From contig NW_018408909.1 in assembly GCF_002113885.1 (NCBI RefSeq), positions 477,770-541,769 on the forward strand: DNA of 64,000 nt, read 5' to 3'. Both the position numbers and the translations under genes were made by a program. The notes beneath the pieces were generated by a model, which made no database searches, was not told the origin of the DNA, and saw only the letters and a list, made by a program, of their open reading frames with translations. This DNA comes from Mizuhopecten yessoensis. Its lineage: Eukaryota. Below, in pieces: positions 1 to 64,000 of this stretch; the first letter of the stretch is position 1, and each line of letters begins with the position of its first letter.

Positions 1-1400
1 TTACCCTTTTTGCTGTGATTTGTGGGTTTAATGTTACCCTTTTTGCTGTGATTTGTGGGTTTCATGTTACCCTTTTTGCTGTGGTTTGTGGGTTTAATGT
101 TACCCTTTTTGCTGTGATTTGTGGGTTTAATGTTACCCTTTTTGCTGTGGTTTGTGGGTTTCATGTTACCATTTTTGCTGTGATTTGTGGGTTTCATGTT
201 ACCCTTTTTGCTGTGGTTTGTGGGTTTTTTGTTACCCTTTTTGCTGTGGCTTGTTGGTTTTATGTTACCCTTTTCGCTGTGATTTGTGGGTTTTGTGTTA
301 CCCTTTTTGCTGTGGTTTGTGGGTTTTATGTTACCCTTTTTGCTGTGATTTGTGGGTTTTATGTTACCCTTTTTGCTGTGATTTGTGGGTGTCATGTTAC
401 CCTTTTGGCTGTGGTTTGTGGGTTTTATGTTACCCTTTTTGCTGTGGTTTGTGGGTTTTATGTTACCCTTTTTGCTGTGATTTGTGTAACCCTTTTTTGC
501 TGGGGTTTTTGGGTTTTATGTTACCCTTTTGCAGTGATTTGTGGGTTTTATGTTACCCATTTTGCTGTGGTTTGTGGGTTTAATGTTACCCTTTTTGATG
601 TGATTTGTGGGTTTCATGTTACCCTTTTTGCTGTGATTTGTGGGTTTTGTGTTACCCTTTTTGCTGTGCTTTTTTGGTTTTATGTTACCCTTTTTGCTGT
701 GATTTGTTTAACCCTTTTTTGCTGGGGTTTTTGGGTTTTATGTTACCGTTTTGCTGTGGTTTGTGGGTTTTATGTTACCCTTTTTGCTGTGGTTTGTGAG
801 TTTTATGTTACCCTTTTTGCTGTGGTTTGTGGGTTTTTTGTTACCATTTTTGCTGTGGTTTGTTGGTTTTATGTTACCCTTTTTGCTGTCATTTGTGGGT
901 TTTGTGTTACCCTTTTTGCTGTGCTTTTTTGGTTTTATGTTACCCTTTTTGCTGTGATTTGTGGGTTTCATGTTACCCTTTTTGCTGTGGTTTGTGGGTT
1001 TTTTGTTACCCTTTTTGCTGTGGTTTGTTGGTTTTATGTTACCCTTTTTGCTGTGATTTGTGGGTTTTGTGTTACCCTTTTTGCTGTGCTTTTTTGGTTT
1101 TATGTTACCCTTTTTGCTGTGATTTGTGGGTTTTATGTTACCCTTTTTGCTGTGATTTGTGGGTTTTATGTTACCCATTTTGCTGTGGTTTGTGGGTTTC
1201 ATGTTACCCTTTTTGCTGTGATTTGTGTTACCCTTTTTGCTGTGATTTGTGGGTTTCATGTTACCCTTTTTGCTGTGATTTGTGGGTTTTATGTAACCCT
1301 TTTTGCTGTTGTTTGTGGGTTTTATGTTACCCTTTTTGCTGTGGTTTGTGGGTTTTATGTTTCCCTTTTTGCGTTGATTTGTGGGTTTCATCATACCCTT
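1..1400. repeat. 33-bp minisatellite (TTACCCTTTTTGCTGTGATTTGTGGGTTTTATG), ~40 copies, running off the window start and decaying towards ~1560
   Basis: Unit read directly. It explains the 11-aa periodic ORFs on both strands (VTLFAVICGFY / KKGNIKPTNHS). Confidence 0.97.
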
Positions 1401-3843
1401 TTGTTTCGGTTTATTGGGTTTCACGATACCGTTTCTTTTCTTGTCGTTTGTGGTGTTTCACGATACTTTTCCTATTGTTGTTTTGTTTGGTTTCATGAAC
1501 CCTTCCTTTTGTTGTGGATTTTGGGATATTACGATACCCTTTTTTTGTTGTTTATCGTTGTGATATATCCTCCGTTATTGTCTTTTCATGTCGACTTTGA
1601 TCAAGGAATTAGTTCTTGAGATGTGACAATGTGGTACATTGTATTCTTTATTTTACTTTTATCTAAAATGTATCAAACATAGTATAAGGATTTAATATAT
1701 GAGTACATATTGTGGTGGATAAGGACAGTATGTACTGCCAATATCAACTGGCCAGCGTCTGTCCTTACACCTGTACGTCGCCTAACCAGGTCATGGCAGT
1801 CACTGGGTCGACCTGCTCTACGCATTATTGACCAACAGTGTCCGAATGTTACATAAGGGCCAGGTGTAGACTAACCACTGATAAAAGCCAGCCCAGCGCT
1901 TTGTTGACCAGTGGCCAGTAGCCTTATCAACACTACCCCGTTAAAAGAATTCAGATCCTGCTACTGTCACCTTATACACGTGAACATACGTCCTTGGGAG
2001 TAAAACTTCTATAATGTTAAGTACAATTATGATGTTATCTTACGGCAACATGTAGCTGAGAATATAGGTCGATGTATTTTCTAGTTTTGCATGCACTTTC
2101 ACCAATAAAGTCATTATAGAGAAAACGATATCGTGTAATTTTATAACAGCAGTCTTGTATATATATACACATGAAGCTACCATAACTAGAAATATCACAT
2201 GGTTCAAAGATATGGGTTACGTCACGGTAGGGAGGTCGGGGTTTTTGAATCTTTTGTTTTTGGGCTGTAAAGATGGGTGTAGGTATTGTTTATGCATATG
2301 TTATGTAAATATCAATCAATGGATATATCGGCCGCCACTAATGCAATATGATATATTCGTCTGAATGTTGGTTTCGTGTCTTGTTTTTGTAGGGATCATT
2401 ATATCTTTTGTTTAGGTCCTTTTACACCTTATGTATAGATCTTCTTGTTGTGTCTCAATAGAAATTCATGAATGCATTTAATAAGGTGACTACTGAATAT
2501 ATCCATGGTATATGATGCGATGTTATTCTGAATCAAGTCATTTTTTGAGATTAAGAAAAAATAATCATATTCAAGTTTAAAAAGAATATCTTTTTTGAGC
2601 AAACTCTTATTTGTTTTCTTTCGAAATTGAAAAGATATTTTGGCTTTTTATAACCGAATTTTGTGAAGGATTGAACATACTTGTTCATGCTTGTTGGATA
2701 AATATTAAACAGAAAACATGTTATCTGTCGATGTTTCTCAAATATTGGCTGCTTTTCTTTGCGAAATTGTTACTTGTATTTATGATATCCGTTTATACTA
2801 GCTATTTCTTAGCAGATATATTGGTATCCCCCTATCCCAATACAACTATCTCAATAGAACAAAGACGTTTGGGAAATTACATCGTTCACAGACGAAGAAT
2901 GCTGACCATAGGTTTACAAAAGGGTGGTACAAAAACTTTACTATGTTCTTGTCGTTTGTGAATACGAGTTCCCTATCGAGGGAGGTTAAGTAAGAAGTAT
3001 ATATACATGTATATGTAATATTTAAATCAAAAGTGTATACAACATTATATGTTTTATGTGTATATTGATTTTTTCTTCTTGTCGAACTCCTTCAATTAAG
3101 AGAATCAATGAACCTTACTGTGTCCCTTCCCCCAACCAAAATAACACGATTAACTTGCATGTTGACATCTGACGGTTCAATTAAAGTTTAAAGGTTTGTT
3201 TTATTTGTTCACATTCGTCTGGTTGCTATTTATACAATACTAAGTCTTAGTCATATTCTTTTCGAACATAACAGCTTGTCAGCCCGAAGTCGAGGTAGAC
3301 CATCACAGGTTTGGGAACAGTTAATCATCTTATTTCAGCGTGCATTTTATTTTCCTTACATAACCTGTGGGTTGTAATTCAAAATACTTGAAAATACGAC
3401 TGAGAGAGTGTAATTTACATATCAACAGTAAGTATCATTGGGATTAGTGTTCTCGAAAGAATTAAATTGAAGAAAGAGCCTTTTTGTGATGTAACGCAAA
3501 TTTGATCGAAAATAAAGTAAGTTTTAACCGGTTATACAAATATTGCATTATCCACAAAAAATCATAAGGTTTTTTGTTTTTTCCGCCTATAAAGATTTAA
3601 GATATGAAATTTACATTTGCATGGCATTGTCACTAGATAACCTACTAAAAAGATGTGACCTGTGTCGTTGATGGGACTTTAAATGACATGCACCACGAGA
3701 CACAATTCTTAGCCAATCAGCACGCGACAATACACTGTTCAAGTTTTTAAATAAATGCTCAATCTGTCGATAAGGCGTGAATTTTAGATTAAATTAAAAT
3801 TGGTAACTTAAAAAACCCGTTAAAGGTGGAGAAAACGTAAATA

Positions 3844-3993
3844 TAAGTATTGCTCTGTTTTTGTATGGCATTTATGATCTATTTGAATGACACAACAAAT
3901 CACAATGCGCTAGTGCGTATTATGTTGTTTGCTTGCAAAGCTGTGTCATTCAAATATACCATAAATACCTTAGATCAACAGTTCAATGCTTAT
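3844..3993. mobile_element. Long imperfect palindrome, probably the hairpin end of a non-autonomous DNA element
   Basis: TAAGTATTG...TATTTGAATGACACAAC is the inverted counterpart of GCTGTGTCATTCAAATA...CAATGCTTA. Confidence 0.6.
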
Positions 3994-5566
3994 TTACTGA
4001 TTCTACATACAGAATCCACATAAATCACACACTGATGACACATCATAGAGTTGATTTCACGTGAAATATTCCAAATAAGATGGCACAACAGTTAACATTT
4101 CAGAGTTGGAATAATGACAATCCATAAATGATACGATACTTTGTTTTCAGTTGATGATAAAAAAAAGAGTTGCCGATTTGGATTTCGCTATCAAAAGAGA
4201 TTTTATTGGATCATCGGCCAAATTGTAGATCAGCATTTTACATCAGACAACAGTTTGGATTTTGTGTTCAGCAGAACACCTGTTGCCCTATGTAAAGTAA
4301 GATTTTTATTCTATAATACAGGATAAGCTCGGACGAATATTATTCCCAAATTGCTCATTATGTATATCATATCCTAGCATATTTCATGCTTAATATATCA
4401 CTCTAGATACCCTTTAAAATAAATAGTTGCTGTTGTATGACAATTGCCACCCAAAAGCCCATCTCGATTCGAGAGTAAACATTCGACATCCCGTAAAACT
4501 TTCTCTTATTTCACTGTAATTATTGATCAAATAGAACTTGTTTTAGTGCTCAATACGAGCATGTACTTATTATGTAGTTAAGTGAGTCTTGCAACACACG
4601 TTCCTGTAGTAAAAGCTACTGCCGTAGTCAACATTGTTTATGTTTGTTACAATGTAGTAGTTTTGTTACAATGTAGTCGTTTTAAACTTTTAAAAAAGTT
4701 CGTGAATGAAACAAAACATGAATAAGAAAATCAATTTCAAAGGACATGTGACGTGATGGTCGATGTCTTTGATTATTCTCACTAGTGTTTCTCATTGTGT
4801 CGATGTCACCACTACACGACTTCTCACTTTGAGGACGAAATGTTACTTGATTGTCGTCCACGTATAGCAGAAGACGCTTTCCCTTCCGGGATACCTGGTC
4901 CTATTATTCAGTAGTTTCAATGTAAATCTTTCCTTCGTTCACATTTTGTCCTATTTTTATCGACATCAATTTACTATTTTGTTGTCACTTCGGTATTCTC
5001 TTGTTAGTTTTAGAACAGTGAGGTTGAGAATTTCAAATGATCGTTTGGGGTGCAAGTTCGTGTATTGACGTTTGACTAGATGACATCCCCAGTTTAGGTC
5101 ATGTCCCAAACTGAGATTAGATGCTTAACATTGTTAATGAAGTATTCGTTTCACCAATGCATGTTTCTACACACAGAAGATTTTACCAGTGATTTTATCT
5201 CGACTTCTGTCCCATCATGTACAAAGTATAATAAACTCGTGTTTCGGTAGATTTAACCACACCAAGAATTGCACTCAATGGAAGAGTTCCTATAAATCTC
5301 CAATACACTTTCTCAAGTGATATTGATATTGATGTATTCGGGGACAAGAACAAGTTTCTGGCATACGACAGTACCAGTGCAACACAGGCTGTGCACTATG
5401 GGAAATTATGGTTGAACGGTTACAAAAATATTTCGAAATACCAATTCGTAATATATTTTATTTATTTCATACTAAAATCGGTTACACTATGGTTATACTA
5501 TGTACATAAATCCTCTGCTGTGTTCAATAACTGATATGGAGTGAGAAGTCTGGTCCTTTATATCTG

Positions 5567-8500
5567 CTACAACACGGCGTTAAGAAAGTCCAACTTCTGA
5601 GCACGGTTCTTGGCCATCTGTTTAAAGGAAATGCAAACTAGGTATTTCTAAGGTCTCTGTAGACAGATATTTCTATTGATCCTCTTCCTAACATTTTTAC
5701 TCATTAACCCCTGAAAACACATTTGAACTATTACAGTTCGTTCAAAGGTTGGGAAATTTCATTATAAAATTTCGGGGGTGAATGAGTTAAAGCATTTCTG
5801 TCTCTGTTAAAATATAAAACACATATCACACACGCCTATCATATACAAGAGCAATTAACATTTAAGATACATTGACAATCTTCTATCAATAAATCTGGCT
5901 AACTATTATGGGATATTACATAAGCATTTAATGAAGAACACGTGATGCACATACAAACGATTCATTACCTTAAACAGTTTACCAATGAAACATTTGCATG
6001 GAAGTAGTACTAAACATAGTTTTCGTCCCCTAATGTTAATTATAATATAGCATATAAACATATATCCTTACATATTCACATATCTAATTGTAACTAAGTG
6101 AAATAGACTTACAGCTAGATATCTCCGAATGTAACAATTAAGATACTTACAGCTTTATCTCTCTTTGACTTCTTGACCTTCATCTTGATTCTTTTCCCAG
6201 AAATAGCACTCCTGTTTTCCTCCTCTTTACTGTGCGATCTTTTAATGAACTAAACACAAGGACAAAAATACAGGGATCAGTGATTTTCGTAATTATTTAA
6301 ATCTAAATGTTCCTTTCCAAAAAATAAATTTGGCAATAAATATCAATATATTCTGTAAGATTACTTTTTTCCAAAAAAAAATGTTGGCAAAAATTTACCC
6401 GGATGGAGATATTCAGGTCAATGGTCAGGGTATCCAAGTTTTGTTGTTATTATGTATCAATTAGCATTTGATAATTCTATTTTTTTTTAATTTATTTCAT
6501 TTATTCTACGTATAACTACTACATGATTATAAGGTATATATCAGCGATCAACTTCCATGCAAATACACCATCACGCATTGTATAATATAGCAACAACTGT
6601 CATGTGATATTTATTTTCTATTTATATATTCTAGCCTTACATATAGTTTAAGGGGTGAATGCGGGTTGACACAATATGAATATGTTAATTGTAAGATAAA
6701 AAGAACTTGACCATTAAATAGCAGTTTGTATCGACATACATTTCTGGCTTCTGCTTAATAAGTTTTATTTCATACATACATACATTCGTAATTTGAAAGA
6801 CATGTTTAAAGCAAATTGATGAAAGTACTAATATGCAATCGTGTTTTCCTGGCTGATCGAAGATAACTGCATTGTTCCTCAATGACTAGCATCATCGATG
6901 TTCCATAAAAAGTTATGTTCCGTTTTGTATATCTATATGATCATTACTGCTACTTTTCTCTTTGTCATATGAAGGGAAACTAGTTTCATCACTATCCCAA
7001 TCTGCATCACACCCGCACACATCTATAAAATGCAGATATGATACTGTTTTACATATATCCTATGAACTTCTGTATTGGCGTCATATTCGTTAATTTCCTG
7101 GAGGTGAGATTCCAGTATGGCCTGTTATAAGTTTTTTGTAGAAGACATTCACGATCTGCCCGTTTCTTTGTAGACATCTACAAAAGTAAAGGAATGTTGT
7201 GTGTTTTGTACCACACTTAAATGTTCTGCCCCACTGGTGAACTATGTTGTATGCCCCACTGGTGAACTATGATGTCTGCCTCACTGGTGAACTGTGTTGT
7301 CTGCCCACTGGTGAACTATGTTGTCTGCCCCACTGGTGAACTGTTGTCTGCCCCACTGATGAATTTTGTTGTCTGCCCCACTGGTTTACTTTGTTGTCTG
7401 CCCCACTGGTGAACTGTTGTCTGCCCCACTGATGAATTTTGTTGCCTGCCCCACTGGTGAACTATGTTGTCTGCCCCACTTGTGAACTGTTGTCTGCCCC
7501 ACTGGTGAACTATGATGTCTGCCCCACTGGTGAGCTGTTTTATCTGCCCCAGTGGTGAACTATGCTGTCTGCCCCACTGGCGAACTATGTTTTCTGCCCC
7601 ACTGGTGAACTGTTGTTTGTCCAACTTGTGAACAATGTTGTCTGCCCCACTGGTGAACTTTGTTGTCTGCCCCACTGGTGAACTATGTTGTCTGCCCCAG
7701 TGTTGAACTTTGTTGTCTATCCCACTGGTGAACTGTTGTCTGCCCCACTGGTGAACTGTTGTCTGCCCCACTGATGAACTATGTTGTCTGCCCCACTGGT
7801 GAACTGTTGTCTGCCCCACTGGTGAAATGTTGTATGCCCCACTGGTGAACTATGCTCTCTGCCCCAGTGTTGAACTTTGTTGTCTGCCCCACTGGTGAAC
7901 TATGTTGTCTGCCCCACTGGTGAATTTTGTTGTCTGCCCCACTGGTGAACTATGTTGTCTGCCCGAATGGTGAACTGTTGTCTGCCCCACTGGTGAACTT
8001 TACATCTTCAAGTTTACCCTCCTGAACATCTTTCATTGAAGCCTCCTTTACATCTTCAAGAGTACCCTCCTGAAAATCTTTCATTGAAGCCTCCTTAGCA
8101 TCTTCAAGAGTACCCTCCTGAACATCTTTCATTGAAGCCTTCTTTACATCTTCAAGTTTACCCTCCTGGACATCTTTCATTGAAGCCTCCTTAGCATCTT
8201 CAAGAGTACCCTCCTGAACATCTTTCATTGAAGCCTCCTTAACATCTTCAAGTGTACCCTCCTGTACATTCCTCTAGCGCAGTCTCCTTCTTGCACATCT
8301 TTCATTGAAGCATCTTAAGGATCCTACTGGGAATCCTCTCCTACAGACACAGCAATTCATGTCTGCCATCTGCATATCTTTATATGATCACACCACCAAC
8401 AGAAATAGGACAATCAACATCTTGTTTTTTTTATTATATTCTTTAGTCCAACGCATAAAGCTTCAGTTTTAGGCTTGAAAGTGACTTTTTGTATTTTGTC

Positions 8501-11500
8501 AGCAGATAGCTACTAAATGAATGCAGTTTTTAATAACATGGGTTTATCCTTGATATTAAATGTTATGACAAAGACACTGACTGCTGAATTGCTTTTGGAC
8601 GCAAAGTTCATGAAATGCTTTTACAAGTCACTAACAAACTTTCTTCAGTTCTAGAATCATCATCATACATTCTCGGAACACATACTTTTTTTTTATAACT
8701 CTGTTGGTGTTGGTTTTGGCATTCCCTTTTACAGTTTTGCATTGCAGGACCTATTCAGCTTGTTATGGATAACCAAAATTATCATTTTTATAAACACATC
8801 TACATTTAATAAAAATATCAATAAAGCAGGTAATTACTAGTCTATTTACCTTTGAAACTGACTTCATTGGAGAATATATGAAAAAGTTGTCCATTTAAGA
8901 AAGAAAAAAAAGAATAATTTAATTAAGTAGAATTACTTCTTTATTTGGTCACTTAACTGACATTTGATGCTGAATAAAATGGCAAACATATTTCATAGAA
9001 ACCTAATTATATGTTTTGGTCATATTTGGTGTTCTATGATATGTCTACTATATGTAGCTTTTAGACAAAAGCTTCTTCACATTACCTAAACACTGACATT
9101 TTTTTTATAAAATGATTAACCCTCCGGAACATGTTGATATATATCGCCAACGGTCTCAAATAAAAGTCCTACATAATTACATAAACCACAAAAACTACTA
9201 AAGGATTATTGGTAATCAGTAGAACATACAATCTAACTGTGTTGGCTCTGATCATTTATATACACTGTTAATTGGATATGTACTTTTACACCAGTTGAAC
9301 GGACTCCGAGAAAAGGACCACTACAAACGGTAATTGTCCTGATTTTTGTCAGTTTTTTTATTTCCTAAATTTTATTTTTTTAAACAATATTATCGGAAAA
9401 TAAATTTGGATCTTATATCATGTTGCATGATGAATGATTATCCCACTATAAGTTGTTTGGTTGCAATACAAAACGACCTATTCCAATACACCTTTGTTGT
9501 GCTTGGACGCCGCATTCTGGGCCAAGGGGAGACAACACTGTGAAAATTGTGATCTCTTGGTACACAAACTGTAAATCTGTACAAACTGTAAATCTGTACA
9601 AACTGTAAATCTGTTCATTGAATTTTGAGAACGATTTTGATAAATAAATCTTAATTCAAAATTGATAACTTGATAATAAGTATCAATGAGGAAAGATTTT
9701 CCAGGCATCTCATCTACAACACACACAAAAATAAACCCGGACAGTTGTACAGGGTTCATTGATTTATCTATTTCCATAGTGTTGTAAATTAAAAGGCATA
9801 ATTTTGAAGTGCAGAGCTCAATAAATGTACTTCGTGGAATTATTTATCGGAGGCAAATTAGTAATGGAACGCTTTACGATTATGAGTGATCATATTTTCC
9901 CTATAAACAGGTGATTTAAGTGATTATCATATAGGAGGCACGGTAGTCTACTGGTAGGACGGCGGGCTTATGACCAAAGGGTGGCGGGTTCGAGTCACGA
10001 CACTGTGTTGTATCTTTGAGCAAGATACTTTACTCCGCTTGTTCCAGTCTACTCAGCTGTAAATGAGTATGTGGTTGGGCAGTGCTAGAATTGTAGAATG
10101 CTAGCTATGAGCGCCGAAATGGCAGCACCGGCTGTATGTTCAACAGGGAGTTGAGAAAGATATTGGCTGGTTGCAAAGGCTCTATAACCACGGAAAATAA
10201 TTTGTGAACCGCTTTGAGACGACCTACAAACTAGGTTGTGATAAAGCTGTATATAAGAACCTCAAATTTTTATCATTATTATTATAATTATGTAATTAAA
10301 TGGATTATCATTTGACTAAATGAATTACAGCTATATTTATTTAATGGGTATCTTTAGATCTAATGCAGTATCTATAGAAGGTAATACAGTGTTACTGAAT
10401 TTGATGTTTTTATTCTTGACAGATTTTGATTTTGGACATAGTATCTAACCCCATGTACCAAGTTTCTGTTGTCTCCAATACACATTAAATCAGAACATCT
10501 TATGTCAAAATTCTGATGATTCTTTGTAAAGAGATTTTTGCCTCCATTCATACTAAATAAAATTTTGCAATCAGATTGAAGGTGATCGTTCAAAAATAAT
10601 TTAAACATAAGACAGGTTTACAGTTAATCTGGATATAGTGACAGGGGCAAGAATGTTAGTGTGAAATAAGGATATAACATCACAGTATGTATGTGTTCCA
10701 TAACCAGACACTGCTAGTGTACAGATGTACCACCAACTTACCTTAGACAATTGTACAGGGCCACAGTCATCTTTGGAAAGCTTTCGGTGCTTCATTGACT
10801 TTTTCTTAAGTGTCAAAGAGTTGACACATCAAGATGTCCAGGATAAGTTTTGCACAAAGCCACATTTCATCACCAGGTCAAAGGTCAAGGTCACCATGGT
10901 TCATGCAACAGGAACAATCACCAATAACAACATAATTCTTCAAAAATTCAAACAAATCTCATTGAAATTGAAATGGCTAATTTTGTCCAAAAGGTTACAA
11001 ATGTACCAATATACAGAATTATTTGTTCCCATTTTACTAATTGGTTGTTGTGTGATGGTATTTTTCAATCTATCAAACTGATTTAAACTATTACCTTATG
11101 TTTGTGATCATGTTTCCTCTTTTTCTTCTTCTCTTCCTCTGTGTTAAAAACCCATTAAAATATGATTACCTTGTAGACATTAATAACTATCTTCACACTA
11201 TCAGTGAGCATGCAAAAGCTGTTACATATTTTGAATATAAACATTGTCCCGTTATATTCTGCAGTACTGTTAAACACTTCGAGCACCGTTAGGAGAATTT
11301 CAATTGCTTCAATCATCAAAATACAGAATTTGTCTGCTAGTTTTGAACTGTTGAATTTATTCTTTTTCTGAAAATCGTCTATTGTAGGAAGACTGATTTA
11401 TATATCAAATTCAAATTGTGTTCATTGTCATTAAAGAAATCTTTCAGTTTGACTTTCTACAGACCTGATGAGCTAGAGCTGGACGATCTGCTCCACCTGT

Positions 11501-14500
11501 GCCTTTTCTTCTTTGATGGGAAATGTTCTGAAAGAGAAAATAAGAAGGTAGATCATTCATGAAGTGTTTTCAAGAAGTAAAATTCATGAAACCGTTACTA
11601 GCTTAAAATGTAAAGGTTTGGTTTGGTTTAAATATGTTGTTTAACGTCCTATTAACATCTTTTTATAAAAAATATTTATAAAGAAAGCACCAGTGGCTTG
11701 TATGTTCTTTATCATGGCATTAAATATCATAGAACACCAACAACGGATTCAACATGATTTGGTGATAATAATAATATGCAACATTTATACAGCACCCAAT
11801 ATTTTTTTGTAAAATTACTCTCAAGTGCTTTACAACATATGGTTAATAGTATTAGTTATAACTGATAAACAAAAAAAGGCATACAAATCACCATTATACA
11901 TAAAGTGAGAAGATAGTCATCTCAATATGCATATAAATGAATATCCTAAAGGGTGATGTGTACATGATAGTTAAAGCTGTAATCCATAGCAACAATTCCC
12001 ACAGGATATTGTATGTCATGGTGGCCTCAGTAGGTAGAGGATTCGTGATCACTTACAAACCTGAGATATAACAGTTTCCTGTCATTGTGATAGGATTTAA
12101 AGCTTTTTATGAATAAGCCGTCTGTGATAACCCCTGTTTCATTTAATACCATTGTTTTATTTTTTTCAGTATAAATAAATATGTTTGTTGCATTAAAAGC
12201 TCAAAAGAGCTAATGTTTCTTATTTGTTTGTATGCAACTCTAAATAAAGTTTCTTGTATCTTTTATGCTGCGCACCAGTAATTATTTACCACAGAAGTGG
12301 CATAAACAAAAGCAATTTTATTAAAACGTCTACAAACGGTGTGGTAAAGTCAAATGTCTGTTCGCAAAAGAATGTTTTATAGTACTAAAATTGTTTCAAT
12401 CACTGCTGCCATGGCCCCAATTGTTAAGAAAAATGGCAACATTTTGTCCTTTACCATGCAATAAACTTATTGATGGGAGGGTGTCATCAAGTTGACATAT
12501 CCCAGCTGTCTGTTAAAGATGTAGAAAACTGTGGGATTTAGCTTTTAAACAAAATGTGATATTTAGTTTTTTAGCAGCATTATTTCCTTGCTTGTCTTGT
12601 TATTGTTTGAAAATGGCTTTCATATACCAGTTGATATGGTTCAAAATTCATTTTGATGGGTTGTAAGCTGTTCCAGGTCAATGCTCAAGTTTAATTTTAC
12701 TGACAGTATGTATGGAAAGCTAAGAACTACTTATTTAATGCTAGGAAAATAACCATAATAATTGATATTTTTTCCAACATTAAAATGATGCCAAAAGTAG
12801 CAGGAAGGTGAACTCATCCTTTGAACAGTACATAGTTGATTGTGTGCATACCACAAAACCCCAAAGACTGGACAAGTTTGTCCACTTCAATACTACTAAC
12901 AACAAAAGGGTTCAAATTAAATTTTCTGGCTATGAACTACAGCTCAAAAACAACACTCAAAGGGGAATAACTCTAAATAGACGATTATTTTTCCAAGTTT
13001 TGCAATATGAGAATGATCAGTAATTTGTGCTGGCCTAGTGAAATCAGGAGAAGCTTGGCAGTACATGTATATATATATACCTGAGCTAGAACTGTGTGAT
13101 CGTCTGTGCGATTTTTTCTTTCTATCTGGTGAGGAGTCTGAAAAATAAAATCTCAAAATAACAATTTATTTTTTCAGTAACGGTTTTAAACACGAAAGTA
13201 AGATGGTTTAAAAGACGAAACATGGAAAAATTAAGCTTTTCTCTTTCATTGTAGATTGATGGATTTAAAATATATGATTAACTAATTGAACTACACAGTT
13301 ACTGGCAATTGAATCAGTCCAAATCTGGTGTAGAACTAATCTATTTCTTTTTACTTTAACTTTTGATCTGTTCAAGATTAAAGTATACGTTATTATACCT
13401 TTGTATTGGTTTTTTTCCTATCATAACTTCTAAATTTTTAACATTATAGAATACAAGTGTTTGGCAATAATTCAGCTGTTAATTTGAACCTTGCTAATTA
13501 CATTTTCTGTTGATCTGTGTATCACTGCTCTTTCATGTAATGATGACACACATTAGTGTACACAAGGACTAAGATAGCAATCTTATCTATTTCCATGGTG
13601 TACACTAACATAATTTAAGACTAGATATTGCAAGGTCCTCTCATAATGCAATACCAATTCCTACTTACGATAAAAACAATTACGACAAATCACCGTGGAA
13701 TCATACTCCAACTTTCTAAATTTGCAATAACAAGTAGAGTATCCGCAAAACAAAATTGCTTAACTCACAGGAATCCAATCTTTGTTAAGTTTTTAGATTC
13801 TATGTCTACAATTTACTTGCGATGTTATCTTCTTCTCCACTCCGGTGTACTCCAACAATGTTAGAGGTTTTACACGGCGAAAAACTTTTGACAGGCGCCG
13901 CATAACAGTGGCAGTCGGCAAAATCATATCCGATAGAAAAAAGGCCGACCAGTGGCCTCTCATTTTATAGGAGTATACTCCGGTGATGATATATAGTACT
14001 TGGTAATAACACAAAGCTGCTCATGTTCATAACTTAAAGAATTATACTACTGAAACCATTATTTTTATACCATGGGTTATTGAATTCTATCATCAATGAC
14101 TGATTATCACAATATAACGTCCGAAGCTGTGTTATCATACTGTTTAGATAAACTGACCTGAACTTGAACTACTTGAACTTCTTGAACGTCTTTGAGACTT
14201 TTTTCTTCTCTCTGGCGACGAATCTAGAAATATCATCCAAGATAGCTAAAATACATATGAAAAGCTTTGATATGAAAGTATACCATTCTCCTGCAGAAAT
14301 GCAAATTAATAAACAATAATAAATTATTTAAGTCTCATCACTTTAAATAGACAAAATCTGATTTCAAGAATCTCTCTTATAACAAGCAGGATGATCATTA
14401 TCCTACAGTGGGAGCCTCCATAATTTCCACAGCAAAACTATGTGAATTGTTTTTTAACAATGTTCTACCAATCTTTTTTTATTTTTATTTTTTGTTAGAC

Positions 14501-15642
14501 AAAAAGAAAGTTGAGATTGAGATTGTTGATCAATCTCATTACAACACACTTTGTTATGTCTTAAATTATTGAAACTGTATGAAAACATTGATTCCAACAT
14601 CAGATAAATCAAATGTTAATGATTATAACTGTAACTTGATTTAGGCTTCAACATTTTCTTTTAAACAAATGATACATACATGTAATTTTGACATTTTGAA
14701 AAAAAACTGAATCCTCACAACTGATTATACCTGAATCGGATGAAGTACTGCTGGAGTCACTACTTTCTGAAGTAGAGCTGTCACGCTTATGTCTTCGCTT
14801 ATTACTGACTGAAACAGAACAAATACACTTGATTAGTGACATTAAAAGTTGGATTGATTACAAATCTTATACATGTATCATACCTGTAGATTGTATAGGA
14901 GGTAAGTATAGATCCAATGTCTCATACCTGTCTATACAAAGTGACTACCCATTCTATTATTGTCATAATGATTAAGGTAAAGTTAGATTCCGCCTATCCA
15001 AGTCTGTGAAGTGCGACTTCTGGCATAGGTGGTATAGCATGTTGATTGTACTAACTCTGAAGGACAGTTATCTCTCCAGATCCACCATGGTATACCCTTA
15101 ATAATTTGTAAATATAGAATGATTAAAATTATTGTTATTTTATATAGAAATAAGTAAGTCTACTTAAGTCACATTGATGGTATTTTAAATGTATTGATTT
15201 TTATCATTGTACTTTTAGCATACAGTAACCAGAGTATCCTCTGGCCCTGAGTCACCAGACCTGGACATTTTGACAGAGGCTGCATATCTCACTATCTGGC
15301 AAATTGTCATAGTCTGGTGTAAGGGCCAGAGGAAAATCGGGCTTAATGCACACATGAACATAAGAATAAGTTACTACTGTGTTTAATATTAGAATCTGAT
15401 GAACCTCTAATGCCACCACACCACCCCCATCCGCCCCACACACCTCTAAAATAATGGTGTAATAATTATAAGGTAACACATTCCTGGGTCCCTGCATTGT
15501 CACTACAAGTTTGCAAACATCTTAAGAAAACAAACAAATATGTGTTGTACAAATTTAGGATATGACAAAATTCCTTCAAATTGAATATTTAAAAAATTGT
15601 TTATTTTTTGTCTTTATATAACTTACCTTTGTCACCTGCCAT
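5567..15642 (-). CDS. Ser/Arg/Lys-rich low-complexity protein (178 aa) with an ordered C-terminal motif; 9 coding exons
   Basis: Exons 15642-15627, 14808-14731, 14223-14158, 13137-13081, 11527-11465, 11138-11095, 10804-10742, 6249-6151 and 5617-5567 all have GT-AG boundaries and compatible phases (537 nt total). Translation: MAGDKVSNKRRHKRDSS...GPVQLSKFIKRSHSKEEENRSAISGKRIKMKVKKSKRDKAMAKNRAQKLDFLNAVL*. Confidence 0.85.
5696..5790. mobile_element. Short MITE with ~21-bp imperfect TIRs and a TTAA-type end
   Basis: TTTACTCATTAACCCCTGAAA ... TTTCGGGGGTGAATGAGTTAA are inverted repeats. Confidence 0.55.
7215..7998. repeat. ~25-27-bp minisatellite (TGTTGTCTGCCCCACTGGTGAACTA), intronic
   Basis: Unit repeats roughly 30 times and gives rise to the spurious ORF 7316..7819. 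Confidence 0.95.
7999..8315. repeat. 48-bp tandem repeat (~6 copies) abutting the previous minisatellite
   Basis: ACATCTTCAAGAGTACCCTCCTGAACATCTTTCATTGAAGCCTCCTT-type unit; translates on the minus strand as (MKDVQEGTLEDAKEAS)n. Confidence 0.9.
9933..10288 (+). mobile_element. tRNA-derived SINE (CORE-like central domain, L2/CR1-type 3' tail), near full length
   Basis: A-box (TAGTCTACTGG) and B-box (GGTTCGAGTC), then TCTTTGAGCAAGATACTT...CAGCTGTAAATGAGTA, then the tail GTGAACCGCTTTGAG...AAAGCTGTATATAAG and (ATT)n. Confidence 0.8.
15226..15345. mobile_element. Palindromic MITE, copy 1
   Basis: Arms CCTCTGGCCCTGA...CACCAGAC / GTCTGGTGTAAGGGCCAGAGG; same family as 24766 and 28063. Confidence 0.8.
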
Positions 15643-17862
15643 GTTGACAGCTTTGAAAATCAGGAATCACATCGAGGTCAGCAGATTACAAGCGTTTTGT
15701 ACCATTCTACACTACAGTACTGGCATCAGATGCGGTGAGAATGTAGTGCACCTGTAGACAGAAACTATGGTTAAAGTCGTATAAAATAATAAGTACAGTA
15801 ACATTTTGAAGACGGTCCACGTCGTGGTACCAGTAGGCCTACACTACAGTATAGTTTGTGGTTTACCTATAATTTGACCTACATGTACTTTCAATTTCTA
15901 TGATAATTTCACAGTACTTGTCAGTAGTTTGACATCCGACTCGGCGGCTGCATCATTCCCAAATTCCTCATATATACTTTGGCATTCACGTAGTTTGAGG
16001 ACCTGTCAAAAGAAACGCAAAATACTGTCTATAATATCCCCAATGTTGACTGAAATCTTGGTAGACTTACCACTTCGTCTAAACACAAGGGGCGTAACTC
16101 CTACAAAATGTAAGAAAATGGTATCACAACACTATTTCATCACCGTTTATCCAGGGGTCGACACTAACACTAGTCAGCTAATCATAGACTAGTAGATTTC
16201 AGCAAGGACTAGTGAAACACCTAACCTAACTGGTACATGTACTTTGGACTTTTGAAAAATATTATCATAAAATAAGAATATTCCCTTTTCAAAATTTAGA
16301 AAACTGCTTAAAATAAGATATATTTCCTGATAGTTGTCATTTTTTTTTAAACTTCACCATATTTTTATGGCAGTAGTTATTTTAAGTCCCCTACAGTTGA
16401 TTACTTTTGATCTTTCGTGCTGTAGATCGCGATGTTTCCTTAAGGAAATATTGGACCAGTTAGATAATCTAATTCCGTGCATTGACAAAGGACTAGTAAA
16501 TAATCTATTCAACTAGTCATGTAGAGTACCAAGCAAAATAAGTTAGTGTCTAACCCTGGTTTCGGGGTAAAATTGTACTTTTCCCTCAACAATGGAAACG
16601 TTTCTGGATGTGGCTCCAACTGTTTTCATACCTTCAAACTTTGGATTTTTTTTCCCCCGGGCCAAAAAGTGAAAAGACTAAATAAACAGTTAACAAGAGT
16701 ACCGCAGGGGAGGAATAACATACAGTAGGCCTGTTCCGACCCTTACCAAACTCATATGTATTGCTTTCTTGTATTGAAGTGTATGAAAATATTTAAACGG
16801 GACAAGAAGAAACTACATGGATAACTTTCTAACGTTGATTTTATTCTGTGATAGGTATACGTCCGTCAAATATGTTCACGGGGCTATGATCAGAGGAGCG
16901 TCCGTCCGTTTCACTGTCCTCAGACTACCTTAGTTTTGCAAGGATAGTCCAACGATTTTGCAGTCGGTCTTCTATAGATAAAAAATAATGCTTTGTTAAG
17001 CTAAATTCTTGATTTCTTTCTTTTGTTAGTTACTTAAGTAATTGACTCCAGTTGTTTTTCTCAGACCGTTATATATGTATGTCCGGTGGGGGTTATATAC
17101 TTATGTAACGTTAAATTATATTGGTAGGGAAAGTCAATGTCTTCTTCCTTTCGGTGTCTTCGCTAATTATAGGTTAGTCCTCTACAACACACCGTTTTGT
17201 GTGGTCTGACTGTGTACGGTTTCTTCATAAAACTCTTAAATATCCTTACATTAAAAAAAATCAGTTTTTGAAATCAAGATGAGACGAGAACAGAATTTTT
17301 GAGTATACTCGATTTCTGTTAGTTATAACAACCTGATATGTTGGGGAAAATAGACAAAAAAACATACCATTTAAACAAGCAAGTTTAATGTTTAATGTCA
17401 TTTGTTAGTTCAACATTTTATACATATATATATACAAAAATGTGCATATTTTTACAACGTAAATTTAGCAGCAAATTATGTGCAATGTACATTCCAAATT
17501 TAATCGATAAACACGTGTGTCTATTGCCTCTTTCCAGTCTTTATTTCTTGTGTTTATAGCAGCTCATTTGCTCGCTAATAATCATACATACTTTGATAAA
17601 CATGAAAACTACTTTTTAAAGCTAATGTCGCATCCCGTACACCATTTACATTATATTTTGATGCTATATTTTAATCTGTACAACATCTCACTAGATTTTA
17701 TCTCTAATAAACTATTCTACATACATTTACTGACGAATTAAAGTATAAGAAAGAAAGCATATCATCTATTCTTTCTATCCTTCTTTCCTCCGTAAAATTC
17801 TGCAGTACACTGCAGTGTAACAGAGAAATATTGTAAGTATATATTTGTCCTTTTTACCACAA

Positions 17863-19173
17863 TTATAATCTGATATCAGAACGAGTCCTGTTCTGGCGGA
17901 AGTAGTCTGTGATTGTCCTTTGGTTTGTCATCACCCCCTTGTGGTGTGCCTCGATATCGTCGTGTACCTCCCACACCGTGTCAAGGTGTTCCCCCAGATC
18001 GGGATGCTGTTCCAGATAACGGATACACAACAGAGCACCATGCTTCGCTTCTGAAGCTGTAATGATGCGCTTTGTTGATATAGGCAGGATTGTACGATGA
18101 GGACGTCTCTGATGACTTGAGCATTCTGAATTGTCTTTTTCCTTTGGAACGTATTGTCGCCTTGATGTACCGTGCGCCTCGTTTTCGCACTCTAATTGCA
18201 GCAAAGGAGAATGGGTAACACTGGTTTGAACGGAATTGCCACTTTCGTCAGCCTCGTTTACGTCATAGTAGTCGTTGCTGTTTTCGTTGTCGGAGACATA
18301 TTCCTCCTTAATTATCATTTCAGTGGGTACAGCGGAAGGGGATATGGCTTGTGATTGAGAACTGTCACTAACGCTTTCTTTTTGCCCATATATGTTCATA
18401 TAGGGAGGATAAAATTGGGATTGATCCATGATTCCAGACTCGTTTACATTGGAATCATAAACGTTAGTAAACATGTTCTGTGTACCATGAAGCATTGTTT
18501 CAGAATCAGAACCAGAATAATCGGGGAACTTTCTATTAAATGCCACTCCAGGGTTGCGATCGTTATATGAGTAGCAGTCCTCTAAAATCTGGAACCGTCC
18601 TGTGGTGCCCCTGCTTTTAATCCCATGGCGTTTCTTGAATTTGAATAACCAACCGTTAGAATACGAAAACGACTGATCAATATGTAATTCCTCTCCGAGG
18701 ATTTTGGCATGTTCGATGATCATTTGATCCGATAAAGTAATCGATGTGTCGATTTTCCTTTGAGCCGATATCCACTTAAAAAGTTCCATTTCCAATTTGT
18801 TGTGTCGTCCACCCCTACTTCTCCTCATCTCTTCCTGGTCAGGTGTGATACTCAACCATTTATCCTTCTGGCGAAGTATCTCCCCTAGGGTTGTCCTTCC
18901 AGCCGGCAAATTCCATTTGTCTTTACAAAACTGGACAAGATTTTCCTGTGTTGCTTTCGGGTTAAATTGTTTATACAGACAAATCTCCCTTTTGTGTCTA
19001 GCTGTAAGGCCAACACGGGTTCGTTTGATTTTCTCTGTTGACAATCCAGACGTATAGTGCATGGTTGCGTCGTTGCGCTGATAACAGTGAACCTCGTCCG
19101 CCATTGTCCTTATATCGGAATGTGACCTAGTTTGTTCTTCGGTTGAATACGGCTCTTCCTCAAGACTTTCCAT
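17863..19173 (-). CDS. Domesticated pogo/Tigger-derived CENP-B-like DNA-binding protein A (HTH-psq + HTH-CENPB, no DDE), intronless, 436 aa
   Basis: Uninterrupted ORF with first ATG at 19173 (the track start at 19194 is TTG). Contains KRTRVGLTARHKREIC, LEMELFKW and FSYSNGWLFKFKKRHG, which are CENP-B/TIGD HTH motifs. C-terminus has EAKHGALLCIRYLE and QRTITDYF. Confidence 0.9.
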   Translation of the reverse strand: MESLEEEPYSTEEQTRSHSDIRTMADEVHCYQRNDATMHYTSGLSTEKIKRTRVGLTARHKREICLYKQFNPKATQENLVQFCKDKWNLPAGRTTLGEILRQKDKWLSITPDQEEMRRSRGGRHNKLEMELFKWISAQRKIDTSITLSDQMIIEHAKILGEELHIDQSFSYSNGWLFKFKKRHGIKSRGTTGRFQILEDCYSYNDRNPGVAFNRKFPDYSGSDSETMLHGTQNMFTNVYDSNVNESGIMDQSQFYPPYMNIYGQKESVSDSSQSQAISPSAVPTEMIIKEEYVSDNENSNDYYDVNEADESGNSVQTSVTHSPLLQLECENEAHGTSRRQYVPKEKDNSECSSHQRRPHRTILPISTKRIITASEAKHGALLCIRYLEQHPDLGEHLDTVWEVHDDIEAHHKGVMTNQRTITDYFRQNRTRSDIRL

Positions 19174-20074
19174 ACCGCTCAAACAAACACGCAACTCGAA
19201 ATTCAGTTACACTGACACAATGAATTACTGTAACCCACGAATTAAGTTACGTTCACAACATGCATATGAGCAGCTCCACCATGACTCCGGGCAGTTTACA
19301 GCGTATGCTGATATAGCGCATGCGTATATATACATGTGTGGGAATTAAATGGCAGAGTACGTAAGCGTGCACATATACAGCGTGTGTGTATACGGAGTTG
19401 TGTCGAGGACACTGTTGTGAACCGACTGCCGTCCGTTTAAACTAATGTATACAATGTGAACTTCTGAGTTAATCTGGTAAAAGCTTATTTCATCTCATTC
19501 ATTGGCCGATTGGGACGTCATTTCAAATATCATTGTATTTGACTACATATCATCCCTATATGCCTACTTATAAAAAACATATCATAGTAAGGATCAGAGG
19601 CTTGTGCTTTACTACAGTTTCCCGTTCATTTGTGAAAAACGTTTAAATAAATTCAATGTATCTGCTTGGAAAGTTGTCATTGGGTATAATCTACCCACCC
19701 ACTGTCCTTGGTGGTGTAAACGTGCGTATACATAGCCTTTGTCGTCTGCTCGTAATGTTACAGTGAGAGCTATTTGTTGTCGTGGAGCTATAAATAGACC
19801 CCGGTTACTATAATCCGACGTTCCGATAATGCTGCAAAACGCATGCGCTAATGGATCATAAACCGGAAGAGAAACACAAGTGTACGAACTGATGTGTACA
19901 AATTCAGACAATGTCCCAGACATCTGATAGGTTATCGGATCTGCATATTTAACGTGAGTAATGGTATACATTGAAGTTATAAAGTATGTATTCATTGGAC
20001 TTATTTGACACGTTGAAAGCATGCATGACGAGTTAAAATTGGGAGTTTGAAGGTGAATTTGTGCTACCGGTCAA
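19174..20074. promoter_or_regulatory. Putative bidirectional promoter between the two CENP-B-like genes
   Basis: ~0.9 kb head-to-head spacer, locally CpG-richer. NRF-1-like GCGCATGCGT (~19316) and ACGCATGCGC (~19839), ETS/GABP-like ACCGGAAG (~19862), and a YY1-like AATATGGCGG overlapping the second ATG of gene B. Confidence 0.6.
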
Positions 20075-21637
20075 ATGAATATGGCGGAAGAAGAGAAAAG
20101 GAGTTTTTCAGACACTAATATTGCTTCATTCACGGCTTTGTCAGACCACACGAGTGAATCACCGAGCTCAGACAACGATGACAAGGTTCCGTCGCCAGCA
20201 GAGGATACTGAGAACACGACAGAATCGTTAATATCAGTCACTGGTGATAACGACACAACATCTACAGCGATCACTGACAATACCGACACAACATCCACAA
20301 CGATCACTGACAAAAACGACACAAAATCCACAGCTGTAACAGCTGATCGTAACCTTCGTAAGAAATTGGCCAAAGCCATGCATAAGGTCAACAACGAAGT
20401 ACGGTTGGGGACTTTACCATCACTGAACGCTGGGGCTACAAAACCAGCAAAACGTAATAGGGTGGAGATCACGGCCAAACATAAACGTGAAATATGTGTC
20501 TACAAACAGTATCATCCTAAAATTACGTACGACGAGTTGGCAAAACATTGCTTAGGTAAATGGAACTTGAAAATCGGACGTTCAACTTTGAGTGATATTA
20601 TTCGACAGAAAGAGAAGTGGCTGAATATCACTCCAGACCAAGAGGACTTGCTGAGAAGCAGAGGCGGACGCCATCGAAAGCTAGAGACTGAGCTTGTGAA
20701 ATGGCTTGCAAATTTACGAAAATGTCATCCTAAACTAGTTTTCACTGACAAGTTTATTCTGGACAACGCAAGACAAATAGGATCGATTTTAAATATTGAC
20801 CAGTCGTTTTCGTATTCCAAAGGCTGGTTAATAAAATTTAAGAAGCGACAAGGACTAAACACCAAGGATGGTAAAGAAATCGCCCGCAGACTGTCCTTGA
20901 TGGAGTTTGACACAGGAAGTAGTATGGACCTCAGTTTATTGGAGGGGAATGAGGCGTTTACACGTGGCAGTCAATACAACGTTGCTGATTCTGGAGCCGA
21001 TCAATCAGTTGTTGACGAATCGTTTCCTACTGTTACACATTCCTGGTCATTCTTAGGCGATTATCGAAACACTAAAGTAGCACAAACTTCCGAAATGTCA
21101 GATTCGAACCCGAACTCTCCACCCCCTGACAGTATGGTCATCAAACAGGAAGTGTGTAGTAACGATGGGGATTATGGGGAATGTAACGACACTGCATGTT
21201 CAGGAAACATGAACGTTGATCAGGAAGGTCAAGGTCAGAATCAATGGGAATCGGACTCGGATATTCCTAATTCGCTTTGTGTCGATCCTGACGGACATGA
21301 CACGGAGATGAACAGCTCATTCCCCGTCCCAGTGTTGTCCTTCCGTACACGGCAAGGTAGTGCACATCCAGGGACATCATGTGAAAGGTCATTTGAGGGT
21401 CAATGTCTTGAGACTCATGAGCAGAAAGAAACGTCATTTCCTGGTAATACGTCAAACTATGTGTCTGTACAAGAGGCGAAGCATTGTGCCATTCGATGCA
21501 TTCGATTTTTTGAAAACCATTCTGATTCGGGAGAACACCTTGATGCTTTGTGGAACGTGTTTCATACCTTGGATTCCATTCCAACACTGGAGATGTCAAG
21601 ACAGGCTACTATCAATCAATATTTCAAGAAAAAATAG
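20075..21637 (+). CDS. Domesticated pogo/Tigger-derived CENP-B-like DNA-binding protein B (HTH-psq + HTH-CENPB, no DDE), intronless, 520 aa
   Basis: Contains KRNRVEITAKHKREIC, LETELVKW and FSYSKGWLIKFKKRQG. N-terminus is Thr/Asp-rich and repetitive. C-terminus has EAKHCAIRCIRFFE and QATINQYF. Paralogue of gene A. Confidence 0.9.
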   Translation: MNMAEEEKRSFSDTNIASFTALSDHTSESPSSDNDDKVPSPAEDTENTTESLISVTGDNDTTSTAITDNTDTTSTTITDKNDTKSTAVTADRNLRKKLAKAMHKVNNEVRLGTLPSLNAGATKPAKRNRVEITAKHKREICVYKQYHPKITYDELAKHCLGKWNLKIGRSTLSDIIRQKEKWLNITPDQEDLLRSRGGRHRKLETELVKWLANLRKCHPKLVFTDKFILDNARQIGSILNIDQSFSYSKGWLIKFKKRQGLNTKDGKEIARRLSLMEFDTGSSMDLSLLEGNEAFTRGSQYNVADSGADQSVVDESFPTVTHSWSFLGDYRNTKVAQTSEMSDSNPNSPPPDSMVIKQEVCSNDGDYGECNDTACSGNMNVDQEGQGQNQWESDSDIPNSLCVDPDGHDTEMNSSFPVPVLSFRTRQGSAHPGTSCERSFEGQCLETHEQKETSFPGNTSNYVSVQEAKHCAIRCIRFFENHSDSGEHLDALWNVFHTLDSIPTLEMSRQATINQYFKKK

Positions 21638-22164
21638 TCCAAAATCCATCGATATATTATAATGTTCTGTGGGAATGTGATTTCTTGTGGAAAATGTGAT
21701 TCTGAAGACATGAGAGGAGCTGTTACAGAGATGGTAGTGTTTTTTTTATTATAAATAACGCACAAATCAGTACTTCTTCGTCCGTCGACTTATTATTTTT
21801 TTAACTGGAGTCGGTGGTCAATTCACATACTTATACAAGCATCCTGTATCTTTCTGTTCGTTTTTTATATACTTTTTAATTATTAAAAATTTGAACCAAC
21901 TTTGCTATATTTATATAAACCACTGTTGCATATCACTAAGGATAATTGTACAGCTTTGAAGACATCTCGCACTGTTCATGACTGTCTGTAAATGTTTAGC
22001 TCTAGTCCTGGATGAAATTGTTCCCTGGTGCGTCCGTCGTTCGTCTATAAACCTTTTCCTTTAAAAATTCGACTCCTGAACCACTAATCATACTTTAAAC
22101 AAATTAGATATGAAGCACCACTGGGCCAAGGGAACTTATTTTGGTATGTACTCTGTACTCTAAA

Positions 22165-22340
22165 ACACACACGCATGCATCTTGCACACAGGGACGGCCT
22201 CCCCTATAAGGAGGCTGCGATATGTTCGTATCACCCAGCAGGACACCCCACCAGGTCACATTATACTGACAACGGGCGAACCAGTCGTCCCACTTCCGCT
22301 TCACTATCGAGTAGTTCGGCTATCCAGCAGACCAATAATG
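22165..22340 (-). mobile_element. Fragment of a Meta-type SINE
   Basis: GGTCACATTATACTGACAACGGGCGAACCAGTCG resembles the MetaSINE central domain as I recall it. A matching tail-like remnant (GGTTTGGTTT...TTTAACGTCCTATTAAC) lies at ~11615-11658. Confidence 0.5.
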
Positions 22341-22599
22341 CCAACTGAATTGGGTAGGGTTATATATTGGCAATGCTATACGATGATAAATATAACCTGG
22401 ACACGCGTACGGTAGCATGGGGTGTTACATGTAGGTGTATGTGGCTAAGGGACTCTCTCTTCGTCCCTCCCCACACGACATCACATTGTTCAGACCTTAA
22501 ATTGCATCACAGACAAACAATCAAATATCTTTATGAGTTTTATATTCCTGAAATTCATAACAAAAATATAATCTGATTTAAAAAAAAATTATATAAATA

Positions 22600-23330
22600 G
22601 TACGTACCAAGACAAATATGTAATTACGTAAGTATGGGGCTTCCATGCAGCACCGGATATAGAAAAGTTACATGTATTTTTTTGCAAATTGATTTTGAGG
22701 TTACATAGTAAGGCAGGTAATTATATGGCATATTATGAACTAGGAAGGTATCCTATGAATATAGTTCGAAAATTTCGTATTTTCAAATATTGGATAAAAT
22801 TAAGAGGTTCTGAAAACTATATTTTAAAATAATGCTACTCTGAGATACGATGTAACTAGGATATATGGTTAGTAAGGTGAGGCAAGAATTATACGTAATT
22901 GGTCTGGCTTATGTGTGGGAAGCCCCGAGTCTAAATAATGATACATATTTTTGTATATTCAAACAAGAATGTCTTGAAAAAATAACATCCTCTGCAAAAG
23001 GTGCACTTTTATCAATATATTTGTTATTTTATTTGTATAAATCTATCAATATCAATTATGTAAAACATCTTTATAAAATAAGACTATCAGCACACAGATT
23101 AAATATTGAATGTGGCAGGTAAAACAATATCGAAAGAGGAAACAGATTGTGGACATTATGTAATATGAATGAGGTAGAAATTGAATTTCGTTTCATTTTG
23201 AAATGTCCTTGTAATGCTGACATAAGAGCTAAATTCATATTTTATTAAACATATGTTTTATATATTATATTGTACTGTATATATATTGTAACTGATAAGT
23301 CGGAAGACTTAAAGTAATAACAAACTTGTA
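22600..23330 (+). mobile_element. 5'-truncated, degenerate non-LTR retrotransposon (CR1/L2-group ORF2 3' end)
   Basis: Frameshifted, stop-interrupted peptides ELGRYPM...FRIFKYWIKL, KIRLSAHRLNIECGR and R.NRL..LCNMNEVE.EF.FILKCP (C-terminal Cys motif). A 3' stem-loop TAAGTC-GGAA-GACTTA lies at 23296-23311. Confidence 0.8.
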
Positions 23331-23339
23331 ATGACATAA

Positions 23340-24180
23340 GTATATATTGATGTGACCGATTTGTAATTACATTAGTGTAATTATATTCATGAACTTTCGT
23401 TTATTACATCTGTATGATTATATGTGACCTATCTATAATTACATCTATAAAATGATACAATGATATGTGACAGATATGTAATTATATTAGAGTAATCATA
23501 AAACAGATCTGTTATTACATCTATAGTAATGTGTGTGACAGATATGAAATTACATTAGTGTAATCATATGACAGACCCGTAATTACATTAGTGTAATCTT
23601 ATGACACACCCGTACTACATTTGTGTAATCTTAAGACAGACCGTAATTACATTAGTATAATCATATGACAGACATGTATTAATTAAATTTGTGTAATCAT
23701 ATGACAGAACCGTAATTACATTAGTGTAATCATATGACAGACATGTAATTACATTCGTGTAATCATATGACAGACATGTAATTAAATTTGTGTTATCATA
23801 TGACAGACATGTAAATAAATTTGTGTAATCATATGACAGACCTGTAATTACATTTGTGTAATCATATGACAGACCTGTTATTACATTTATGTGATCTTAT
23901 GTCAGATATGAATTACATTTATGTGATCTTATGTCAGATATGAATTACATTTATGTGATCTTATGACAGATATGAATAACATTAGTGTGATCATATGAAA
24001 TTTCGGTAAATATATATCTATACTTTGGTATGTGAGGAATCTGTAATAACATTTGGTTGATCTTATGACAGACCTGTAATCACATCTATACACAATGATA
24101 TTAGTGTATTCATATACCAGATATGTAGTTTCATATATAAAAGATATGTGACAGATGTATAATTACACACGTTAGTAAGA
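23340..24180. repeat. ~33-bp minisatellite (GTAATTACATTAGTGTAATCATATGACAGAC..) with degenerate edges
   Basis: Periodic unit read directly; most homogeneous at 23540-24000. Confidence 0.9.
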
Positions 24181-24488
24181 ACGTGAAATATGTATCCTAT
24201 GTATTTGCTCTCTTCCAACAATGTATAACATTCACAACAAATATTTCATCACTGATTTATAATTGTATATGATAGTGTTCTCCTTTTCAAACAAGAAATA
24301 AAAAGGGCACTTCATTACATCTTGCTTGTGACATTGCACAAATGTATCAGTCAAGACAAAACAATCATTCCTGTAAATTCATTTGTGCTGCACATATATA
24401 GTAACACTCTAGAATATTTGAAAAATTATTCACTTTTACAAAACAACGAAATCATTATATTATTATTTCCGTTTCCGGTTATCTAGAT

Positions 24489-27400
24489 CTAGTTCCGCTT
24501 CCTCCTTGCGTATACCACATCACCAGTGTGTATGGTGTCATTATGGTCCATGGCAAGATGGATTCCCAGGCATGGTTTCGGACCATAAGGTGGCTTCAAA
24601 CGGAACCTGTGAATAGATGGGAGACACAGAACATAATTCTTTTTGAGGCGCAGCCTGATGTCATCTATCTGTTCTCCTAGGAATATTAACCATATTTGTT
24701 TTAACATCATACGACATATCATTGTGGTTTATCAAGCTTTCTCTGAACTAAATAAGACTGTGGACTAGCCCGAAATTCCTCTGGCCCTGACATCAGACTA
24801 AGACATTTTGACAGATCGATATATATATCTAACAAAATGTCCAAGTCTGGTGTCAGGGCAAGAGGAAACTCAGGCTAGAACATAGGTGAACATCATAATG
24901 TGATCTAGAACATAGGCAAACATCTTAATGTGACATTGACAACAAAAGTCTGTTTGTTTTTGTCAGTAAATATTTCAATTTTTTTTTTATACCAAATACT
25001 TTGAAAGAAACTTCACATCAGAATTAAAATTTTCATGAAGTTCAATGTCACTGACATATCAAACATTTCCGACCAGTCCAATATAATATTGAACACGATA
25101 TCGATCTGTGAAGGATTCAGAACATGAACTTCCACTTCTCCACTTACATGTCTGTGTTAAGTAATGGATTATTTCTCATACTAGTATTACTTTGACCGGA
25201 TATGAATAATCCAGCTTATGGAGATTTCAAAACTCACTACAAAAGAGGAGAAGACTCACTTTTTCAGCGTGGTCAGTGGTTCCTCATCCTTGCTCTTCTC
25301 TCCCTTAAATGGATCTACCGTCACCAAGATACACCTGTAGACAATCACGTGTTATATCGTAAATCATGTTCATACAACTGTAACTAGGATACACATGTAA
25401 ACAAACGTGTTATCTTATAGTGTTCATGTTTTACAGTGACTCTACTGGACTCATTGTGCTGTGAATATCGGTGTTGATTGGCTTGTTAACATAATGTGCT
25501 GGGTTCATTGTCCATGTTTGCGTTGTGTTGATTCTCTTTTTAACCCTGTATGACCGTAAATATGCTATGTTCATTCAAAATTAAAATTATGGTGTTCGAA
25601 CGCCGCTTAACTTACGTATTTTTTTTTTTATATAAAATTGTCAATTTTGTGTCTACAGCAAACCGCAAAATGATTGCGCTGTATATCATACCTTGTGCAT
25701 GCATCGATGTTTCTGAATGTTGCTTTACCGATCTTAACTTCGTCCCAATCATCCTGGAAGTGAAGAGCAACCCCACAGGTTATTCCATAAAATAGAACAA
25801 TGAATTGGGTCATTTACCGTTAATGTATCTAAACATAGCTTACAGTGTCATTAATGACATGGTGTCATCCGGTAGTTGTTCTTAGACTAACGTGATTGCT
25901 ACTAACAATGTATAGATCCTGTGACTTCCAATATATAGGAATCCATTGCGTGTACATTTAGATTTATTGTAAACATCAAGAAAAACACATGTACGAAACA
26001 TGTTCAAATCATATTTCAGACACGTTTTAATTAATTTCATTTAAATCTGAGTAACATAAGTATGGCATACTTTTCGAAACTCTCAAACCAATACAAAAAC
26101 TTTCCCGAAATATCCACATCGCCCGATATTTGCCCCCTGATAATATGGGGTATGAGTTACCTCATCAAAGGCTGGACATTCGTCCACCACAATGTTCGCC
26201 CGGAAGTTCAGCATGGTCACTGGCTCAGCCAATCGTTTGTTGAGCTCGTTAAGGCTTGCTGAGGTCATTAGCATATAACCACAATAGTCGGAGAACGCCA
26301 GCTATAATGAAATAGAAAAAAAAATCATAGGTGTCAACCTCTGAAACCTCCAATGAGGGAGATCTCCAACATTCCGCATTTCCAATGAGGGAGAAAGTGG
26401 TGAAACGCGACTAAAACCGCTTTGCTCAATTTATCTTTCCTTTATTATGCATCAAAATAACTCCAAAAAGCATCCATTTGATTCAGACACACCTGTTATG
26501 ATCATTACACATACCCTGCAGTAACTAGGAGATCATTTGACCAAACGATGTAGATTTTGAGTTTGTGTGAGTTTCACTTGAATGTAGGAGTTTCGAGGGC
26601 GATTGATAATTTTTGGTCAAAATGAGGGAGTCTCCCTCCTAATAAGGGAGGGTTGACAGCTATGAATTTCAGTAAATACAGTTTTTTCTAAATTAAGACG
26701 TCTTAACATTATGAAACACCCTATCTGAATAAGTACTATATTTTTCTTTTTTTCCTGACAAAATATCTCAATTTGTTTTAACAAAGCTATCCCACATTGC
26801 TTTAAAGATATAACTACCGAAAACGGTCATAACTATGTACAGAGTTAAAACTGTATGAGACACGGAATGGAAATCTGGAATAATGATCTATCATGTTCCT
26901 CTCTTACTCTCCGACAGAATTTGTAAATAACGTAAATGGGCCATTCGACATGTCACTCTGAAACTGGTAGGTTGGGACCAATCTCTCCCCGGCTTCCTTG
27001 TCCTACACTTAATGTTTCTGTGGACGACAAGGAAAGCTGAGAGGTTGGGGCGGTGATTGTTATAACCTGTGTTTTGGCTACTATCTGACCTAGCGCGTGC
27101 CCTAGAATGGATACGATATTACCGTGTCGCCCTTTTTGGCGTTGTGTTTCCATAGTTTTGTGACATTAGACGCGTCACGCTTGTCCATTTCTGGGGACGA
27201 GAAGTGAACACGTAGTCCAGTCTTGCCAAGAAACTTGTCCATCCAGCTGGCCGCCTCATCACCGAGGTCCAAAGAAGTTGACCACTCCTCCTTTATTCTG
27301 TAGTAAATCATATAACAATACTATATTATTATTCGATGATTTCCACATTTATACGTAAAAAAAATAATTGTACAGCATTGGTTGTCTGAATATTTCATGA

Positions 27401-29679
27401 TTATTGTGTCAAAGTCAAAGTATTTATACATTTAAGCTGTATTCTGAACAAAGAGCAAACATAAATTCGTACTTAATTTTCGAGACCCATGTCTTTGGTC
27501 CCTGCTTGGGGTGGATAGGGATAATGAGGGAGGACATCCCTGGGGCGTCCAGGAGCATAGTATCTCCCTGTAGACTGGTGGAAATGAGCGCCATCTTAGG
27601 GATCTGGCGCTGCGTGACGTAAACTCCCGTGCTCGCCGCCACAGCCCAGTGTCTGAAACGAGAAAACGTTATCGTACAATACTGTGGCGATTAATGAAGC
27701 GATTCAGTGCATTTCATCGTTAATCTTAAATAACTTTGATACACGTGGTTTATTATTAACTTGATACAAGCCTGGTCATTCCTGTATGTACAGTACAGGT
27801 GATGATCTATCATTCCCGTACAGTACACGTACGTGATATATATTATAACCCGATAGAAGTTTGATTACTCCCGTTAATAAGTTCACGTGATCTATCAATA
27901 ACGACCCGATATAAGTTTGATCAATCGAGCGTTGTACACGTATCAATATATCTTCCCGCGCAGTACACGTGATACAGTATTTGCTATTTCACACTGTATC
28001 CGTTATGACGTCATCCTTTGCGCGATGATTTTGTCGATCTTTAAACTCCCGTTAAATGATGGTAGCTCGAGTCTCCTCTGGCCCTGACACCAGACTTAAG
28101 ACGACTATCTGTCAAAATGTCGACGCATGGTGTCAGAGACAGAGGAAACTCTGGTTAAATCAAACGGAGGATATGTAAAAAGAGGTCAAGAATTTTGATA
28201 TATTCTTGTGTAATTCTCTGGTTAAACCTTCCAACGTCAGGATTACTGAAGTTACAATTGATAATCACGTGTTGGGCAGTTTTTTTTCTCTCATAAACCA
28301 AAAACAAGGGAAATAAAGGTAATGTGACGTCATGTCGTGCGCATCCACTTGCAAGCGCTCTCTGCGCCCCTGAATTATGTCAGAACAATTAAAGGCTCAG
28401 ATAGCTCAATGGTAGAGCGTCTGTCTAGAGTTCGGAGGGTCTCGGGTTCGAACCCTTTGTCTGGACTAAACTTTCTACTTTATGATGTTTGTATCATCCA
28501 TTTCCATTTTTTATTTGCACAAATTTCGCAATTTATGGCATACACAATTTCGTTGAATCACAGGAAAGTTAACAAATTGACGGTTGGATTGTACTTACCC
28601 ATAACATCAGTTTCCCGTGATCTATATATACCTTCCTGTGATATTAGAGTATATTTGAATTGCAACATATCTTATAATATATAGGTCCTAGTTATACACT
28701 GTACTTAAACATCTGCTATCAGAAAATTGTAAAATATTTCACACCTTATCAAAACTCCAACAGAAAGAATGGAATAGACATACAGCGGTGTCTGTTCACA
28801 GTATAAGTCGGCGCTATTAACTGGAAATATTAGTCCTAAAAGTCTGAAATTCTGCCATCTAACACTGTTAGGTGCAATATCTAGTTTATTGTCTCCATTG
28901 TATAGTGTTTAGATGATCTTGAAATCTGTGATGTCATTTATTTTTGTTTTATGGTGTTGCAATAGGTCATATATATATAACACACAGGGACCAGATAATT
29001 TGTTACAGCTATATTTGGACCTAAACTTTGGTGTTCAGAGTAATTTTACATGTTTAGGGGTTTAGGTCGACTTTCGGTAAAAACGACACTCCCAATGATC
29101 ATCCTCTGTATGATCATATATAGGCTATAGCTGTAAATCATTCCGTAAATCATTCTCAGGCCATTTTGGTCTCTGTTGAGTATAACATATAGATAGAACA
29201 CGACTTCGTGCTCAGGTCGCATGTACATGTATATCATGAGAGAATTTACTGATTGGCATTGTCAACATGCATTTGATAAATATATTATAGGGCGTAAAGG
29301 AAGATATAAATATCATTACATACTTCAATAACCGTCCATCTTCTAACGAAATTCATGTTGATAATACTTTAAAAAGAGTGCATCTTTTTAACAAAGAGTG
29401 ATAATGCCTTAATAACTCTGTATCTTCTAACATAAGTTCAATGACTCACCTGTCTGTGACACCTTGAAATGTTAAGCCAGTGGGTGTGCAATCAGCCGAG
29501 TCGACTCGAAGCCCCCCGAGCGATTTGGTCGGGAACACGTACAGCTCCGAAATAGTTCCGACCTTCTCGAATGGCCTGGTTCGATACTTGTTGGACATCC
29601 AAACTAAACATGTGTATTTAAAGACAGCGACACCTGCCAGTGTCGCGGCTAGAGCCACCGCATTTGGACGATCCGACAT
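24489..29679 (-). CDS. MTARC: Mitochondrial amidoxime-reducing component (mARC; MOSC_N + MOSC domains), 326 aa, 7 exons
   Basis: Exons 29679-29450, 27652-27473, 27297-27123, 26301-26161, 25753-25692, 25334-25260 and 24606-24489 are GT-AG and in phase. Motifs: N-terminal TM anchor, LYVFPTKS, DRHW, TQRQIPKMALI, DLGDEAASW, FSD, NFRANIVV, FDEDDW, the Mo-ligating CTRC, EPLTTLK and GDVV. Confidence 0.95.
24766..24877. mobile_element. Palindromic MITE, copy 2 (TA-flanked, mARC intron 6)
   Basis: TAGCCCGAAATTCCTCTGGCCCTGACATCAGAC...GTCTGGTGTCAGGGCAAGAGGAAACTCAGGCTA. Confidence 0.85.
26326..26664. mobile_element. Non-autonomous TIR DNA transposon (~340 bp) in mARC intron 3
   Basis: TIRs CATAGGTGTCAACC / GGTTGACAGCTATG with repeated subterminal AATGAGGGAG motifs; no clear TSD. 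Confidence 0.7.
28063..28157. mobile_element. Palindromic MITE, copy 3 (TA-flanked, mARC intron 1)
   Basis: TAGCTCGAGTCTCCTCTGGCCCTGACACCAGAC...TGGTGTCAGAGACAGAGGAAACTCTGGTTA. Confidence 0.8.
28393..28467 (+). pseudogene. tRNA-like sequence (tRNA pseudogene or SINE head)
   Basis: A-box TAGCTCAATGGTAGAGC and B-box GGTTCGAACCC. Acceptor and anticodon stems pair poorly, so it is not called as a functional tRNA. Confidence 0.6.
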
Positions 29680-31146
29680 TACGAAAGGCCTAGTTTAAGT
29701 TATAATATGCAAAACTCTCCTCGGATACGTGTAAACACACTGATTTATAGCGTTCTGATAATGTAGTAAGCAGGCGGTGTTGCATGAACAATTGTAACAC
29801 CGTTCAAAGTTCCGGGGAAACATACGGTCTTTTTAAGCGCTAAGTTAAAACACGGAATTAGATTGCTAAGAAACTGACGTCACGTCGTGCGATGTTATTT
29901 TTTTAATGAATAAACCACTGTCTAGGAATAACATAGCCGAATTCCAGTGAATCAGTAAAACAGGTCAAAATATTAGGTCCAGCTGGCTATCTTAAAAACA
30001 TCTGAGTATTTGATTGTGATAATGCGTCCCCTTGACCTATAGGCCTACCATGTTAATATCACTGATATTCTCTATGGACCTCACGGTGTAATCAAAGAAG
30101 AAGAAATCATTTAAAATTCTGAAAATATAAAAACCTCCATACTAATATATTACGGTGTATAACATGAAAGTATCATTTTAGATGTTGATAAATGTTAAAA
30201 GTAGCAAACGATATACTGCTTTGTCTAAAGATATAGCATCAAACACGGTCAAGTGGTGCAAAGGTGAAGGTCCTTTTAATTGTTCGTATAAAGAATGACA
30301 TGTTCCGACGGCACCTGCTTGTGTTAACATCCATGATTCAGTATAGATGTTTTGGTATGCAACTTCAGTTGCATTTTGTTGGTATCTTTAATATGCATTT
30401 GTCAAGCTCCATGGCAGCCCTTCATTCAACTTCACAGTGTTGTGTTCAGATTGCTTTGGATTGTTTTGGAAATGTCAGTATTATCCTTGCACAGTATTGG
30501 GGTTATAATATTTGTTACAGAGACACATGCGACGTATTATATATCTCTGTTGATGCACGGGCTCTAATCTAATTCCGTGATTGATGTAAATATTCTAAAA
30601 TAAAATACCGTATTCCTTAATTCACAGCTGAAGGGTGTACATTTCTGTCATGAGACCTTCTACATGACAGATCTTATCTTTTAAAAGTTATTAATAGTTA
30701 TTTCATTATATTAAACTTGATGAATATTCTGAACATAATTGTAATTAATTGAAAGGGTCTTTTTAAACTGATGTTATTTTTTGGTTACACCGATATGTGT
30801 ATAATATTGCACGGTACGTCGATGATTATAATGGAAGCATAACGATGCACTTATAGGTGTATAAGTTCTACTATTTCTATGAATAATTTCTTGTATTTTC
30901 TTAGATGATGTATGATGTTACATTTCTAACTTCAAAATGATACATTCTCATGCTTAAGGAATTTTTACAAAAGTCTTGATCATCAATATCATTATACAAT
31001 GAATCAAAATTGGTTTGGCTAATTACCTCCCTTGTTTCAGTACTCTTTCTACTCGGAGGTTGAAAACGATTGACAACAAGTTTGTTTCAAAATGGCGTAG
31101 AGAACCTGTCGATGAACTGTCAATAGCAGGAATCAAATCACCAGTC

Positions 31147-34100
31147 ATGTCTGCTAAAAAAGAAAGCACGGAGGTCAATGCCGCAGTAGAACGGCTTTTG
31201 GAATTGGGTAATGTATAGGTGTTCCTATTTCAATTTCCTGCGTGAAAAGAGGGTATGGAAGAAGAAGAAAATATAGTTCAGTATGTAGCTTTTTAATTCC
31301 TGTAGGAACTCTAGGTACTGTAGATCTACTGTATCTAAATCAGAGAAAAATATAACGATAGAGTTTCTATTGTTATAAATCTCTGATTTAGATAGAGTTC
31401 CTACAGGAATTAGTAGCTTTTAGGACCACAGTATCCAGATAAACGTAGACTTACATGTATAAGCTGAACAGAGCATTGTCTATTTTTCATTCTTCCCATA
31501 GGAGTTTTTATAAGGTTTAAAACGTTTTACCATTTTCTGATCGCAGTTGTTCAAGACGCTGTAACTAGGACCTGTGGTGATGAGTAAAATGGGATGTATT
31601 ACAATATATGTGCTAATGTATGTGCTAAATATAGGATATGTTGAACATGTACTATAATATCACAGAAAGGCATTTCCAAGAGAAGGGAGAAATACTCAAA
31701 TAGACAGAAACAGTCTACTTTAGCGGTATTTCAGAAATCGTCACAACTAATTGATGAAATGGTAGTTTAAGCATATAAACTTGCATGTTTTTGTACCTTG
31801 CAACATGTTATTGGACACTGAGTGAATATTGGTTAAGTGCCGTTTCTGTCGAATAGTCTGTCTGTGTGATATCTTATTGAGACTTTGCATTTTGCTCTAT
31901 TATCCTAATATCTAAAGCCCAAAGGTCATCAAACGTAATATGAAGGTACGTACCAATATATCAAAATCACATATACTTTTAAGTTAAAAATATTTTCTGT
32001 TAATGGACTTATGCTAGACATTGCTTTTACTGTCAAAGTGGGAGCAGGAACATATATATGTTATACATGCTAACATATTCTAGTCTTCAGATGTTTTTTT
32101 ATCCACTTAAACCACATTTGAATGCAACTATATTCAAGTTAATATGTATTCCATCTTTAGCTGACCGCATGAGGAGTGAGGATTTTGGATTCATCGAGAA
32201 AGATGTACAAAACATAGATGGAACCATAGAAGCAATTCAGGCATTAGTAAGGTTTCCTTTATTTAATATGTACTGAATAATTGTTAAGGTTGTACGAAAA
32301 ACAGTTTTTGTTACCATTATCATTATCATTATAAATATTGTAAGAGTACAATATTGATTCAGTAAAATAAAAAGAGAAAAATTGACCTTTGGCCTCTTTC
32401 TAATGAAAAGATTCTTCTAAATTGAAAAATATATTTTTGCAATACAATAATGAACATATATATTAGGAAGCCATATATGTAAGAAATAATATCAACAGTT
32501 TTTTGTTATTTATCCATTCATTTCATTTCTCAGGAAGGGGAAAGATTTCGAGTCCATGAAAAACTTGAAACAGAAACAATTCATGCCAGTATTCTACGTC
32601 ACAAACTTCAGTTCTTGCCAGGAGAAATTAAAAAGGAAATCAAAGGTAAAATATAATGTTGTGTAATTATATAGTTGAGAAGGGAATACAAGATAAATCT
32701 GAAGCTGATAAAACAAGGAATATTCCAGAAATAAATATCCAGAAATTCCTTGCCTGCCCCTTACCACTTTCACTCCTTGAAATCTGGAATAATCCTAATT
32801 TGTATTGATTATGATTGAATACAAGCCTGTATAACATTGAAATAGTCTTTAATAAAAGTGATGAAATAACATTGATCTATAGATGTCTTTTTGAAACTTA
32901 TTTCAATTAAGAAGTCAAACAGGGATCTTATTTTGTGGTTTATAATTGATATATATATATTTTGCTCTGATTTGTAGCTGCTGTTGAGTCTGCCAGACAG
33001 TCCAATGCTGATGTCCTGCAAAAATTACAGGAACAACTGGATGGAATCAGCCACAATACAGTGTATCTTGAAAAAAGACAGCAAGAGCTGGATAAACAAA
33101 ATGCCGTTTTACAGTGAGTTGACTGCTATTAGCTTGCTATAAGAATGTGTACAGGTACTGTTCATATATTAGAATACCTTTATAATGTAAATATCTACTT
33201 TAGATTATCCAAAGACAAGATACATTGTACCACAAATTTATATTTAAGGACATTTCTACATTGTAATACAGATGTATACATACAGATATTTTTGTTTTGA
33301 CTTTTTTTATGTAGAGAATGTTCAAAATTTATCACACAAGGTGCACATTTTATGTTGCATACTTTTAATTAAGAGAAGTTAATGTTTTTGTTTTGGGCAT
33401 CATGCTACCAATATACATGTACTGTTTATACATTTTGATCATGACATTCAGTATTTTATGAATGATCATAAAATGCTCAAATTTAATCACATACTTTCTC
33501 TTTCAGTCCACAGAGAGAGCTTGTCAAAGAACAACATGAGCAAATTATTTCACAGCTCAACCAACGCATGGCTGAAAAGGCCAGGTATGTATTTAGTTCA
33601 CCTAAGCAATATGCAAGATACAATAATTATGGTTATTAAACATAAAAATGATATATCATGTGTCTCTTTGTAATTATATGGTATCTGACCAGATATCATG
33701 TATGTAATTGTTACCTTTTTTGTGTTTTTACATGGCATGTTACCAAACTCTATGAACAAAATTGACATGTTTTTTATTTTTTTTTGAAAGCTTGCAGATT
33801 ACCCTGAATGAAACAAGGGATAAAGTAAGACAGACAAATCAGGATGTGAGTATCTTAAACCTGCATGTATTCCTGCATATTTCACTCATCATTATATAAA
33901 TACAGTATCAAATTTGTAATACATTGTACATGTATTTAAAAAAGAACATTATTAAAGAACAGGTTCAATATAAGTTTAAATGGTTAACTACAGAATGTAA
34001 TAGATCTTTGTTAATAACCTCACCATGAAATGGGGTCGGCTATTTCAATGTTTATGGTATGTTTTAGATTGTTGACCTTGAAGATGGAATCTTACAACTA

Positions 34101-37100
34101 AAAGAGGACCTGATTGTTGAGCGGAAAGAAGCACGGACAGAAAAAAAGAAACTGAAGAGGGCTGTGGTGAGTGTCCTTTGTTAAACATAGTTTATTGGCT
34201 TCATTGAAACTCTGAGAACCTGAATGATAGCTGATGATACAAACATGTACTGCTGAGCTAATTGTACAAACAGCTGATGATACAAACTTCTAATAGGTGA
34301 TCATATATACTGCTAGTAGCTGCTGAAACAATCTGCTAGTAGCTGATGATACATACTGCTAGTGGCTGTTGTAACATACTGCTAGTAGCTGATGTAACAT
34401 ACTGCTAGTAACTGATGATACATACTGCTAGTGGCTGATAATACAATGTGCTAATTATAGCTGATGTAACAGACTGCTAGCTATATATATAGTGGCTGGT
34501 AATACATTGTGCTAGTAGCTGATGATATATACTACTAGGAGCTGGTGAAACATACTGCTAGTAGCTGATAATATGTACTGCTTGTTTATAAATATGCATA
34601 CTGCTAGTATAGCTGATAATACATACTGCTTGTATTTGAATAAACATACTACTAGTAGTTCATTATACATTGTGCCGGTATACGTAGCTAATGATACATT
34701 GTGCCGGTATACGTAGCTCATTATACATTGTGCCGGTATACGTAGCTGATGATACATTGTGCCGGTATACGTAGCTCATTATACATTGTGCTGGTATCCG
34801 TAGCTGATTATACATTGTGCCGGTATACGTAGCTCATTATACATTGTGCCCGTATACGTAGCTCATTATACATTGTGCTGGTATCCGTAGCTGATTATAC
34901 ATTGTGCCGGTATACGTATCTGATGATACATTGTGCCGGTATACGCAGCTGATGATACATTGTGCCGGTATATGTAGCTGATGATACATTGTGCCGGCAT
35001 ACGTAGCTGATGATACATTGTCCCGGTATACGTAGCTGATGATACATTTTGCCGGTATACGTAGCTGATGATGCATTGTGCTGGTATACATAGCTGATGA
35101 TACAGTGTGCTGGTATACGTAGCTGATGATACATTTTGCCGGTATACGTAGCTGATGATGCATTGTGCTGGTATACATAGCTGATGATACATTGTGCTGG
35201 TATACGTAGCTGATGATACATTTTGCCGGTATACGTAGCTGATGATGCATTGTGCTGGTATACATAGCTGATGATACATTGTGCTGGTATACATAGCTGA
35301 TGATACATTGTGCCGGTATTCGTAGCTGATGATACATTGTGCTGGTATACGTAGCTGATGATACATTGTGCTGGTATACGTAGCTGATTATACATTGTTC
35401 CGGTATACGTAGCTGATGATACGTTGTGCCGGTATACGTAGCTCATTATCCATTGTGCTGGTATCCGTAGCTGATTATACATTGTGCCGGTATACGCAGC
35501 TGATGATACATTGTGCCGGTATACGCAGCTGATGATACATTGTGCCGGTATTCGTAGCTGATTATACATTGTGCCGGTATACGCAGCTGATGATACATTG
35601 TGCCGGTATACCTAGCTCATGATACATTGTGCCGGTATACGTAGCTGATGATACATTGTGCCGGTATACGTAGCTGCTGATCAATACTACCAATAGTTCA
35701 AGGAACATACTGCTAGTATCTGATGTTTCATGCTGCTGATAGTTGATAAAACATACTGCTAGTATCTGATGTTTCATGCTGCTGATAGTTGATAAAACGT
35801 ACTGCTAGTAGCGGATACAATGATAGATCCTTTAATGCATATCATTATCAATGGAATAAATGTTATGTGATTGTTAAAGTTTTTGTGTTGGAGAATAAAA
35901 TTCAGTAACTAAAATACATGTCAAAATGTTTGTGTTATTACACAAAGATATTTGTCAAGAACCTTACATTGGTGCCTCTATAATTCACAGACTGACACGA
36001 CAGAAAAAACAAAAGACCAAAGAGTACTGAATATTGTAAAGAAGAAGTAAGTACATTGAAATATTCAGATCTGAACACTTTACAGATATTATATAGCTTC
36101 TCTGTAGATCTACCGACTCATGCACTAACATTGGATATAGGTATGTTAAGTATCCGTATACAGTATTTTCATCTGATGAAGGTGACAGAGTATAAAAATA
36201 TATATAGGATCATGCATGAGTTTTCATTTCATATGAGACTTATGAAAGGAGTCTAAGAATTTTTCGATTAAACAGCCTCTAGTGAGCTAAAATGAAAAAT
36301 TCGTGACAAGTTTCATAAATTTCATATGAAATGAAAATGAGTGTAATATCCCTTTTATCACATAATAAAGATTTGTGGCATTTATTTGTGTAAAACGAAA
36401 AATTTCATGCAACCTTGAAATGTGAAAAGCCGCCTTTTTGACTCCAGTGTGTAAGTCTGTGACGTGACGTACTTGTCCTAAGTGTGACGTAACAAGTGAA
36501 ACTTGCAACCAATCACAGGGCTGATAGGTCATAAACGTGGGTTATTACACAAAAAAATAAATACATAGATTCATCAAAATGTCACAAATAAACAGCTGAA
36601 TGTGCCATATAAACCTGTATACAATCTTTACCATATAAACCTGTATACAATCTTTACCTACTAACCTGAAGAAAATGTTAAGTAACAGTGATTTAGGACT
36701 GGTGTTACATAGCCATGCTGCATAATGTTCTTATCCAGGTACATGTTCGATTTCCTTTAATTTATTGCATGTATTTAATTTATCCAAAATAAAATCTTAT
36801 TTCAACAATCACTTTTTAGGGAACTTGATGTTGTCCATGAACAGTTACTGGAGAGTGAGGGGAAACTTGAATCAATAAGAAGGGTATGTTTTTTATCTGT
36901 GCTGGATTCTGACTAACTAAATAAAGAAAATGTCAATTACATATATATATGTATATATACTGTGACAAATTGATATTACAAATATTCGTCTGTTTCTCTT
37001 CAAGATTATGAAAGTTGAAAAAATAGCAGTTTTATTACATATTTCGTGTTATTTAAAACATATTTACTTCATTTAATAAATACTGATTTATAAAGAATTG

Positions 37101-40100
37101 GTAATAAACCGCACTCTGAACGTACATTTTGCAGTAATAATATGGATATTTGATGCACAAGTTTTCTTTTAATTTTTTTAAATAACTTATATTTTTAGGA
37201 TCTTAGAAAATATGAGACATCAAAAGCTAAATTGGAAGGTCAGGAGAGGGCATTGAATGCTCAACACCAGAAACAACTCAAGCAAAACGGTGAACTTCGT
37301 AATAAGGGGTAAGGGAATAACAAAATCATACATATGTTGTAGAATTGGCAAAATACTTGTTTAATTTCCTATTCCAAATTTTGCCAGTTTTAAAAATGAC
37401 TGCAGCCAATACTTAACACTTTTTATTTATCCTTGACAACCAAATTTCAAACCTGTGTAGATATTTTTTTCTTTTAACATTGTTGGGAAATACATGTATA
37501 TATATTGCACCTGAAGCTATTATATTTTGTGTGATGTTTTTGTTTAACAGTTAGATATGTACGTACTGTGAAATTCATGTGTTGAGATGTATTCATTTTC
37601 CTACAGCAATGCAATAATCAAGGAAGATATGCAATCTCAACAAGATTTTGAAGATAATGAAAAGCAGCTACGGAAAAAAGTAGAAAAGGTAAGTTTTTTC
37701 CCAAAACTGAAATTTTTGTATGTTTTTGATCATCACTAGTAACCTTGACAGTCTTTTTTTTATTTTTTTTTTATTTTCAAGGTATTTTTAATATTACAAT
37801 AACATATACATTTCATTATACATAATGATCGAATTCCAATTTCACACATACTTTCATACTAAATCAATATTGCTCTTCTTGTAAATGACATTTTATTTTT
37901 GTAATGTTATATTAGAAAGGAAGAAAAATCAGATAAGAGCCTTAACAGTCGTAGTAGTGTTGTATTTTATCCATTTCTCTATAGTTAAATACTCTATGGC
38001 ACTTTAACATTACAGGGTCAAACTTTCGCTGTTTCTGGAGTAGATTTGCTAGATCAATTTACATTTGTACATGCTGTAAAAGTCCTAACTTTTTTTTTTA
38101 GCGGAAGGGAAACAAATTACTATATAACATAAAATGCTTGTTGTGTATAAATGTTCATGGTTTTCTTGGTTGCTCCACAACATATAAGTGTTATACAGTA
38201 AATATAAGTATAATTCTCTAGTGTTATACAGTAAATATAAGTATAGTACTCTAGTGTTATACAGTAAATATAAGTATAATACTCTAGTGTTATACAGTAA
38301 ATATAAGTATAATACTCTAGTGTTACTAAAGTATCTATTGTGGGGCCCTGTCTCCTGTATTGTAATAATTAATATCACATGTAATATTGATTTAATAGAT
38401 GAAGTATGAAAGTGAGAGGGAGGAAGAGAAGAGTATGAGGCTACAAGGACTGAAGATGGAATTACATTTAGGTAAGGTTTGATGTTGTAGACTTAATTGT
38501 AGGCTTCAATACAAGTCAATGATCAGCTTAGATGCAGTATGCAGTAAATGCAAGACAAATAGGTCTGAACATGACATTGTGTACAGGATCTAGGTTAAGC
38601 TGTGTACAGGATCTAGGTTAAGCTGTGTACAAGATCTAGGTTAAGCTGTGTACAGGATCTAGGTTAAGCTGTGTACAAGATCTAGGTTAAGCTGTGTACA
38701 GGATCTAGGTTGAGCTGTGTACAGGATAGGTTAAGCTGTGTACAGGATCTAGGTTCAGCTGTGTACAGGATAGGGTAAGCTGTGAACAGGATCTAAGTTA
38801 AGCTGTGTACAGGATCTAGGTTAAGCTGTGTCCAGGATAGGTTAAGCTGTGTACAGGATCGAGGTTAAGTTGTGTACACCATCTAGGTTAAGTTGTGTAC
38901 AGGATAGCTGTGTACAGGATCTAGGTTAAGCTGTGTACAGTATAGGTTAAGCTGTGTACAGGATCTAAGTTAAGCTGTGTACAGGATCTAGGTTAAGCTG
39001 TGTACAAGATCTAGGTTAAGCTGTGTACAGGATCTAGGTTGAGCTGTGTACAGGATAGGTTAAGCTGTGAACAGGATCTAAGTTAAGCTGTGTACAGGAT
39101 CTAGGTTAAGCTGTGTACAAGATCTAGGTTAAGCTGTGTACAGGATGGAGGTTAAGCTGTGTGCAGGATCGAGGTTAAGCTGTGTACAGGATCGGGGTTA
39201 AGCTGTGTACAGGATCTAGGTTAAGCTGTGTACAGGACAGGTTAAGCTGTGTACAGGATCTAGGTTCAGCTGTGTACAGGATAGGTTAAGCTGTGAACAG
39301 GATCTAAGTTAAGCTGTGTACAGGATCTAGGTTAAGCTGTGTACAGGATAGGTTAAGCTGTGTACAGGATCGAGGTTAAGTTGTGTACAGCATCTAGGTT
39401 AAGTTGTGTACAGGATAGCTGTGTACAGGATCTAGGTTAAGCTGTGTACAGCATCTAGGTTAAGTTGTGTACAGGATCTAGGTTAAGCTGTGCACAGGTT
39501 TTATACTATACACAAAGTTAACTTGAGATATTGTGTGTTAACTTTCAGATCTGGAACAAAAGATGAAAGTAAGACAGGTAGATGCTGAAAATGTCTCTGA
39601 CCTAAACGATGAGTAAGTATTATACAACTATCATATATCAGTGAAAGTACATGGAGTGTATAATAACTTGAGTACATATATTGAAGTACAGTGTATATCA
39701 ATTAAGTTTGAGTACATATAAATACAGTGTTTATCAATTAAATTTGAGTACATATAAATACATTGTTTATCAATTAAGTTTGAGTACCTAGGTGTGCAGT
39801 GTTTATCAATTAAGTTTGAGTACATATAAATACATTGTTTATCAATAAAATTTGAGTACCTATGTGTGCAATGTTTATCAATTAAGTTTGAGTACATATG
39901 TGTACAGTGTATATCAAAGTAATTATAAGCACAATTTCGATTCACTACTAGTCAGGAAACCTTGTAATAGACCTCAAAGAGGGACTTGAGATAAATGTAC
40001 ATTATAACAAAATGTATATTATGAATCTCCAGGTAGCCCTGGGTTAAATTATCTATTGTCTACATCTGTATCAACATCACATGTTTATATGTGAAATACA

Positions 40101-43100
40101 TTATTAATAAGTTAGATGTGGTACTTTTGTGAAGCCCAGTGCTAGATTGTCTACATCTGTATCAACATCACATAGTTATATGTGAAATACATTATGAATA
40201 AGTTAGATGTGGTACTTTTGTGAAGCCCAGTGCTAGATTGTCTACATCTGTATCAACATCACATGTTTATATGTGAAATACATTATTAATAAGTTAGATG
40301 TGGTACTTTTGTGAAGCCCAGTGCTAGATTGTCTACATCTGTATCAACATCACATGTTTATATGTGAAATACATTATGAATAAGTTAGATGTGGTACTTT
40401 TGTGAAGCCCAGTGCTAGATTGTCTACATCTGTATCAACATCACATGTTTATATGTGAAATACATTATGAATAAGTTAGATGTGGTACTTTTGTGAAGCC
40501 CAGTGCTAGATTGTCTACATCTGTATCAACATCACATGTTTATATGTGAAATACATTATGAATAAGTTAGATGTGGTACTTTTGTGAAGCCCAGTGCTAG
40601 ATTGTCTACATCTGTATCAACATCACATGTTTATATGTGAAATACATTATTAATAAGTTAGATGTGGTACTTTTGTGAAGCCCAGTGCTAGATTGTCTAC
40701 ATCTGTATCAACATCACATGTTTATATGTGAAATACATTATGAATAAGTTAGATGTGGTACTTTTGTGAAGCCCAGTGCTAGATTGTCTACATCTGTATC
40801 AACATCACATGTTTATATGTGAAATACATTATGAATAAGTTAGATGTGGTACTTTTGTGAAGCCCAGTGCTAGATTGTCTACATCTGTATCAACATCACA
40901 TGTTTATATGTGAAATACATTATGAATAAGTTAGATGTGGTACTTTTGTGAAGCCCAGTGCTAGATTGTCTACATCTGTATCAACATCACATGTTTATAT
41001 GTGAAATACATTATGAATAAGTTAGATGTGGTACTTTTGTGAAGCCCAGTGCTAGATTGTCTACATCTGTATCAACATCACATGTTTATATGTGAAATAC
41101 ATTATGAATAAGTTAGATGTGGTACTTTTGTGAAGCCCAGTGCTAGATTGTCTACATCTGTATCAACGTCACATGTTTATATGTGAAATACATTATGAAT
41201 AAGTTAGATGTGGTACTTTTGTGAAGCCCAGTGCTAGATTGTCTACATCTGTATCAACGTCACATGTTTATATGTGAAATACATTATGAATAAGTTAGAT
41301 GTGGTACTTTTGTGAAGCCCAGTGCTAGATTGTCTACATCTGTATCAACATCACATGTTTATATGTGAAATACATTATGAATAAGTTAGATGTGGTACTT
41401 TTGTGAAGCCCAGTGCTAGACATGAAAACCATCTTTACATCTAACGCAACCAAAAGTGAATCTTAATTTTGTTCTGGTGTTATCAAAATTCAAAATCCAT
41501 TGAGTAACCAAAGCACACCCTATACACAGTTGACTGAATTAACACTTTATGTTTGTACTAGCTCTGATTTACATAATGTGTATACTCAGGCTGCAGGCAG
41601 AGAAGCGAGCACTGGCCATGAAGGCTGAGGAGATGGGTAGGATGCAAGCAGAAAACGTTGAAATGCACGACCAGATAGAGAACCTAGATGAGTCCCACAG
41701 GTAAGTGAGATATACTTCCAGACAAATCACGTCCTTATAAAAATAATGAAATACATAGAAATAAGCAGCCTGGAATATGCTAATACTATACACATCAGAT
41801 TTTCTCAAAAGAACAACAATTGCTATGCAGTATTTCAATGTTTATTTCAGGGCAGTGATGGCTCAACTCAACAAGCAGATAGAGGACTATCGGGAACAGC
41901 TGGGCAAGGAACGCAAGGAAAGGTAGGATGTCAGTTAGTTAAAACTCTTGTTGTTTCTTGGTGCTTACTGGTATTTTCCCATGTTTATACTTTTTTGTAG
42001 TTTGTATTCCTTTAACTTTTCTCCTCCTGTTTCAAATGCATAAAATATTGTTTAATAGAAAATGTGAATTGATTTGCAGAAATAATATTTTGGTATTTTT
42101 CACATATATAGATGCCTTTCATTGTAAGATAAATTGTTTGAGGACCAAAAGAGCTTTTGCTGTTGCAGTTTGTGGAATCGTTTGTCTTCTGGTCCATAGT
42201 TGCTACAAGGGGTGTTAACTGCTCGCCTGGACCCAGAGAGATAGGCCAGATTGGGGAAATAGGGGAAATCTAAACAAAGACTATTCCTAAATAGGGACAG
42301 ACATATTTTAAATAAAATAAGAGATTCAGTTTTGTAAAAAATAAAGGTAATGTCCCAACCATGAGCAGAGGAGTGGAACCTATTTTAGAAAATATGTATA
42401 TTAGTCCAATATATATCTTTAAATACTCCTTTAACATTGCTTTACATATTTCAACTCTTAATTGATGATTGTAGATATGATTCTGAAGTGATTTGCACAT
42501 AAGATACAGTCTAACGGTGAGAGTATTTGAGAAAAATGTTCGTTAGTTTGTTGACATACATGTAATTGCACCTTTTGGTGACGTATGGGAAGTATGGAAA
42601 AAAGGGGAGATATCTTTAAATGACAGATCTTGAAATTGATCTTGAAAGTAGAAAAATCCTGTTTTTGAATGTTTCGGTAATTCCCAGAAGAATAAACTAG
42701 ATACAATAGACTGAAATGGGAGGTTGAGAATGAGTTTTATAAATCAGTGTCAGGAAGTGGGATTCCTAACTACAGTCAACAGTCAATTGATAGAACTATA
42801 TGAAGAGTAGCACATTCATATCAAGCTGTCTCATTTCCTTAATTTCTCCCTTTTTTATTTTAACATTCACCTTTTGTTATGTATGTTTCACTCCTTTTTT
42901 TTTATAGATAATTTAACTTTTCATGTTGTTGATTTACTAGAACCACCAAATACCCAACAACACTATGTGGATGTTTGATCTTGTATATGTTGTACCTGGT
43001 ATTTTATTTTACTAGAGTCATGTAGTAAATTATGAATATAAATAATATGTATTAAATTGATTCACATATATTTTTTTTATCTGAAATTATCATTTTTTTT

Positions 43101-46100
43101 TTCTTTTCTACTACATGTACTGAGTTTACCTAGAATTCTATGTAATTTTTGATGTAACTACTCCATGAATAGTCACTGACAGCTGTAACAGTGTGACAAC
43201 TCTGAGTTAAGTACAACATTATCATATGTTACTGGGAATTTGGTGTTGACATAATTTCTTCTACACCTTGTTGAATAAATTAATACACAGATAAAATGAT
43301 TTCATCTTTTTCTGTTTTGCACATTTCTTTCACTTAGCCCTCCCCCAGAACCTGTGCCAGTGGTAGAACCCCCTGCACCCTCTCCGTCCCCTCCTCCTCC
43401 CCCACCCCCTAAACCAAAGAAACCAAAAAAGAACAAATTGTCCAGTTACTACCTACAGACTGGAAATGAACCCAATTATGGACCCCCAGCTGCCCCTCCC
43501 CTAATAAATGTTCCCCCACGGCCCCCGTTATCCTCCTCCTCTGACGAAGATGACACCGATGAGGATGGGTAATTATAAGATGTCACATGACTTGATCTGA
43601 GTGCTATTAATATCACTAACGGATTCCTAATGGTGGACAGATACTCTGCAGTAATCAGATTGATAATAGAGAGTGGGTTTACTTTTATAATGTGTATACC
43701 GTTAATTCATTTTAATGATTGTTTGATGTATTGAATCTTGTTGCAGGTAAGGATGAGTGTATGAGTTATCATATTGTAATCTAGTGTTGAGGTGTTAACC
43801 TTAGTTTCTTGAATTGATATTATGCAGTGAATAACAAAGATGATACTGTATATATAATCAGATATGTAGACAATTAGGTGGTGTGTAGCTTCAGACATGT
43901 TGTGTATGTTTGATCAGTGATGATACTGTAGATATATAAACAGATATGTAGACAATAAGGTGGTGTGTAGCTTCAGACATGTTGTGTATGTTTGATCAGT
44001 AATGATACTGTAGATATAAACATATGTAGACAATAAGATGGTGTTGCTTCAGACATGTTGTGTATGTTTGATCAGTGATGATACTGTAGATATAAGCAGA
44101 TATGTAGACAATAAGGTGGTGTGTAGCCTAAGACATGTTGTGTATGTTTGATCAGTAATGATACTGTAGATATAAACATATGTAGACAATAAGGTGGTGT
44201 GTAGCCTCAGACATGTTGTGTATGTTTGATCAGTGATGATACTGTATAAATAAACAGATATGTAGACAATAAGATGGTGTGTAGCTTCAGACATGTTGTG
44301 TATGTTTGATCAGTGATGATACTGTATATATAAACAGATATGTAGACAATAAGGTGGTGTGTAGCCTCAGACATGTTGTGTATGTTTGATCAGTCTCTGT
44401 AGTTATAATGTAGCTCTGAGATGATGTACAAAGCTAGAAATACCTTCTGGTTTTTTCTATGAGAAAATATCACTTGATCATCTCATCCTTTGGGTATGTA
44501 CCAGCTGTAACGTTGAAATAAGTCAAACACTTCTGTTGTGTTATGCTACTTCCACTCATTATAATGATGGCGTGTAAGTAAATGTTTCCCGTTCATACTT
44601 GCATGAACACTGGACAAATCCAGATTAAATCTCTTTATGTTTTATAATTCTGTGCTTACCAAGGTAAATAGATTGCAGTGTAATACTGAGGTTGAAGGTG
44701 TTCAATATTATTTGGGTTTTCAACATTCCAACAAGATATAGTGATACTTGATTTGCATCCAGTTGTTTTTAAACTACATAGTGTATGTATTAAGATGCAT
44801 GTTCTAATGAAGTTTTCAATAGATTTACACAGAATCAGAGAGAAAAGTAAAATTAAAACAAATCTGTACCACATATATATGTGTCTCTAACAGCATGCTG
44901 GACAGTTTGTGTCTATTCTATAAACCATATATATTCTGGTGTCACAGTTGTTTTACTATAACATTTAAACTTTATTAAGATATACAATATACATTACAGT
45001 ATAACTCAAAAGGGTAAACTTATATTTACAAAAACAATACAAATCACGAGATGAAAAATATTTGTACCTGATAAAACAAACAATAAACGACAGATTATAA
45101 ATAATCTCATTATTAGTCAAGGGCAGATTAAATGTTATATCTGAATTACTTAGAAGTTTGTGATAATGATATATTATATCAGATGGTGATTCATTATATA
45201 GAAAACATATTACATTATTTGATTATCCTGGCATTATATTAGTCCTGTATATAATTTTAAAGTATTAAACTTTGATAATACATGTAATTAACTGAAATTA
45301 TAGCTTTCATTATGTCATTTACAGATGCTAAATAAATACATGTGAAATATATTTCATTGGTTGAAGTTCAATTGATTTTGTGGAATTTGAAGGAAAAACA
45401 CCCAACATAATGAAACATTTTAAGAAATGTTTGATATCTGATGTGCTAGTTTGACCCATGAGGTAGATTATCTTTAAACATGTAAAACTGTTCTGATATA
45501 AAAGTAAAGGAATACTGATGCTTTTGAGGAATTCAGAATCCAAGTTAATCGTAAGATTTTATTGGCAGTGTGAGATTGTGAGGTAAAGCTGTAACTTAAA
45601 TTCTGACTGTAGAATCCAGGTGCAAGACGAGAAAAACAGTGTGTCGAAGAAAGTGGAGGACTTTAAGGTGGACAACCAGAAGTATCTATCAGACATGAAC
45701 AAGAAGATACAGGAGGGCAAAGTCCGCCATGTCGATCTCTCGAATGAGGTGAGGGACACTTATCATCCGAGTGAAAACTTGTATCCAATTGTTAATCTAG
45801 GCCTTCTAAAAATACTCAGAAAATAAACAATAATTACAGGAATAACGTCAATTATTTTTAAATATGAATGTAAGAAAAATGAATGTTCTGGACAATCAAT
45901 TTTAGTCTGAATTATCAGTACAAATAATAAAAATCTGGATGATCAGATCATGCAATTGGATTATAAAGTATAAGATAAAAAAAAACGTACAATTTTTTAT
46001 TTTTTTTCCCCCTTTTTTCTAATTGATGCCACCAAATGGTTTTCCCTGTTTTTAAGACTTTTTAAAATGAACTATGCAATTGATTTTTCCAGTACTTCTT

Positions 46101-49100
46101 CATTTTTCTCAGCTTGACAAGCCCTAATAGGGAGAGCAAAAAAGAACAATTAAACTGTAGTCAAAATTTTCCAGTATGCAATATATATAGGTTTTTCAGA
46201 ACCATGAGCTGTGGTGGCCACAAGTACCATAATGTTGTCACATCAGATCTATATTCAGTTTATAATACTTTTTAGTACATATATTGAATACAAAAATAAA
46301 ATCTGAATAACAATGTTTGATTTGTCAACCTACCAGGGAGCCAATTTACAACGGGAACTGAAGCTGGATGAGCAGGAGATCTCCAACCTGTCCAGTGACC
46401 TTAGCGAAGTTCAAGGTCATTACGAAACCATGTACACCAGTATGCAGGGCCGCATAGAATTGATGGAGGTAAACAATTGGGACATCAGGCTATTTTTAGT
46501 TATATTTTATTAGATGTACATTTTCATCATCTTCATAATATATAACAGAAAAAATACAAAGTTGCACATATTGTTCTGTGAGTGCATCAATGATAAACAT
46601 CAAATGAAAATATTCTGAAAACAAGAAAAATGAAAAACTAAAAGAACTTCACATTAATCTAGGTATGTACTGTTTAATGTATGGTCTTTTGATAAAATGT
46701 TATTGCATTGTTAATTACATTATGTATATGTATAATTAAATTTCAGATAACTCCAAATTAAAATCTGCAATTTTGTGGTACAGTAAAAACATCATTAATG
46801 TAGGCAAAAATGACCAGAAACAAAGATTTGGCTATTAACTGAATATAACAAGAATTGTGTGAAACAAAATTATATCTATTTAGATCATATTTTAGGGATG
46901 CAGATTTTTTATTTCAAAAGTAATTGACTTACTCGAGATAGGTATTATATTCTTTATAAATATAAGTGTAAGAACTCTCTAATTCATTGAAATAAATAAA
47001 CAGAAATATTTTTTATCATCATGTCTTTCTATTCACAGATGCAAATTGTGCAGTATGAACGTGCGATCGTGGAGAAGAAGAAGAAAATTGAAGAAGAGAC
47101 ACCAATATTTCACGATTTAGAGAAATTGTTTGAGGAGAGAACTAATGCTTATGATGAACTGAAAAGGGGCATAGCTAGTATGTGAAACGCTTTCTGTTCC
47201 CTGTCACATTTGTGACTGTGCACGGCCAAATTTCACGGCAAAACGTTCTCAGAGAGTTTTTGTTATTTGCATGATGTGTTTACGCGTGTGTCTTGTTGAT
47301 TTGATGATTTAAATAGTTCACTGCTGTCTAATACACAAATGCTTTCTTCAGTAACTTCCCTCTTTGTCACAGAGGTACCACAGTGAACTGTAACACTCAA
47401 ATTTTGTTGCAATGTTTATTCTTTTATGCAGTAGATTTTAGTATTTTTGCACCAAAGTTTTCAGTCATAGGAGGAGCCCTGTGTTTTTCTCCCAATATTG
47501 ATCATTGTTGATTTAATACAGATATATTTACATATAAGGTCCCTATAATGTTCTAAAATATTTGGATAATCATTCATCAGTAAAAATGTACTGAAATATT
47601 TTATCTAAATCAGTCCATGCTTACTGACATGACGAAAATATTTAGAAATTATCTAATAGATCAAGTTCACACAACTACAACTAAATTTCCAACTTGACCT
47701 TGAAAAGATAGAATGTTGTTTAGTTGCTAGCTCTATATTCTAGTTCTACAAATCATGAACAGTAGTATTATGTAAAGTTTAGGGCTGGTGTGTCAATTAA
47801 TGTTACAATGTGCTAATAGATTTGTCAATTTAATGCTTTTGTAACAGAAGAGAAAACTCTCAGAACGTAAGAAAGTATTTGCAAAACACCCAGAAATTTG
47901 TTAAATGGTATGGGTAATTTTGCATCACAGATTGGGGATGGCCTGCGCATCACATACAAGTCATGTCCTCCTGCTTAATGTTGCCTTACACAATATTAGT
48001 AACACAGTGACCAGATATAGACAGATATTGGGTCTGTAACAAAGTTGTACCAGTCCAATATTTCTCCTTATTGGGTGACTTAAGTATAGTACTGTGTAAA
48101 AAATTATCCTGTTGACATGCAACTCTTCATTTATATTTAATTCTATAAAAATGACCCCGAGGCATCAGTATCTCATTCAACCTTGGCTTTTCGAAGGCTT
48201 CAAACTTGTATTATCCTGCTGTGTTTCGCTGAAGTATGTTATCAAGTTCTTGTCGCCACCTTATCTGCCGTGAGGATATTGTACAAGTTCAGCTTTAAAT
48301 CACTTGTTGCTTATTTCTTTGTCTGGCATGGGACCAAAATATTTGGATCTTGCATTGTTGTCAATATCAGAGAAAAGTTCCAACGAGGAACAGTAACTCA
48401 TGCATTGATGTGATTTAGAAATTAATCGCGCTTTTAAGACCGTTGTTGCGATATAAAAATTTCCTCTCCTTTTGAAGACCGTTAATGTGATGTAGCAAGT
48501 TACTTGCCCTTGACAGACTCTTTCAAGGTACCGTGTGACGTCATTTCCACTAATTGATACAGTTTTTGCAGTCAACAGGATAAATGTGTTAACATGTGTC
48601 AAAAATATATGGTGTAACAGTATTGTGTCTAAACTGAAGTAACAGGTGTATGGAAGACACAATAGTACAATAGTTAGCAGAATAGCAGAATTAATTAGTA
48701 TAATTAGAATTGTGTAAACTTCATTTTTTCAGATGTTATTTTATTTTTCTGCTAATAAGAATTCAAACTAACTGGATGAAAATTTAAGCTCTATTTTGGC
48801 AAACATTTACTTACAAGTATAATTAAATGTTGCATAATATTCTTTGTGTTACACATTAACGCTGTTTGATCTTCTAGAAATGCGCCAGAAGAAGAGCGCT
48901 CTGGATGAACAGATACGGAAAACCTTAGATGCCAAGGACAACCTAGTTGGACCAAAAGTAATTTTTATTGATGTTTTTTTTTCATCATTTCACACTGGTG
49001 ATTTACCTCAGGCAAACTTACTGAATCTGTTGAATTCCACAAGGCACTCTCGATGTCAATTAGTTTGAGCAAAACGATTCACTAAACTTAATATAGAATA

Positions 49101-52100
49101 AGCTTGAAATCTAAATGTTTCTTCAGAAATAAATTCTTCAAGCTTAATTTGAATTGTTACGAATAGTTATCGTAGTCATAGATTTTGCACAAGTATATTT
49201 CTTAAAGGAAAAACTAAAGGAGTCCTTAAGAACCAAGCGAGCTGAATCCATAGAACAGCTGAAGAAACACGGCGAGGAAAGACAGAAAATGGAGAGGGAA
49301 ATATATCAGGCAGGATGTAAACTGAAGAGGATAATTGAGGAGAACAAGAAGATTGAAGATGTATGTATAAGACCATGGTCAGATCTGTTTTCGTCTTTGT
49401 TTACAAAGCCCAATAGAGGGCTTGTAATGGTTGTCATGAGAGCCCAACCATTAATATTGACCACGGGAGGCTAAATATTTGATACAGGCCTAATAGGGCA
49501 CAAGTATTTCATCTATGAACCTAATGGATGATATCTGAGCCCAACCATTAATATTGACCACATGAGGCTGAATGTTTGATATAGGCCTCATAAGGCACCC
49601 ATATTTGTTAAAGGGACCTTATGGTTAATATCAGAGCCCAACCATTAATATTGACCACAAGAGGCTTAATGTTTGATATAGGCCTCATAAGGCACCCATA
49701 TTTGTTAAAGGGACCTTATGGTTAATATCAGAGCCCAACCATTAATATTGACCACAAGAGGCTTAATGTTTGATATAGGCCTCATAAGGCACCCATATTT
49801 GTTAAAGGGACCTTATGGTTAATATCAGAGCCCAACCATTAATATTGACCACAGGAGGCTTAATGTTTGATATATGCCTCATAAGGCACCCATATTTGTT
49901 AAAGGGACCTAATGATTAATATCAGAGCCCAACCATTAATATTGACCACAAGAGGCTTAATATTTGATATAGGTCTCATAATCAAGGCACCCATACTTCA
50001 GAGCCCAACGATTAATACTGACCACAGGAAGCTTGATATTTGATATAGGCCTCATAAGGCACCTATATATTTGTTATTTATTGTTATTTATTATAGTGAC
50101 CCAACAGTTGATGTAAGGATCAAGGTTGATCAGATCCCAACGTTTACTTTAGACCCTAAATGTTTTGAAGATTGGGGCCTAATTTATTGATATTGGAATA
50201 TTGGAACCTAATGGTTGAAACCAGAGCTGAATGTTACCTTATGTTATGTAATCATAAAAAACTAATGGTTGATAAATATATTGAAGACATCAGTTTGATA
50301 TACATGTACTAATAGTCTCCATTTGTTCAAAGTGATTATTTTAACTCAAAACTCTGTTTGTTATTGACATTTATTATAGTTATATTTTAGATTGTGTTCC
50401 CATGTGTTGAGGAGATTTCTACCACAAGGTACCGGTGTGGATCTGTCTTACAGAATAGTGGGTATACCACAACGTACATGTGATTACTCCATTTTAAAAA
50501 CAGAATTGTTTTTTGTAGGGATGTAACAAATATCGAGCTGACATGGATGAACTTCAGAAACAAATGGATGAAGATGAACATGTGAAGGAAATGCTTCAAA
50601 ATACCCTGGCAGAAGCAAAAGGTAAAGCAACATTCTAATTCATTTGAGATGTAACACAACATTTGATTAGTCAATCATAATAATGTGCTACGTACATTAC
50701 AACCACGATATACTGTCCGCAAATTTCTCATTTGCATATGTAGCCCGGATGGCAATGGTTAATGACATCAATGACCTCGATTGACCCTCCATGTCATGAA
50801 ATTGATTATTCATCATGTCTGAAACAATAGCGTGACCCGAAAGGTCAATGTACCTGGGTAATTCCGCCAGAATTGCAAGAAAACACTCAACAATATATTT
50901 TGCTGGTTTTGGCTTATTTAAATTATAATGGGGATAATTCTTCTATATTTGAACATTTGTGGCGGTACATCCCCTTCACCAGTAAAACTCAATTTGTGAC
51001 ATTATAATTACGATGTAACCCCTAACTAAGGCTGGCTTTCAAATTTTATAAAATCGTTTTTGTATTTGTGAGAAGAATGTTATGTTTGAGAACAAAATTT
51101 TGCATTATTTTGAGAGTAAAGATATAAAATATTTTGTGTTACAGGCTGCCTCACAGACAGCTGGAAAAGTGACAGAAATATGGAGGAGGTTGGTACTTAA
51201 CAAAGCTGTGCTGCTCAACAAACTTATCATCTTATTGAAAAAAATAATTCATCAGATGATATTTAAATGTATGATTGTAAAATTTATCAATGATATTGAA
51301 ATAACATACTGAATCACCTTCTTTAAAAAAAAAAATCCAAGGATGGTACATTTATACTATACGTATACAGTAATTATAATTGATTGGATGTATACAATCT
51401 TTACAGAGGTATACCGAGCGTGACTATACGTATACAGTAATTATAAATGATTGGATGTATACAATCTTTCCAGAGGTATACCGAGCGTGACTATACGTAT
51501 ACAGTAATTATAATTGATTGGATGTATACAATCTTTACAGAGGTATACCGAGCGTGACTATTCGTATACAGTAATTATAATTGATTGGATGTATACAATC
51601 GTTACAGAGGTATACCGAGCGTGACCAGATCATTGTGGACGACCTTGGAAAGCTCATGCACAAAACAGAAAAGCGAAGTGAAAAAATATCTGAGATTTCA
51701 GATAATTTAGAGGGGGAATTGATGATGTTGGCTGGATTCCTGGAGAATCTTGCTACACGAAGACCAAGAGGTAGGTGTCAGTTTTGTGTTTGAGAAAAAA
51801 TGTGTTCATTCATATAGTGGTAGAGTAAATAATCTTTAGAATTGTAAGGAATAAAATTCTTCATGTTTGTTTCACTGTAGTATGACTTAATCGAATATAT
51901 TTCATTATATAGAATCTTTATATTCAATAAGATCAATTTTATTCAACCACGTAATTCTTCAAAAAGTTTTATTCATCAAGGGGATTCTTAGATTTTACGA
52001 TAGATTTATTCTGTTAGAAATATGTATTAAAAGATGTAGTCTAATTAGAGTAAGAAAATATTAGTTTTCTTACATAAAAGTAAGTATGTTTGCCTTCTTA

Positions 52101-55100
52101 TTCCTCTATAGCAGTGAATACTTAGTATGCCTACCTTCCTCAATTTCTCACTTTTGAATCAGAATTTTGAATTTATGGTTTAGTCAAGGCAGGGATGACT
52201 GATTATTGATTAAATCCAGGGTTGAAAAACATTATTCTGATGTTTTAACACAGCAAATACAAGAAGCATTTAACTTTTGGAAATTTGTTCAAGTTGCAGA
52301 CATACCAATTTGCTTCTTAGACAGTAAGATTGAAAAAGTGAAAATAGATGTTTCTATCATGAGTTTTTAGGAAGAATGAATTCATGATATTTAATGAATT
52401 AATGTACATTGTACATATTTACAATTAAGTGTAAAATTCATGTTGATCTTACCTGAATTAGATTGTACAAAGCCGGTGTTAAGCAACTCTTCCCCTCTAT
52501 ATGTCTAGAAACACAGCACAACTTGTATGGTTTAGTTTTACTACTGTGACACTTTGTACTACAACGTAGTTCCTCTAAAGTCATTATGTGTTTGATATTA
52601 ACATGATTTCTTGTTTCCAGTACACAGATCTGCTGGGGCATGGGGTGGGGGATATTGATGATCATGTACATTTATTTGTCATAAAGTAACAATGTGTATC
52701 ATATTCTTCATCAAAATTGTAATCACAACTTTATAGGGAAGAAAAAGCAGAAGGACAAGAGGTAACGTTCATCTTCGCACGTAAATTAATTTCTGTTGTT
52801 ATTTTGTCAAACCACATGTCAAGGTCAGACTGATTATGTCGTATCATTGTGTATGGAATAGTTGGCTATGACAATCCGCTACCACCAAACGCTTTTCATA
52901 TGTCACCAACCCACAGCGTACACGGGCTAGATTCCTAATGAATGTATGCTTCGTCATGTTATTGGTAATTGCCTGAAGTTAAAAGCATGAACCCTTGAGC
53001 ATCACCGATACCCTAATATGTGTGTCAAGTATTTAAAAAAAAATACATTAACTATGAGCAACAATAAATTTACCCGGGTTTTTATTTGGCATGTATTTAA
53101 TGATATAAAAATTTAGTGACAGAATTTACTTAATTAAATTTATTTAGGAAAAAGAATTAAAGAATTAACCCAACAACTTGAAAATTGATTTCCTTAGCCT
53201 CATTTTTAATTTTTTGTTTGATAAGTTTTCTTTATGTGCTTCCAAAATAAGGTGTCACTGAAATGCTTTTTGGCTATTAAATCATGAATATTATATGTAA
53301 AACATTAAATTTATAACTATCTAACATTTGTTACTGTTTAATTCTATGGTTATTCAGCATCTGTTACAGTGTAGAAAGCATTGTATGTAAATATCTTCCT
53401 AGAATTTGAAATATTTATGAAACATAGAATTTTATTGCTAGGTTTAATTTGTTATGCAAGTAGCTGCAGCAAAAAATCAAGCTAGCTATATTAGGGAAAG
53501 GTTGATGAAGTGTTTTGATGTACAAATATATAGTTTGATATTAGCAATTAAACCATCTTTATCTGATTATCGGATAAAGGACTTCTTAAGATGGAATTAT
53601 TGCTTCAACCAATGTCATAAAATATATCTCACCTCTTGTACGTTTGTTCAGACTGTTGGTCTTCAATGGTTAGATACGTATACATGATAAAACAAAAGAA
53701 TTAACTAAAAAAAACTTGAGATGTGATTTAAATATTTTCATGTTCATTTTCTTTCTTTTAGTTTCAATGTGTATAAAATATATATCTATTGTTTATTTTT
53801 CTGGTGAAGTATTGGTATTTGATTTAGTTTACTTATCTATTTCTCAACAGAGTTAAAATGGTCACACAAGAAGTTTTCTTGCAGTTTTTCATATTCTCAT
53901 TTTGTATTGCACCAATGAATTTACCCAGTTTTAATATTTAAACCTATAATGCCATAACAATTATATAAAACTAATTATGTTAATACATTTTCAAGAAAAT
54001 CTTATGTACCTGGTATTTATATTTTAATTGTATAGTACACATCTCTGAAGAAAAAACCCAGGTATTACTGTTCCACATTTACATTATAACGAGGATAATT
54101 AGCTCCCCTGATTTGGTGGTTAAATTATTTGCAGGTGACAGATATGGATATGACATGTTATAATGTTATGTATGTGCTCCTCCTCAACAGAAAAAATTAT
54201 AAGCATCCCTCTGGAGACCTGATCATTGAATCCAGGTTATATGAACCTCAAGGACATGAAATTCAAATCTACATGTATTCTGAAATCTTTGTGTTGTAGA
54301 TATATAGTACTGGAGTATAAAAAATCAGTAGAATTTAAGTTTATAGTCAGGAGAATGGTAGTAGGGTTATCTATTATGGTTTTGGTATAAATATTATTTT
54401 CTTATTGATTAGACATAGTTTTATTTTCCAGATTTATAGTTCACCATCATCGAATAACGAGCTTTGTCCTTTAAACAATCACTATTTTTCAAGTAAAACA
54501 GATTTTTCTCAAACTTCTTAGTAGGTAGGTTCCCCTGGTCCTGTAGTAGGTTCCCCTGGTCCTCCTGGTCCTGTAGTTGGTTCCCCTGGTCCTGTAGTAG
54601 GTTCCCGTGGTCCTCCTGGTCCTGTAGTAGGTTCCCCTGGTCCTGGGTTGATTTCTTAGGTAGTAGGTTCCCCTGGTCCTGGTTTGTACATGTATAATTG
54701 GTCCTGGTTTGATTTCTTATGTAGAAGGTTCGCCTGGTCCTGTAGTAGGTTCCCCTGATCCTGGTTTGCTTTCTTATGTAGTAGGTTCCCCTGGTCCTGT
54801 AGTAGGTTCCCCTGGTCCTGGTTTGCTTTCTTATGTAGTAGGTTCCCCTGGTCCTGTAGTAGGTTCCGCTGGTCCTCCTGGTCCTGTAGTAGGTTCCACT
54901 GGTCCTCCTGGTCCTGTAGTAGGTTCCCCTGGTCCTGGTTTGCTTTCTTATGTAGTAGGTTCCCCTGGTCCTGTAGTAGGTTCCCGTGGTCCTCCTGGTC
55001 CTTTAGTAGGTTCCCCTGGTCCTGTAGTAGGTTCCCCTGATCCTGGTTTGCTTTCTTATGTAGTAGGTTCCCCTGGTCCTGTAGTAGGTTCCCGTGGTCC

Positions 55101-58100
55101 TCCTGGTCCTTTAGTAGGTTCCCCTGGTCCTGTAGTAGGTTCCCCTGGTCCTTGTTTGATTTCTTATGTAGAAGGTTCCCCTGGTCCTGGTTTGATTTCT
55201 TATGTAGTATATTTCCCTGGTCCTGTAGTAGGTTCCCCTGGTCCTGGTTTGATTTTTTATGTAGTAGGTTCCCCTGGTCCTGGTTTGATTACTTATGTAG
55301 AAGGTTCCCCTGGTCCTGTAGTAGGTTCCTCTGGTCCTGGTTTGATTTCTTATGTAGTAGGTTACCCTGGTCCTGGTTTGATTTCTTATGTAGAAGGTTC
55401 CCCTGGTCCTGGTTTGATTTCTTATGTAGAAGGTTTCCCTGGTCCTGTAGTAGGTTCCCCTGGTCCTCCTGGGCCTGTAGTAGGTTCCCCTGGTCCTGTA
55501 GTAGGTTCCCCTGATCCTGGTTTGCTTTCTTATGTAGTAGGTTCCCCTGGTCCTGTAGTAGGTTCCTCTGGTCCTGGTTTGATTTCTTATGTAGTAGGTT
55601 CTCCTGGTCCTGGTTTGATTTCTTATGTAGAAGGTTTCCCTGGTCCTGTAGTAGGTTCCCCTGGTCCTGTAGTAGGTTCCTCTGGTCCTGGTTTGATTTC
55701 TTATGTAGTAGGTTACCCTGGTCCTGGTTTGATTTCTTATGTAGAAGGTTTCCCTGGTCCTGTAGTAGGTTCCCCTGGTCCTGTAGTAGGTTCCTCTGGT
55801 CCTGGTTTGATTTCTTATGTAGTAGGTTCCCCGGGTCCTTGTTTGATTTCTTATGTAGAAGGTTCCCCTGGTCCTGGTTTGATTTCTTATGTAGTAGGTT
55901 CCACTGGTCCTGGTTTGATTTCTTATGTAGAAGGTTCCCCTGGTCCTGGTTTGATTTCTTATGTAGAAGGTTCGCCTGGTCCTGTAGTAGGTTCCCCTGA
56001 TCCTGGTTTGATTTCTTATGTAGTAGGTTCCACTGGTCCTGGTTTGATTTCTTATGTAGAAGGTTTCCCTGGTCCTGTAGTAGGTTCCCCTGGTCCTCCT
56101 GGTCCTGTAGTAGGTTCCCCTGGTCCTGGTTTGATTTCTTATGTAGTAGGTTCCCCTGGTCCTGGTTTGTACATGTATAATCTAAAATTTCTTGATCAGA
56201 AAAACATTTCATGACCAGCGCAAGCAGTAAGCATCTTTGATTTTGACACTTAATGTTTGTGTATTATGCTGTTTCTCAAAAAGTACCGTAGTTAAAAGAT
56301 CTTTCTCAAATTTCATATGTAGGTTCCATTCGGTCCATTGTTGTGAATGTTTAAATTTTTGAAAAATTGACAGTTGAAGTTTTTTATCACTTTTTCTCAA
56401 GAAATACTGGAGAGATTTTCCCCAATTTTATATGTAGGTTCCTTTGTGGTAGTGCTTTAATTTGAGACTGATCAGAATTTTGGATTTTCGTGGTTTAATT
56501 GAATGGTATCACAATTTCTCGGACATCTTTTTACACATTAAGTACTATTCTAATCAACCAACAATTACCTCCCTTTGAAAGGACTTTGGTGAAACACAGT
56601 TGTACACAATTTTAATCAAAAGTTACGAGATGAATTTGCTGTTGACAAGATATTTAGATCCAACAGATAAAAAAACAAAAGATTGAACTTGCAGAGAACT
56701 TATAGGGCTTCCTTTGTATGTACATGTATGTTGTTTGTTACATGTTGTTGTGGCTACTGTAATGCTCCCAATACCAACTGATCTGACCTAAAAAGATGCA
56801 TGTCATTAGGATAATCTCAACTTTATTTTTTTTGACATTTAATTTTCAACATTCAAAGGACTAATCAATATTTATTTTTAATTCAAAATAAGTCCATGCT
56901 ATTATAACAATGAGCTCAGTAAAAGTGTGTTTAACACTACAGGAAAGCAGTGGTGTACGTCTGCTAGGTTCCAGAACTAAAATTGCACTAGAGACATATA
57001 CAATGTAATAAGTGTGCTAGTATGTTCAACTGAAAATGTTGACAATGCTTGTAATCCTCACAGACAATGGCTGCCGGATGCATGCTATTTCCGCCAAACT
57101 TAGTGAAAGTTTTTGTGTTGGCATGTAATTATGGATGTTTCTTTATCACGACATATTTGTTACATGCAAATGGTACTTCTAGTTACAGCTGAAGATATAA
57201 ACTATACTGTTGTTCAATTGGAATACAATTGCTCTTAATTTGTCCATTTCAAGATGTCTGTTACTTCAGATATTAAAGCATGAACCTCAGTTACCACTAC
57301 CGTATATCAGTCATTGATAATCATTTATGTAAATGTTTTCCAGATTAATTTTCAAACAATGTTACAACCCTTATGCATGCTGTATGACATTTCAGCATTT
57401 TCCTAATCAATGGTGAACAGCAATCTTGGAGTGTTTTTTTTTTATTAAAGAACCGTAAAAATCTCGTGTAATTTGTACAGTTGAGTGTCACCTTTGCATG
57501 TTCATTGTATCTTAGCACATAAAAGCTGGAGGGGAGAGGGGGATTTTTTTCTGCTTTCTTGTTTATATATAATGTTGAAAGAAATACACTACAATGTAAA
57601 ATACAATTCAAAGTGACTTTCACAAGTGTTCTACTGTAAAACAATGTGACAAATTTTTAGCTGACCTGGCCCGAAGCAACGTCCTTCGTCCCGCAACTTT
57701 TTCCTTTAAATCGCTACTAGTCCTTAACGGCTCAGTGGATTTTGACCAAATTTTGTATAAACTGAGGTGTGTGGGCCCCCTTCTTTGGGGCAGATTATGG
57801 GAAATAGAGGATCTAGAGCATCTTGGGAAAAGAACACCAACTTTGTTTCTTGTACTCCTTTGATAAACCTGTATGGTACTCAGCAGGTTTTAAATTGAAA
57901 ATAAAATACCAGGTGAGCTATTAAGCCCCCTGGGCCTCTTGTTACAAGATACTATGCTGAAATACACATAAGGATGTCCAATCTGCTGATCAGATACTCA
58001 TGTTTGGCCAAAGTAAGTCACCACTGTCCACTAACACTCTTGCTTTTACAGTACATGTTCATTTAGATGTATCTTTTTATATACCTATGCAGTCATTTCT

Positions 58101-58418
58101 TAGAATTCTTCCATGTTAAAATATTTTTTATTTAATCTCATAAACCTGTAATATAATATTTCAGACACTCCCGTAAGCAGGACAAGGTCTGCTCGTTCAA
58201 TCCATCTCGCAAGGCAAGAAACTGATCTGTCCACACAGAAGCATACACCCATACCCCCAATTTCATCATCACCAAGGAAACGGGACACACCATCTCCAAG
58301 GAAACAGGACACACCATCTCCAAGGAAACAGGATGGTCGTGTCTCTCGACAGGATGCCAAAAAGGGAGGGGCTTCTCGACAGCCGAGTGCTCGAAGTGTG
58401 GTTATCATGGAAGCATAA
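31147..58418 (+). CDS. CCDC175: CCDC175-like long coiled-coil protein, ~25 coding exons
   Basis: In-phase GT-AG exons include 31147-31207, 32161-32246, 32534-32645, 32978-33113, 33507-33584, 33791-33845, 34068-34166, 35991-36046, 36820-36883 ... 41851-41922, 43338-43568, 45613-45748 ... 51145-51188, 51608-51770 and 58165-58418; AATAAA at ~58484. The peptides LETETIHASILRHKLQFLPGEIKKEIKAAVESARQSN and QLNQRMAEKASLQITLNET match my recollection of vertebrate CCDC175. Orthology has not been tested. Confidence 0.8.
31294..31412. repeat. Long inverted repeat (hairpin) in CCDC175 intron 1
   Basis: TAATTCCTGTAGGAACTCTA / TAGAGTTCCTACAGGAATTA and TATCTAAATCAGAGA / TCTCTGATTTAGATA. Confidence 0.85.
34660..35680. 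repeat. 29-bp minisatellite (TGATGATACATTGTGCCGGTATACGTAGC), with related degenerate flanks from ~34230 to ~35810
   Basis: Unit read directly; open in all three minus frames because the unit has no stop codons. Confidence 0.97.
36220..36545. mobile_element. Non-autonomous element with a terminal palindrome
   Basis: TTTTCATTTCATATGAGACTTATGAAA ... TTTCATAAATTTCATATGAAATGAAAA inverted pair (36220-36338), followed by a probable element body. Confidence 0.5.
38187..38325. repeat. 33-bp tandem repeat (~4 copies)
   Basis: GTGTTATACAGTAAATATAAGTATAATACTCTA unit. Confidence 0.9.
38578..39498. repeat. 23-bp minisatellite (TGTGTACAGGATCTAGGTTAAGC), ~40 copies
   Basis: Unit read directly. Confidence 0.97.
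39665..39915. repeat. 39-bp tandem repeat (~6 copies)
   Basis: TTGAGTACATATAAATACAGTGTTTATCAATTAAGT-type unit. Confidence 0.88.
40055..41420. repeat. 91-bp tandem repeat, 15 near-identical copies
   Basis: Unit ATTGTCTACATCTGTATCAACATCAC...GAAGCCCAGTGCTAG starts at 40055, 40146 and so on; very few substitutions. Confidence 0.97.
43835..44395. repeat. ~76-78-bp tandem repeat (~7 copies)
   Basis: AGACATGTTGTGTATGTTTGATCAGT recurs periodically. Confidence 0.93.
49440..50065. repeat. ~97-bp tandem repeat (~6 copies)
   Basis: GAGCCCAACCATTAATATTGACCAC recurs periodically. Confidence 0.9.
51358..51625 (+). repeat. 67-bp x4 tandem duplication spanning a CCDC175 splice acceptor
   Basis: CAG|AGGTATACCGAGCGTGAC, with the AG ending at 51406, 51473, 51540 and 51607. 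Confidence 0.93.
54520..56181. repeat. Compound minisatellite (GTAGTAGGTTCCCCTGGTCCT / GGTTTGATTTCTTAT modules) embedded in a Helentron-associated-like element
   Basis: All modules are multiples of 3 nt, giving the 501-aa GSPGP pseudo-collagen ORF. The flanks at ~54500, ~56300 and ~56415 carry TTTCTCAAA(C/T)TTCATATGTAGGTTCC-like units. Confidence 0.9.
57655..57943 (+). mobile_element. Helentron-associated interspersed element (HINE/DINE-like)
   Basis: 5' TTTTAGCTGACCTG, subterminal inverted CAGGTGAGCTA, short 3' hairpin AAGCCCCCTGGGCCT, then CTTGTT. A related fragment lies at ~21995-22135. Confidence 0.7.
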
Positions 58419-58620
58419 CAAAAAACTTTGTAAATATTTACCTAGTATGAATTCACTGTGATATATTTTATGGAAAATTAAAAAATAAATAAATATATAA
58501 TCAGTTGTTTTTTTAAGTACATTGTACTTACTCAGAAAAACAGCTACATGTATACAGAACCATAAAATTCATGGAAAGACAGGATCGAAAAATAATACAT
58601 ATTTACTAGCAAAATCGGTA

Positions 58621-59130
58621 CAGGTACATCTGAACAGTTGATAATCCTTTATCCCCAGCATGCTTCTGGCCGAGTTTAGTGATCCCAGGTCTCTTGGCTA
58701 TACACTCTTACCATGATATCCAGGAACATCTGAACACTTGATAATCCTTTATCCCCAGTATGCTTCTGGCCAAGTATAGTGATCTTAGGTCTCTTGGCTG
58801 TACACGCTTACCAGGATATCCAGGTACATCTGAACAGTTGATAATCCTTTATCCCCAGTATGCTTCTGGCCAAGTATAGTGATACTAGGTCTCTTGGCTA
58901 TACACTCTTCCCAGGATATCCAGGTACATCTGAACATTGGATAATCCTTTATCCCCAGCATGCTTCGGGCCAAGTATAGTGATCCCAGGTCTCTTGGCTA
59001 TCCACTCTTACCAGGATATCCAGCAACATCTGAACATTTGATAATCATTTATCCCCAGCATGCTTCTGGCCAAGCATAGTGATCCTAGGTCTCTTGGCTA
59101 TACACTTGTACCAGGATATCCAGCAACATT
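58621..59130. repeat. 100-bp tandem repeat, 5 copies
   Basis: CAGGTACATC-like starts at 58621, 58721, 58821, 58921, 59021 and 59121. Confidence 0.95.
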
Positions 59131-61629
59131 TTACCAATGTCCAAGGAGAGTTCACTCATCCTCCGAGATATAACTTACTTCCCAAGGTTTTAATTAATAT
59201 CCCGCGATCATGTAATTAATATCACTGGAATTTGGTGTGATTACAAGGCGATTACCATTAGGAAAAAAATCACAAACAACAGAATTAGAATTATGATCTC
59301 TCATTTAATCTCCCATTCATACGGTACTTATACAGTGCACGTCTGTGTGTATATATATTAATATTATATGTAACCTCATCATAACAAAAGAGGAAGATTT
59401 AACAGAAAAGACTAGATATTTATAGGGTTAAACCAAAACCTTACAAATATTGAGGAACCATTCTGGATCTGTAAAATAGATCCGATTAAACCTTCCCTTT
59501 CCTAAAGTAGTACATACACATATTATATGTATCTATGTCTGTGACCTTATCCTCTCTTTCAAATATTTGACTTTAGACTCGATTGTAGAAGGTAAATGAA
59601 GTACATTATCTAAAAGTCGGACATGGTAGACATGCTGTTATATAACCAGCTATATATAAATCTAAACTAAATTTTTGATCCACAACTCTATGTTCTTATC
59701 ACTTCTCTAAGTGCTAGTACAAAATCACACTGCATAATCTTAAATTAAAAAATATGATAAATATGAGCTTATAATGGATACTGTTCTATTGTCTATATTT
59801 ATTGTTTAATGTTTATTAGCTATAAATGTAGGACAGTATCTCTGCACTTCTTGTATAATCAGGTATGAAGTAGGTAGGAAACAACCAAAGATATATACAT
59901 GTACGTACTGTGTGTTGCACTCAAGAGGAACAAAATCATAGAATAAAAGTGTGATTTTTAGACTCGTACCTATCAAATCTTACCCGCTACGCATGGATGC
60001 AATCCCATCTGGACGTAGTTTGGATGCACATTTGAAGTATATTATACTAACCTAAAGGGCAATGTCTTATGAAATAAAAATAATAATAAGATGCTGACAA
60101 AATACATATATTACATTTAAGTATAAATAGAGGAGTACATGATTTAACATTGATGTATTGGTACACTTCACCATAATTTTCAGCAGATATGGAGGGAAAC
60201 AAAACACTGAAGACAATCTTTGTACAAAGAAAAAATATTCATTTATATGCACTCAAACTATTAGTTCGATCAAACATACACTGTAGACATTTAAAAACAA
60301 TGCTACACCAAGGTACTTAAACATCAAATGTAAATGGAATGGACACAGAAATCATACACTATGGTTATAACGCTCTACATGTACACATCTTCATATTAAA
60401 ATTGCAAGTATAAGAAAGAAATAAAAGAGTATTTGAAAACATAACATATAGCATGATCTCTCTAAATCTAATATGTATAAAGCCACAGTATTCAAGTCTT
60501 AAGGCCTTTTTGGGAAGATAACGAACATGAGCACAAAGAAAAAGGCCAAAATGGCCTGGATTTGTTGATTTTTTGTCCAATCTGCAGCTCACACTTTTTC
60601 TCAGCAAACACAGACAGTGGTAATGACAGCAAAATAAAGATGAACATTCAGATATTGTATTGTAATAATGTCAACACATATTCCCTGGTCCCTGTGTATT
60701 CAGCATGTTTAATTTTACCTTTCTTTCCTTTCACATGTTCACAGATAAAAAAACTGAAGGAAATAAAAAAATAGTTCTTAACTTAAGATGGTAACAATAT
60801 TTTAGAACAGATGCTAGGAGTATAAATTGTATATACAAAAACTGTATATACTAGTATTTCAACTTTTTTTGTTGAAAGCTAAATGTTACGACAAATTTTA
60901 ATCAGTTTACCTAACAAATTCTTCTAAAACAAAAGTTACCTCACAGACATCCCCAGTTTCTCCAATGACTACAGCAGTGATCTTAACACACTTCCTACTA
61001 TTGTACAGACTGGTGTTTCAAGATGAATTTAAAATGCATAATATTAAGTTACAAACAACACTGGTTCTTATGAGTGTCTTACAGTACCCTATATATAATC
61101 TTGTTTCAGATTTCCCATCTGTAATAATATGCTAACAAATGCCCACCATCATATGCCGGTATGTTCACAAGTACAAAAAGAGGTTTTACCGAGTTTAAGT
61201 TAAAGATCAGTTTGAGATCCATTAAATGGATCTAACCAACAATTGCACATTTATAAAGACACTAATATTTTGTTTCACAAATATTAAGTGAGACGACACC
61301 AACATTACCCAATTGTAATTGGAGAATGGTTATTTAGCCAATTAACTCTGCTGTTTCTATAATTTATGTCATAGAATATTCTTGTGTATAAACCTAAACA
61401 CATCTCGCATACAAATTTGTAATTTACCTATTAGCCAATTCTAAAAAGCAGTGTTTTTTACAAATGAAGTATAAGACACCTGCAATTTTCATTCCACTTG
61501 TTTTTCATCACACGTTGCCATAGCAATGTTCCTTGATGACGAAATAAGTAAACATTCCTGCGCTGTAGATAAATTGCCCGGCAACATTTCCCACATATCA
61601 CATTTACATCATCACACTGTATGGACACT

Positions 61630-61683
61630 TCACGCTTCCTCTCTCATGGCAGATATACAGTTTTTAAGAAGTTGTACTTGTGC
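61630..61683 (-). CDS. Possible terminal coding exon of an unidentified gene extending beyond the window
   Basis: Acceptor TTCTTCACACAG followed by short open frames (AQVQLLKNCISAMREEA* or HKYNFLKTVYLP*) and a long, repeat-poor, UTR-like stretch. Frame unresolved. Confidence 0.35.
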   Translation of the reverse strand, partial: AQVQLLKNCISAMREEA

Positions 61684-62057
61684 CTGTGTGAAGAATAATT
61701 GAAAAGTTCATTAAATTTTCCGAAATACATGTATTTTGAAAAAATGCAGCTATTTACATTTCCACTTGACAAAATTAATATAAATATTCTTATAACATAG
61801 CAGAGTTCCTCAAACTAAGACAAGAGTCTTGAATTCTGAGGTCCTCTTTTAAGATAAGCAAAAGTTTTCAGTATTGAGAACCAAATAAAGATAAAGTCTT
61901 GAGTCTAATTGCCCTCTTAAGATAGACATCCCTTATAGAAAACAAGGAAGTAACTCTAACTACCGCTCTGTGTGTGTAGCCTGTCTGTATAAGCTTTATT
62001 GTTTTTATTTTGCAACAATTTTAAAACAAGATTAACTTATATTAATCATTCTTGTTG

Positions 62058-64000
62058 GCTAGGGGTTCGGTGAAAGGGGAGTGTGCTATCAACTGCACCA
62101 CTAACCACCCACAGCCTGTCTGTCTAATGAAGGAAGATCTACATGTTCCTACCGTGGCATGCTTAAGTGCTAGCTCTACTAAATCCACCCACAGCCTGGC
62201 TGTCTAATGGAGGAAGATTTACAAGTACCTACCGTGGCATGCTTCAGCTCTAGCTCTACTAAATCCACCCACAGCCTGTTTGTCTAATGGAGGAAAATCT
62301 ACATGTACCTACCGTGGCAGGCTTCAGTTCTAGCTCTACTAAACCCACCCACAGCCTGTCTGTCTAATTGGAGTGTGCTATCAACTGCACCACTTACCAC
62401 CCACAGCCTGTCTGCCTAATGAAGGAAGATCTACATGTTCCTACCGTGGCATGCTTCATTTCTAGCTCTACTAAATCCCCCCACAGCCTGTCTGTCTAAT
62501 GGAGGAACATCTACGTGTTCCTACCGTGGCATGCTTCATTTCTAGCTCTACTAAATCCCCCCACAGCCTGTCTGTCTAATGGCGGAAGATTTCCATGTAC
62601 CTACCTTGGCATGCTTCAGTTCTAGATCTACTAAATCCACCCACAGCCTGTTTGTCTAATGGAAGAAGATCTACATGATCCTACCGTGGCATGCCTCAGT
62701 TCTAGCTCTACTAAATCCTCCCACAGCCTGTCTGTCTAATGGGGGAAGATTTACATGTACCTACCTTGGCATGCTTCAGTTCTAGATCTACTAAATCCAC
62801 CCACAGCCTGTCTCTAGGGGTTCGGTGAAAGGGGAGTGTGCTATCAACTGCCCCACTAACCACCCACAGCCTGTCTGTCTAATTGGAGTGTGCTATCAAC
62901 TGCACCACTTACCACCCACAGCCTGTCTGTCTAATTGGAGTGTGCTATCAACTGCACCACTAACCCCCCACAGCCTGTCTGTCTAATGAAGGAAGACCTG
63001 CATGTCCCTACCGTGGCATGCTTCAGTTCTAGTTCTACTAAATCCCCCCACAGCCTGTCTGTCTAATGAAGGAAGATCTACATGTACCTACCTTGGCATG
63101 CTTCAGTTCTAGTTCTTCTAAATCCACCCACAGCCTGTCTGGCTAATGGAGGAAGATCTACATGTATCTACCTTGGCATGCTTCAGTTCTAGCTCTACAA
63201 AATCCTCCCACAGCCTGTCTGTCTAATGGAGGAAGACTTACATGTACCTACCGTGGCATGCTTAAGTTCTAGCTCTACTAAATCCACCCACAGCCTGGCT
63301 GTCTAATGGAGGAAGATTTACAAGTACCTACCGTGGCATGCTTCAGCTCTAGCTCTACTAAATCCACCCACAGCCTGTTTGTCTAATGGAAGAAGATCTA
63401 CATTTACCTACCGTGGCATGCCTCAGTTCTAGCTCTACTAAATCCACCCACAGCCTGGCTGTCTAATGGAGGAAGATTTACATGTTCCTGCCGTGGCATG
63501 CTTCAGTTCTAGCCCTACTAAATCCACCCACAGCCTGTCTGTTTAATGGAGGAAAATCTACATGTTCCTACCGTGGCATGCTTAAGTGCTAGCTCTACTA
63601 AATCCACCCACAGCCTGTCTCTAGGGGTTCGGTGAAAGGGGAGTGTGCTATCAACTGCACCCCTAGCCGCCCACAGCCTGTCTGTCTAATGGCGGAAGAT
63701 TTCCATGTACCTACCTTGGCATGCTTCAGTTCTAGCTCTCCTAAATCCACCCACAGCCTGTCTGGCTAATGGAGGAAGATCTACATGTACCCACCGTGGC
63801 ATGCTTCAATTCTAGCTCTACTAAATCCACCCACAGCCTGGCTGTCTAATGGAGGAAGATTTACATTTACCAACCTTGGCATGCTTCAGTTCTAGATCTA
63901 CTAAATCCACCCACAGCCTGTCTGTCTAATGGAAGAAGATCTACATGTACCTACCTTGGCATCCACCCACAGCCTGTCTGTCTAATTGGAGTGTGCTATC
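62058..64000. repeat. Compound satellite: 80-bp main unit interleaved with a ~52-60-bp secondary unit
   Basis: Main unit CCACAGCCTGTCTGTCTAATGGAGGAAGATCTACATGTACCTACCGTGGCATGCTTCAGTTCTAGCTCTACTAAATCCAC. Secondary GGAGTGTGCTATCAACTGCACCACTAAC at ~62077, 62370, 62832, 62886, 62937, 63639 and 63988. Confidence 0.95.

What the first reader, a model, noticed from the sequence alone, without database searches (positions are those of the whole stretch)
17863..21637. Head-to-head pair of DDE-less, domesticated pogo/CENP-B paralogues: candidate co-regulated heterodimeric chromatin system
Seen: two intact, intronless ORFs (436 and 520 aa) transcribed divergently, ATGs ~0.9 kb apart, with no flanking TIRs visible to me. 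Their bipartite HTH regions align without gaps at 79/135 identical residues (~59%, hand count). The linkers are unalignable, and neither has a recognisable DDE/RNase H domain between the HTH and the C-terminal helix. Known: CENP-B, JRK, the TIGD proteins and fission yeast Abp1/Cbh1/Cbh2 are independent pogo domestications that bind centromeric satellites or silence transposons, and most keep the DDE-like domain. Inference: DDE loss preceded an old inverted duplication, and purifying selection has acted on selected modules since. That points to a lineage-specific two-component DNA-binding factor, possibly recognising satellites or MITE TIRs.
Basis: partly seen in the sequence, partly recalled or inferred. 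Interest (0 to 1): 0.85.

Follow-up and report, generated by a model that had tools for sequence, protein, structure and literature searches.

The report
Scallop pair of tamed transposase genes
Scallops keep two working genes derived from a jumping-gene enzyme: both lost the DNA-cutting part but kept the DNA-binding, pairing and replication-clamp-docking parts, a real but known kind of gene recycling (as in fly CAG) whose targets in scallops are unknown.

Summary
Observation confirmed: two intact ORFs, A (436 aa, minus) and B (520 aa, plus), 79/135 identical in the CENP-B-type DNA-binding region, with no DDE domain by Pfam, a custom profile or AlphaFold, and no TIRs. Domestication is well supported: single copy each, transcribed unspliced, dN/dS 0.14-0.19 (0.03 in the HTH), and orthologues beside mARC in two other scallops. 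A's PIP has the CRL4-Cdt2 degron signature in two species. The co-regulated two-component idea is weakened. In Argopecten the genes are swapped into a convergent order, each carrying its own conserved NRF1-type promoter block, and A:B RNA depth varies from about 1:1 to 16:1. Best reading: non-catalytic, dimerising, PCNA-docking DNA-binding regulators, convergent with Drosophila CAG. Targets, heterodimerisation and any centromere role are untested. An oyster dead-DDE gene may share their origin (support 79/87, unproven). New member of a known kind; no paper on it found; B is missing from two other scallop annotations.

The parts
17863..19173 (-). Gene A ORF, 436 aa (a public record has the 413-aa form starting at Met24)
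   Evidence: transcribed unspliced; dN/dS 0.14-0.15
18616..19026 (-). A bipartite CENP-B/Abp1-type HTH DNA-binding region (aa 50-186)
   Evidence: Pfam HTH_Tnp_Tc5 E 2.6e-13; Abp1 1iuf E 1.9e-9; top fold match CENP-B 1hlv; dN/dS 0.03
18301..18312 (-). A psi-KxE SUMO-acceptor-like motif (aa 288-291) with an acidic tail, in the disordered linker
   Evidence: the only such motif in the protein, present in all orthologues; function inferred
17923..18057 (-). A C-terminal two-helix hairpin (aa 373-417), inherited from the pogo transposase C-terminus; putative dimerisation module
   Evidence: AlphaFold pLDDT 94-97 in the core; a profile from transposase C-termini hits it at E 2e-5; no specific PDB match
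17899..17922 (-). A PIP box QxxIxxYF (aa 418-425) with TD at positions 5-6 and Arg at +4: PIP-degron signature
   Evidence: signature from PMC3973308; degron form in the window and Ylistrum only
19283..19340 (-). Conserved promoter block of A with an NRF1-type palindrome at 19316-19325; the RNA contig begins at 19292
   Evidence: conserved in three species and stays with A in Argopecten; contig end
19740..19911 (+). Conserved promoter block of B: NRF1-type palindrome 19839-19848, ETS-like CCGGAAG 19863-19869; the RNA contig begins at 19860
   Evidence: conserved in three species and stays with B in Argopecten; the palindrome occurs twice in 64 kb against 0.01 expected, pattern chosen after seeing it
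20075..21637 (+). Gene B ORF, 520 aa; its orthologues are not called in the Ylistrum and Argopecten annotations
   Evidence: transcribed; dN/dS 0.15-0.19
20238..20336 (+). Three 33-nt tandem repeats in B's variable N-terminal extension
   Evidence: family D9
20450..20860 (+). B bipartite HTH region (aa 126-262)
   Evidence: Pfam HTH_Tnp_Tc5 E 2.1e-5; 92-96% identical to orthologues, dN/dS 0.03
21140..21151 (+). B psi-KxE SUMO-acceptor-like motif (aa 356-359)
21467..21601 (+). B C-terminal helical hairpin (about aa 465-509), 45% identical to A's
21602..21625 (+). B canonical PIP box QxxIxxYF (aa 510-517), no TD, so no degron signature

Best explanation
A and B are host genes of scallops that descend from one pogo/Tigger-type transposase gene. 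That gene lost its DDE nuclease domain, was duplicated in inverted orientation before the crown scallop lineages split, and both copies have been kept under purifying selection (shown). The proteins most likely act as non-catalytic, sequence-specific chromatin or transcription regulators like Drosophila CAG. The two HTHs bind a CENP-B-box-sized DNA site (inferred from homology). The C-terminal hairpin makes dimers that can hold two sites, as homodimers and possibly A-B heterodimers (inferred). The acidic disordered linker with its conserved psi-KxE site is a SUMO-regulated docking region for cofactors (inferred). The terminal PIP box docks the protein on PCNA, tying its action to replication or repair (inferred from the motif and the pogo/CAG precedent). 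The paralogues are separately controlled, partly specialised genes with their own housekeeping-type promoters. A, but not B, may be cleared in S phase by CRL4-Cdt2 in some lineages.
For: Single copy each. No TIRs. Unspliced transcripts with silent flanks and a nearly silent intergenic stretch. dN/dS 0.14-0.19 overall, 0.03 in the HTH, 0.03-0.17 in the C-terminus, 0.25-0.35 in the linker. All 13 listed allelic differences in the HTH, linker and C-terminus are synonymous; the 8 non-synonymous ones all lie in the N-terminal extensions. Microsynteny with mARC in Ylistrum and Argopecten. A+B clade 100/97 with reciprocal A and B clades. Fold and sequence matches to CENP-B and Abp1 DNA-binding domains. 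PIP box and psi-KxE in all seven distinct orthologue sequences. CAG lacks DDE by internal deletion, self-dimerises and binds PCNA (PMC4231638). Each promoter block travels with its own gene in Argopecten.
Against: No binding, interaction or localisation data exist. The PIP box and hairpin are ancestral pogo features found in many transposases, so keeping them need not mean a new role. The hairpin has no specific structural match, and the CENP-B dimerisation domain was not among the listed matches. The degron signature is missing in the Argopecten A and in the most divergent A. Short motifs such as psi-KxE arise by chance, though its conservation in both paralogues argues against that here.
Confidence: 0.55

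Rival explanations
1. Obligate A-B heterodimer expressed in step from a shared bidirectional promoter, binding asymmetric composite sites.
For: Transcript starts are about 570 bp apart. The head-to-head layout is shared by the window and Ylistrum and is ancestral by parsimony if the window is a Chlamydinae scallop (PMC11354973). The hairpins are 45% identical. Both genes are kept in all three genomes examined.
Against: Argopecten has them convergent, with separate promoters about 7 kb apart and both genes intact. A:B read depth is about 5, 16 and 11 to 1 in three raw runs but about 1:1 in a fourth run's contigs (my averages, table 2; low counts).
Confidence: 0.15
2. Transposon suppressors: catalytically dead DNA-binding proteins that occupy TIRs of pogo elements or MITEs (or LTRs, as fission-yeast Abp1 does), or poison active transposases by mixed dimers, silencing them behind the fork.
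For: The genome holds many pogo-type DDE and HTH sequences. The architecture equals an internally deleted transposase. SUMO and PCNA links fit silencing (general knowledge).
Against: No close parental transposase in this genome (best other hits 29-34% over short HTH stretches). An HTH dN/dS of 0.03 shows no arms-race signature.
Confidence: 0.15
3. CENP-B-like centromere or satellite binding proteins.
For: Same DNA-binding fold as CENP-B and Abp1; dimer hairpin and acidic region resemble the CENP-B layout; repeated recruitment of pogo proteins to centromeres is published (PMC4231638).
Against: 92-96% (B) and 79-92% (A) HTH identity across scallops with dS near or above 1 implies a stable target, whereas satellites usually turn over quickly (general knowledge). 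No satellite test was possible.
Confidence: 0.13
4. Selfish or decaying non-autonomous pogo copies with no host function.
For: Internally deleted pogo copies are common (PMC4231638); low expression of B in three runs.
Against: Single copy, no TIRs, syntenic, dN/dS far below 1, conserved promoters.
Confidence: 0.02

Closest known systems
Drosophila CAG (CG12346)
   Same: pogo-derived host gene with a composite CENP-B-type DNA-binding domain, DDE lost by internal deletion, no TIRs, dN/dS 0.08, conserved synteny, self-dimerises, binds PCNA (PMC4231638)
   Different: CAG is described as one gene, shorter than the transposase, and has no recognisable PIP motif in sequence; here there are two adjacent paralogues of 436 and 520 aa with a long acidic linker, a psi-KxE site and a canonical PIP box. 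Taken as a separate origin (inference; CAG was not in my trees).
Mammalian CENP-B and fission-yeast Abp1/Cbh1/Cbh2
   Same: bipartite HTH fold (1hlv top fold match, 1iuf E 1.9e-9), C-terminal helical module, paralogue set (yeast)
   Different: These keep the DDE-like domain; centromere or LTR binding is shown for them and untested here.
Vertebrate TIGD2-7, JRK, JRKL, CENPBD1
   Same: pogo/Tigger domestications under purifying selection; JRKL and TIGD2 come from one shared domestication (PMC7386202)
   Different: All retain the full DDE domain (PMC7386202); A and B do not.
Drosophila Earthbound 1 and 2
   Same: pair of partly redundant proteins of the CENP-B DNA-binding domain family acting as transcription cofactors (PMC5510812)
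Oyster 'TIGD4-like' gene (XP_048775618.1 and orthologues)
   Same: its best hits in this genome are A and B; similar hairpin; groups with A+B at 79/87 support
   Different: Keeps a DDE fold with the first two catalytic aspartates replaced, lacks the PIP box, and sits between an LRR gene and WWC1 in Saccostrea; no pogo-like gene was found at the 3' end of scallop WWC1.

Membership tests
Domesticated transposase gene (six criteria of Feschotte and Pritham, as listed in PMC4231638) | No transposon hallmarks (TIRs); single copy | tested here: met
   no flanking inverted repeats; one copy each
Domesticated transposase gene | Sequence and architecture similarity to a transposase | tested here: met
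   HTH about 40% identical to DDE-bearing pogo proteins; C-terminal hairpin and PIP homologous to theirs
Domesticated transposase gene | Intact ORF under purifying selection | tested here: met
   dN/dS 0.14-0.19, bootstrap upper bounds at most 0.27
Domesticated transposase gene | Orthologues at the syntenic position | tested here: met
   next to mARC in Ylistrum and Argopecten
Domesticated transposase gene | Expression | tested here: met
   RNA reads and contigs over both ORFs, flanks silent
Domesticated transposase gene | Phenotype of mutants | not testable with these tools
   needs knockdown or knockout
Active pogo/Tigger transposon | DDE/DDD catalytic domain, TIRs, multiple copies | tested here: not met
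CENP-B-like centromere proteins (CENP-B, Abp1/Cbh) | Bipartite CENP-B-type HTH | tested here: met
CENP-B-like centromere proteins (CENP-B, Abp1/Cbh) | DDE-like central domain | tested here: not met
CENP-B-like centromere proteins (CENP-B, Abp1/Cbh) | CENP-B-type dimerisation domain | tested here: inconclusive
   confident helical hairpin but only generic structural matches, best Z 6.5; no Pfam hit
CENP-B-like centromere proteins (CENP-B, Abp1/Cbh) | Binding to centromeric satellite or LTR DNA | not testable with these tools
   needs CUT&Tag or SELEX
PIP-box proteins | Q-x-x-psi-x-x-aromatic-aromatic motif | tested here: met
   all A and B orthologues; PCNA binding itself not tested
CRL4-Cdt2 PIP-degron substrates | PIP box with TD and K/R at +4 (PMC3973308) | tested here: inconclusive
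   met in A of the window and Ylistrum; not met in Argopecten A, the divergent A, or any B
Bidirectional-promoter gene pair | Divergent starts under 1 kb apart, driven by shared elements, co-expressed | tested here: inconclusive
   distance met (about 570 bp), but two separate conserved blocks that part in Argopecten and unequal RNA depth

The most novel reading that the evidence does not exclude
A and B form a scallop-specific, replication-coupled chromatin switch: a stable PCNA-docking subunit (B) and an S-phase-degraded one (A, PIP degron) pair through the transposase hairpin as homo- and heterodimers with different DNA specificities, re-marking their target sites (transposon ends, satellites or promoters) behind the fork. 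With the oyster dead-DDE, PIP-less relative they would record stepwise, complementary module loss from one ancient bivalve domestication.
Probability: 0.1. Interest if true: 0.7.

Novelty: new member of a known kind. Interest (0 to 1): 0.36.

Why it matters
It adds a well-supported mollusc case to the short list of pogo domestications that dropped the nuclease and kept only DNA binding, pairing and PCNA docking, suggesting this reduced form has arisen more than once. Conservation of the PIP box under selection, without any catalytic domain to serve, makes a concrete question testable: what domesticated pogo proteins use PCNA for. It also flags gene B as missing from two scallop annotations. 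It does not reveal a new type of system, and no target or phenotype is known.

Tried and rejected
Hidden or split DDE domain: not found by Pfam, a custom profile on proteins and six frames, or the structure model. TIRs or a composite element: the inverted matches at 15226-15343 and 24758-24885 that bracket the pair are two complete copies of a dispersed palindromic MITE-like family, not ends of one element. Orthologues outside scallops: none among 1.84 billion cluster representatives; after the A and B clusters the hits are multi-HTH proteins and transposases at about 30-44%. Orthology with the oyster gene: not shown, not rejected; no shared neighbours or promoter motif. Structural identification of the hairpin: only generic helical matches. 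Remnants of a duplication-loss event in Argopecten: one 23-nt match to B's stop region upstream of A, absent from Argopecten's own B, treated as chance. ESM Atlas gave only generic CENP-B-type HTH clusters. A paper search for scallop pogo domestication found nothing relevant. A heterodimer model could not be run, because the folding tool takes one natural chain only.
Full report
Observation. The window holds two long ORFs on opposite strands: A at 17863-19173 (minus, 436 aa) and B at 20075-21637 (plus, 520 aa). Pfam finds HTH_Tnp_Tc5 in both and no DDE_1. Because degenerate DDE domains can escape Pfam, I built a profile from 34 DDE-bearing relatives. It found nothing in A, B, their orthologues or any frame of the window, while it scored a degenerate oyster DDE at 1.8e-61. 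As a positive control, DDE_1 matches 79 places in this genome and none on this contig. The AlphaFold model of A (mean pLDDT 52, seven-sequence alignment) has ordered HTHs, a disordered stretch at 202-369 and a C-terminal hairpin, with no strand of three or more residues; its best fold match is the CENP-B DNA-binding domain, at E 2.7e-3. The region between HTH and hairpin is 168-210 aa in A and B orthologues against about 339 aa in intact transposases. No inverted repeats flank either gene or both.

Organism. The nearest relatives are from the scallops Ylistrum balloti and Argopecten irradians. The assembly size and contig count match, from my memory, Mizuhopecten yessoensis; this is not a tool result.

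Domestication. A and B are single-copy in the genome, and the intergenic DNA is unique. RNA reads from three raw runs of one study and contigs of another cover both ORFs without splice joints. The left flank is silent and the middle of the intergenic region has reads in one run only; contigs span 17400-19292 for A and 19860-22147 for B. Against orthologues dN/dS is 0.14-0.15 for A and 0.15-0.19 for B, 0.03 in the HTH, 0.03-0.17 in the C-terminal module and 0.25-0.35 in the linker; dS is near or above 1, so these are rough Nei-Gojobori values. Of the 21 listed allelic differences inside the ORFs, the 13 in the HTH, linker and C-terminus are all synonymous, and the 8 non-synonymous ones lie in the N-terminal extensions (one search left 13 weaker rows unlisted). 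Orthologues of both genes lie beside mARC in Ylistrum and Argopecten. B is not among the called genes in either, although its ORF is intact (511 and 445 aa) and a transcript-like contig exists for Argopecten B. In a tree of HTH plus hairpin, A+B form one clade (100/97) with separate A (99/98) and B (100/99) clades. So one DDE-less ancestor was duplicated before these scallops diverged. Five of the six published criteria for domestication are met; mutant phenotype could not be tested.

Arrangement and regulation. Ylistrum has the same head-to-head layout. Argopecten does not: its order is mARC, A, then B on the opposite strand, so the genes converge, with no gaps in the 21 kb fetched and weak matches suggesting the same left-hand neighbour beyond B. 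Each gene has its own conserved upstream block, and each block stays with its gene in Argopecten. Both blocks hold a palindrome close to the NRF1 consensus GCGCATGCGC (PMC10810270), at 19316-19325 and 19839-19848. It occurs only at these two places in 64 kb against 0.01 expected, though I chose the pattern after seeing it, and it is kept in all three species. B's block also has an ETS-like CCGGAAG. These look like two separate housekeeping-type promoters back to back (inference). Ylistrum and Argopecten are both placed in Pectininae and M. yessoensis in Chlamydinae (PMC11354973), so if my species guess is right the head-to-head state is ancestral and was broken in Argopecten without loss of either gene. 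One assembly cannot exclude a misassembly. Averaging the depth table by hand, A exceeds B about 5-, 16- and 11-fold in the three raw runs, while the fourth run's contigs have similar depth; counts are low and contig depth is a poor measure. Together these weaken the co-regulated two-component reading but do not exclude heterodimers.

Anatomy and likely mechanism. Four modules are conserved in all orthologues. The bipartite HTH is of the CENP-B/Abp1 type. The C-terminal two-helix hairpin folds confidently and is homologous to the C-terminus of intact pogo transposases, but has no specific solved match; dimerisation is inferred from reports that pogo transposase, CAG and the yeast proteins self-dimerise (PMC4231638). 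The terminal PIP box is canonical in every sequence. In A of the window and of Ylistrum it also has TD and a basic residue at +4, the published PIP-degron signature (PMC3973308), which is absent from B, from Argopecten A and from the ten longer database hits with a terminal PIP box that I checked. The simplest working model is a non-catalytic, dimerising, sequence-specific DNA-binding regulator that recruits cofactors through a SUMO-regulated linker and docks on PCNA. Origin, selection, synteny and expression are shown; binding, dimerisation, SUMOylation and PCNA docking are inferred. Very strong conservation of the HTH points to stable targets such as promoters more than to fast-evolving satellites or active transposon ends, but this is an argument, not a test.

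Origin. No close parental transposase survives in the genome. Among 1.84 billion cluster representatives there is no close relative outside the A and B clusters. An oyster gene annotated TIGD4-like has A and B as its best hits here, keeps a DDE fold with two catalytic aspartates replaced, and lacks the PIP box. It groups with A+B at 79/87 support, neither shown nor rejected, and its neighbourhood differs. A shared bivalve domestication with complementary losses is possible but unproven.

Comparison and novelty. Vertebrate pogo-derived genes all keep the DDE domain (PMC7386202), so A and B are not members of the TIGD, JRK or CENP-B groups by architecture. Drosophila CAG is a close functional precedent: DDE lost by internal deletion, purifying selection, self-dimerisation and PCNA binding. 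[quoted passage not shown] DDE-less proteins with the same hairpin recur among unrelated hits. I found no paper on this scallop pair. The scan's only earlier notes are on this same window (PIP box and hairpin), and I had seen and tested both features before looking. Verdict: real, domesticated, apparently undescribed, and a new member of a known kind; interest 0.36.

Limits. No eukaryotic genome collection was searchable beyond exact-protein look-ups, so sampling is three genomes plus one divergent A contig of unknown species. A heterodimer could not be modelled. 

Noticed in passing
window 15226-15343 and 24758-24885: Two copies of a roughly 110-125 bp palindromic MITE-like element; dispersed in the genome (691 first-look candidates, 40 scored, 75-86% identity). 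Gives weak sub-threshold miRNA-hairpin hits in Rfam, probably from the hairpin shape alone.
   Followed up: partly
window 22136-22322: Fragment of a very abundant transcribed repeat (tens of reads deep in raw runs, extreme contig depth); a related piece lies in the Argopecten locus. No Rfam match. Possibly a SINE-type element.
   Followed up: no
window 23319-24165: AT-rich minisatellite with a 32-33 nt unit between gene B and the 3' end of mARC.
   Followed up: no
window 24459-29697 (-): mARC (MOSC_N + MOSC) gene exons, confirmed by matches to the annotated Argopecten and Ylistrum orthologues.
   Followed up: yes
L037:7609-9144 (-) and L038:15282-16619 (-): Intact orthologues of gene B are not called in the Ylistrum and Argopecten gene sets shown by the look-up tool.
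   Followed up: yes
L048:10001-11638, L058:10001-11629: Oyster-wide conserved pogo-derived gene (74-78% identity among the four clusters found) with a catalytically dead DDE fold and no PIP box: itself a likely domestication.
   Followed up: partly
L010, L011, L014 (G000:C845, about 225-248 kb): Three Tc5-type HTH ORFs on one strand within 24 kb and with no DDE_1 match on that contig: possibly another cluster of DDE-less pogo-derived genes or exons.
   Followed up: no
L007 (G000:C4988) and L008 (G000:C76699): Long open HTH+DDE pogo-like frames (554 and 715 aa); the first ends in a PIP-like motif. Candidates for further domesticated genes or young elements.
   Followed up: no
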